Shown in pieces: positions 1 through 64,000 of a DNA stretch of 64,000 nucleotides. Origin of the DNA: Dimorphilus gyrociliatus (taxonomy: Eukaryota; Animalia; Annelida). Numbering within the stretch: the first letter of the stretch is position 1; every line of letters begins with the position of its first letter. The stretch spans positions 2,962,504 through 3,026,503 of the forward strand of contig CAJFCJ010000003.1 of the NCBI GenBank assembly GCA_904063045.1. The letters run 5' to 3'. The notes beneath the pieces were generated by a model. The model was not told the DNA's origin. It made no database searches and saw only the letters and a program-made list of their open reading frames with translations. The position numbers and the translations under genes are program-made.

Positions 1-189
1 TAACTGCAGTAATTATTGAACATGTATCGAACAATTTTCAGTTTAGTATAAACAAACAGTGCACTATTAACAGTCAAAGGGAACTATATTATATTCTAAT
101 TTGAATGAGATATAAAAATTACTGAGCATTTTTTTTAGAGGACTCTTCCCTTTTTATGTATTGTATATGTATTGTATACATAATTTCTT

Positions 190-1298
190 CTATTGATTTT
201 TCGTAATGAACTCGTCCAATCTCTTTAAAAAGTCACTAACTTTTTTATCTAAAATCTCCCGATCACCAAAACATGAAGCAGATCTGTATTGTTTCATTTT
301 CAAGCTATCTTCCGAATATAATTTGATACCTTTTTTCCTTCTTATCAGAGATAAATCAGTTACAGTTCTAGCTGGTTCAATCCAGGCCACACTCTTATTT
401 CTAAATAAATTAACTCTACCATCTCTGTAGGATGACAATTGGTCTCTTTGGCAAACGGATGCTGTATGAGGTCGTCGAAAGTGATATCTAAGTCCAATGC
501 TTTGACGGCTATAGCAGTAGTGATCGAAAATAGCTTTAACCTGCTTTTCGTGCCCGCTCTGAAAAGTAAAAAGAGAGTTTTTTAAAAGAAAAAACTGTAC
601 ATTAATTAAACATCTAAAAGATAAGTTGAGTGTTTCTGTATATAGATTTTAATTTTAAGTGGGTATTATTATAATAAACATATTTGACAAAATCTTCTTC
701 AGACAGGGTTGTCAAACTATTAAAAGCCAAATATAAATAAGAAAAAAGTCAAATACACGTGTTTGAAGGATTTTACGTTAACTAGAAAATAAAAAAGAAT
801 AGCATTTTATTCTTATATATTAATTTCAACTTGTTCAAATTTCACTGATTTTCTTCTCGACTCTTTCTAAGATACTTTAAAAGTTCTAAACATTTGGATT
901 AAAAAATACTGTAAAAGCCTTAATGATTATATAAAACCTGCTTTTCAACTTGTTGTAATACTTTTGTTCATTAACTGTTAAAAAATATTTTATGCGTTAT
1001 TTAACATCAATAGCGATTGTTAAATATCTATTGAATAAAATAGGTTTAGCATTAAATTTAAGAAGATTTCTTCAGCTTTTTTCTAAGAAATGAAATTTTT
1101 AAGGTTAAAAAAAAAATAGTTAACTTTTCTTTAATATGCAAATTAGTTAATTAGTTAATTATTTCTTTAGAATAAATTAAGAAAATAAATTGTTACTTTA
1201 TAACGAATTCTAGTTTTTTCAATATTCTCCAGAGTATTATTTAGTAATCTATCTTCCAGGATATTCCGTCTTTTAGCGTAAAAATCGGACGTTGTCAT
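190..1298 (-). CDS. Uncharacterised multi-exon gene; terminal exon 558-190 well supported, candidate first exon 1298-~1197, internal exons unresolved
   Basis: A strong minus-strand acceptor (TTTTTACTTTTCAG, AG at 560-559) opens a stop-free 122-codon exon, SGHEKQVKAIFDHYCYSRQ...KRLDEFITKNQ*. An ATG at 1298 gives MTTSDFYAKRRNILEDRLLNNTLENIEKTRI(RYK), which looks coiled-coil, followed by GT donors. I could not join the intervening small exons uniquely and recognised no domain. Confidence 0.5.
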
Positions 1299-2203
1299 AC
1301 TTTTTGAAGTGATAAATAAATAATCAAAAATCAAATTATACAATTTTTCATAAGAGATTATCGTTTAGCTGCTAAACGAACGGTTGAAAGTTGCCGACTG
1401 AACTAACATTATGTCGACGATTTGTTATTTCTTTGTTTGTGTTGGCAAAACAAGTCGGAAAGGCGTTCAATAAATATAAAAGTATACGGAATTACGAACT
1501 AAATATTACATATATTCATATATCTATATATACTTGATGTATACGTATGTATAAGTAATTACGACATATGGTATAAAAGTACTAAATTTCCTTATCTTTA
1601 GAAAAATAGGCGTATAAGATAATTAATTATCCACAAAAAAAATACTATGATTTAGCATGATTGCCTTAGGTTACTTAATTTACTAAAGTAATTTTGTGAT
1701 ATAGTTTACTTACCAGTAGTATTTGTCTATATTACCTATTCAAGTATTTTTTTTGAACTTTTTCACTTCCTTCCCCTCCTTTCTTTTTATGCTTGAAGCA
1801 GATATCTTTGAAAATATCATTCTAGAAAGAATAATATACATAAATAGCTTTACCAATAGAGTCTATTCTACAACTATAAAAGATAATATAAGAAATAAGG
1901 AATTATTGTTTCTTTTACTTTTCTGTTCTTACATTACAAAGTTGATTTTTATTCGAATAAACGAATAAAAATAATCTTTTTTATGTTTTTCTTTCATTCT
2001 CTTTGTTTTTATTGTGCAATACACTGCGAAAATTGATCATTATGTTCTTTTCTATCATTAGAATTGAATATTCAATTGATAAACCAATTGCTCAATTTTT
2101 CTGCTGGAAATAAATTTTGTCATACAGCTCCATCTGTAGGCTAATGAAGAAATAATAAAAAAGACCAATAAGCGAAATATATAAGTGTGCCATAGAGGGA
2201 TTA

Positions 2204-2206
<3 letters not shown>

Positions 2207-2242
<36 letters not shown>
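2207..2242. repeat. (TA)n microsatellite
   Basis: Perfect TA run. Comparable runs occur at e.g. 18360-18385, 27360-27420, 31178-31213 and 54518-54541. Confidence 0.95.
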
Positions 2243-2246
<4 letters not shown>

Positions 2247-3641
2247 TATATGTATGTACAGTATATATTATATATAAAATATCGTATACTGTGGTTATAA
2301 AATATATTATGGGACTGGGAACAAGTAATTTCATTACGAGGAGGATATTTTATCCTTTAATGGTGGTGAGAGAGTATAAGCCTTTTTTTTTAATTAATTT
2401 TTCGTCCATTAACCAAGCGAGAAACTTCTTTAAAGTTGCTCTATTTTTTTGTAGAATGTAAGGCTATCCTAAATAAATTTATTAATTTAAAGATAGGAGC
2501 CTCTTGTGTAACATTTTTTTAAAACATACAGATATCCTAGAAGAGGAATATATTGAATTTTATTTATTTTGTCTTATTTACCAACTGTGGCTCTATTTTT
2601 TGTATCATTTTTATTAACGTATTATAAGATGTATTAAGACTTGGTTCTATCTTACTTTAATATATTGATTCTTAATGAATAATATATAAACTATTTATAT
2701 AAAGTATATTTATAAATTATAGTTGTATACATCAGAATATTCTACGCCTATTTAAACACTCTTTATATATATATACTTTTCTCTTTCTAATAGAATCCTT
2801 ACATATTTTCTTAATAACTTTTAAAAGGTTAAATAAGCAGATTTAATTATTTTTTCTATAACTAGACAAAAATGAATGCAGGTAAGTATATTGTACTATT
2901 ATTAATAGTACACATTACACACACTATCTATACTGCATACATATAGTTTGTTTATAACAAAGTCAGAACTAATAGGAATTTATTCAGCTTTTTAATTACG
3001 TGTGAAAATTTGGAATTCAAATATTCAACTCTGTTTATTTTTTTTTTTGCACTTTTTCGCTTTCTCTTCAGCGAGAATTCCTCTTTTTTGGTATATTTTA
3101 ATGTCAAAGTAACAGCAGCAGAGAATAATGAATGGTTGTGGAAAGAGAATGGGAGAATATAGAACTAAAGATAAAAAATAAAATGGGATAAATGAAAAGA
3201 TTATACAGCGGCGAAAAATAAGAATTATTGTAATGTCAAGTTGTTGACTTTGGTGGACGATAACTTGTAGTATTTGATCAATTCATTTATAATATAAGAA
3301 ATCAATAAACTATTGGTAATAGGAGTAAATTAATAGAAATAGGAAACACTTCTCAATGAAAAGAATGTTTTAGAAGGACATATGTTTACAATTAATATAC
3401 ATTTATCAACTAGTTAATTATAAATGTTGAATGAAGTATTTTTCCTCCCGAATACACATTTACATAGAACAATAAAGGGACTTTTGGTAGAACAACAAAA
3501 GCAACCATATTCTAGGCCCAATAATCGATTGGATTTCTATAGTTAATACAAAAAAGATTTCGAATGTAGTTAAGGCACGAATGCGATCGATTACACCGAA
3601 AAAAATGCTAAACATTTGATTATAAGTTAAAAAAAATTGAA

Positions 3642-4091
3642 ATGGGAACTGAAAAAAAGAAAGTCTGGGATAAGAATGGCATTGAAGACGTCATTAGAGA
3701 CGTTCTTGACGCTTATCTCAATAGTATGAAGTATGACGGACCTAGATGTTGTAAACTAACAGGTTAGTAAGGGAAGTATAATGTAGTTATCTTTACAAAC
3801 AAACTAGCGTTTATGGGTAATATTTGATTATAAACTTTTACTTTTATTTATTTATCTTTATTTATCAAAGGAGAAATATGCTTGATGATCAAAAATCGTA
3901 TTCAACAAACTGGCAGTGTAGATATGAATAAGAAATTAGTTGTTCAAGTATTAATTGGTCAGGAATCTAGCGATGTCATAAAATTTTCCAGTCGCTGTTT
4001 TTGGGATCGTCATTTGGATCATGTTGCTTCGGCCACCTACAGGAATAAGCACTTGTATGGATTTGCTATAGTTTACAGTTGCAGTTACTAG
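3642..4091 (+). CDS. Tctex1-domain protein (dynein light chain Tctex-type), 2 exons, 113 aa
   Basis: Exons 3642-3762 and 3871-4091, GT-AG, frame-consistent. The translation MGTEKKKVWDKNGIEDVIRDVLDAYLNSMKYDGPRCCKLTGEICLMIKNRIQ...KKLVVQVLIGQESSDVIKFSSRCFWDRHLDHVASATYRNKHLYGFAIVYSCSY matches the Tctex-1 pattern (K-x-V-V-Q-V-x-I-G...SRC-x-WD...D-x2-AS-x2-Y-x-N). Confidence 0.85.
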
Positions 4092-4753
4092 CTCAGGTTT
4101 AAATAAATCTAAAATGTTTACTCTAGTTTTTCTAAAGAAACATTCACTATTTAACCAATAAATTCCCGGAAATTATCACTTTTTGTTATTTTTAATCTTA
4201 GAATAGCTTAAATAATAGCTATAATCTACAATATTACATCATGCGCTAAACAGAAAAAGCATAGTTTATTTTTGATCATCCGAAAATAAACATTTGACCT
4301 ACATCCATTTAGGAGTCTGAGAGTACGCGATGGTGCGCTAACCTAAATATTCATATTCTACTGAGAAATGAGGTTTTTTTAAAGAAATTTTGACAGATAA
4401 GAATAAGTTAGATTTACGAAGTAAATCTATATTCTTAAACAAACGATAGAAAAGCTAAATTAAAAAAATGATGATCTTAGATAAGATAAATCCGTTCTTG
4501 AGTACAGCCGTGTAAGATCAAACTCGTACGCAAGTTTGTATACGAATCTACTAATATAAGATTAACCCAGTTTTTTTGGCACAAACTACTCTAATTATTC
4601 TCAAAGATTTCCTGATTACAAATCAGAGTTTGGTAGCTTTTATTCTGCAAATAGGCCTAGACTTTCTCAGGCGTTTATTTTTACCACCTTTCAACTTTAT
4701 AAAAACATCTGTGCAGAATGTTTTGAGACCAAAATAACAGGAAACTAGCGGTG

Positions 4754-4763
4754 ATTGGCCAAT
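4754..4763. promoter_or_regulatory. Palindromic double CCAAT box (ATTGGCCAAT), candidate NF-Y site upstream of the transgelin-like gene
   Basis: ATTGGCCAAT lies about 90 bp upstream of the ATG at 4851. Motif match only. Confidence 0.4.
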
Positions 4764-4850
4764 AGGAAGAACTGCAAAATTTGCAGTTTATTTTAGAACT
4801 ATCTCCATTTACTTTTTAGCAAAAATCTCTTTGCTTTCTTGAAAAGAACG

Positions 4851-5775
4851 ATGGCTTCGAAGAAAGTAAGTTTTCATTATTATATCTCTGTTTATAAAGA
4901 TAAGGATGGCTTAGTATCCAAAGAATTTTTAAAATAATTTAAATAAAAGTTTCCCAAGAGAAGATGCTGTAGAATTATTTTTTATTGAGACAAAATAGTT
5001 CATCAGCCTTAAATTTCTAATGAAAAATGAAAGAAATTGTTAGATAAGCGCGCCCATTATGGTAACGCTTTTAAGAAATACTATACGAAAACTAAAATTT
5101 CATTCTTTATAGAATGAAGAAGAAGAACAAAAAAATGAAATTTTCGATTGGATTGAAGCTGTTATTAAGCGTTCAATTGATCGTTCACCAGGATTTCAGC
5201 CGGTATTGAAAGATGGCCTTATTCTTTGCGAGTAAGTTGATTTAAGTCATTTATTTACTAGAGAGGTAAAAGGTAACTTTTTATTTTGACTTTTAGGTTA
5301 ATGAATGTTCTGCTGCCTGGTAGCGTTAAAAGGGTGAATAAGAAAGGATCTGCTTTTCAACTTCGCGAAAATATTGCTGCTTTTCAAGGAGCTGCCAAAA
5401 AGTTTGGCATGCCTGATGATGAAATCTTTCAAACAGTGGATCTCTTTGAAAATCGTAATATAAAACAAGTTATAAAGTCTCTACAAGCTCTTGGAAGAGT
5501 AGCAACAAACAAGAAAGACTATGACGGTCCTAAATTTGGTATAAAATGAAATATATGTTTTTTTCCTTAAATACAATAAGCCAATCTTCTATACAAAAAC
5601 AATAATCAAATAAACAATTACAGGACCGAAAATGTCATCTGAGAACAAAAGAAATTTCTCTGAAGAACAAATCAGACAAGGAAGAGACGCTCAAATAGGC
5701 CTGCAAGCAGGACAAAATAAAGGAGCATCACAAGCTGGACAAAACATGGGAAAACAAAGAATGATAGCGGACTAG
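4851..5775 (+). CDS. Transgelin / muscle protein 20 (myophilin)-like calponin-family protein, 4 exons, 175 aa
   Basis: Exons 4851-4865, 5113-5231, 5297-5538, 5624-5775, all GT-AG and in frame. It has a CH domain (WIEAVI...LKDGLILCELMNVLLPGSV...RENIAAF...FQTVDLFE) and one C-terminal calponin repeat (IGLQAGQNKGASQAGQNMGKQRMI). Confidence 0.93.
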
Positions 5776-6751
5776 TCTTGAGAGCTTATAAAAGATAACG
5801 AGATTATAATAGATAATTGATGAAAAAAATTGATAAAATTCTCATAGTTGATGGATTAGTTAGTGATTTCTACTGTAGTATGATAATAAAATAAAACTAT
5901 GAATGATTTGATTAAAGATCTATTTATACATAGAATGTAAAAAAATGCTTACATTACGCAATATACACTCAAATATCTACATGGTAGCAACACTGCTATT
6001 TGTAATATAGTACTCTTTTTCTGAATAGTAAAATTTTATTATTACTGTTAGACCAAAAGAGCAAACAATTGAATGATGAGTAAATGCTATATTTACTTTG
6101 TATTGATATTGAACGTATATGCTTAATCTTTACTGGAATATAGTATTGTTCCGGAAATGGACAATGAAGAGTTTCTTCTTAGCGATAAAAGTCAAAAAGA
6201 CCCCTTTACGGTAAGAAAATCAGTAAATAAACCCACGTCTACGTATCTATACTGTGTATAGTATAAATTTCTGCATATAAACATACTGTATGCAGTATGT
6301 ATCCGTATATATAAACCCCATACACTATTTATATATTTTGTTATATATATATAGATTTGATATAGAGTATAGAATATAGTATATACTTCTGCTAGTAACC
6401 AATACCTGTAATATACTGTGTATGCAGTGTTTGTATATTAAAAATGACGAATACTTTTATCTAGCTATTAGGCCTAAAATGTTACAAAAGAAAATATTAG
6501 GAAAGAAACCTCCAACAAATGGTATAGTATTGTAGTGTTTTACACATTAATATACAGTTTATATAATTCTAGAGGGGGAAGATGGCGCGAGAATCGCAGC
6601 CAAACAGGTCGATAGCACGGAATAGCAGCAGAGAATCGTATTAGGCCTACTTTTATTGTGCTCTTACCTATACCAGCGCTTTTCTGTGTGCTTTTTTGGA
6701 CAGAATAAACGCCGATTTCGACTACTAGATAAATTATAAGACTGGATAAGG

Positions 6752-9700
6752 ATGACAGAGTTAGAGGACGTATCATACGAACGGGTAGATATCACGTACA
6801 GTATATGGGATGCGAATATATTTAGCTCAGTACAACACTACCAGGCTAAACAAAAAATTTTTTTAGAAAACCGTCATTTTATTAAAATAAATAACAACTC
6901 TTTGTCGTTTATACTAAAATTTTCTAAAAATAGCATAATATTTATTCATAATTATCTAAAATACCTGTTTATTATAGGTTAAAATGTGTATAACCAAAGA
7001 CGCCCAGTTTTACCCCGGTATCGTTCATCGATTAATGTTAATATATCGTACTAGATTCGTATTTTATAAATAACATAAGTGAGAAATATTTTATTGTTTG
7101 CTGATTTATTCTTTTGTTAAGCGATCAATATATATGTATATATATATTTATTTATTTATGTATATATAAAACATTAATTCTTTTACAAACAAAACTATTA
7201 TGTCTTTGATTATGAGCAGATTTTCTAATTTTTCGTTTGCTCTGATCTCTTTTCTTATGAAATTCTGATGATTTTAAATATCAAAAATTGTTTTTGTTTT
7301 CTAAACGTAATGGCATGTTCTTCTCTCTAATTCAATTATCTTCTCATAACCAGGACAGTTCAATGTTCTTCAGAAGCGAACACAAGAGAATCGATTATAT
7401 TATAGTTTATCAAGATTATCCAAAATCGGAAGAAGATTATAATATAAGGACAAAGCAAAGGAAAGAATTTGAGAAGAACCTTATTTCGAAAGGATTAGAA
7501 TTAGAGTATGACCCTGAACCAGTTTGTATTATAGAGTATAATATTATGTTTAAGTAATACTATTAAACGTTTCCCTCAACAGGACTCTGAGGTATGTGCA
7601 AATATTCACTTTCTCCCGACAGATTTTTACAGTTTTCAAATACAGTATAAACACATTGTTTACATATTTACAAAGACTTAAATGTCCTGTGTTTGGCTCA
7701 ATCTTATTATTTTATTTTTTATAAAGGATTACAACAGACGAAAGTATAAATATATAAAGATCCATGCATCGTGGAAATGCTTATTGGAAGGAGCGGAGAA
7801 GCTCGCATTACAAAAAAGGCTAAAGCATAGCTCTAATAGAATAGATGAAGCGTTAAATACAAATTGTTTGAGTTGTTCATGCCGAAATTTTACTGGCTTT
7901 CCACCACTTCCAGAAGATATAGAGTGTGAACCAAATTATTTTACAGCTCCCTTTGACAATGATGACATAGAACAGTTTGTATTTAATTATTTCTATTTTC
8001 ACATATCTCCTTGCCAACCCTCCTTTCTCATTTTTTTCTCTACTTTTTTCATGCATAGATTTGACATTGAATTAGAAAATCAAGATGAGTTTTTTACAAA
8101 TGCCGAAAGGAGTTTAATAGTTGATAGTGTTCTTGCTGAGACAGCATTTCCAGATTATGATGATGATGATGAGGAAAGCACAGGAAATCGTATGACATTT
8201 GGTATTATTGAAAATTCAAATAATTAAATAATTATTTGATAAATTATGATTATCTCCTTAATAGGCATTGATAAATTAGTAAAATTAGACATTTATCGTT
8301 CTTGCTATCCACTTCATGAAAGCTTAAAGAGAGCTGAGTCGGATGATGAAGACAGGAGAAACTTACGACTTTATTGGGCTAATTGGAAGAGGATTTTCAC
8401 TTTTCAACCACTAGATCTGGTGAGAAAGTATTTTGGAGAGAAAATATCAATTTATTTTTGCTGGCTTGGATTTTATACTGGGATGCTTATTCCAGTTGCC
8501 ATTATTGGTTTTGTATGCTTCATTTATGGTGTTGCTTCATTCTTTAGACAAGAACCAGTGTAAGAAAAAATGAATTATATAAATATTTATATAAAGGCTT
8601 TTATCATATAAATATATATAGTATATACTGTATATACTATATATCATATATACCGTTTGATATACTATTATATACAGTATATATATATATATATATATAA
8701 ATGTATATAGTATCTAGTACTCCCATATTTCTCTCTATCTATTTTTAATTATATTTATAACTATTTAACAGTAAAGATATTTGCGAAGAAGATAGATTGG
8801 GTAACCTTATATTGTGTCCAAAATGCGATAGAGGATGCACATTTACAAGGCTAAAGAATAGCTGCTTAAACTCAAGATTGTCGTACATTTTTGACAATAA
8901 TTCTACTTTGGCGTTTGCCCTAATTATGTCAATTTGGGGTTAGTATATATGGCTTTTTCTTTATTTAGACAAAGAGTGAGAAGAAATTCTCATTTTACCG
9001 TACATTTTAATTATCTACTTCAGCTACTGTTTTCTTGGAATTCTGGAAAAGAGCTGAAAAGAGAGTACAGTATGATTGGGATGTTTCACATTACGAAGAA
9101 GAAGAGGTAATGGAATAGTTTTGAAAAACTAAATTCTAATGATACCTAATATACTTTTTCGCACTTTCAGAAAATGAGACCGGAATATGAATTGAATAAT
9201 CAGAAAAGGGAAAATCCTATAACAAAAAAAATGGAAGCCTTTATACCTTGGACCATCAAAGGTCCACGAAAATGCCTTTCTCTGTCTGTGGTTCTATTTA
9301 TGGTTAATTACTCTTAGAAAAAATAACATGATTTGTATATTAAAGTAAACTTTGCTTTTTCATTTTATAAATAGATCACTTTAGTATTGGCTACTATATT
9401 TGGAGTTATCGTTTATAGAATAATTTTTGTTGCTGTCTTGTACTCACTTCCCCACAATCTAATTAAGGAAAGGGCTAGCATTATAACAACAATTACAGCT
9501 GCTTTAATCAACTTAATAGCTATTCAATTACTAAGTTTTGTGAGTTGTTTTATTTCCTTTAGATCATATAAAAACATATTTAAAGGCATGTTTTATGAAA
9601 ACATATCGTTTTTTTAAATCTAGATATATAGAAAATTGGCAAAGTATTTGACAGATATAGGTAATATGATTTATATTGATAATATAGAATTTCATAAACA

Positions 9701-11179
9701 TAACATATTTATCCATCAACAGAGGCACCAAAAACGAATACCCAATATGACAACAGTTTTACGCTAAAGATGTTTCTCTTCCAGTTCATTAACTACTACG
9801 GTTCTATTTTCTACATCGCATTCTTCAAAGGACGATTTGCTGGCAAACCAGGAGATAAGGAGGGTTACTTTCTGGGCAAATGGAGACAAGACGAATGCGA
9901 TCCAGCTGGTTGCTTTGTAGATTTGTTTATTCAATTAGCTATAATAATGGGAGGAAAACAAATTTTTAATAATGTAAAAGAACTTGCCATACCGTAAATA
10001 TATTAAATTATATAATAATCTAATGTTAAACTTAATTGTTCTTTTCATTAGTCTCGTTCGCAAATATCTCAGGCTTAAGATTGGTAAGACGGAGCACAAA
10101 CCAGCAGAAAATGCAAGATGGGAAATTGATCGTCCTTTGCTTGATCCACCAGATAATATGTTTGATGAATACTTAGAAATGGGTAATTAAAGATATGATA
10201 ATGGAATTTTAATTAAATAATTATAACATTCTATTTTTACTTATTATTTCTTTTCATTTTCCCTCCTTACTATACTCGAAACAACAAATATTTAGTCATT
10301 CAATTTGGTTTTGTCACAATATTCGTGTCAGCGTTTCCACTAGCTCCACTCTTTGCACTTATTAATAATCTTTTTGAAATTCGATTGGACGCCATCAAAT
10401 TTGTTTGCATTTGGAAAAGACCAGTAGCTCATAAGTCACAAAGTATTGGTGCCTGGTATGGTATTCTAAAAAGCCTTACATTTATTGCTGTTCTATCAAA
10501 TGTAAAGTTTAAAGTTTACTTTTACCTAAACTATAAAACAATCGATATATTAGTATTTATTCTATTATTAACAGGCTTTTATCATTGCCTTTACAACTGA
10601 CTTTATTCCAAGAACTGTTTACATTTATTCCAATAGTAATTTAACTGGTTACGTTGACAATAAATTGGCTTATTTTAACGTTTCTGACTTTATCCGAAAC
10701 GAAACTGGACCAGATGCATCTCGTTGGAAGATTGATAGTGAAGATAATACGGCTAATATAACCTTTTGTAGGTATTCAAGCTATTACGGATATGATGCTA
10801 CAAAGACAATGGGAAATGATCGTTACTTCAAGACGTCTTTGTACTGGAGGATTTTATTAGCAAGAGTATGCATGGTAATAGTTTTCGAGGTAGGTATTTA
10901 ATAGGAAAAACTGTTGATTAATTGAAATAGAATAACAAATGATTTATGCAGCATACAGTCTTTCTTCTTACCTGGTTAATATCAGTACTAATACCGGATG
11001 TTCCTGGTGATATTCGCCTACTCAAACAATACGAAAAAGAGATACGAAAAGAAATTATACATGCTCGATTAGAGCATAAGCATAGTGGCTGCGGAATGGG
11101 ACAAGAAAGTAATAAATGTGAAAATACATCAGTCGAGTATAGAAATAAAGCATTTAATGCCAAAGAAGCAAATGCCTAA
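6752..11179 (+). CDS. Anoctamin (TMEM16) Ca2+-activated chloride channel/scramblase, 15 exons, ~873 aa
   Basis: Exons 6752-6784, 7354-7521, 7727-7974, 8059-8201, 8265-8559, 8772-8938, 9024-9106, 9171-9302, 9375-9539, 9624-9660, 9723-9993, 10052-10182, 10296-10501, 10575-10889, 10952-11179. All are GT-AG and phase-consistent. Family motifs: RIDYIIVY, YPLH, QPLDLVRKYFGEKISIYFCWLGFYT, FLEFWKR, KMFLFQFINYY, and the Ca2+-site segments QIFNNVKE, DEYLEM and NNLFEIRLDA. Exon 1 is the least certain. Confidence 0.95.
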
Positions 11180-14100
11180 TGTTTCTATGTTTAACGTTTG
11201 CATTATATATATATATATAGTATATACGGTATATATATATATATATAAATTAGCGTTGTAATATTTTTGTTTTCTTTTATATATTTGTGTTTATTTGTTA
11301 GTTTGCATTACATCTACGATAGTATGCTATTGTTTTATTTGCTTGCTTCATGCTCGTGTTTGTCTGTATAAGAACTATAGCATTATCGAATATGAAAAAA
11401 TTTTGTTTATACTTTTGTTTTTAATTAATTCCCTTAAAAAAAGAAAAACATATTAGTGGAAAATGAAAAAAAATAGGTAGAAAAATGAAACCACAGGCTT
11501 TCGATGGTAATTATTATAATGTTAATTAAGAACAATCAACTACTTAAATAGCCTTATCAAACTAAAAATTAATCTTAAATACTCTTCTTTGCTATTAAAT
11601 ATACTCTGGATATTATGTTTGCCATTTTTTATATGGACTGTATCAGATCTTTGCGTTTTAATCTCGAATATATATTTATAGTGAGTGTAAAGTAAATATA
11701 AAAAATAAATTGGATTATGGATTTTGGCTTTTTTTTTAATGTTTTTTTTTTATATTTTTTTATTTTTTTTCTGGAAACTTCAGTTTTTTTTTTGTTTCTT
11801 TCTTTCTGCCTACTTAAACCAAAACGAAATAGAGGAGCGGATAAGTCATAATCTTTAGAGTTTTCAATCAATCATTACATTTTACCGAGTATTTTTTAGT
11901 GTTTGTTCTATTTTTAATAGCTCTTTTGTATATATTTTAATAAGTATTAATATAATTGTCTTTACGATATAGGTACTCAAAAGTCTTTAAAATGAAATCA
12001 CTTCTGCTCGGAATAGATATAATGTCACTTACTATATTACCTTCTATAATTACTTAGTAAAAGATTTTATTATATATTTGTATCCTGATTTGTCATCGAT
12101 TTAAAATAACGAATATAATCGGATGCAAGAGAAGAAAACAGACCCCCTTTTAGCACCAACGAGAAGCTAAAAGATGGAGAAGAAAGAGGGATAAATCAGT
12201 TTTCGCTTAACCAATCAGTGGCGCCAAATATTTTTTTAATGAGCTTTTTTGTAAGTGATGGATATGATTTTTACTAATTGTAATAACATTGATAAAAAAA
12301 ATAGTCATTAACTGGTTAATTCAAAGCAAAGTATCTTGCACAAACCAGAAACTTTCAGGCTATAAAGCGTTTTTATGGCTACTTTCCGATTTGACTTTTG
12401 ACAGAGTTCATTAAGATGCTCAATAGGAGGAAGATAGATCAAAAGAACATTGGCGATCATTAAAGCTCTCTGAAACTGGTCCATTCTTCCAGAAAAACCT
12501 TAAGTATCACTAGAATTCTCCTACACTCTATTTGTTGGCCATGTTTTTCTATCATTTCTTTACTATCTTAAGCCAAGTTTCCTTTTCTTTCCAATTTTAA
12601 AAATATGATCAAACATAGAAAAGTCTGTCAGATAAAATCCTTATATATTATATTATTATTATATTGAAATAATTTCTTTTCTATTTATCCTATTGATTTC
12701 TCTTTTATTTAATTAAATAACTTAATTAATTATTATTTTACAATTTCACTCTATAAATTGAAAGAGAGAAGGAAAAAAAACATTTCTTTAGTATTTGGAC
12801 TAAAGCACAAAATGATTTTCATTATTTTATAAATTCTAAGTAAATACTATATGAAAATAAGGAAAAAATTTCTTTTATTATGTTAAGAATATTTGATGAT
12901 GAAAAGATGAGAGCGGAAAAAGTGTCAGATTTCATCTATATACTTATTAACGAGTTAACTAGAAAAAAAAAGAACTGTGTCCAGTTAGTTATTCTCTTCA
13001 AAGAAAAGTCCCTTGGAGAATACATTTTTGATTTATCTAGTTTGATTCCAATACATTTTCTATGTTTATAATTCGCTTCGTATACTATATCATTGGTCTT
13101 CTCTCGTTTGTTGTGTTTATAATTATATATACGATTAAGTTTCTCTCTACAGCTAACCTCATAAAAGCCGAGTCAGTTAAGAACTATTTTTAGAATATAT
13201 TTTATATTCCTTTAGTTAAAAATACATAAATACATATAAATGTACATAAATATACAATATATTCTATTTTCAGGTAACTTTATATGATTATTTAATACTC
13301 ATTATAAATATTTTGCATTTTATTTATGAAATGGGCGCCATCTGTTGAAAAAATGGCGATTTTAACTAAGTAGATGAAAAGAAGTTCTTATTCAAAGAGT
13401 AGCTTCTCTTTTTCTTTTCTTTTTACGCATTAGTATTATTCGTTTTTCTTTTTTTCAGTCTTTCTAGAAACTAATCGTCGACCAACTAGAAAATATAGAA
13501 TGTTTCTTTACAAATTTCTTTGATTACGCTTCTCTATATAGCATTAAAAAACAGTTAACTGTATAATGACTTCCTTAGCATTGTTGAAAAAATATAGAAA
13601 ATAATATTTACAATATAAATATATATATATAATTTATATATATATATATAGGCCTAAAAAATTTGGAGAATCGTAAAAGCTGGGGAAAAATTATAATTTT
13701 ACGCTTCGTTTATTTGCACATATAAAGAGCTTAGGACTAAATGTTCAAAATCTCTTCTAAAGGGCCATTACACAATATGTTATAAACTGTCGGAATAATT
13801 ATATATAGTATATATATTATATAAAATACATATAATAGAAAGTACGCTTTTTTATTACCAAATAATGAAATGATTCTCTATACTTTTACTTTATATGTAG
13901 CCAAGCTAAATTATAGAATATGTCAAACTGGCAAATACAAGTTAATATTTAAGTGATTGATAAAAGTATTCATATTGTATTTTGCCATGGAATATATAGA
14001 GAACTTTGAGTAAGCATATAGAATTTAGATAGATTCTTATTTTATCTTTTGCCTTAACAAGCAAATTTTTTTGCAGTAATCAAAACTATTTGTAATTTAA

Positions 14101-15111
14101 GAGTTTCTTTTTAAATTATTTTTACAATAGTCGTTTTAATTTCTCTTCATAAGCCTTCCATCGTTCTTTTCTTTCTTTCTCTCTATCTTTGCTTTTCTTC
14201 CTGTCTCTCTATCGCTCGCTATATGCAGTTATTCCCTAATCCTATATGTTAAGTGTTAACAGATAGAGCTTAAAATTTGATTACAATTAGGAATCTTGAA
14301 CAAGGTTTAAATGTCATTGAAATTGAATTCATTTTTCAAATTACCTCAAATCCTCCTCTGAGATTCTCCAAGCGTGTTTATCGAGTTTTTAAGATAAAAA
14401 AATACTACAATTGGCTTTTTTTCAATTTTAGAAATAAAAGAAAAGAAGTTTTTATCATGAATTTGTATGACCAGTTTTGATTATGATTTATTGGATTAAA
14501 ATGAAAATTTACATGCTACTATTGTATTTGTTTTTTGCTAGAGTATAATATATGTTATATGCTATAACTATATATTAATTTATATATATATATATATCAG
14601 AAAAACGAGAAAAACAATTTCTGTTTTCTTGAAAATTACATCCTACGTTTTAACAATTATCATCCGGGTTTGTCATACTCTAGGATCTAGCGTATAGGGA
14701 GAGCATTTATCTCTAAGGCTAAAACTTTTGGAAGAATATGAATAGCAAAATGATGAGAAAGAAAATGAATAAAAAAGAAGAAAAAGAGACAAAAAAACAA
14801 TAGAGAATAAAAGTATATTTATAGAAATATAAGTCATACATATACAGTATATATATATATATATATATACATATAAATTATATATATCCATATAATTTTC
14901 GTTTGCTATTTATAGACAATTATCTTCTTCCTTGAACAATGGTTCATGAAGTAGAACTTTAAGATATCTATTTATAATTTAGAGCATTATAACTAATTTC
15001 ATAAATTAACAATACTTCTCTGATTGGAAAAGTCTTTTGACCTTTTTTATATAGTTCAGGTCAATGTTCGTTAGGAACGAGAATAGAGGTCGACATTCAT
15101 TAAGATTCGCT

Positions 15112-15127
15112 CCATCAGGTGGCGCTG
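15112..15127 (+). promoter_or_regulatory. CTCF-like motif CCATCAGGTGGCGCTG
   Basis: Close match to the CTCF core consensus CCASYAGRKGGCRS, about 40 bp upstream of the GPCR ATG. Motif match only. Confidence 0.5.
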
Positions 15128-15163
15128 TTGGCACTGAGCGGGACAGTTTTCCAAGAGAAGAGC

Positions 15164-16213
15164 ATGTCTTCAAATAAGACAGAGTTTTTTACTGCCTGCG
15201 TAACTTTTGATTTTATGATACAATCAGTTGGAATGGGAATATTGATAGTATTTGGTTTTACAGGAAATATATTGTCAATGATCTGTCTCAACCGAGATAG
15301 GAGTAAAACGGCTACTCCCTTTTTGCTGATATCTTTGGAAGTTGCTGATACGTTCTTCCTAGGATTTGCAGTATTGTTACGGGTCGTACCTTCAACAGCA
15401 ATTTATATTCTTTACCCAGGAGAGGCACCCAGTTCTCTTAATACTCTTCTATCATTCTGTGGAGCATACGTTTACCCTCTTGCTCTTGTATCAGAGACAA
15501 CTACTATCTATCTTACTCTACTTGTTACTGTAAATCGTTATGTAAGTGTCTGCAAACCGTATGAAGTGTCTAGGATTCGATCAGTAACACATGCACGGCG
15601 GTATGTATGTCTTATTGTTCTCCTCTCATTCGCCATCAATCTGCCTCGATTTTTTGAATATGATTATATTAGTACTGAAAATTCAACTCGTTCTGCTCGA
15701 ACGTCAATGGCTGATAATCACGTATATAAAATTGTTTATGCCAATAGCATCTATTGTTTAGTTATGTTTCTTGTACCTCTGACGACACTAATTATTCTCA
15801 ACCATCGTCTGATTAGGGCTTTGCGAGAAGCCAGACGTAAACGGGCACAACTACTCAATTCGGATACAAGCAGAAGTGAAGATGACATTACTCTTGTACT
15901 CATTGTTGTTGTTCTTGTTTTTGTCGTTTGCCAAACACCGGCGTTAGCGACACAAATATTACACAGCTTCTTAGAAGATGAACAGAAGGAGTGCCCAATG
16001 CCCTACTATTTTTACGAACGACTGAGTGACTTTATGGTAGTTGTTAACAGTTCTCTTAATTTTACAATTTATTGCTTTTGTTCTAAACGATTTCGACAAA
16101 TTCTCAAAAATCTAATTTGCAAAGTCAATTCGGAGATTCCTATGACAGAAATTACTCAACTTGATACAAAAATAGACAACGGTACCCAGACAGGTCGAAA
16201 GAGTCAGATGTAG
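15164..16213 (+). CDS. Class A peptide GPCR, FMRFamide/sex-peptide-receptor-like, single coding exon, 349 aa
   Basis: Uninterrupted ORF with 7 hydrophobic segments: GFTGNILS (TM1), LEVADTFFL (TM2), LVTVNRYVSVCKP (TM3), NLPRFFEY (TM4), FVVCQTPA (TM6), VVNSSLNFTIYCFCSKRFR (TM7). NLPRFFE and NSSxNFxIY are typical of this receptor group. First ATG is at 15164; the ORF track begins at an upstream GTG. Confidence 0.9.
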   Translation: MSSNKTEFFTACVTFDFMIQSVGMGILIVFGFTGNILSMICLNRDRSKTATPFLLISLEVADTFFLGFAVLLRVVPSTAIYILYPGEAPSSLNTLLSFCGAYVYPLALVSETTTIYLTLLVTVNRYVSVCKPYEVSRIRSVTHARRYVCLIVLLSFAINLPRFFEYDYISTENSTRSARTSMADNHVYKIVYANSIYCLVMFLVPLTTLIILNHRLIRALREARRKRAQLLNSDTSRSEDDITLVLIVVVLVFVVCQTPALATQILHSFLEDEQKECPMPYYFYERLSDFMVVVNSSLNFTIYCFCSKRFRQILKNLICKVNSEIPMTEITQLDTKIDNGTQTGRKSQM

Positions 16214-19200
16214 ACTGTAAGAGTCTTTCTCACGCTTATCAATATTCATTTATGCTCATTAAACAATTCCCTTTTTGACCAAAGTTTTGAGGTAAACGCC
16301 TAATGATCATCTCCTGTCAATCCTCAATCCTTTGATCCAAAGGAAAGTTTGAAACGTCACATTAGCAATGTATCTATTCAACGTGTTGTCCGACAACAGT
16401 TTATGCAGATTTAACAGGATGATATGTGATAAATACTGTAAATTGTGCCGTTTAGTAGTGATAAACGCGTGTTGTTTGAGAAAATTGTCTGAGACTTTCA
16501 AGTGAAGGCGTTCGTATAAGAGTCAATTATAAAGTAAAGTGCAGATTTCTTTCCACAGCTGACTACAGCGTTAGTGACATTTCGCTTATTCAACAATTGA
16601 TATTTCCTTAATCCTACGTGTTCTATGATTCGCCAGTTGAATGTACACCAGTCATTTAAACAAGTTGTGACACTTTTCGCTCAATCTAATCCGCTCTTGC
16701 TTTCTTAATAAACATCGTTAAGCATTCGATTTGAGCTTTTGTTTGTCAAAGCTGGCAAGGTGTTCGCTAATTTTAAAAAGAAATGAAAAGAAAGAAAACT
16801 ATAGTTTCTAATGTTTATTCCTGAATATTTTTCATTATAATTATTATATTTTCTATTTCAATACATATTGTTTATGATTCTTATTCATATTTTATACTTT
16901 ATTTTATTAAGGTATTAGTTAAACAAAAGGTTTTCTGAGAAATTACTTTTCTTTTAATCAATGTTTCCCTTTAGTACTCTATTATATAATTACTTTTATA
17001 ACATATAGTAAAATGAATGTAAAATACCTATTTATTCATTTAATAAAACCATAATAAGGTCATTAGTTCTCATTATAATTAAAGTAAAGCAAACAAGATA
17101 AAAAAAAAACTTGGCCTTTTTTTAACCTATTAAAAAGAGACAAACTCTTCTTATCTTTTACTGCCATATTAATCTCAGTAAAAGATGTCTTCTAAAGAGA
17201 AAAAAGAAAAACGTAGAAAGTGAAAAAAGAGTTTGAAAGTCTTTTAACATTTGAATAAGACAGGGAAGCAAAGAGAAAAGTTTTACAAAATACTAATCTT
17301 CTACTCATAGACTTAAAATCATTATTTAGCTAATTTCGTGTTTAAATACTACGAACAAGTCAGGTTTTTTATGTTATACAATTGAAATTTGTTCACTTTA
17401 TTGACGTGAAAAAATTCTTTTTAAAGACTATGATTAAACAATCGAATTCAATCAATTTTAGATCCCAGTGAGAGTTGGCTAAGAATCTAAAAAGAATTTA
17501 CCTTATACAGCTCCCTTTTTGTCCCTTTTATTTTTTTCAAATTATCTTTATAGCTTATAGAATAGCCTTCTAGAGTAATCTCTCTTTGAAAAGTACAATA
17601 AAGCTATTTATTATTTTTACTTGGATGCTAACATAAAACTAAAATAACAAACATATTTTACTATAGATATACAGATAGAGAAATGGAAGGCAGGAGAATT
17701 AAGGAGAAAAATAAAGTAAAGATGAGGTCTAAAGATGAGAAGAAAATTGTATACTTTATATATATAATCTATTCTATACAATAGCATAGAATTTAGGGTA
17801 TTGGTGATTTTTTTTTTATTTTAATTTCCCTATCGATCATTTGATTTCTTTGGAAGAAGCAATGAAAGAACATCAAGCATACGGATCAACTTATACTTTC
17901 TATTTCTTTGATACAAAGTGGGAGGAAAATAATCAAATTCCAATCACAATCTTAGCCCTAAAGGATTCGTTTACCATCGAGTATATTCGATTGCTGCTAT
18001 AAAAGTGAAAAAGAATATTTAGAGTTAGTTGCTCAGTTATAAATATATAGGCTTCAAAAATGTTTCCAATCCATTCATTAATATATGATAAGTTTCTGAT
18101 AAATATGAACATATAAATATATTATCAACGGTTGGCTAGTTATTGTATTTATATACGTACAAGATAAAAATCGAACCATCAGGTTAATCGATGTGACGGA
18201 TGAGTAGTTCTGTTATCTACGGTCATCTTTTTTGTGGAAGAGGAAAAGAGGGAGAGTAGGAAAGAGGGAAATGGGAATAGGAGGAAAAATGCCTAAAAAG
18301 TAATTTGAATTTTCTATACTTCTCCTTAGAATATATAACATACTGATTATATATACTAATATATATATATATATATATATATATACTATATACACTGTAG
18401 ATCTCTTCAATTGCCCTTAAACCGCATACTATACTTATAGTAGCATGTATTTTAAAAGATTAAGAGTAAAGTAACAATTTTAATCGCGTACTCTAAAACT
18501 CTTTATAGTTAAGAAAGAGTCTTTCGCTATTTTCTGTTGAAAGAACAAGAGAATAAACTAAGACTATACGAAATATCTATTCGGTTGTAAGGGATACTTA
18601 ATTATACCATATATAATAGCTAAAAATAGTTAAAAAAAACTAATTAACTCACACAGGATGCTTGGATACGTATTACAAAGTGATAAAAACACTTTTCTTA
18701 TTGTACTATTAAGTTTTGATACCAACTCCTAAAGGTACAACTATCCAAATGAAAATACGGCTCAACAGAAAAGCAAAGTTCGTATAGTAAAAAAAAAAGA
18801 CACTCGTTGAAAAAATTTTTATCCATGTAAATTCCATTAAAAAGGTCCATAGACTTGGTTAAATGAAAAAATGTCATTGCTCTAATCAAACCGATAGTGA
18901 GCGATGAATGTCGAGCATGACTGCGCACCGAGTGGATAATTCATAAATAAACAACGACAAACAATAACCAAGACCATTAGTGTGTGCTGTAGTACATAAA
19001 GGGCGAAATTGGCGTCGAATTTCTCTCCCTTTTAAGAACATTACATTTTATGGGGATTTAAGATATAAGATGCTTAATCTACTTCCTAGTATTGCGATAA
19101 TTGATGATTGGTTAAAAGATTTGTTTATTTTATCTATACTTAACAAAGGGATTTATAAAATTAGCTTTTCAGTAAGAAACACGTACGTTATTTCTTGCGC

Positions 19201-21896
19201 TGGGAATTTTTTGCTTAACAGAATCAATTCTTGTCTTCTGCAATTCTCTTCTAGAGAAAAATTTCTCTCGCAACCTTTATTAATTTTATTCTATTATACA
19301 TTTCCTTTTCTCTTCATAAAGTGTCTATAGACCAAAATCATTATCATTACTACTAAATTACCTGTAGAAGTAAATCATATATCATACATAAGTATTTAAA
19401 ACTAAATACTATACCGTCTAAAGATTGTAGTGGATAAGAAAGTATCATTATCTATATTTCTGCATCATTTATATGCAATATATATATATAAGCATTATAT
19501 ATTAATATAATATAACCTATCATATATTTGATATATAACCTTTAACACTCTCTTTTACTTCTTCTGAAGCTTAAGAACTCTGACAAAGATAACACAAGAT
19601 TATCTGGACATGTAAAAAAAAAGAAACATAAACAAGTCGTTATTATCCATTGAGCAGAATTACAACCAATTCTTTTAAAGACACCCTTCAAATTTGACAT
19701 TTTTGACAATATGCTTAAGTACAAAAGGTGGAAGAGTTCACGCAAAATTCGCCACGTAAAATAGATGATGGGATAATATAACGCTTCTTGAGCTTTAAGA
19801 GCTCAAGATTAGGTTATGAGGCATGTGTTTCTTTCAGATGGATGGAAATTTTACAACATACTTTATTTACTCTAATAGTTCTGGAAAGAATTTATATAAT
19901 CTCTTTTATTATAGCGAATAGAAAAGAAAAGAGGAAAAAAGAAATAACAAAACAAAAGACCTAAATAAACAATGAATACGGGAAAAAATTGAGTTTAATT
20001 ATAAGAATAAAATACTAATTGTTGTTTATCAATTAAAAATCATTAAAGGAGGAAAAACCTGATACTGTTCAAAGTATAAATACTCTGAAATTTTTCTATC
20101 TATAGTATTTTTATTCGATTTCAGTAAAGGATATTAAGAAATTGAAAACCTCTTTCATTGTTAATAGTATCTTCTTAACAGATTTTTTCTACAGTCTGGT
20201 ATGTAGACTGTATAGTCTTTCAAGAATCAATAGTCTGATTAAAATCCAAAGGGGTTTGACCGAATATATATTTATATATGTACTTATATATATCAAGTTA
20301 TATATATGCACTTTATGCTTGAGAGAATATTTACTACTACAGTATATAAAGGTACTTATATTTAAATATTTGTATCATTGTCAAATTATTATTATGTACG
20401 TACATAAAAATATAGCTATAGCTCACGCAAACACGCGATAAAACCATAGGATCGAGGGGACTGCGTAGTATGGTCCATAAATATAAATATATATATATAT
20501 ATATATATACTGTATACAGGATATATAAATCTACAACAAATAGAGTGTGTGATTTACATGTTCTACATTTGTATGCAGACAATCTCTCTTCTCTCTCATT
20601 TGAGTTACGTATTTTGTTTAATTTTTTATATAATAGTTTTAATTAGGATGCTTTTTTTAAAAAATTAATAAAAACTAGTCCATTTTTTTTATTAAGAAAA
20701 ATATTTAAAAACTTTAATAATAGCTTAATAATTAAAAAGTTATATGTTTATGAAAATGTATCTAAAACCATTAGCTAATGTAGTTTAGATAACGAATTTT
20801 TCAAAAAAGCAGCGTTGAATGTCGTTCTTATAGTGGTAGCAACAACTTCAACGCTTTTTTCCAGTCGACCGGAAACCTATTGGCGTGAACACGCAATTTG
20901 TCGTGTCGTCTACTGTTTCTAGCAAGCAGACCTTCCATTATCTTATTTTTATCGAAAATTTTCGGATTACCATCATGTGTGCGAGAGCATGTTTAATCTC
21001 CTATCGTCTAATCCACTTTGTGCACTACTACATAATCTACTTAAATTTCCGCCTACCTACCTCTAGCTATACATGACTGACAACAACAATGTTTAATCCT
21101 ATTGTTATCCCTATCCTAAACAGTTTAAATACGTGACCATTAAAACTACAACTTTGAAAACAATCTACAAAGAAACAGCATGTCAAATCAGCTAGCAAAA
21201 CGTATAAGTTGAATGAAGATGGTTAAAAGTTGATATAATAGTGGTAATTATCGAAAATAAAGATTAAAATTTATAACATATCTTGAATATATTAAAATAT
21301 AATTTATTATTAAATAAATAAGATATTTGTATCTCTAATAGGCGTTATTATCTGCTAAGCATTTTTATTCATCTTCAATTAATAACTTTTCAATAACTAT
21401 TTATTAAAATAAAGTGTGCATATATGAATAATATAAAATATACTATATAAGTATATACATATATATACTCTATATAGAAAAATAGTTAAAAAAAAGCGGG
21501 GGAGAGGAGGAGGAGGAGGAGGGAAAGAGTAAATCTAGCAACAACCATATACCATAGTAAAAATTTCATTGATTTTTTTTCTTTTTTATCGAACTAGTCA
21601 TATTTTATTTCTAAGAAATAATACATAAAAAATTTTATTCTGATGTTTTAATTATAAATTTTCTATATTTTCTTTCTATTTCTTTGTAAAAAAAGAAAGG
21701 AAAAAACGAGAGAATTTTTACATTTTCTATTTTAATTCATAAAATATATTCTATATTGTTAATTTATGAGGACAATTTCTCTATTTGTATATACTATGTA
21801 TATGGATTTTTTGTATTTTTTTATGGAGTAAAAAAATATGAGAATAATTGTTAAAGGTATATATTTTACTATATAGACAGAAATCTACGTACATAC

Positions 21897-21927
<31 letters not shown>

Positions 21928-22770
21928 GAACTCTTTACAATCTTTATCATAAACATAACAAGTCCTTTTACTATAAATGGTACAAGATGTTTTAGATATT
22001 ATTATTAATTCAATAATACAGACACAAAAAGCAGTTTGTTTTACAACAACAGACAGTTACAGGGTAAAAAATAGGACTAAATAAAGATTAATCACCGATT
22101 CTTAGTCAACTTGTTTGTGTAAAAACAAAGATTTTCTCTCTTTTGTAAACAATATCTTTACTCTAAAGAAATCTAACTTTTGCAAAACCTTAGAATGCTA
22201 AAGTAGCAACTAATTTATTAAATGTTTATTATAGAAAAAAAAGGTTAACAAGAGATGATTATCAAGAAAACAAACACGATTAACTGAAGAGTTTGTCATT
22301 TCGAAGCCGGGAGTCACAACTTGCCTCAAGCTTTTAAAACGGAAGCCGATTAACTAGAACATAGCGCCTTCAAGGCTTGCCTCAGCTTATATTATACAGT
22401 CAATTGTTTTTTTTCATTAATCGTTATAATTTTAATTCTAAACAATGATTGTCTCTCTTTAAAACTATTCATTTTCCGTTTACTCTTAAAGAAACCTTTA
22501 AGATTTGTATGCATATTCAGTATGTTGTATATACCATGCTCTACAATATTCTGCATAGAATTTCTTTTCTACGGGTAAGTTCTACTATTATTATTATTGA
22601 GACCAATCACTAAAGAGAAAAGTATTGTATGGTATTAGTACCTGCTACACATACATACACACACACTCACACAAATATATATACTGTATATTTATCTATA
22701 TATACAAATATAGTGTAGTTTATACATAAATATAGACTGTGCATATGTAGTATACTTTCCAAATTATTGA

Positions 22771-22810
<40 letters not shown>

Positions 22811-23295
22811 TACATACTGTAAATTTATAATGTGTACATACGTGTTCTAATGTGTTTCTTCTTTTATGCAACAGTCTACAATGTACATTCGTAAATAGTA
22901 CTTGATACATGGTTATAAGAAAGAATATCAAAGAACAATAGAATATATATTTCTATAAATGATAAATTGATAAAGTATATTTTTTAATTGATAAGTCAAT
23001 ATAATAAACAGTTTGATATAAATTGAATAATGAAGATAATACATATTTAAACAGTTATGAAAACTAAAAAGTTTTCTGAGTAATACTTTTATGTACAAAA
23101 AGGATGCCAAACATTACCCTTTTGCTTGTTTGAATAAGATTTAGCTAAGGCTTATTAGGAAAATAATTATGGGTTATATTTAGTTTTTCTTTCTTTTTAC
23201 ATTAATATCTGTTTTAGGATTTTCTTTATTGTTTGCTGATGCTTCTTTTAGTGCTAGTTTATATATATATCTAAATATATTAGTATAAGTACAAT

Positions 23296-23298
<3 letters not shown>

Positions 23299-23347
<49 letters not shown>
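23299..23347. repeat. (AT)n microsatellite ending in TACAGTA
   Basis: About 24 perfect AT units followed directly by CAGTA. Confidence 0.95.
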
Positions 23348-23350
<3 letters not shown>

Positions 23351-25044
23351 TATACATATATCTTATTTGCCATCTTTATTTTCCTGTGGAGTACGAAAAC
23401 ACACTGGAAAATTTTGTTTGGCCAAGGATGTAATCTGGTCCAAGACATCTTTTAGCATGATTTATTTATATCATAAGAGAGAAATACTGCTCTTTCTCGC
23501 TCCCATTACAACTGAAAAGAGTCTATTTTCTTATGCAATAAATATTTCAGTATTTAGCAGAAAACATTTGAAATTGTCTGCAATACACTGCAAAACACAA
23601 TGAAGAGATTGACAGTTGGTGAAGAATATTACTACAATTATTTTTTAAGTATCTATATATTTATTAATACATATATACTGTATATTATACAGTATAAACA
23701 CACAAGCCTATTTCAAATTCTTATTGTTATCACACCGTTAGTATAATCTTTAAGAATTTAATATAATACAAATTACAAATTCTATTATATTTTGTAAATG
23801 TATATTTTCTACTGATGTCTCCAGACCTAGATAATTAGTATAATGGAAAGAATCAGTTCCTTGACATTTATGAATGTCTCTGCCTTGAGGATACGTAAAT
23901 ACTGATCTACCAAAAAAACAAGAGAGAAAATAAAAACATCTACCTTTATATATTCTATTAACAGGCAGGGATAATTTAAAGAAGAGAAAAGAGCGAAACA
24001 AAAGGTGGAATAAAGATAATTAAAACAAACAAAATAAAAAAGCACAATGCAAAAGACAAATACAAAAAAAAGCTTACTCTCAAGTAAAACAATAGGGAAA
24101 AAATTGTCAATATAAAATATAAAGTTCATACAGTGTTTTAAAGATAATATATATATAAATCATAAAAAATATAGAATAAATATTTAATAATTTTTTCATC
24201 TAAAACAGAATATGACAATAAATTCATAAAAGACCTCGAGGTTAGGAAAATTGCAAGAAAGGAAAGTAAATTTCTGTCATAAAATTGTCATTAGATGAGG
24301 ACAAGGAGGAGGAGAAGGAGACGAAGAAGAAAATAGGTAAAAGAAGGTGTGGGCGGTAGATATGAAAAAATAAGCATAAAAAATGGCAATCGGAAGCAAA
24401 TAAATATAAATTTATATGCAATATACTAATATATTTATAAACATACATATTGTATATATTCTTATGTTGTTCATTTATCCAGTATATATAAAACGAACAA
24501 CAAAAGGTTTTTTTATAATGCATAGATGCTACTTTTTCCAACAAATGTTAATCCTTATTAGTAGAGTTTAAAGTTTTAATAAAAATTCATGCCATTTTCG
24601 AAGTAATCTACAGATTGTAAAGAAAAGTCAAGTAACAAAATATATATGCATCTTTACCTTTATTATCTATTTATCGTATGTAAAATGTATTTTATGTAAA
24701 TATACAATACATATAATATATCTATAGACCTATATGATTATTCGATGCGTCCTGTATGTTTTCATATAGATAATAAACGCGTACATGTACTTAAAAAACA
24801 TATAGTCGTCTTAATAAAGTTATTATAGAGAATATAGATACGTGAATACAAGCGCTCTGTCAATCTCTTTAGCAACATGGCCCATGTTCAATATAAAGTA
24901 CTCTCATTAATTAGAAATCTTTCACCATGTTCTACATCCCTTCTAAAGAATTATTCTATATGTGGTCTAAAACTGCTGTCTCCTTCTAGTTCCATCTATC
25001 TATCTTTCTATCATTCTCTCTATCTCTTTTTCTATCCCTCCCCC

Positions 25045-25090
25045 TCCCTCTTTTTCTCTCTCTCTCTCTCCCTCCCTCCCTCCCTCCCTT

Positions 25091-25148
<58 letters not shown>
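25045..25148. repeat. CT-rich / (CT)n polypyrimidine tract
   Basis: CCCT and CT repeats, ending in a long perfect (CT)n run. Confidence 0.95.
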
Positions 25149-25153
<5 letters not shown>

Positions 25154-25695
25154 GTATATATATTTTCTCGCTTTATCTGTCCTTCTACATCTCTCTACTA
25201 CTTCTCTATTTCCTTAATTATATTTAATCCATTATACAATCTAGCATAATATCTTGAGGGTAGAGTTGAAAAACTTTTGAAGGTTCTTATATTTGAGAAT
25301 ATGTAAATAACAATAATGCCCATTTTGAAGGGCATGGAAAAAGAAATCTCTTAGAAAATCCTTAATTCAAACATCCGGAAAGTCTACGTTAAAATTGTAC
25401 TCGTCTTATTCTACTTAACCGGAAAGAAATAATGGAGCAGGATGGACTTGTTTGATTAGGAAAAACGACCGCTCCCTACTTTTACACCTTCTTCACACTA
25501 TATAGAGCCTAGTGCGTTTTCGATAAAGCATTATGCGATTCACTGAAACTAACTAGAGTAGATAGGGCCTAATTGCCCTCAATATTTTTTCCTAATTGCC
25601 CTTATATCTCGACTTAGAAACAATAATTGGGTGGTTCTCTACTCTCTCTGATATTCTATAGATAGTATATGGATTTGGAATAATACCCGGTCTTG

Positions 25696-25696
<1 letters not shown>

Positions 25697-25734
<38 letters not shown>
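25697..25734. repeat. (TA)n microsatellite
   Basis: Perfect TA run. Confidence 0.95.
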
Positions 25735-25738
<4 letters not shown>

Positions 25739-26199
25739 TCTATATAACAGTTTAATAGCATAGACTATAAATATACAATTAATAATAACTAAATGAATGT
25801 AAATATAGGTTTCAATGACAAATATAATTTGACAATATAAAAGTAACATTTTAATATTAATTCAACTATATCGTGGTTAATATAAATGTATACTTATGAA
25901 AACGGCAAGTATTCACTATTAAATTCTTCAAGTAAATTTTAAAGAAAGAAAATTTTAAAGAAAGAAACGAAATATCTTTATTTTATTATTAATTAGGTTA
26001 AGGAGGATAGTCCTTGCTTATATTAAACAATACCGTTTAATTTTTGAATAGGGTATCATCGAATAACCTCTTATCAATAGATGGTATTATGGATTTATCT
26101 TCTCTCTTTCTTCTCCTATTTTTTCCCTTTTCTTCCATCTGTATTTGGACAACTTCTCTAACCTCTTTTATTCAATAGAATAGGAATTACGAAACTGTC

Positions 26200-26850
26200 T
26201 GACATCGTAAACTTTTTTCAGTATGTAAATGTCTAAAAATTTTTTAATGGAATACAAGTCTTGGGAATAACGAAGCCTTTCAACGACTATGATATTAAAT
26301 TTTCCTGAAGAAAATCTATGAAATTTTATTCGTCAGGAAGTTTCTTTTAATAAAAAAGAACAAATTTCTTTTCTCGTACGAAAAGCTAGTTTTAAAAAAC
26401 ATGAGTTACACATTTAGAGCTTTAGGGTAACCTCTTCATCAGAACAAATAAAGTTCCCATACCATCAGTTCCTTTTGTTACCCCTCGGGTATTTTTCTCC
26501 CTAAGCTTTTTGGTATGTCATAAAGCTAACAGGTCAGAAAATTTATTCCGTCCTTTCGAATCAACTATGGCTTAACCTATCTAGCTTATTTCATCTGGAG
26601 ATGAAACACCTAATGTCATCTTAATACGGATATCTATAGAGAAAGAGATATAGATCGGTTTTCCTATTACAATAATTCTTAAATTAGTCCTTAACTTTCA
26701 TTAGAGTATGTAATTCCTTTTTGAAATCCTTCCTTCCTTAACAATGTCTTTCCGATTCTTTATATTATTGCAATGGCTTTCGGCATTTTACACCTTTCCG
26801 ACAGTTCTTAGAGAAAATTTCCTGCTGCGCTGTTGACTTTCATCGCTCTT
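26200..26850 (-). mobile_element. Possible second, heavily eroded Tc1-like remnant
   Basis: Minus-strand fragments in different frames appear in the expected order: KFSLRTVGKV*N...KEGRISK (paired-like HTH/GRPR-like), WYGNFICSDEE (W-x4-I-x-SDE, first catalytic D-like) and FSSGKFNIIVV. I recognised no DN or NPIE motif, so support is weak. Confidence 0.3.
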
Positions 26851-27361
26851 AGATTATACTCGACGAAATAATAAAGTTTTTGATCCGAAGATATATTCAT
26901 ATTTAATATATAACAATAATTATATATGCATTTTTAATTACAAAATTTGTCTATAGGAGAGATTAGTTCATTAAATTAGTCCCATTAATGCAAAATTGAT
27001 ATTTTAATAATATTTAATTAAACTCCAATGGAAATGTTAAAAATCTTTTGTTTAATTAGTTGTGTATATATTTTTTGAAATGTCAATTTTATCCTATACA
27101 TCCATAAAAAAACTACACCAACAAAATTAACTGATCTTTATATCAAAAATAGTAAACACAAAAACCGAAAAAAGATGCTAATATCCTTATAAACAGTATA
27201 TAAGGAATATTCTATATACAACGTTCTAATATACTGTAAATGCTTTGTATTTTAGTATTTTATAATAATAAAAATGAAATAATGATGTAAAATATGCAAA
27301 ACAATGCAAAAGAATATTATTAACTATTGTAAAATATATAAATATATACATATATATACCG

Positions 27362-27419
<58 letters not shown>

Positions 27420-28356
27420 ATATAAGGGACAGCCTTAATTAATCGACCGCGACAAATGCTTGCGTGTATGCAAATGGGGGAAAAATGGGGATTAAACGAG
27501 CCAGTTTTCGGTGTAAAATACTTTTTAAAATCAAACAGAACCTGAATTTCTATGGTCCTTTCAGTTTGGTCTTCTATATTCTAAAATATTGAATGAAAGT
27601 GAAATAAATAAATTATTTTTATCTTTTTTAAAAGATTGCGCAATGTTTAAGAAAAGGGGTTAAATGGATGGATTAAATTCATATATAAATATAATACCCT
27701 ATAAATGTATGTGTAATATAACCTTGGTATGAAATGCATACATTTTATATAAGAGTGAAACACCCTGGTTTGAAGCATTATAACTGTTTTGAATTACTCG
27801 CCAACGTCATTAAAATAAGACACCTGCACCTGATGTATAATTTCACTGCATACAGCTTGTTATATCACTTCCCTTACTTTTACACTATTATTTCTCCTGA
27901 AGAATAGAGTATTAACAAGAAAAGTAGCATATCAAAATTAACTAATTCGTAGAATCATGTAAACATTAAATGATAGCAAAAAACTAATATGACTGTGTTT
28001 GAAATTCAAATATCAACTCTATAGATGAATTTAAGAATGACATTTCATGCATTGTGCATGTTTCAAATGTTGATTTAAATATAAATGCTTTAGTATATAT
28101 AAATATACTATATATGTTGCTTGCCATTATTAAGCAATGTTCTTACCAGCTATATCATTAAAGGAAGCTCGATATCATAGCATAGATCTCTCAATGGCTA
28201 GGAAAACTGTTCACATACAGTGATATTAAAAAAAAAACATAATGTAAATAAATCAACATATAGGAAAGTGATCTTTATGGGGCTGCTGGTATGGCGAATA
28301 GATTTAAGGAGGCTAACAGTATTCTGAAAACGACATCTTTGATATCATACTTATAC

Positions 28357-28387
<31 letters not shown>

Positions 28388-31176
28388 TAGTTATATATAT
28401 ATATATATCTATTTTAAGTGAAAAAAATGGGCTAATATTACATTTTAACAAAATTAAAAAGTTTTGACATTCAATTGAAATTTTTAACTTAAATTTAACA
28501 ATAGATATATAATAATCTGGAAAACAAAACTCTTTTATAAAGGAAATGATTAAAACCATAGTCCTATAGCCGAAGCATTATGTATTTATATATACTGTAT
28601 ATATATACATATACATATAAAATTTATATATACAGTATATCATAAATTGTTTCTGTTTTGCAGCAAAACTCAAATATTTAACTATGAAAGTTAAATTTCT
28701 TGTATATACAGTATATATATATATATATATATTATATATTTTGCTATGAGGTAAATATGAATGATGAAAACTCTTTGAAACGCTTATCTTCTCAATGTCT
28801 TTCTTATTCTCTTATTGGTTATTTTTTTAATATTATAATTTAGAAAAAGATTATTAAAATTATTAAACTAACTTCAATAATATACATTTACAATGAAGCA
28901 ACTCTAGAGACTCAAAAATATAGACATTCTAGGCTAATTAGAAGCTGTAGAAACCTGGAAAAATATTTATATTTCGCGTGCTTTTATTGTTTATCGTAAT
29001 GGAGTTTGTTTTCAGGAAAGCGAATATTGATTAGCTGAAATGTTAAGACTATTTGCATATTGCCTTGCTTTCTCTTCTTTCCGCATAAATTCCTAATCAA
29101 AACAGAATATTTAAAAAAAAAGTAAAAGACTTAAGAATAGGCTGATAAATCATAAGAAATTTCTCTTCAGCAGGAAGTAACAGCCACCCACACGTTTAGC
29201 GCATATGCTCTACGTATACTTTTATGGTAGATTAATTGGAAGGTATTAAGTAATTTATATTTATATTTATCATATTATTTTTTGAGTTTTTTGATATACG
29301 ACAATTTTACTCCTTTATTTCAAAAGATATACTTAATAAACTTTATCTAATTAGTTTGTAATAGATAGTTAATTTACAGCTAACAGTTTACTTTTACGTG
29401 AAGCATAAATAGAAGAGAGAAAATATATATACTCCATGTGTTAGTAGTATCTAACCACTTACGAACTGTTCAGTCAATATCTGAACTACCAAGTTAACAC
29501 TTGAATATCGTAGATCATGCTGCGATCTATCCAGAAAATAGTTAAATGGTGTTACTTAATTATTTAAATTACTTAATATGAGAAAGAACTGTCTGAGGAA
29601 AGGCAACTGCAAAATATAATATAAACTAACTGCTTTTCTTAAATATATTTAAATAATAATGTAGAATTTGTTTTTGCTATTAAATATAGTAGAACTCAAT
29701 TTCATACATGTATTAGTCATTTATTGCAGTGGCCTAGGTAACGGGCTGCCTCCCAAACAGTTTACAAATAGCTAAATTTCACTTGGCGGTATTAATATAT
29801 ATATATAAAAAGCATAAATGTGTAAAATCTGTTCGTTGCAATAAACTAATCGTTAATAGGAAAATAAAAGGTAAAACTCGAGCACTTTTTTCCTTTTCAA
29901 AGAAAAACGACCAGGAAAAGTCTAAAATCTTTTGACTATACGTGATTTTGTACGGAAGAGAGCAGACTAAGGTTAACACGTCATTAAACTAGTAGAACTC
30001 CACTAGCTCATGTCACTTTCACGTTTTTTTTTTAACTGGAATTGGTCAATTTCCTTGGACCTTATTCCCTTATTAAGTTACAGCAGAGACTCAATAAAGG
30101 AACCTGTTCAAAGGCAATCAAATAAGAAAGAGAAGAAGTTTTTTTTAAAGAACTATTTAACTCTTTTAAATATAGATATTGAGGAAAACACTGGCTAAAT
30201 ACAGTAAATTTCGTCGAAATGCTCAGACGTGCACGGAATTAGCCTTAAATTAACCTTTAGATGATTGTATTTCATTATTTCTACTGTTTTCTATTCTAAA
30301 AATACAGAGAATGTAAGGAAATGGCCATAGTTTGATATATAGAATTTAAAAAATATTACTCAAGTGAAAGGAAAGAGGGCGCAACTTTATTTCGATTCAG
30401 AATAATATTCGAAGCCGAAATCTATCTGTACACATATATAAAGAATTATTTTGTACCATTTATTTAAACTCTCCTCAAACATCTAAATAATGTTAAACAG
30501 TATATACATATGCTTTATATACTATAATTAATTGCAATAAAATACCCTGCAAAGGTAATGAAACTTTGCAGAATTATTTGTTTATTAAAACCAGTTAACC
30601 AAGATTCTGTTTCTTAGAAGTACCTATAATAATATAACGGATGATAAAAATACAATTCGAATTATGTTGATGATGTAAAAATAGAGGCATGTAATTAGAG
30701 ATTGTCTATACAATAATATTTATTATTATAAATATAGTATATTGCTGAAAATCTGGAACGAGAACCAATTTTTAACTGTTTATTAAGGGAAATAATATGA
30801 TATGATGAGATACGATATTTTTAATATGGTGCGGTGAGTAAGGAGCTTAAAAATAGATACAATTTAATAATATAATTTGATTCTTTTTTATTGAAAGCGT
30901 AAAAAAATATATGTTTCAGAAATATACCACAAGCACTGCAAACACGATCCAATTGGTAAGTTTGGTATAAAAGAAAGGCCTAGAATACACTATATTATAT
31001 AAAATATGGACAAGTAAGAAAGATGATAATAAAAACAAAATATTCAGCTTTATTTTTCAACCTTCAGAAAATATTTTATAAAGACATTTGAATAGAATAG
31101 AGCCGTTAACTGAGTCCGATATCCTTCTTGGATGTCCAAAAATGAGTTTACTTTATTGAAAGAATCTATTTTCATA

Positions 31177-31224
<48 letters not shown>

Positions 31225-34200
31225 CTACATACATGTATATGTAGATATATAGTTGTATCTTACATACAGTTCATGTATAACGTCGGCGTTTTATATTTGT
31301 ATTTGAATAGAATTCAAAAATACCGTTAATCCAAGACTTCATGTATTATTTTGGTACTGCATAGTTGGCATATATTTTATTCTAAGAAATATAATATTTC
31401 CTAAAGCTTACTACTCTATATCAAAAGAGATAAAAAATATATTACCAAGAACGAACTAAACTCACATTGAAGGAATAAATACTAATATAAAATATAGGCA
31501 AAACACGAAACCAGATGAGGTTAAGAAATGAAGGTAAGAATAATTCTTTTTCAAAAAAAAATTGGTGTTTTGTTATTTATAGCGATTGTGGATTTTATCG
31601 CCTCAGAAGGCTTGATACGGTTCATTAATAGGGTATCATACGCATAGCAACATTGCTCTTGTGGGCGTTGGAGTTGTTTGTAAAAAAAGAAAATAATAAA
31701 AATAATATAAAAACAAAATAAAAAAGAGAAAGAAAGAAGGGAAAAAATAAGAGAAAGAGAAAAAAGGGAGAAATTTGATTCTTGTTTTTTGTAATATAAA
31801 AATTATATTGATTTTTTTTATCAAAAAATGCAAGGATATTCTTAAATTCAATCATGTATAAATCACTATTTCTCTTTGCTTACTTTATTTTTAAACCTAT
31901 CGAATAATAATTACAAACTAGCGTGACTTTACAAAAAAAAGAGTGCAGAGAGGGAGGAGGGGGAGGAGAGGAAAAGAGCAAGAGGGATAGGGAAAAACGT
32001 AAAATAGGGGAATTTTTATTATAAAAATAAAAAAATACTTCTATAACCAATTGAATAAAGAGGAATTTTTAAATTTAGATTAATTTCCTGTCTGTTTATT
32101 TCACTTCTTTTGTTCGAATGGCTAATTAACCTTTAACCTTTATCATTAAATTCTTTTTTAAAAATGATCTCATTCTTTATCATCATTATCTCCTCCATGA
32201 TTTTTTTCACTTTTAAAGAGTACAGGAAAAGGGAGAATGATAGAAGCAAAAACAGCTAGATAGAAAAGACGGAGGAATAGGAAAATTTAAAATATTGCAA
32301 AATTATTTATTATGGACAAGGGAGATTTTTGCTCTTAGAGTGAAAATAACATTAAACCCTAAAGTGTCGTAGCTTTAATTTGTACGTGCTTTAATTCTTT
32401 TTCATATAGGCACAAGGTTAAATATAGTATAAAATAACAAAACTATGTAACTCAACCTTTTCTTTACACCCGTGAAGGATAAGTTTAATCCCAGTTGAGT
32501 ATTCCTTGATTCTTTTAGATTTTCCTGAGGTTTTTTGAGACTTTAAATAATTATTTTACAATTCTCGTTTGCAAAGATTTTTTTTAAATACTGTATTAAT
32601 TATGTTATTTCTTTGCAGTGTGTTACTAAATATAGACTATATTTTGACTCATGTAACACTATTCAAATATTGACTCTTGTGAGGATTTGGATGAAAAAGT
32701 ATAAACAATTATACTTTGAAAAAATAAATAGCTAATGAGAATAAGAGGACGATATTATGAGAAGGGTTTCGACTTCTAAGTAAGATAGAGAAAGTGAGAA
32801 AAAGTAGAAATAGAGAGGTAAGTCCGGAAAAGCAATAGGAAAAAAGTTAGCAAGAAATATTGAAATATAGAAGATAAATAGAGGGTGACTGGGAGAGAGA
32901 GAGAGAGAGAGAGAAAGCGAGAAAGAGAACTGATAAATAGGGGGCGAAAAGAACAAGCAAGCTACACGCATATATATATATATATATATATGTATATTGA
33001 GTTTACTATAAAATATTACTATTTGATTTGCATATTGATAAAATTGAATAAATTAATTAATTGAGAGAAGACGAGAGATGGTTAATAATATCAACTTCAA
33101 TTTTAAGTCTATTTGATTTGAAGAACTTGTAGTACCAATTAAGGCCATTTAATGAAATTCCCCTTTAGCAATTGTCAATGTTGCCAAATAATAAAAATGT
33201 ACAATAGCATTTGTCTACCAATATAATACATGTGCGTTTTTCGTGAAATTTTCCATTCTCTTTCGCTGTTTGAAGAGTAATGAAGCTCAACGCCAACGCT
33301 TAATGCTTTTTCCTTAATTACGCTTGCTTGCCTTTATTCGAAATTTGCACTGTAAATAGACCGGATTACCTCAGCAATTTTTCGGGCAACGCCATCTATT
33401 TTGTTACCCCCCCTTCTTTCCCCCCTCCATTTCTGTCTCATGTCACCTCTCTATCTATCCTCTGTCTTTGTGTCTGTCTCTCACTGTATCTCTCTTTATC
33501 TCTGTCTAATCCTATTTTGCTTATTTCAAAAAAAAATTAAAAAAAAAGACATTGAAAGACTTTACAGCCTTTTTAGAAATTATGACATTTTAGAAGAAAA
33601 CGTGCCTCCACGACGCCGAATTGTCACGCAAACTATTCCAGGTAAGCCTTGTTTGTAAACGAAATTATTATACCGGAAAGAAAAAAGTAGACTACTAGCG
33701 ACCTCTTACTTATCTAAACTATACTAAAGCGAAGAATGCACGGAAACCTATTTTTAAGGGTATAAGTATTATTTCAAAGAAAACTTTACCATTGAAATCA
33801 AGACAGAATAACCTATATTTATTATTTAATTAAAAAACCTATTTGAGGGGATAAAGGAAAATGGGTCAGTAATTCTCTCAAGTTCCTTAGTGGAGGATCA
33901 TGAATAAAAAGAGGAGGGAAAAACTTGCAATACTTGAAATAAAAGAAAAGGAAAGTGTAATTAAAATTCATTAAAAATATCCTTAAGATAATCCTTTGCA
34001 TTGAAAAGCAAATAAGGCTTTTTCAGTAATCTTTAATAAGTATAACTTTGAATTGAAATTGAATGAAAGTGAATTTTTCAAGTATGAAAAATAATTATCT
34101 TCTCTAATTAATAGGTCATCTATATTAAATAAACAATTAATTAAACTTGAAAAAGTAATACATATATGTTGCGTTAGTTTTCTCTTTCTCCCTTTCTCTC

Positions 34201-36814
34201 TTTCTCTCTTTCTTTTTCCTTTCTTTCCTTCGTTCCTTCATTCATTCATTCATTCAATTATATTATTTTTCTTGTATATTATGAGAGTAAAATTGTACTT
34301 TTCAGTTTAATAAACCCTTATATACGAAAAGGGAATACTATGCTAATATTTTCATACCGTAATCGTCAAAATATTTTGAAATATTAATGAGTATATTATC
34401 AATGTAATTTTTTATAACGACTTAACTATTAATTAATTAAATATAGTAAATATATGAATTTATATTCATTCATCTGTCTATATTTACAGGATATGAGTGT
34501 AGACAATTTCGTGAAATTTGACCTTAAGAAATCAATATTTCCAATTGGAAAAAAAATCTTTTGCATTAGTTTTTTGTCAATTTCAATTTTAAAACTGTAA
34601 ACTTTGGCGTTTCTCTCTTTCATTAATAATTTTTCATATTCAACTGAAACCTAAAAGATAAAAAGGCTGACGAGAGAAATTATTAAAACGTGAGCTGTCT
34701 ACCTAATATGGATTATTCCGAGTAGGTTCCTCACGAAATTGTCTCTTCTAATTATTCGTTCCCTTACAGAATCATTTGAAATAGACAATTACCACAAAAA
34801 TATTTCGTTTCCTCAATTAAAATTCTTGAAAACCTTTATCAGAAATCTCATAAAAAATTTAGCCTAATTTGCCTCTAAGAAGAATATCATACGTTCTCAC
34901 TGGCCCTAATTATCATCCACTTAATTGTTTTCATAATATGAAAGACGAGATTCTCAGTACTTGAGAAAAAATCTGCTTGTAAAAGAAAATAATCTGTTAA
35001 AATTCTCTTGTACGTGGTGAACAGATATTAATTAAGCCTATGGAGGTTTATTAATCTTTGATGTTATAATACTAGATGTTAGTAATGAGATAGCAGTTTC
35101 CCCTGTCTTTGTTACCTATTTTCTTTCAGTTTTCCTTACTATGCAAGCTGATTGTATGAATAAAATCGAAATTTCTATCAGAGAAATGTTTACTTTCTTT
35201 ATATAAAGACAGGTATCGCCATCTACGTTTGAAAAAAGCCAAATTGTTATGACCAACAGCAAGAGAGTATTTATCGTCTGCATAAAAAATCGAAAAGGCC
35301 CAATTTTTACGCTTCAATTTCCATAGGATTTTTCCTCTTTAGAGTCGAATAAAATAATTTCAAACCATATTTTCCTTTTTTACATCAAACGTACGTTTAA
35401 TATTGATTTCTTTTAAGAGGTGATAGATATATTATCGGAAAGATAAAACTTGCTTAATAATATCTTGGTTGTGTTATAAGTATGATTAATGTCATTATTA
35501 TTTGAGCGCAATCGCCTCTAAATGATTGGCAGTTAATAAAATTTTATGGAATGGTTTTGATTTATGAAATGTGTAAAATGAAAAAGAGAATGGAAAAATA
35601 AATAAAACGTTAGGCGATTCCTCTCAATCATCTTCACTTATACGTTGTATGATGTGCAATTTCCTTCCTATTTGTAACTATTGCATATCGGTTGTTAATA
35701 CGTAAAGAAACTAGGGAGCATACAAAAAAGAATTTGATCGATTCTACTTATAACCATCGGTTAGTGGAACCTAGAAGTTGCCGCTTCTGTAATCTCCCTT
35801 TTCTCAAGTGCCCCCCTGATATATTCCCATGTAGAAAGGGATCTTTTACAAAGAGCAAAAAGCTAAAAAGCCTCCTTGTTCCTATACAACGCCATCTACC
35901 TTAGCCCTTGAGCGAGCAGTTACCAAAATTAAGCGCAACATCTAAGGGGAGGAAAAAGGAGAAAATTTTTCAAAAGTCGTCTGATTTTGGCAATGACAGA
36001 ATGAAGAAAATCCGTTCTCACTAAGATAGGGAGGTGACAAATTTAGAGCGGACGCTATCAATTATGTAGCGAATCAGGCGTCGATACAACGCCTCGTCTA
36101 CCGTCCGAATATTTACACTCTGGCACCACCGACAAACAGTCCGCCACGTGATAAGGATCGAATCTCAATATTTATAGGCTAACTGTTAGTTGAGTTTATA
36201 ATATGAGGAAAATCGACATTGTACAGAGAAACTGTTTTTTCAGCATGCAGTGACAAACGGTCTGCAAGAAGAGTATTATCGAATCAACGACCGCAAACAG
36301 CTGCGCCTCCTTTGCGGTGTGAGAGATTGTCCTGGACGATTTAATGTTAGCTAAAAATGTGTACAGGCTATTCCTTGAATTCTTTTTTGGGCAGCTGTTA
36401 AAAAAGTACTTGTTGCCGTTTGCATTATTTACCTAACGGATTGCTTGGAAACGATTTTGTGCGAGTTTATATATAGTCTAATGGAATTGCAATGGCAGTA
36501 ACTAATATTTTTTCAACGCTTTCTACCGTTTCAACGCCCTCTCTAGGGAATTTTTTCAGCCTATAACTGATAACTTTTTCTTTTATCTCCATATATAAAC
36601 ACGGAAACTAACTTTTTCTCTTTTTTTTTCCATAAAAAATATCATTTTTTCTGTATTTTTTTCGTTTGCAAAAATTGGCTTTGTTTCTTTAAACCTTAAT
36701 ATATTAAGATTTTTTTAATCCAATTTTCAGGTTTAGTTTCGTTTTTCTGTCTTTCATTAATAAAATACATTAACAATCTCATTTTTTTGTGAAAAAAATA
36801 AATCCACAGTTCTA

Positions 36815-39800
36815 TCATAATGTTGCATTGCTGGTTTGAGTCAATGCGTGTCGTCCTCGATATTTGCCGAAGAGGATCTTACGAAAAGCGTGCCGAAAAT
36901 CCGGGTTGAAAAGCGTATAAATAACAGGATTGAGTAGGGAATTTGCATATCCGAGCCAGGAGATTACCGACTTGATAAGCGACGGTAAGTGGCAAAATTG
37001 CCGGCAGAATGGTTCAACAACGGCAACAATAAAGAAAGGTAACCAGCAAAGGACGAATGTACCCGTAATGATAGCCAATGTTCTTGCAGCTTTTCTTTCT
37101 CTTTTTGCCTCTAATTTATCCCTGGATGAAACATTTCTAGTCAAACCTTCCGCTTCCGTTGAACTCGTACTGTTATTCGATTGCTTTTCTGTAGTAGCAG
37201 ATTACGCTTATGATCAAGAAGGGCACCCTTCTTTTTTTCACCAAACCTTTATATCCCTCTTTTCCATCTCCTTATTCCCATCCCATTCTCCTCATATCCC
37301 TCTCAATCTAAGTCCCTCCCTTCTGCCCCGTTTTTCCCATTAAAAAATGGATATAATATGCAATAACCACGAACGTAATTTGCTACTACGTTTGCTTTTT
37401 TTCTTTTGAGATTTTTTGAAGCGTTTTTTTCGTATTCGCGACTTGGCCGCGTCGTATATCTTGATATAGATAATAATCATGACGAGTAGGGGCAAATAGA
37501 ATGCTCCAAAAGTGGAGAAGACGGTATAGCCTAAGTCCTGACTGATTCGACAGATACCACTTAGATCAGGGTCTGTGGCTGTCTCTTTCCAACCAAAAAG
37601 CGGTGGAACAGATATGGAAATGCCAACTATCCAACTAAGCGATATCATGATTAATATCGTTCGAGCCGATCGATTCCTTACATAGTCGACACGAGTAACG
37701 GCCCAATAACGATCTAGGGCTATGCAAACTAGATGCAATATGGAAGACGTGCAGCATAAGACATCAAAACTTATCCACATATCGCAGACCTGTTGCAATC
37801 AGAAAATCAAAAAACGTTAGTTATGGCAGTTTTAGTCGGATGAAAGGCACACTTCTGCTATCTACTGTTTCCAGAATCGTTTCTATACTCCTGTTTACAT
37901 CCAAGCTTAAATTCTCTTTCCCCCCAGCCAACCTCTCCTTTACCCCGTTCTTTGCCCTTTATCTACCTTCCATCCCTTCATATTTATAATTTTGGATTAG
38001 GCATAAAACCTTTTATTCCCTTTAAAGATAACTTTTTAAGAAAAAGAAATCGTTGGAAGCTCAGTAAAAATTTTATGCTCAAAAGAGAATGAAAAGAACT
38101 TTTTTGTGTTATCCTACGCAATAATCGCCCTTATTAATTTCCTTATTAGTCACCTTTCATTCTTCCTCATCTTTTTATTTTAACTAAAGTTATATACTAG
38201 AGCTATCTTTAGCAGGAAGCTATGTTTAGTACATATATATCTATATTTTAATTTTTTCCCCTGCTGACTTAAGTGGTCATAGCGTCCTGGTCACTTGATT
38301 CCTCTTTCTATAATATTTATTGTTTGCAATAAGGTTATTTGTTCTACATATATTTTATTGTAAAATGAGATTTTGTCTTTTATACTTTGTTTTAGCACTA
38401 CCATTGCCTATTTACAGTCATATTCCTAAAACAAAAAATACCAGTTTTCAATCAAATAAAATTATATACTATCGTAATTGTAACAGGATTCTTTTTAAAT
38501 GAGAGTACTGAAGAAAAGATTCTATAAAATTTACCTTTCTAATTGATGTAGTTTAAATTTTCAAGTTGTATAAGACATAAGATATACTTTTCTATAGTTG
38601 GATACTTCCTCTTTGAAGGTATTAGAAAGGAAAACGGAAATTCTATAATAGAGAGAGCACGTAAAAATCTTACTTTTTTTTTACTTGCTGCAAGGAAGAT
38701 ACTGTATTACTAACAGCATCGTAAGAATGATAGACTGCAAAAAGATACAATTTAGCTTGCATGATTAAATAATTCTTTTTACTTTTCTTATATATATTTA
38801 GGCCCTGTCATGGCAAATATATATCCCTAATTTTATGAATTGCCTACCCTAGATGGGTTTTTTTATGATTATTGATAAATAACTAGATATCTACAATTCG
38901 CTTTTCGTTATGAAAGATTATATAGACAAAATATAACAAGTAAAAGACAAAAATATTCGTGCAGATTGTTATTACTGGGCAAAAGAAATCCAGATTTACT
39001 AAATTTACAAATACTTGTCAAAGTAGAGAATTTTTTTTCCACTCCTAAGAAGAATATTCTATGATTAAACTAGGCCAAAAATATCCATATTTCCCTTTAC
39101 TTTCAGATCTTGAATAAAACTCTCTTTATATTCTCTCGAGCTATGATTTTTCCTTTCTTTTACTAAAAGATTATTTACTTTATATTTGGGAGATCGTGCA
39201 TAAAAAAGGAAAAATGCCGTCTACTCGAACGAACACAAAAGATGTAAAAAGACAGAAGATGATATCCTAATAATTTTATGCAAATCCGTATTCTTTTTAT
39301 AGAAATTCGTTTTTTTTTTCAAGATAAGTCAATTTATTGTTAAGGTAACAGTTTAGTATTATATTAACTAACTAAATGATATCAAATATTACACTTAGTC
39401 TTTGTGTTTTCCAAGCGAAATTGTGCGTTAATAATTTAACTGATGTGGTTAATTAAGTCTAACAGCTTTAACATTTATATATTGAAATATTAATTAATAC
39501 CAGTCAGAATCACAATTGCTAAAGTTAACGCATACAATCGGCTAATTTTTGTAGGTCATCAGGGGAAATAAAGACTTTTTGTCATGAAATCACAAATTTT
39601 GTTTGCATTAGAGTTGAAATATATAGGAATAATAAAAAGCTACATTTTTTTTGTCTCTCGTGGTGTTGAAAAAACACAAGGAAAACTATTCTCATATTCT
39701 AATGTTGTCTTTTAATGAAATTTTCAGCTGTTTCGTTAAAACCCCTCGCAAATTGAAAGTGTATACCAGATTTTTCCCATCAAAAGATGTAAAGACGTGC

Positions 39801-42205
39801 CCTCAACCAACAAGGTGTGAACATAACCTTTTACGGCAAATTATCTCTTTACTTCAGTATGTTTTAGTTCTGCACATAATTATACATGGTTTGAGATGTA
39901 AAAAGGGAAACTATAAGCCTAAAGAGATATTGGAATAAAGAAATTTTTTCATAAAAAAAAAACGAGACAAAGGATAGGAGAATGATATAAATTTGCATTG
40001 AAGATATGAAAGTATAGAGTATATATTAGAATATATACCTTTGCATAAATTTATGCAAATTATGTTACATTATATTTATATTTTACATCTATTTTTACAA
40101 ATTGAAATGTTCATCCATCTATAATTTCAGTTTATTTAGAGTTTATTATCCTTTTTTTTTAGATGTTTCTATATACAATCGGATTTTTTCTTACAAGTTA
40201 ATCGGGATTACAAACAGAAGGTAGCGGTTGTTTTCCTTTCTCTTTTAAACACTAGCTTAAGAGGCGAGAAAATTGATACTTGTAGTGTTTGGCTCGTTAT
40301 ATATTTCGAATGGGGAAAGGTAAGGCTAAAGAGCTACTTGAACAGAGATGAACTTAGCAACTAGCCTAGTTAATTTCAATTTAATACTACCAAAAATTTA
40401 ATATTCTTAATCAACTGATGCTGGTGAACACCTCTATGTTCTACATAAAATTGATTAAACATTAAATCTTGCAGCAGTTTAAGTAGGTTTAGCGGGTATT
40501 AGCTAAATAATATATGCTTTTTATTGATTATTACACGTAGGGTTTTCAGATTTTTGAAAGGAAATACTTCAAGTACTTTTTATATAACGAGAACTGAATA
40601 GTGAGACACTTTCTAACTTATTTAGTATCAAAAGCTACATATTTTTGTTTAGTGATGGTATATTCACTTTGATAATCTAAAAATTGTGATATAGAAAGAA
40701 AATGACAAGAGAAAAGATAAAATGTTTACTAATGACATCCTATTGCAGTTGTTAGGCCTATAATGTCAATTCGTCTTGTTACACCGAATGGTTGTGACAG
40801 TTAAGAATTTATGTGTTGTTATAAAGATTTGACAGGTATTTAATTCTAGTTTGTATGACAATTAAAGATTCGAACATTTAAAGTCATTGGTTATCTTTTC
40901 CTTCAGTTGGATATATTGTAGTCGTAATTATTATCAGCTCTATTATCATTATAATATTAATAATAATAATTACTATTATGGTTAATATTGTTATTATTAT
41001 TGTTGCTATAATTATTATTACATATACATACATACAAATATATTCCTTTTTTTCTTGTTATTTATATTAATCACCATAGATACTGAGTTGGTTTTTCAGA
41101 TATTCAACTAAATACCACATGTTGTAAATATTTAAAATAGGCAAACACTCACAGATGGATGAAATCGTACAATGCATTGAAAGCTATATTATTTCCTTTA
41201 TTTTATTTATCTAAGCGTAAAATAGACGCGCATCACCGAAAATTTGATAAATATCAATCTCAACTGTTTCTCTCTATCTCTATCTTTTCACACGCTTTAG
41301 TCAATTCTTCTATCTTTTCTCCCATTTCTTATTTTCTATCCCCAAAACAGTATTCCCCTGTCTTTACCTCTGTCTCTTTTTATATCCATCTGTCTTGGTA
41401 GCTAGATCGATAGGAAAAACAACTTTTCCATTATCTTTTGTATTATTATTGAGTATTTTCTTGCAGTTAAAGAAAAGTAAAAGAGAAAAGAGGAGGAAAT
41501 CATCTTTTGTTCAAGGATCTAATCTGTAGAGAAAGCAAAAGGAAAAAGGAATGACTCTAATCTTATCTGCTTGTAATTCCAATAATCGATGCACTATCCA
41601 GCAACAAACATCATCTGTAATCTGTTATTTTCGATTAGATTTTTACGAGGTTTTCTTTAGAAAAAAGTTTTCTAAACGCTGAACGATGTTCTTGTTTAAT
41701 GGACACTATGCTCTATTTTTTTTTTTCATTGCAGTTGCGGTTGGTGTTTCAATGAAAAAATTAGGTGATTCGAGAGGATAAGAGCCTCTTGAGGCTAAAG
41801 ATTTTATTTAAGTTTTCAATCTATAAATAGTCCCAGATTACGGATAGCCTAATATTTAATACCTAAAAGTGCTAACGTGAATATACAAACCTCAGAGCCC
41901 ATGAACCAACGAGTTGTTACTTCATTTACAGCCGCCAGCGGCATGACGAGCGAAGCGACCATGAGATCGGCAAAGGCGAGCGACGCCACTAAATAATTGT
42001 TAACGCAACGCAAATTCCTTTCGAGAGTGACGGCAGCGATGACAAAGACATTTCCAACGACTGTTGACAAAATTATAAGGCCTAGAACGATTGCTGTGAC
42101 GAGAAGGTGAGGCAAGCTGTGGATGGCAATGGGAGCGGAAGAGTCGTTAGAGGAAGCGTTATTCTCAAACACACTCCAATTATGTCCAACGGCACGCCAA
42201 CCCAT
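36815..42205 (-). CDS. 5-HT1-type serotonin receptor, 3 coding exons, ~362 aa
   Basis: Exons 42205-41891, 37789-37390 and 37188-36815. Aminergic hallmarks: GNVFV (TM1), SLAFADLMVA (TM2), WISFDVLCCTSSILHL with D3.32, DRY, SQDLGYTVFSTFGAFYLP (5-HT1-type TM5), KRERKAARTL, CWLPFF, WLGYANSLLNPVIY, and a short C-tail FRHAFRKILFGKY. The intron 2 boundaries (37389-37189) are inferred from frame: all three frames across this gap contain stops. Confidence 0.92.
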
Positions 42206-42655
42206 TAATTAATCGGCTGTGGCAGTGCTCCGTTCGTCCTGATTTCTTGTCAATTAAATAATAGTATAATTGTTAAAAGAACGGCTATTATGCTCCAAAG
42301 TGTTCCAATGAAGTAGAAATTTACCAAATTTGGACTTTACATTAGCAAGTTTCAACAGACTACAATGCATAATACCGGAAGATGAAGCATGTTGAACAAT
42401 AAAAAATATTAAGCTTAATTACCTTGGAAGTAATCTCTTTTTTAATTGGAGGATGAAAATCGGGATGGAAGAGTGGTCGCTTAATCAAATTTTCAACTTG
42501 ATTACCTTTTAAATAAATCTTCAGATAAGAATTGTTCAAATACTTTACTATTCACTATTTCATGGAATTACATCCAAATTCTTCCATCATTCATACTCAA
42601 TCGGCTTCCGCGTACAAACTGAACAAGCGCGAGGAGGCGCCAGCTGGTGAAATTG

Positions 42656-42678
42656 TGACGTCAGCTCTGTTGACGTCA
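42656..42678. promoter_or_regulatory. Two perfect cAMP-response elements (TGACGTCA at 42656-42663 and 42671-42678) in a CpG-rich patch upstream of the 5-HT1 receptor
   Basis: Both palindromes are read directly from the sequence. Also nearby: CAGCTG (E-box) within a CTCF-like TCACCAGCTGGCGC (42650-42637, minus strand) and an Inr-like TCAGTT (42622-42617, minus strand). Confidence 0.6.
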
Positions 42679-44180
42679 TACTTGCCACCGAAATCAAAAA
42701 GCGCGACGACATGCAACATTTAAGAAGCAATCACCGGCAGAGACGGCTTCCAAATCAAATATAAACGCGCCGACTGCAAACATTATTCCGTTTGTAGTCG
42801 GTTCCAATTCCGTGAGCAATGGAGTGAGAATCAGTAAATGTATACACATAAGACACACACAATGATATAAGGTTTATCAATAAAATACATATCTATATCT
42901 ATCCATGTACGCATATATATACAATGACATTTATATATATACATACACATATATATATATATATACTGTATATAACAGTATGTATACCAATATCTGCTTT
43001 CTTTCTCACTCTTTCTTTCCTTCATTCTCTTGCTCTTTGTTACTTTCTTCCTTCTCGTTTTCTCGATTAATGTGTGCAAGCTTGTCGCTACAGTAAAAGG
43101 AGACAGCATATGTAAAGTGACTTGCTATACGAAGTTTTGTTTATAGAGAAGCATAAAAGAAAATAAATGAATATTCAAGCAATGTATACATGTGAGGTTT
43201 TGTTTCAAAGAGAAAACATAAAAATGTAAAGTATTATAAATATTACAAGTTGAGGGAGAAATACCTAAGTTTAAAAGCCAAATGATTGACGTTGATTTAG
43301 CTTTTTAATGTATCGAAAGTATCAAAGCCTAGAGTTTAAGAAAACATTAGTCCTTGAAATGTAAAATATGCTCTTTGATACATAAAAAATATCTGAAATA
43401 AAAATATAGGCATTGTTTGTAGAAATATAAAGAGTGTAGTATATATATATTACAATATATCTATATATATATATACATCATGCTACTGTGTGTATAGTCG
43501 AGCGGACCGCAGAATTGAGTTAGTAGGCGAGAAATTTATCTTGACGCGACCGTCCTAAAACCGAAAGCACGCGCTCCAATGCAAGAATCGATGCACGAAA
43601 AAAAATTTCGACGCTGAGTCGACGTCGCATCGATTCGCTTATTCGAGCAGGAAAGAGTCGCCTTATAGATAAGGCAATAAAGTGAATGCGTCGCTAGATT
43701 TTCTTCACTCCTCCCGTTTTATCCACCCTTTTATATTGTTCTGAATTCCGATCACGTGTGTTTTTTCTTTTCGTCACTAGATGGGGCGCAATATGTTTAT
43801 AGTATTGGGAGAAATCTAGGCTATTTTTTCATATCAAGTGAATCAGATAGTTTACTTTTTAAAAGTCTAAAAACTTTATTATCAACTTTTATAACGTTGA
43901 AGAGAGAAACATCATCAAATTTTACTCTTACTATATTAATTTAAGTAAATTTCTTTCCTCAATATGCTATAAAAGGCGTAACTAAATTGACATAAAATTT
44001 TATAATACAATTACAAAGCACGCTTTCCGCCTTCCAATTAAATCTGAAAGAATTAATAATTTACCGAATAAAATTTAAGAAAACCTGTAAAATGTTAGTA
44101 TATAGACTTAATTAAATTATATTAAATATTATAGGATTTTATAAGAAAATTATACATATATCCTACAGCCTTTCTACTTC

Positions 44181-44220
44181 TCTCTCTTTCTCTCTTTCTC
44201 TCTTTCTCTCTTTCTCTCTT
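44181..44220. repeat. (TCTCTCTT)5 tandem repeat
   Basis: Five exact 8-bp units. Confidence 0.95.
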
Positions 44221-45850
44221 TCTTTAGCGGATGTCGATCGTGCAAAAGAAAACAAGAAGGTGAAAGACAAAGTAACTTTTTCTCTTTCTTCTGTAGATGT
44301 TTGAAATACAAAGTTTATTCTTTTTCGTTTTAAAGCAAAACTAGTTGCTGAATGAAATATTTATGGAAAATACACCGTTTCTTACTGAAAGAGAATAAAA
44401 GCAATTTGAATAGTCTTACAAATAAATTCATATTCTATAAAAGGTGTCCTTAATTCAATTTGTTGCTTCTAAGATTAACCCGAATTATTAGCAGGTCATG
44501 TTCAAAGTCAATATAAACATATATATTAATTTTGTGCAATCTACATATATAAAACATGTGTATATATCTATTTGCATAGAAAACATTTGCAGTTTATAAA
44601 GAAATAGAAGGCGTTTGCTAATAAGAAGCACACGAATAGCATCAAAAGTCTATTAAAAAATCTTCAATCTTTATTAGAAGAGAGAGAGAAAAAAAGAGAA
44701 GAGGAAGAAAAGTGTCTTACGACTTTTTCGTAATTAATTTCTTCCTTTAATACATACTCTATACCAGTATATATACCTGAAGAATACAAATATATATATA
44801 TATATATATACATAATAGTAATAATAATAGTAATAATAACAATAATAATAGACCATTTATAATAAATATAATACTTAATATTAATTTTTATTTCAAACGT
44901 TTTCTGTCTCTTATTAATTTTTTATCTTGAACATGCTTTTTAATTGTTTTAATACTTTATTATCTTTGGTTATGAGCCCTATCTGATTTAAGATTTATTC
45001 ATAACATAAATTTTTAATGTTACTCTTACGTACGTATTTTGTCGTTTAATGGACAAAGCTTGCGTGATATGTCTACTATATACGATATTTTATACAATGG
45101 CCATGAAAAAGACGAAATACTAGTAGGAAGAGAAAGAAAAGAGCACTTTATTATACGAATTTATGAGAGTACAGTGAATATTCTATAAAAGAAATTTCTA
45201 TGAATAAAAATAAGGTGTTAAGAAATGTGTCTTTCATGCATCATCTCATTTTATATTCAAATAATTTTTGCGAGATCATCTCTTGAAGGCGTCTTCATTT
45301 TCAAAGTGAAAACAACTCAATCTGTAAACATCGTCATAGGGTCTATATTTAAAAAGAAAACATTCAAAGTTCTCTGATGAGAGCGAGAGAGGGGCGTCTT
45401 TTCATATTGACTACCATAATTAGGGATGATATTAGTATCAGTTAAAGGGGAAAAACAAAACGGTAGAAAGGAGGGAAAGAATAAAAAAATAGGGTTGAAA
45501 AGGGGAAAAGAAGTGGAAAATCAGAACTTAAGATAGATAGAAAGAAGTCGTTAGTACATCAATTTCGACTGTTTCGACCGCATTGCACTGGGTTAGTGTA
45601 AATACTGTTAGGCCTACGTATGATATAAAGAAGTCAATAGCTATTGACTTTTAGAGTGGTTCAGGCATTGCTGTGACCCGTTTCTAATGTGTCAAAATGA
45701 AAAATTCCCACTGACAAGTGGTAAAATTTTAATATATGAAGTTGTTCGTAAAAAAACGAGGCCAAATTAACTTATTCTTCTCTTCTTTCTATAAAATGTA
45801 TTAATTATAAAATATTAATACAATCAAATATTTCATATATATATATATAA

Positions 45851-45854
<4 letters not shown>

Positions 45855-45901
<47 letters not shown>
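45855..45901. repeat. (AT)n microsatellite
   Basis: Perfect AT run. Confidence 0.95.
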
Positions 45902-45905
<4 letters not shown>

Positions 45906-48900
45906 TATATACAGCAAACATATATATATGTATATGTATATGTTTATGTCACTATCCATATATTTATATATGCAGCATATGTATATCCATAAGTTCGTAT
46001 AGATATTCTAGCGCTTGCTTATGTATACCATAACCCATCTATAAAGTTGTCTGTATTTATCAATACATTAGTATTTACTGAAAATTGACAAATTTGGCAA
46101 GCATCTTTTCACTATGAAAATATCATCAGTTGCATTTTACTCGTTTTACCGTACCTTTTTACAGCTGTATAAATGTAAGCTGCAATTAGCTTACCAAGAT
46201 TATATAGCAGACAAAATGAAAGGTCAAAAATCACGTTACTCTATACAAACAGGCCATACAGCTACAAATTACCTTACAGACGATTCGTGCCAAATCTAGT
46301 TTTCACCCTATGGAATATCAAACAGAAATTAATACATAATACAGACATGTATTCACCTTTTCAACAAGCTTACTTAGATGTACTAAGAGGAGTTTCTTTT
46401 ACGGCATTGTAAGAAAGTGTATTTTTTCCGTAATTACTTCCTCCATTTTATTTTAAATACATAACTGAAAATAATCTCTCTGTGCTCTGTACGTGTCTAA
46501 GTAACAAAAGAGCATCTACTTAGTAATGGGGGTCACGTAGCCGATCAGACTCTTTCAACCAATCATCAAAAATTTGTGTAACGATAAAACATGTGTAGTA
46601 TAATTTTCTTAAGAACAATGTTAATTCTTTTCAGGTCAATTACAAGAATAGTAGAGTAGTTAAACCAATAGGGAATTTGAAATTCATTTTGCCAGTGAAA
46701 GAAGGATTGGTGGTTCTTTATAAGGATTCAACATTGACCTTTTATTTGATGTTTCCCTAGAATTGAAAATCCGTGGAAGATGTAAACATATTGGAAAGAA
46801 TTAACGCCGTCTTCCTCTAGTAATTTGATTTCATGGCAGTATGAGACGTAGAGATGGAGAAAAAGAGGCGTAAAGAAAAAAAAACCAAACTTTTTTTTTT
46901 TGTTTGATTTAACTTTCCAGTCTAAAATTGCCTGCAAGAGATAGTTTTATTCTCTTCTCTATCTAAAGGAAGTAATAATAATAATAATAAATCTATTTAC
47001 TGTATTTCTATGCGTAACCTTTAATAATTTATATAAGTATTGGTCCCTTTTTCTTTAACGTGTTTAATATTATCTATTAGGTATGAGATACGAAAAAGGT
47101 TTTATGTAAGATAATTCATATAGTTTTTACAATAGAAAAGTTTATCTACTAAATTAATGAAATTTTCTGCTTATTTAATGATAAATTACCAAACAGAATT
47201 TTTTTAGACATTTCCAAATTAAATCTTGATTTTTGATCAATCATTTGTGTTAATCTATATATTTTTATCCCAAATAAGGAGTAATGCAGCCCCTAATAAC
47301 ATTATCTAATCTAACCCTAAATTAGGCCTCAACCCACCCAATAATTCTCCAACGTGGCCAATTAACAAACAAATAAAAAATGACCGAGTTAAGACTTGGT
47401 AAAAAACGGAAAACCAAGTTAAGGCATGGTTAAGATTCGAGAAAGGAAACAGTCGACAATGATGTATTTTTTATTCTAAAATGCTTTATATCCGTAATAT
47501 TTATAGGTTTTTTATATACTATAACTTTATATTATATTTTTACAAAGTAGAAATCAGTGACTATCTCTTATAACAAAAAAACCTAATTTAAGATATGGAC
47601 TTGATACTTACTTTTTTTGTCGGATAAATTACTTAGCTTAAACGGATCGTGTTCTTGTAATTAAAACCAATAACAACCGGTAAAAGAATAATTCAATTTT
47701 TTTTCATCACATGCTATTATAAAGAATATTTATTAAAAGCCAAAAGAATATAGGAAGAAAGAGTACAGGCATATACTGTATACACTTATATATATATACT
47801 GTATATACATACACCTTTTAAGAAAATTTTGTCAACGTTCAAACTACTTAATATGAAAATATATCATTTTCAGCCATCTAAATCATAGCTAAAAGGGATA
47901 TTTATGCAATAGCAAGTATTGTAGCATTTAGTAACAAAATAGTATAATTAAGAGGGAATATTTTTAAATGTCCCCAAGTTATTTAGAGCATAGTGTTGTG
48001 GGTAGCAAAATTTTTTTTTCTTTTATTTTTAGGATGTTTGTGAAGGGACAAGATTACTTTTTTCTCCTTCCATGCATATTTCATTAATCAATATTTTCTC
48101 ATAAGAATTTCATCTATGTTTTAGTCAATCAAAATTGATATAGATATAATATTGGATGGTGTGGTATCAATGTTTTTTTGTATAGTTTCTAGTGGTTCTC
48201 TAAAATCGTTAATTTCTTATATCGAATATAAAACGTTTAAAGTACCATTAGCTGTTTTTTTGGTAATTATTCCATTAGTGAAAGATTTTCCTTTTTTCAT
48301 CTTTTCCCTAATCATTCAAAAGTAGCGTTAATATATATTTTCACGTAAATATTATATTAGTCCAGTTATAAGAATTGAATATTTATATACAAATATAAAT
48401 TTATACTTATATTTATATTTATTTGCTCTCCTCATCTATCCGAAAGATGGCGAGGATCTTCTTTTTCCTTATTTCCTTTTCTTATTACCTTTTTTATTAT
48501 TAAGAAAATTTGCTCCCAGTTTGTTTGAGTTGACCCGCAGGCAAATTTGAATTGAATTCTGACAGTGAGCGTTCTATAATTCAGGACGTGTATTTTTACA
48601 ACAAGTAGAGTGGAGCGTTGATTTCCTTCCACTCTAATCGTCACGTTGCAGCTAATAAAACACCTAAATTATAAATTAAGACTTAAAAATATCTTAGCAT
48701 TAAAGTAGAGAAAACGTTATCAATTTATTTACTACCTGGAAACGCTTCCTTTAAAATATAAACATATGAACGAATGTAATACATATGCCAAACACGATAT
48801 CACGTAAACTAATACGACTAATACTAGTATACTTACCTAAGCAATAAATACGGCCACAAGCAAATTTACGTTATTTATTCCAAGGAAATTTCTCCTGGCT

Positions 48901-49879
48901 TAACCATATCATTTTTTAATTTATCTTTTATTTCTATTTCCTATTTTATATTTATATACATAGACATAAACCTATCATATATACAATATAAGAATATATG
49001 ATTTTGGAATATTGCCAATATTGAATTTAAACTATTATAGATATATACACTTTGTTTACATACGTATACATTTTTATATTTACACACTGTCTGTTGGTAC
49101 TAAATAGCTGCACACACCATATACATATATACTAATATATACATATATATACAGTATATACTGTATATATAGATTCGTGACGCTTTTTCAACAAATTCAT
49201 TTGTAGATGGTGCATTTCTCAGCTAAACACTTCCTCCAAGAGATATTATTAATTTATTAAAATACTTTTGTGTGACATGTAAGTCAACATATATCTTAAC
49301 CCTTACTGAAAACTCATCTTAATCTCTAAAGTTATTCTCTGAATCTCCTAAGCCCATTCCTAAGATTTAGGGCAAACTTACCATAAAAAAATGACGGCCT
49401 GGAAAACGAACTAATACCATATATATCGTATCGTTATACATATATATATATTTAAGAATATACAGTAGTTAACATATTAGTTACCTATTTTTAGACGCCT
49501 ATTACATCATTATTATAATGCATAGCAAGTTAACTCATGAACGTTTGTTAAAAAATAATGTATAGTCATTATAAAGGAGAGAATGATAGAGAGAGAAAGA
49601 GACATGCTATTCCCACATATCAATATTTAATTGTATACGTATGTTTATGTGTGTATCGTTAGAAAAGAATGGAGGAAAAGATATACAGAGTAGAAAAGAG
49701 AACGAAAGAAGATGTACATATGTACTTCCATACTATGCTTCCATTTGGAATAGTCCTATAAATGATAGATGTCAGTATGAAAATAGAAAAGCATTCACTT
49801 ATTTTCCCACATTTAGAAGCTTCTGTTATTTCACGTTACCTCCTTGGAAAGCTGCACGATTATGAAAAAAATGATTAAG

Positions 49880-50560
49880 AGGATTTTCCAACCAAGTTAA
49901 CTGTAGTATTCAGATAAGTTTGTTTTTGTTCCTAGGTCTTTTCTCTGCAATTTCTTCTGCATAATTCCCCTTATATGCTCAATTGGATTTAGATGTGGAG
50001 AATTGCTAGTCTGGTCCAGAAAATTGAACTCCTTATCCTTAAAAACCACTACTTAATGGACTTTGGTATTCTATAAGCAGTGTTATCGTGCTGAAAGATA
50101 ACTTTCGTCGACTGCTATCATGAAATTTGATAGAAAACCTTTGATAGTTTATTCAATGTGGCATCATGTTGGAATTTAGCTAACAATTCTATCTAATGAT
50201 CCAGAAGCGCCATGTATAACACCGATTATACATATAGAATGGAAAAATATCGAAACAGAGAGAGAAACTTAAAATTTACCAAAATTAGGTCAACTTCATT
50301 CAGATGATATGTCGATATGTGAAATTCGTTCAAGATTTTTTTTTTATATCACAACTTTTTATCCATCTTCGTAGGCTGTTTTCATGCTTAGTCAATCATC
50401 ACTCGTAATTGGTTGACAAACCAGGTTTAATTTTTAAAATAACTTTTCTACGTATTCATTACATTAAGTTTAGACAAAGAGCTAGCTGTTTATTCTGAAA
50501 TATTCACATCATGTGATCTATTTAGTTCACTCGTTACCTCCACTGATGACTTAGCATATT
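49880..50560 (-). mobile_element. Decayed Tc1/mariner (Tc1 DD34E-like) transposase remnant
   Basis: Minus-strand translation with stops and frameshifts gives SSVEVTSELNRSHDVNISE*TA (~50550-50480, HTH region), KPGLST (~50428), IFQHDNTAY...K*WF (50099-~50045, second catalytic D) and NFLDQTSNSPHLNPIEHIRGIMQKKL (~50025-49945, the SPDLNPIE motif). The D-to-E distance is 107 nt, i.e. D34E (105 nt) plus a frameshift. Terminus-like TA|CAGTTGAA (minus strand, 50700-50691) and TA|CAGGGATGTTT (minus strand, 50840-50828) lie upstream; I found no partner TIR. Confidence 0.82.
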
Positions 50561-53500
50561 CCTAAGAATGCTTTGTTTAATACATCAATACTTATTACAA
50601 ACAACCTATTTTTCTATACAAATAAGAAATAATCAAGAACAATTTAAGAAATGAATAATCATGTAAGCATTATTCATATCTCAATCTAAATTCAACTGTA
50701 TCGTTATAATAAGTCATGTATTTGTTCACATCTAAAAATCCCCTACAATAATACTCCATTATCGCTCAATTAACATTTCGTTCTACTTAATTTAACAACG
50801 ATAAACTATAAAGCTATTTCAACATTTAAACATCCCTGTAACGGGTTGAAGCTAAAAAGTAAAAATACTATACTAATTAGTGAAGTAAAAAAAAATTGTC
50901 AATAAAAAAAAGGGAAAGTCCTTCAAGAAAACTACCAGTATGGTTACGTAATGGTGCAACGGAAACAACCAAACCAGGGTAATTTTTAATTAACATGATC
51001 AATCTCTTTCCCGCCAAAACCAAAAGAAAAAAAAAGACTAAATTTTATATAAAGAAATATTAATGAACTTTTTATTAGTTGATAAATGGAATATAGAAAG
51101 TCCCTAAGGTCAATAATTTTGAACTTGCGTAATAATAAATTGAATAAGAGAATTCCCTATTTAAATATAACAAAGTCTAAGGAAATATCATATAAATGAA
51201 AAAACTTATACGGTTAGTATAATAAAGTAAATAATAATAATAATAATAATAATGATACTAAAAGGAAAGATAAGAATATACTTATGGGATAAAAGACAAA
51301 ATTTTCAACAATAACAAAAAGATCTCTCTATCTAAGAGGTTTTTTCGCCCCCGATCATGGTTTCCCTTTCACTTTGCCTTCCTATTTTTCTCTCTGTAAT
51401 TTAGATAAACAACTAATATAGAGGCTTAATAAATAAAGTCTTATGCATAATGTATATATTACTCATATTTATATACAAGTATATATATTGCATATATTCC
51501 TAATTACACCATATATCCTCATAAAGACATTTTACTCTAACAATGACTTTAAAAGAACTTTTTAATTATTTATTAAAATTAATATGACTTAATTAAGTTT
51601 TCATTAAGCCAATTTGTTTATTTAAGTTTAACAGGAAAAAGGGAAAATACAAAAAGTGGTTGGTAATCTAACGTCATTTTATAAATAATTTCGCTTTTCA
51701 GATAATGTCTTTAAAACCTTTTAAAAGTTTTACGGCTCAGTATTAATAATTTGTTTCTATGTTTATTTTTTTCGCTTCTCTCTTAAACTCTTTTTTTTTT
51801 AAAAGAACTGCAATTTCTTTTAATATCAGCTGTTTATTGACTCATGTCAACGTTTACAAATTACAAAAAAAAGCCGTCTATTACCAACTTCCTGCTTAAA
51901 AGTTTCCTTTCCTCCTCCTCCCCTTCTCTCTCTCTCTCTCTCTCTCTCACTCACTCACTCACTCACTTATTCTCTCTCCATCCATCGCCTACCAAAAAAC
52001 GAAAACTTATTTAAAAGATTCGTTTTCATCGCCCAAAAGCAATAATCTGCCAAAATGAATTTACCAAAATCTGACTAAACTGCCTTTTATTTCAATTTAA
52101 AAATAAAATAAAAAATATAATAAAAGTTGTTTGATAGAAAGAACGCTAAAAAAAATAATAAAAGGAGATTGATATAAATCACAAAGAACTGACAGGTATT
52201 CTTCTATGTTTAACAAGTTGCCGACAAGCTCTTTTGAAAGTCGTCTGTGTGAAATGTGAGCAACAATTTCCTTTACATTTCTCTCCTTAATCTAAAATTG
52301 TTTTACAGGCAACGTGACTATCGATTTTGTGTTTACCATCTACACTTAAATGCAGTTTTTATTTCTTAAATAGACATTAGAGAAGTTGGTTTATGTATTA
52401 AAGAGAAGCGAGAAAAATTTTTGACCAATAAAAACAGACAAAACAGTTGCGTAATAAATTTCGACAAGATTTCGTAAACAGTTTTATTCAACGTGGAGTT
52501 ACTTACTTCCTACAGTAAACGTGACCGCACTGCAATATATTTCTACATTCGTTCGTATGTTTCCATTCGTCTTTTACAGTCAAGCGCAGTTTGAGATTGA
52601 AATAGTCGCAATTTTTTACGAGTTCAGTCACTTTGCTTGACAGGAAAGACAAGGTTGATGGCATTTCTTTTTGCAGAAATGTCTCTCTTTACACATCCTT
52701 GCACTTCATTGCGAGCACGCGACTGCCTAAGAAGGGATGACAACCTAATTTCTCGCGAATGATTACCTTTGTGCAACCTCCTTCCGGCCACCGTTTAAAC
52801 TCATAGCCCCACTTACACGAACTCTTTCACCTGGATTGTGATGGTAAATTAACTTCCTACTAATTTTGCCTAAACAAACTTAGCATTTAAAAAGGTCTAA
52901 ACTTTATATGTCCAGGTAAGAGTGAGACCAAACAAAATCCAAATGAAAGGGTTTTCCAACAGTATTCCGAAATGTTAAACTAAAGCAGTGATTGTTTTTT
53001 TTCCTCGGATCATTATCAGGCAGGAATGTTTGTATTTTCCCATTTGCATTCTGATGACACAAGATCATATCCATAAGATATCTGTCACTAACATCTTTCA
53101 CTTTCTCAAAGCTCAGTATTATCTTTCTGGCATTTTCCAATAATTTTCCCATATTTTTTACAATAAGTCCAATTTAGTTCTAATTCCCTGCTTTTCTAGT
53201 ATATAATGCTATGCAATTCTCATGAGGCTTCATGATCTTTTCGTAAGTTGGAAAATTTCCCAAGAACGTCTCCCACAATTTTTCCGCTTTCAAATTGGAC
53301 TATATATTCCGGAATGGAACCGCAGAATTTATATTGGCCATTTATCTATATTATTCAGAAAAAAATCTCCTGTGTTTTTTTTGGTTTCAGAATCACTCTC
53401 GGTCTCTCTCTCCTTCTCTTTCTCACACACACATCAGCTAAATATAGTCTTACAAATATATATAATACAGTATATATATAGCTCTCTATAAATTACTGCA

Positions 53501-55390
53501 TATCTTTCAAAGAGTGTACATGCGTACTAGTTTACGGCAGACATTTTCTTTAATGTCTTTTATTATATTTCTATTCTCTGTCTTTCTTTTCTCTGCTTGA
53601 GCCCTCTTTCTCCCTTTTCCTCTATGTCTCTCTCTGTCTGCCTGTCTCACCCTTTTTCTTTCACTTTCAATCTAAACCTGTTCTCGTTACTTCATTTCAT
53701 CTTTCATACTTAAGCCCATTTTATAGAGGTTACTCCCAGGACTATCTAACGTCTGTCCAAGTTGACGATTTTCTCATCAACTTTCGAATAGAATGTTACA
53801 ACTGAGCGGAAAGGTCAGCAAACTCGATACATATAATATAAACATTTGTTTTCTATGTGTTGACGGCCAATAAAAGAGAAATTAAAAGCTTTATTTGATA
53901 TTTGATTTTTCTTTCCTTTCATATCGAATGTAACAAAAAATTACGATGAATGATGAAATAGTTTTAAATTGAACAAACAAATATAAAAAGGAAAAAAAAC
54001 ATATGGCTATATATTAAAAACACAGTTAGAAGCTATACAATAAATGCTCATAGTACTCTCAATGGGCTCATTTTATGAGATTGAATTTAATTTTCAAATA
54101 AACTCCTTGTTACACTCTATTATATACTCTGTTATGTAGGGAATAAAATGAAACAGAAAAATAATAGGCTAGAAAAAGATGGGGAAAAAAGAGAAAAAAC
54201 AAAGAGATAAGAGAGAAAGGGAGAAAAAGAAATAGAAAATGACAGGAAAGAGGGAGGTGGAAAGAGAGAGAGGAGGGATAAATATAAATTTTTACTCCAA
54301 ATAATACTCAGAAAATGATAGCCTGATATTTATACGACAACAATGAAATATATATAAAGGTAGAGAAATGAAGAGATTGATGAATACGTGGAGGTATTCG
54401 TGATACCAATATCCAATCACATTTAAAGATAATTTAGCGGGTAATAAGGATTGATATTTTTTAACATTAAAATACATGTTGTTCTAAGTATAGAATATGA
54501 TACAAAACCAAAACTGATATATATATATATATATATATATAATCATTACAATAATAAGCAATAAAATAGAAGGAAAAGAGGAAAAGAAACTGATAAAGAA
54601 AAATAAAAGGGAAAAAAAATCATCCAGTTCCGTGTAAAATTGCATTTTATACCGATTTTCCTTTCGCTTATCGTTGTTCCCTTTGAGAACAAAGCGAATA
54701 AATTCATTAAGTAAACCGGCAAAAAAAGGGTTTCGTGCATATTCGATTGCAACGACAAAATCATAGTATTAGTTTATTGCCATCATTAACGACAAATGAT
54801 TCATTTTGAGGAGGCACACCAGAAAGAAAACGATAGTTTTTTTTATGTTAAAACATCTTTCTTCTCGCTTAAAATATTTAATTCTTCATCGTTTCTGATT
54901 TTTTCCACTTTCCTTAAAGAATACTAACAGCGTCCTTGTTTATTTAGACTTGTTATTTACCCATCGACAATCTTAAGAGGAATAGATAAATTTCCTCTAA
55001 AAGTTTATCTTCTTCCTATTTTTCATACAATTCAATAACAATATGTCTAAATGGATAGATTTATAAATCTTCGTCCGACTAGATTGTACAGTCTACATAA
55101 TCTATTTACATTCAGTCTATACGTTTATAAATAAATATATAAATACATATGGATGCTATAAATAGATATTAAAACCACTTTCTTCCCTCGTTACTCTTTA
55201 CCCCGACAGAACAAAGCAAGCTGATCGGCTATTACTAGACCACTACCTACATTTTAAAAGAACACTGTCGCCATCTAATGTTAGATGAATGTACTAGAGA
55301 AGCAAATATCTTTTATTTTTTTAATTTTTAGCGTTTTAAAGTTCAAATTATGATATTATATACAAAGTTTGTCTTAGAATAACTTTTAAT

Positions 55391-56567
55391 CTAATTTGAA
55401 TAGGGAGGAGCTGATTGATTATAGTAAGGTTGAGTTCCTGGAGGAGGGTATGTCCCTGGTTGCTGGTAAGCTCCTGGTTGCTGGTAAGCTCCCGGTTGTT
55501 GAACTGGTTGAGGTGTGGCATATACGTGAGTTGTCGTAGGTACTTCTTTTCTTGACGATGATTTCTTGCAACAAAGCGCAATCGTTCCCACAATAAGAAT
55601 CAACAATATAACTCCTCCAATTGCAATTCCGATAATAGCTGGGGTCGATAATTTGCATTTTGCTCCCCATGCAAAGCCTTCGTCAGACTTGTCTCCACAG
55701 TTATTATATCCATCACATTTTACACTGTCCGAAATGAATCTGTCTTGCCTTTTACATTCAAAACTGTTTTTAAAACTGCTTAATGAATATTCGGTAATAA
55801 TAAAATAAAATCCCTCATATCTCCAAATAGTTGGTCTGTCTATTGTGTTGAATTCAATAGTAATTTCTCCAGACGAAGGTTCACTAAATATATCATACTT
55901 CAAATCGCTTCCTGAGCCACAAAATCCCCCTGTAATTTATTAATATAATATAAATTTTTAATAAAAAACGATTAGAAAATGTAGTTAACTTTTTTCACAT
56001 TAATTTATGATAAGTAAAAAGAATAAAAAAAATTATCTTTCTCCTTAAACAATACTATTGAATATCATCAAAGTATTATTAACATTTCGTATGATAGTAT
56101 CATGATAAAATAGTTAGGTTTATAAGGCTAAGTTAAGAATAGAAATTCTTTCGTCAAATAAACAAACTTACAGGTTCTTGCCCCTTTAACGATGACATAA
56201 TCATATCTGCTACACCTTCCAACATCAAACCAAAATCCAGATCTCATATGAAGTCTGCGAATCGTAAGTATAAGACCTTTTCCAGGGTTTGGCTTTATTG
56301 TGGTAAAGCATCTTTTATCCTTTTTATAATATGACCCCGACTGGGATTTAAATTTGAACGAACTAATATTTTTTCTGCTCATATCCAGTATTTTGGGAAG
56401 CCCTGAATCCCTACCACAATATTCATCATCTTGCATAAAATAAGTCTCTGAAAAGGGATTTATATTTACCGAAATGTATAAATAATAAATATTAATGTAT
56501 ACGTACTGTACGCTAGTAAAGCAGTCAACATAGAAAAAAGAATAAAAAGACGTAGTATGTTGTCCAT
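55391..56567 (-). CDS. Secreted-pathway single-pass membrane protein with CUB domain, one LDLa module, TM helix and Pro/Gln/Tyr-rich tail; 3 exons, ~291 aa
   Basis: Exons 56567-56507 (signal peptide MDNILRLFILFSMLTALLAY), 56447-56172 and 55929-55391, all GT-AG and in frame. CUB features: YCG...CFTTI...GLILTI...C..YDYVIV...FCG...GEITIEF...GFYFIITEY. LDLa: FEC...ISDSVKCDGYNNCGDKSDE...C. TM: IIGIAIGGVILLILIVGTIALCC. Confidence 0.88.
55456..55500 (-). repeat. 18-bp coding tandem repeat encoding QQPGAY-QQPGAY-QQPGTY
   Basis: The plus-strand unit CCTGGTTGCTGGTAAGCT occurs twice, plus a degenerate partial copy. Confidence 0.85.
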
Positions 56568-57340
56568 TTTTTGTTGTTTCTACTGATTAGATCCACCACA
56601 GTCTGGTTCAACAACTCTAATACCTGTAAAGCTTGTGGGAGTACTTATTTATATATATATATATATAATATATATATATACTGAATATATATATATATAT
56701 ATATATATAGCAAATATATAAGCTAACTTATCAAGAAAGTTATGACTCATCACCATATCGTTAACAAACAGTTAAGAAAGATAAAGAAACCAAAGCAACA
56801 GCGGAACTAGACGAGAGCCTTTGATAACACCAAGATAAGGTACCAGAATGTTAGGTGACGATAAATAAGACTCTATGTATTAGAAAAACATTCATATGTA
56901 TATATATATATATATATATATACATGTACATATAAATTATATCATATCTGTAAATGTACTGTAAAGTATTCACTAACATATTTATCCTTGTTGAATGTGA
57001 ACGACTGTTTATAAAATTTATTAGAAGGTTAAACATATGCCACACAAAAATGATGATAGTTAATTGATTTAATAACTGTTATATTAATTACTGTATATTA
57101 TAGAGAATTTATAAATTATATCTATTTCTATGAAAAAACCAAATATTTTATAAGGAATGTTAGATAATGATAAACTGTTTATTAAATGTTATTAATAATA
57201 ATATGATGACAAAAAACACGTATTAGTCATTCTCCTCTAAGGTATATAATTAGAAAACAATAACAGATAACAACAAAATCATTAATTATCATAGCCTATT
57301 AGAACAAATTTCAAGAATTAGAGTGCATTGCTTATAATAT

Positions 57341-57341
57341 A

Positions 57342-57391
<50 letters not shown>
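57341..57391. repeat. ATACTGTA followed by a (TA)n microsatellite
   Basis: The TACTGTA heptamer directly abuts a ~22-unit TA run. Confidence 0.95.
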
Positions 57392-57398
<7 letters not shown>

Positions 57399-58253
57399 GA
57401 AAAAAGAAACAATAATTTACAATTTAGATTGAAAGGATCTTGTTAAAAATGTGTATTGAATAAAATTTGCATGATTCAGCTCTTTTTTAAATTATCTTGA
57501 TTTGGAGCATATTCAGAAAAAATGCGACATCACAAAATGAATGATTTTAAAATACTTTGGAAATCATTATACAATAATACAAAAAAGAAGAACAAAAATG
57601 GCTGCTTAGAATTAAAGATAATATGGCACCATTTAAGAGAAAAAATACAATAGACTTACAAAGATAATAATAATAAAACAAAGAGAAAGAAACAATACAA
57701 TATTATAAGAAAAATGTACGGTATGCAGTGAAGAAAATGATATGCATTACGTTCTTATTACCTAGCTTATACTTTTTCCTCTACGACTAATTAGGACTGA
57801 AAGACTAATTTTATTATATTCTACTCTGCTTTTTCTTTTAAAAAAATATGAAAGAAAAGATGATTACACAATTACTTTTCTTTAATTTAAATATTTATTC
57901 TATTCTTCTTTAACTCAAGTAATCATTAGAAAAATTAACAGGATTTAACCTATTATCCAACATTGTCTAATTAACGATCTAACAAAATTCTTTTCCCTAA
58001 TGTTTATCTTTATATATATACTAATACATATATTCACGAATAATCTAAAATGATTCATAAATAATTCCTGTGATTAACAAATTTTTTTCCATTTCTGTTA
58101 TCTTATATAAAGTTCTTTTGAAAAAGATTTTTTGCTTATTGCCCCTACAAATTTTGCTAACGATTAAAAGACAAATTTACATATTCGTAAAATCTATAAC
58201 TACAATTTGAATATTTAGAGTTTTCAACGAAAAAACAGCAAATAAAAAGTTTC

Positions 58254-61200
58254 TTACAATGACTCAAATTGATCAATTCGGTTTTTAGTATTACCCATAC
58301 GAATCTGTTTAAGAGTCTTGTACTTGTCGAGCCCTTGTAGTAGGGTATTGTGATGAATAACATCATTCCTTGAAATATTTCCCCTCTTTTCACCCAATTC
58401 TTGACGAAGAGCCTGAGATCAAATATTATAAATTTATTTTGATTAACTTAATTAATCAATTAATTTATTATAATTTAATTTTTTTTCTTTAAAATACCTC
58501 TAATTTTTTTTTATTAGTAATGCTATCTGCTGGATTTTCTTCTTCTTCTTCTTCTTCTTTTACTGGTATCTCATTTTGTTGCTGTTGGACTTCAGCAACT
58601 TCTATGTTATTATTTACGATTTCTTGGACGACTGTCTCTACTACAGAATCTACTTGGTCTTCTTTATAACCGTTTGTTTCTATAGCAACTGGAACTTCTG
58701 TTTGTTCTGCAACGTCTGTTTGTGGTGTGACTTCTCTTTCAATAACTGGAGCTGCTTCTATAGCTTCCTGCATCCTTAATTGCGATTGTTCTACTTCAAA
58801 TTGAGCTTTGTTATACTCTATCTGCAAACTTTCCATTTTTTCTTGCAATTCGCTTTCTCTTGCTTCCATTGCTGCTATTTCTCTTAATCTTTTCATTAGG
58901 AAATTAAAAACAATTGATATTAAAAAAATAATAGGATTTCAGGATTTTATTAATTGGTCAAGTTACCTAGTTTCAGCTTCCGATTTTAGTTTTTCGTATT
59001 CCTCTTTCTCACATGATCTAGCCTGTTCAGCTTGTCTAGCAGCTTCTTCCGCTTGCCTTCTAGCTTCTGCCAGTTTTTCGGCTTCTGCTACCAATGTACT
59101 AGCTTTTAGTTCTAATTCTCTAGCAACAATTTGAGAATTTTCTAAATCCTCCTTGGCTTTTTTCATTTCTTCTTCGTATTTCGATAGTCGTTCTCGTAAT
59201 TCTTCTTTTTCTCTTTCGATCTGTTCAATTTTCTTTTTAGCTTCTTTCACGGATTGCCTTTCAAATTTTTTATTTCTTCTCTCTTCCAATGCAGCAATTC
59301 TCATTTGCTGACTCTGTTGAATAATTTCAATTTGAGTACAAAACTAATAACTATCATAGTAATAATATTAAAGAAAATTATTAGTAATTAGTTAATTAAT
59401 TAATATTAAAAAATACAATTTCTTTCTATAAGAGAATATAGCAAATATTAAAATTACCTCAATCGATTCGGCTTGACGTCTCTGCAAATAGAGTTCGTGA
59501 TTCTTCATACATAAAGACAAAATTAGCTTGTTTATACGTAGGCGAGGTGCGATGAAGACAAATTCAGGAGAGTTCTTGTCAATTGGTTTAATTATAAACT
59601 TTTTATCGTTAAAAGAAATGTTGCGAATTTCTGACCATGGGAATCCAACTCTGGGTATTAATTTGTCATTAGGCTCATAAATGTTTAGGCCTAAAGCATC
59701 AACACCTAGTAACAAGTCAGATCCTTTTTTGTTCTTTATCTCAAAATAGTTAACACCATACATTTCGAGATCTTGTGTAATCTTTAGATATTCCATCATA
59801 GCTTCTTCTCTTAAAAGGTCTGTGTGATCTTTCCACCAAGTTATAATCCTCTCTTCCCATTCTTCTCTAGAAAGTTTGTGGTTATCTATCACAGATTGCG
59901 GGAGGAGATTATCTTCACTGATAGAAATACCTAAAAACAAGACAATTTAAATACTTTGTCGAAAACTAATTTTAATTCTATATTTTCTAAATATTTACTC
60001 TTATGGAAGTCTCCGTATTTCGCTTGAAGAGCATATGAAGCTAAAAGGACGCTTACATCAGCTGGGGAATAAATATCTTCATTTAGGATACTTCTTTTAA
60101 CTTGAAGATAAAACAATCTTTGGGTTATGTCTTGAATTAGTTCTTCAGCTACATCTTCCGGAAAGAATTGGGCGCGAAAATTAAACGTTAAACAAGGGTC
60201 TTTAGCTATGTCTAGACTGGAAATTTTCTTATCCAATCTCAACCACATAGTAAATCCTTTAGGATCTCGATATGAAAGACCAAAATATCCTACTTCTCTT
60301 AATCCCAAAGTCTTTACAACTTGATCAAAGAGTTGTTGTCCAGTTGTGCTCGATAGAACTGTAAATTCCAGTTCAGCATCAATGGTATAAACTCGAACAT
60401 TCAACTAGAAGGAAAGAAATGAAAAATATAAAAGAAATTAACTTCTTTTTCCTAAATTTAATTATTAATATAAAAGAGCAATTGAAAAGAATTTAGTGAA
60501 TTTTCGATACCGAAATCATTTGTTCAATATATTTTCTTATCAATCTAAACGGTGTCTATTTTTTTTATTCAAATAAAATTTTTTAATAAAAAACTTTAAA
60601 GATATTTCTATCAGAGAGAAAAATATCTACTTATCTAATTTATATCTGCAGTAAAATAAGTAGTTTTAAACTTCTAGGACACAATTCTTAGGCTTTGACA
60701 CATGAATAAATGTCATTAAGTATGCTTAGTTATTATATTTATGAAAGAATGATAAATACATATTTAAATCTTCACATATAGAAAAAATTATATAATTTGG
60801 TAACTTTACTTCTCATATTCAAAACTTTTTATAAAAGAAAAAATACGGCTCTCTTTCAATTTTCATTCATTTTTGAATATAAAGTAATTGACGAATAAAA
60901 GGTGAAAAATCAGTTTAATACTTAAAAACACAATTGTTTAATTATTGATATATTTGTAAGATACTTAAATTTTATACAGCAATATCGAATACCTAGAATA
61001 TTGCAATGTATTTATAATAAATGCGAAAAAATGAGATATAATAAATACACAAAAAACATTTTTGGACGCACTTGTTGAACGATTTATCATCAATTTTAAG
61101 CTATTTACCAAGTTTATCGTTAGTGGAAGAATCGATAAAAAATATCCCTTTTATTTCTCAAGATAAGGCAGACTAGCTACTATATAGATTTTGTCGGTCG

Positions 61201-61256
61201 TCTTTGCTTAATCATCTGCAAAATAAGAAAGAGAAAAAACTTACACTTGGCGGCAT
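58254..61256 (-). CDS. ERM-family (moesin/ezrin/radixin-like) protein, 6 coding exons, ~595 aa
   Basis: Exons 61256-61245, 60404-59999, 59930-59458, 59313-58967, 58888-58498 and 58412-58254, all GT-AG and in frame. N-terminus [22 protein letters not shown] motifs (FGL..., [56 protein letters not shown]), a coiled coil, and the [32 protein letters not shown] with the conserved regulatory Thr (KYKTL), which favours ERM over merlin. Confidence 0.96.
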
Positions 61257-64000
61257 AGTTAGTGGTTGAAAACTGTTTGTCACAATAAAAAAGCAAAACC
61301 AGAAGCTTTTTTAGATTTTAAAGGGATCGATAAAAGCAGCGAGCACCACACCCAACAAGCGAATGCAGAAATGAAAAACGTTCCACCGCCTAAAACAAGC
61401 TGGTTCACGTTATCAATCAACGACCGACTTGGCCTGAAAAAGTTCAGATACACTGATAAAGTCGCGATTTATAAATTATATATCATTTTGTAGCAAGTTG
61501 CTCGTGTAAAATGTTCAAGTTTTATCAATTATCTACCTACTTTTAGGTTAATATCAAAGTAGCCTTCTATTGCTATTTAGCTTAATAATCTATATATTTA
61601 AAATAGTTAACTAATACGTAATTGGTGTATGGATTAACCTCAAAAAAATTTAAAATCCCAGTAAAAATGTCTCTCATTGTCAAGTCAGTTTAAGTTCCTT
61701 CTGTTTTTGTTTTTTAGTTTAATAATGCTTCATAAGGTTTTCTATTTTATGCAAAATTTTCAAGTATCCTCTGTTAGTCATGATGTCCTGATAAAACAGC
61801 TAAAAAATCTTTTATTCATTGTACGTAATTAATTATAGACCTTAGTTTTGTGTCCTTCGAATATAAAAAATTTATACTGTTCACTATATATTCAATATAA
61901 ACTTAATATAGCCTCAAGATACGACTAAGTATACAAATTTTCTTCATCTTCCCTCTCTCTTCTATAAGTGTTTGTTCTTCAAAGAGTAGAATCAATAAAA
62001 ACCGAAAGTAATTGATTTTCGAACGAAAAACAAAAATTAAAATAAATTTACTTTAATTATACTATATTGAAAAGAGGGAGAGAGAGAGATAGCGAGAGAG
62101 AGAAGAGCAAAAATATCATCATTTTAATACTACTATAAAAAAAAGTAGTTCATATAAAAGACAAGCTCAACACCAGTAAAAGACGCAAGTTAAATAAATT
62201 AATTTGATTAAGAACGAATTGGAATAGTACATGATTATCTCCTTGTACCAAATTAAGCTGTCACCTAGACAAGGACTAAAAAGGAAACCGTTTTTTAACA
62301 TTTCCAATCTATAAATAGATGTTGTATTTATCTTAACTTTTAGCATAATTTTATTACTATAATTTAGAATATTTTTTATTTCCTATGTTTCAATTCGTTC
62401 ATTCATACGCTGAATATTTTACTTATAATCTAAATATAATACTAAATCAATTATAAGATATACAATATACTTTGTATATCTATAATGTTTATAAATTTTT
62501 GTCAATTTTATAATCTTTTCTAACTCGATTTTGTTTCTCATCTCTTTTTCTCCGGTTCGGTCTGCCTTTATTCCTAAACCTTGTAAAAAACGTCTTGATT
62601 TTGTTACAATGTTGCCTAGATAGTTAATACGCCACCTATAGGATTCAAGAAATTTATTGTGGCTGAAGAAAAAACTGCACATATAGGATACTCTGGATGT
62701 ATTTGCTTATGCATTTAATACATGTATTGTTTAAGGAACTTGTATATATTTTATATACATATATACATATATATATGTAAACATTTATACATATACATAT
62801 ACTCTGTATAAGCTGTATATTCTGTATAATATAAAGTTTATTTTTTGTTCTTTGACTGTTAAGTATGGTCGTATAAGTTTTTTTATGGGGAAAATTTAGA
62901 ACTCTATATACTTTTATAAGGTAAATGAACTCGGTATTGTTTTTATGGCCTTTTACAGTTCTTGATTTGTCTCTAATACGTGTAACAAACAGTATCAAAT
63001 GACGGCTTACATAATCATATAATTTCTAAAAGTATCATAAATCAATATGAATGCATTAATACTAAAATTTTGGTATTTATTAATAACTGATATTTTTTAT
63101 TTTTGCCTCAATTTAACGTTTGATTAAGTATTTAAATCGCACTATTCTGTCCTAAATATCACCTTAGTAGAAGACCATATTTTTTATCTCAGTATCCTAA
63201 TTTATAACCCTAGTCAAGATGATATAATAATAGACCTTTAAGTTGATTTATGATTGATCAAGAAACAATTGTACTCAATTTCGTTATTATTTTTTCTCGA
63301 AAGTAATCTTTTTAGAACACAGAGTTAACTCCACGGAATAATTAAAATCTATTATCAGTTCTATTTTATACGCCAAAATTTACTCTACTTTTGAATTATT
63401 CACTAAAAATTATATCACGTGATCTTTTTCAAGAGATTTTTTTTTATCTTTGTACGCAACGTTTTTATCCTACATAATTATATGATTATGTTTAATAATA
63501 GCCGCAAAAGAGATCAGTGAAGGAACCAAACCGTATAATTTTTTCATCAGTTTCAGAGTAAATTTTCCAATGTTAGTGTCTATTTTTAATAAACTGGACG
63601 ATAAAAATTTAGTCTGAAACTTTCCAACTGTTCTTCTAAACTTTTAAACATTTTCGTCTTTTCTTGTAGGTCTATATAATAAACCAACTTATATCATCAG
63701 ATATCTCATTAACAGTAGAATTAACTTAATTTATTAAAATATAAAATTAAATTATTCTCTTAGAAATGAATAAGCTAAATATCGAATGGAAGGGACAAGG
63801 TCTTGGCTTTTTAGCACTAGGAAACGTAAAATCTTTGTGAATGACAATAATTCACCTTTATTGAATAATATTAGAAATTGCATAACCAAATAGTTTGAAG
63901 TAGAAATAGTACCAAAAATATATTGTATATAATCTATGTTATATAATAGACAGGGATTTTCCTTAAACCTCTCCTATCCTTCTCTTGATTGCATAATATT

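Follow-up and report, generated by a model that had tools for sequence, protein, structure and literature searches.

The window, by which we mean the whole 64-kb stretch of Dimorphilus gyrociliatus DNA that was analyzed, carries on its minus strand a gene for a 5-HT1-like GPCR (Table 1). The encoded protein has a 7tm_1 domain and is most similar to 5-HT1 receptors: its closest solved relative is 5-HT1A (8e-43), with 5-HT1F/1B/1E/5A/7 ranking behind, and the named matches are 5-HT1A and 5-HT5A. No exact match to the exon ORFs of the window was found in the protein collection. The layout of the exons follows from the sequence and from assembled RNA contigs, one of which (the X7 cDNA contig) runs on past 37791 into exon 1 sequence as a loose end. 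The subject of this analysis is the intron of 201 nt that lies in the part of the gene coding for intracellular loop 3 (ICL3), and that is three times as long as the median intron of the genome. Exon 2 ends in phase 1, and the joining of C to AA across this intron restores the reading frame into TM6-TM7.

Table 1. Features of the receptor gene, its 201-nt intron and the flanking direct repeat, in window coordinates.
Feature	Position	Strand	Basis
Exon 1: N-terminus, TM1-TM2; ATG at 42205, donor GAG/GTTTGT	41891..42205	-	sequence read; ORF with GNVFVIAAV...LAFADL motifs
Intron 1: ~4.1 kb, GT..AG, ordinary T-rich tract before the acceptor	37790..41890	-	spliced in X7 contig 4
Exon 2: TM3 with DRY, TM4, TM5, start of ICL3; ends in phase 1	37390..37789	-	Pfam 7tm_1, 9.2e-30
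Direct repeat, upstream copy AAAAGCAAAC, abuts the intron	37390..37399	-	9/10 identical to 37188-37179
Intron, 201 nt, GT..AG	37189..37389	-	RNA contig joint 37188/37390
5' arm, beginning at G1 of the weak donor	37364..37389	-	repeat search, RNAfold
Purine-rich interior (loop); the retained form meets its in-frame stop codon at 37342-37340	37217..37363	-	ORF end
3' arm, holds the branch-point candidate	37191..37216	-	repeat search, RNAfold
Terminal AG, unpaired 2-nt 3' overhang	37189..37190	-	unpaired probability 0.995 and 0.78
Direct repeat, downstream copy AAAAGCAATC, abuts the intron	37179..37188	-	9/10 identical to the upstream copy
Exon 3: remaining ICL3, TM6 CWLPFF, TM7 NPVIY, C-terminus, stop	36815..37188	-	Pfam 7tm_1, 1.3e-18; ORF

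Re-reading of the sequence returned the intron as first described, with the same letters and coordinates, and its junction is directly present in RNA contigs. The joint skips 201 nt, reads CT..AC on the plus strand, and occurs in contigs of two RNA studies, X6 and X9, the former being an RNA metatranscriptome contig with 194 nt on the shorter side of the joint and no ambiguous letters. The intron is thus removed exactly at GT..AG with the reading frame restored, as in a spliceosomal U2-type intron. A U12-type intron was ruled out, since the donor GUAGUA differs from both AUAUCC and GUAUCC, and so was a template switch of the reverse transcriptase, given that 0 letters are common to the two sides of the joint, that the skipped segment is bounded by GT..AG and that the join is in frame. 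Unspliced forms were found in X7, X8 and X9, of which X7 is a definite cDNA library (adapter and oligo-dT primer). In X9, the intron-containing form has a depth of 29.6 vs 25.4 for the joined form, although all read evidence consists of assembled contigs, which makes contig depths and spliced/unspliced ratios rough. Such similar depths would also be expected if X9 were a DNA run from animals polymorphic for the presence of the intron, but this is the less likely reading, as the depth of X9 drops from ~51 to ~4 in the 3' UTR and X9 has no coverage past 37858. Spliced and unspliced transcripts therefore co-exist, and splicing looks incomplete. X7 also contains a cDNA 5' end at 37389, which might stem from the lariat-3'-exon intermediate. 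The signals that would mark the ends of the intron are poor: the donor AAC/GUAGUA is weak, a long pyrimidine tract is absent, and the only candidate matching the yUnAy consensus is UUGAU in the 3' arm, with its A at 37214, 25 nt upstream of the 3' splice site, which on this consensus is probably the branch point.

The two ends of the intron are complementary. By hand count, intron positions 1-26 and the 26 nt immediately upstream of the terminal AG form 20 Watson-Crick pairs, 4 G-U pairs and 2 A-C mismatches; G1 (37389) pairs with C37191, and AG is left as an overhang. Over their outer 16 nt (37191-37206 vs 37374-37389), the arms are 94% complementary according to an inverted-repeat search. 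When the intron was folded with RNAfold, the helix was present in both the minimum free energy structure and the centroid (-46.2 kcal/mol, z=-3.52), none of 200 shuffled introns was as stable, and the helix was still predicted with 80 nt of exon added on each side. These results uphold the initial annotation, which had described a stem of this length and composition flush with both splice sites, had noted that all differences between the arms are transitions (each of the 6 non-Watson-Crick positions indeed differs by one) and had proposed that the sense strand pairs better than the antisense strand, for which we obtained -29.7 and -24.2 kcal/mol, respectively, for the arm duplex alone. The intron thus has complementary end segments that are predicted to form a helix of a stability beyond chance. 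In the predicted structure, G1 to A6 have unpaired probabilities <0.01, so that the 5' splice site would be >99% paired at equilibrium, and the branch-point candidate and the region of the 3' splice site are buried as well.

Every GT..AG pair in the window at a distance of 40-600 nt (~86,000 per strand) was scored for end pairing. Apart from TA repeats, the 201-nt intron is the top match, with a score of 20; the highest score in composition-matched random sequence (24 strand scans) was 16. The next-best end-paired candidates are 33560-33474 and 54938-55058; as their surroundings are non-coding or of low complexity, with no coding flanks, they were rejected as introns. The scan of the window yielded no second convincing end-paired intron, in agreement with the earlier remark that no comparable structure had been noticed in its other introns.

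With a hairpin that starts with the G of its GU and has AG as a 2-nt 3' overhang, the intron resembles a mirtron. The spliced and debranched intron could then be a precursor whose terminal helix is cut by Dicer to a duplex of ~22 nt, with the arms conserved as a small RNA and its partner. The paired G1 and the overhang are found in miRNA precursors, the helix is long enough for Dicer, and conserved arms around a diverged middle (see below) are the pattern of such precursors. Mirtrons of Drosophila, C. elegans and mammals are identified through small-RNA reads, and each is a hairpin of ~55-120 nt whose terminal loop is small. The intron studied here is not a short whole-intron hairpin of that kind; it measures 201 nt with a branched interior of 147 nt, which bears out the initial caveat that the loop exceeds that of typical mirtrons, and a search of Rfam over 35800-38200 gave no match at E<=1. 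We consider a role as small-RNA precursor quite improbable.

For comparison across lineages we used a sister lineage represented by the Logan contigs L001-L003, the non-coding DNA of which is 50-85% identical. Relative to L001, only 1 of the 52 arm sites is changed, vs 28 of the 145 aligned sites of the loop, which also has 3 indels (Fisher p=0.0012). The sole arm difference of L001, U>C at 37373 in the 5' arm, turns a U-G into a C-G pair and shifts the duplex from -29.7 to -32.1 kcal/mol, and the L001 intron folds to the same helix (z=-4.1). The 3' arm is unchanged in L001-L003 and in the X7, X8 and X9 contigs. In the lineage of X7 and X9, which is ~2.5% diverged, 37372 U>C in the 5' arm breaks a U-A pair and is uncompensated (duplex -28.2 kcal/mol); X9 splices at the same sites despite this change. 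Pairing was thus kept in L001 while the interior diverged, with a one-sided change there and a broken pair in X7/X9. As no double compensatory change was found in the arms among L001-L003 and the X7/X9 lineages, and the only change that keeps pairing is one-sided, pairing as such is unproven by covariation; the expectation of a stem conserved in relatives held, with one pair strengthened, and that of compensatory substitutions did not. The best reading of these alignments is that the terminal helix has been maintained by purifying selection in the sister lineage.

Each arm could have its own cause of conservation, be it splice signals or the coding of the tail of the retained form. The arms might accordingly have been conserved separately rather than for pairing, the 5' arm as donor context and/or as coding sequence of a retained isoform, in which it encodes SSKLRSWL. 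The 3' arm would have been kept for its branch point, pyrimidine stretch and acceptor, considering that both the branch-point candidate and the acceptor region are located there. We regard this as very improbable. Donor context usually constrains ~6-8 nt and not 26, and conservation covers both complementary segments in full and a few bases more, with the first differences at 37360 and 37221. In addition, the last 28 nt of the 201-nt intron are identical to L001 at 28/28 positions, as opposed to 24/28 for the last 28 nt of neighboring intron 1, and the single change seen in the arms of L001 makes the pairing stronger.

With regard to the age and source of the intron, in two more distant homologues, L004 and L007, the ORF runs uninterrupted through the equivalent ICL3 site and the intron is absent, although their orthology is uncertain at 50-59% identity. 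The best reading of this distribution, which we derive from sequence comparison, is that the intron is lineage-specific. The initial annotation had suggested a gain of the introner type. Several features would fit: the 26-nt arms resemble terminal inverted repeats (TIRs), with 20 Watson-Crick and 6 transition positions, the site is free of an intron in these two homologues, and a 9/10 direct repeat directly abuts the intron on both sides, with an empirical chance of 4.7e-4 over all window positions and of 1.5e-3 in A-rich contexts. Other observations speak against it. No second copy of the element was found in the 64-kb window, either with the 16-nt TIR at <=3 mismatches or by sensitive blastn of the whole intron, which returned only the intron itself and weak GA-rich low-complexity matches. 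Both copies of the repeat are exonic and therefore persist in the mRNA. An ancestor with one copy would thus lack 10 nt and, barring an additional indel, have a shifted reading frame. A simple target-site duplication (TSD) was rejected as a sufficient model for this reason (+10 nt in the mRNA). A metagenome-wide scan for GTAGTAGCARATTACG hit at least 119 contigs; among those listed, each has a single match and none has both arms, and since the count is about that expected by chance for a 16-mer in a collection of such size, the scan is uninformative. A transposon (MITE) origin of the paired ends is possible.

The arms might be nothing but inverted repeats in decay, left by an old insertion of MITE type whose ends chance to serve as splice sites, with the pairing an incidental relic devoid of a role. 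TIR-like arms that differ by transitions only, the flush direct repeat, the intronless homologues and the presence of MITEs, Mariner and MULE elements in the genome (PMC7854359) would all agree with such a history. Neutral arms, however, would be expected to show a divergence similar to that of the loop (19%) or of other non-coding sequence (15-50%), which is not what the single change in 52 sites indicates, and the lack of another element or TIR copy in the window and the out-of-frame ancestor likewise weigh against this reading. We deem a functionless relic improbable.

It had also been proposed that the intron acts as a switch between the full receptor and a retained-intron form. Translation agrees that the retained form would end in SSKLRSWLLHIISIF followed by a stop codon, the position of which is kept in the sister lineage, and intron-containing transcripts do co-exist with spliced ones. 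No coding intron follows the 201-nt intron, so an mRNA that retains it would be spared from exon-junction-dependent decay. The helix could then be a brake that sequesters both splice sites, with retention yielding either a 5-TM fragment with this ending or a lower dose of receptor. The predicted burial of the 5' splice site, the unspliced forms in X7, X8 and X9 and the shared stop position fit a brake. What weakens the proposal is the tail itself: beyond the arm, 3 of its 6 residues are changed in L001 (HIISIF to YIVTIF), and the changes, 3 non-synonymous vs 1 synonymous, do not suggest that the peptide is under selection. Nothing in the contigs points to regulation by tissue, stage or signal, and retention may be a plain effect of length, because longer introns are reported to be generally retained more in this species (PMC7854359). 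The retention half of the switch idea is thus borne out by the contigs and its regulatory half is not, and we consider a brake unlikely. Two further observations touch on this point. Burial of splice sites inhibits splicing in other systems, which speaks against a helper role, and the occurrence of intron-containing contigs in 3 of the 4 runs fits an inhibitory role equally well.

We favor, with a probability of roughly 0.6, the reading that this is a genuine lineage-specific GT-AG intron with a selected terminal helix that bridges its ends and assists the pairing of its splice sites. Because the sister lineage kept the helix while the middle of the intron drifted, and because the intron is removed at sites flush with the helix, splicing most likely involves the pairing. 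The helix would serve as an intramolecular bridge that brings both splice sites close to each other and to the probable branch point, and that would let the spliceosome join the correct ends of a long, poorly marked intron. As the helix buries the 5' splice site at equilibrium, we infer that U1 binds the donor co-transcriptionally, ahead of synthesis of the 3' arm; alternatively, helicases might open the outer helix while the inner helix keeps the ends together. Incomplete splicing would then cause intron-containing transcripts to accumulate, and the paired ends may be remnants of the inverted repeats with which a non-autonomous DNA element was inserted.

Several known systems share parts of this arrangement. 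In the (AC)m-(GT)n introns of zebrafish and other teleosts, bridging helices enforce splice-site pairing (Lin et al. 2016, PMC4691745), and these introns likewise have complementary end segments, a stable bridge and a poor pyrimidine tract. The teleost arms are dinucleotide repeats near, and not flush with, the splice sites, and independence of U2AF2 was shown for them experimentally (PMC4691745), whereas the worm arms are a unique 26-nt sequence running from G1 to 2 nt before the 3' end and their helix is predicted. In Fritillaria borealis, TIR ends of MITE-derived introns serve as splice sites (Henriet et al. 2019, summarised in PMC11282704; 10.1101/2025.08.15.670264); ends formed by terminal inverted repeats, species-specific positions and short direct repeats at the borders are common to both. 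The Fritillaria introns are mostly non-GT/AG and belong to multi-copy families with 3-nt duplications (PMC11282704; 10.1101/2025.08.15.670264), unlike the worm intron, which is GT-AG, had no second copy in the window and has a 10-nt flanking repeat with both copies exonic. Introners of Micromonas, Aureococcus, dinoflagellates and others are insertions that, like the worm intron, are TIR-bounded, lie in coding sequence and are removed by the spliceosome, but they exist in many near-identical copies and usually co-opt one splice site from the TSD, one copy of which is then spliced out together with the intron (PMC9860276; PMC11282704); for the worm intron, neither near-identical copies (in the window) nor a TSD copy inside the intron were found. 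Finally, nonconventional introns of euglenids resemble it in their base-paired ends, the absence of a pyrimidine tract and TSD-like junction repeats, and differ in their non-canonical borders, in core pairings of ~3 bp at +4..+6/-8..-6 and in a possibly non-spliceosomal removal (PMC11282704), as opposed to canonical GT-AG borders and a 26-bp helix. The published genome paper of D. gyrociliatus (PMC7854359) makes no mention of such helix-ended introns.

More tentatively, the intron may be one verified GT-AG member of a genome-wide class of introns with splice-site-flush inverted-repeat ends under selection, and may also set the ratio between the full receptor and an NMD-immune retained transcript; we find this conceivable but doubtful. 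If true, introns of the class would be recognized by way of a helix, and insertions of DNA transposons may have seeded them. To our knowledge, such a class is so far known in animals only from tunicates and, in a different form, from teleosts. How the spliceosome pairs sites in poorly signaled introns and how new animal introns originate are both still debated, and an annelid with a compact genome provides a clean natural case, with a unique 26-bp flush helix, verified splicing and arm conservation in a sister lineage. Should the helix prove necessary, Spiralia would join teleosts, tunicates and protists as a group with structure-defined introns, and Dimorphilus would be a tractable system in which to study them. 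For annotation, a helix of this kind is of practical use, as it points to the true borders of an intron with weak splice signals. The substitution at 37372 constitutes a natural variant that weakens one pair of the helix.

The 201-nt intron in the 5-HT1-like receptor gene is canonical and is closed by a real, selected helix that lies flush with both splice sites, which confirms the initial annotation as an observation and supports its interpretation in part. The nearest solved relatives of exon 2 are 5-HT1A receptors (8e-43), followed by 5-HT1F/1B/1E/5A/7, and the intron interrupts, in phase 1, the lysine-rich beginning of intracellular loop 3 (ICL3). Metazoan donors have a consensus G at -1 and +5, and the donor found here, AAC|GUAGUA, has neither; a long polypyrimidine tract is likewise missing, with just a short CCCUUCUU stretch upstream of the acceptor. 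The sole candidate for a yUnAy branch point (UUGAU, A at 37214) would sit within the 3' arm. The median intron of D. gyrociliatus is 66 bp, and short introns are spliced better in this species; Mariner, MULE and MITE elements are on record in the genome paper, which makes no mention of inverted-repeat introns (PMC7854359). Intron 1 of the receptor is far above this median and contains a simple repeat (see table); large introns of the species have been tied to open chromatin (PMC7854359).

Features of the receptor locus, by window position, and their comparison with L001, a Logan contig of a sister lineage
Feature	Position	Strand	Description	Against L001
Exon 1	42205-41891	minus	TM1-2; 4.1 kb upstream of exon 2	
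Intron 1	37790-41890		4.1 kb	
Simple repeat in intron 1	~40884-41033		AT-rich, trinucleotide-type	
Last 28 nt of intron 1				4 changes (24/28 identical)
Exon 2	37789-37390	minus	Pfam 7tm_1, 9e-30	
ICL3 intron	37389-37189	minus	201 nt, GT..AG	
Arms	37389-37364, 37216-37191	minus	52 sites	1 substitution
Loop	37363-37217	minus	145 aligned sites	28 substitutions, 3 indels
Last 28 nt of ICL3 intron	37216-37189	minus		0 changes (28/28 identical)
Exon 3	37188-36815	minus	Pfam 7tm_1, 1e-18	
Block past stop codon	36200-36600			92-100% identical

On the minus strand, the intron begins with GTAGTAGCAAATTACGTTCGTGGTTA and ends with TGATCATAAGCGTAATCTGCTACTAC-AG. A recount reproduced the reported pairing of the arms over 26 positions (20 Watson-Crick, 4 G-U and 2 A-C), with G1 paired to C37191 and the AG left over unpaired, and a repeat search of the window returned the outer 16 nt of both arms as an inverted repeat of 94% complementarity. 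When the whole intron was folded with RNAfold and compared with shuffled versions, as had been suggested, it reached -46.2 kcal/mol (z=-3.52), equalled by 0 of 200 shuffles; the terminal helix forms part of the MFE structure and also of the centroid, and persists with 80 nt of exon appended on each side. The sense strand indeed pairs more strongly than the antisense strand (arm duplex -29.7 versus -24.2 kcal/mol). We scored every GT..AG pair of the window with a spacing of 40-600 nt for the same geometry: TA microsatellites aside, the intron came top with a pairing score of 20, and the maximum in random sequence was 16 (24 composition-matched strand scans of ~86,000 pairs each). The terminal helix is real, and chance is ruled out. 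At equilibrium, the donor, branch candidate and acceptor region are predicted to be buried in it, with an unpaired probability of <0.01 for G1-A6. At the two A-C mismatches (37380 and 37209), adenosines face cytidines within the 26-bp duplex, a context favoured by ADAR enzymes; the contigs, which lose rare variants, show no A-to-G differences at either position.

A word search with a 152-aa ORF (exon 2 plus the 5' arm) led to a relative, P0001, with 95% identity, encoded on three Logan contigs (L001-L003). The diverged-lineage comparison is with this one lineage, represented by L001, in which coding sequence is ~90-98% identical and other non-coding DNA 50-85%, with many indels. The alignment clearly points to purifying selection on both arms, because 1/52 arm sites changed against 28/145 loop sites (Fisher p=0.0012). 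Folding of the L001 intron gives this terminal helix again (z=-4.1). Covariation, which had been proposed as a check, gave a mixed answer: the sole L001 arm change (37373, U17>C) strengthens the pairing by converting a U-G wobble to C-G (duplex -32.1 kcal/mol), the one arm change in the much closer lineage of sequencing runs X7 and X9 (~2.5% divergent; 37372, U18>C) weakens it by losing a U-A pair beside an existing mismatch (-28.2 kcal/mol), with splicing in X9 persisting at the same sites, and no double compensatory change occurs across these lineages. The suggestion that the intron is a mirtron-like precursor of small RNAs holds for the ends, and the conservation pattern is shared as well, but the intron's size is unlike that of mirtrons and Rfam gives no support, making this reading very improbable. 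The block past the receptor stop codon is evidently a conserved element, its flanking 3' UTR being 62-82% identical to L001; it has no Rfam matches, and its ORFs are short, at 41 aa here and 81 aa in L001.

RNA evidence came from four runs (X6-X9), all as Logan contigs with rough depths. In X6, an RNA metatranscriptome, a 628-nt contig carries the exact 37188/37390 joint and skips 201 nt, with CT..AC borders on the plus strand (GT..AG in sense); it extends at least 194 nt to either side of the joint and is free of ambiguous letters. X9, classed as RNA by the tool's guess, is forked between a joined form (approximate depth 25.4) and an unspliced contig spanning 37159-37419 (29.6), and its flanking exon contigs terminate exactly at 37188 and 37390. 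Given these exact joints, the predicted splice sites 37389/37189 are used, in two studies. X7 is a cDNA library, recognised by loose ends that match an oligo-dT primer (at an internal A-run, 37396) and a template-switch adapter of the SMART type; exon 1 is spliced to exon 2 in this run, and its exon 3 contig (36752-37389) crosses the whole intron to end at 37389, adjoining the 5' adapter. A contig in X8 extends from exon 3 into the intron up to 37257. Intron-containing molecules are common. Since the adapter in X7 adjoins G1, an RNA or cDNA 5' end lies exactly there, with intron and exon 3 attached; it could be a lariat-3'-exon splicing intermediate, or could stem from first-strand cDNA snapping back at the inverted-repeat end. 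Separately, X9 contig 14 covers 67 nt upstream of exon 2 (37792-37858, the end of intron 1) at about the depth of exon 2, with zero coverage upstream of 37858, which could reflect an internal transcription start, whose product would lack TM1-2, or else unspliced RNA or a divergence gap.

Two functional readings fit the conservation of the arms. We favour, with a probability of about 0.6, a bridge that would bring both ends of a long, weakly signalled intron side by side, because splicing uses precisely the helix ends and because long introns of this species are retained more anyway. The initial annotation had proposed a retention switch, in which the helix would act as a brake on splicing; unspliced contigs are frequent, and a retained last coding intron would probably escape exon-junction-dependent decay, but the peptide tail of the retained form beyond the arm is altered at 3/6 residues in L001, and we consider this unlikely. 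For a bridging helix, zebrafish (AC)m-(GT)n introns provide a precedent (PMC4691745), and so do the TIR-ended introns of Fritillaria (PMC11282704; 10.1101/2025.08.15.670264). By function, the intron is nearest to the teleost structure-bridged introns; by form, to those of the tunicate.

The intron appears lineage-specific, since two more distant homologues, whose orthology is uncertain, have none at the equivalent site: in L004 (59% identity), TM1-TM5 form one ORF and ICL3-TM6 is continuous save for an unrelated ~80-nt insertion, and in L007 (50% identity) the reading frame is broken just by a GC-AG intron that lies 17 codons earlier. A direct repeat adjoins the intron on both sides (AAAAGCAAAC / intron / AAAAGCAATC; empirical chance 4.7e-4 over all window positions, 1.5e-3 in A-rich contexts) and looks like a target-site duplication. 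The lineage-specific site and this repeat agree with the introner-type gain that had been suggested, but both repeat copies are exonic, so that an ancestor with one copy would lack 10 nt and be frameshifted, and an arm-motif search and intron self-comparison found no second copy of the element within the 64-kb window. Simple insertion would require a further indel, plausibly in one of the A-runs close by; otherwise the repeat has another cause. The odds lean slightly against a transposon origin.

The L004 insertion (L004:2310-2410; the contig comes from a JGI metagenome) lies between copies of a 17-nt direct repeat, GCGG[C/T]GATCCAGCTGAC, and has four TGACGTCA palindromes inside. Removing 2324-2403 as a GT..AG intron would bring the ORF back into frame, so this gene family may have gained a second intron by insertion in the same loop. 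The L007 intron (L007:5340-6056, ~720 nt) lies between KIFQ and AARARIRK, with apparent GC-AG borders (CAG|GCAAGT) and long GT/TG microsatellites inside.
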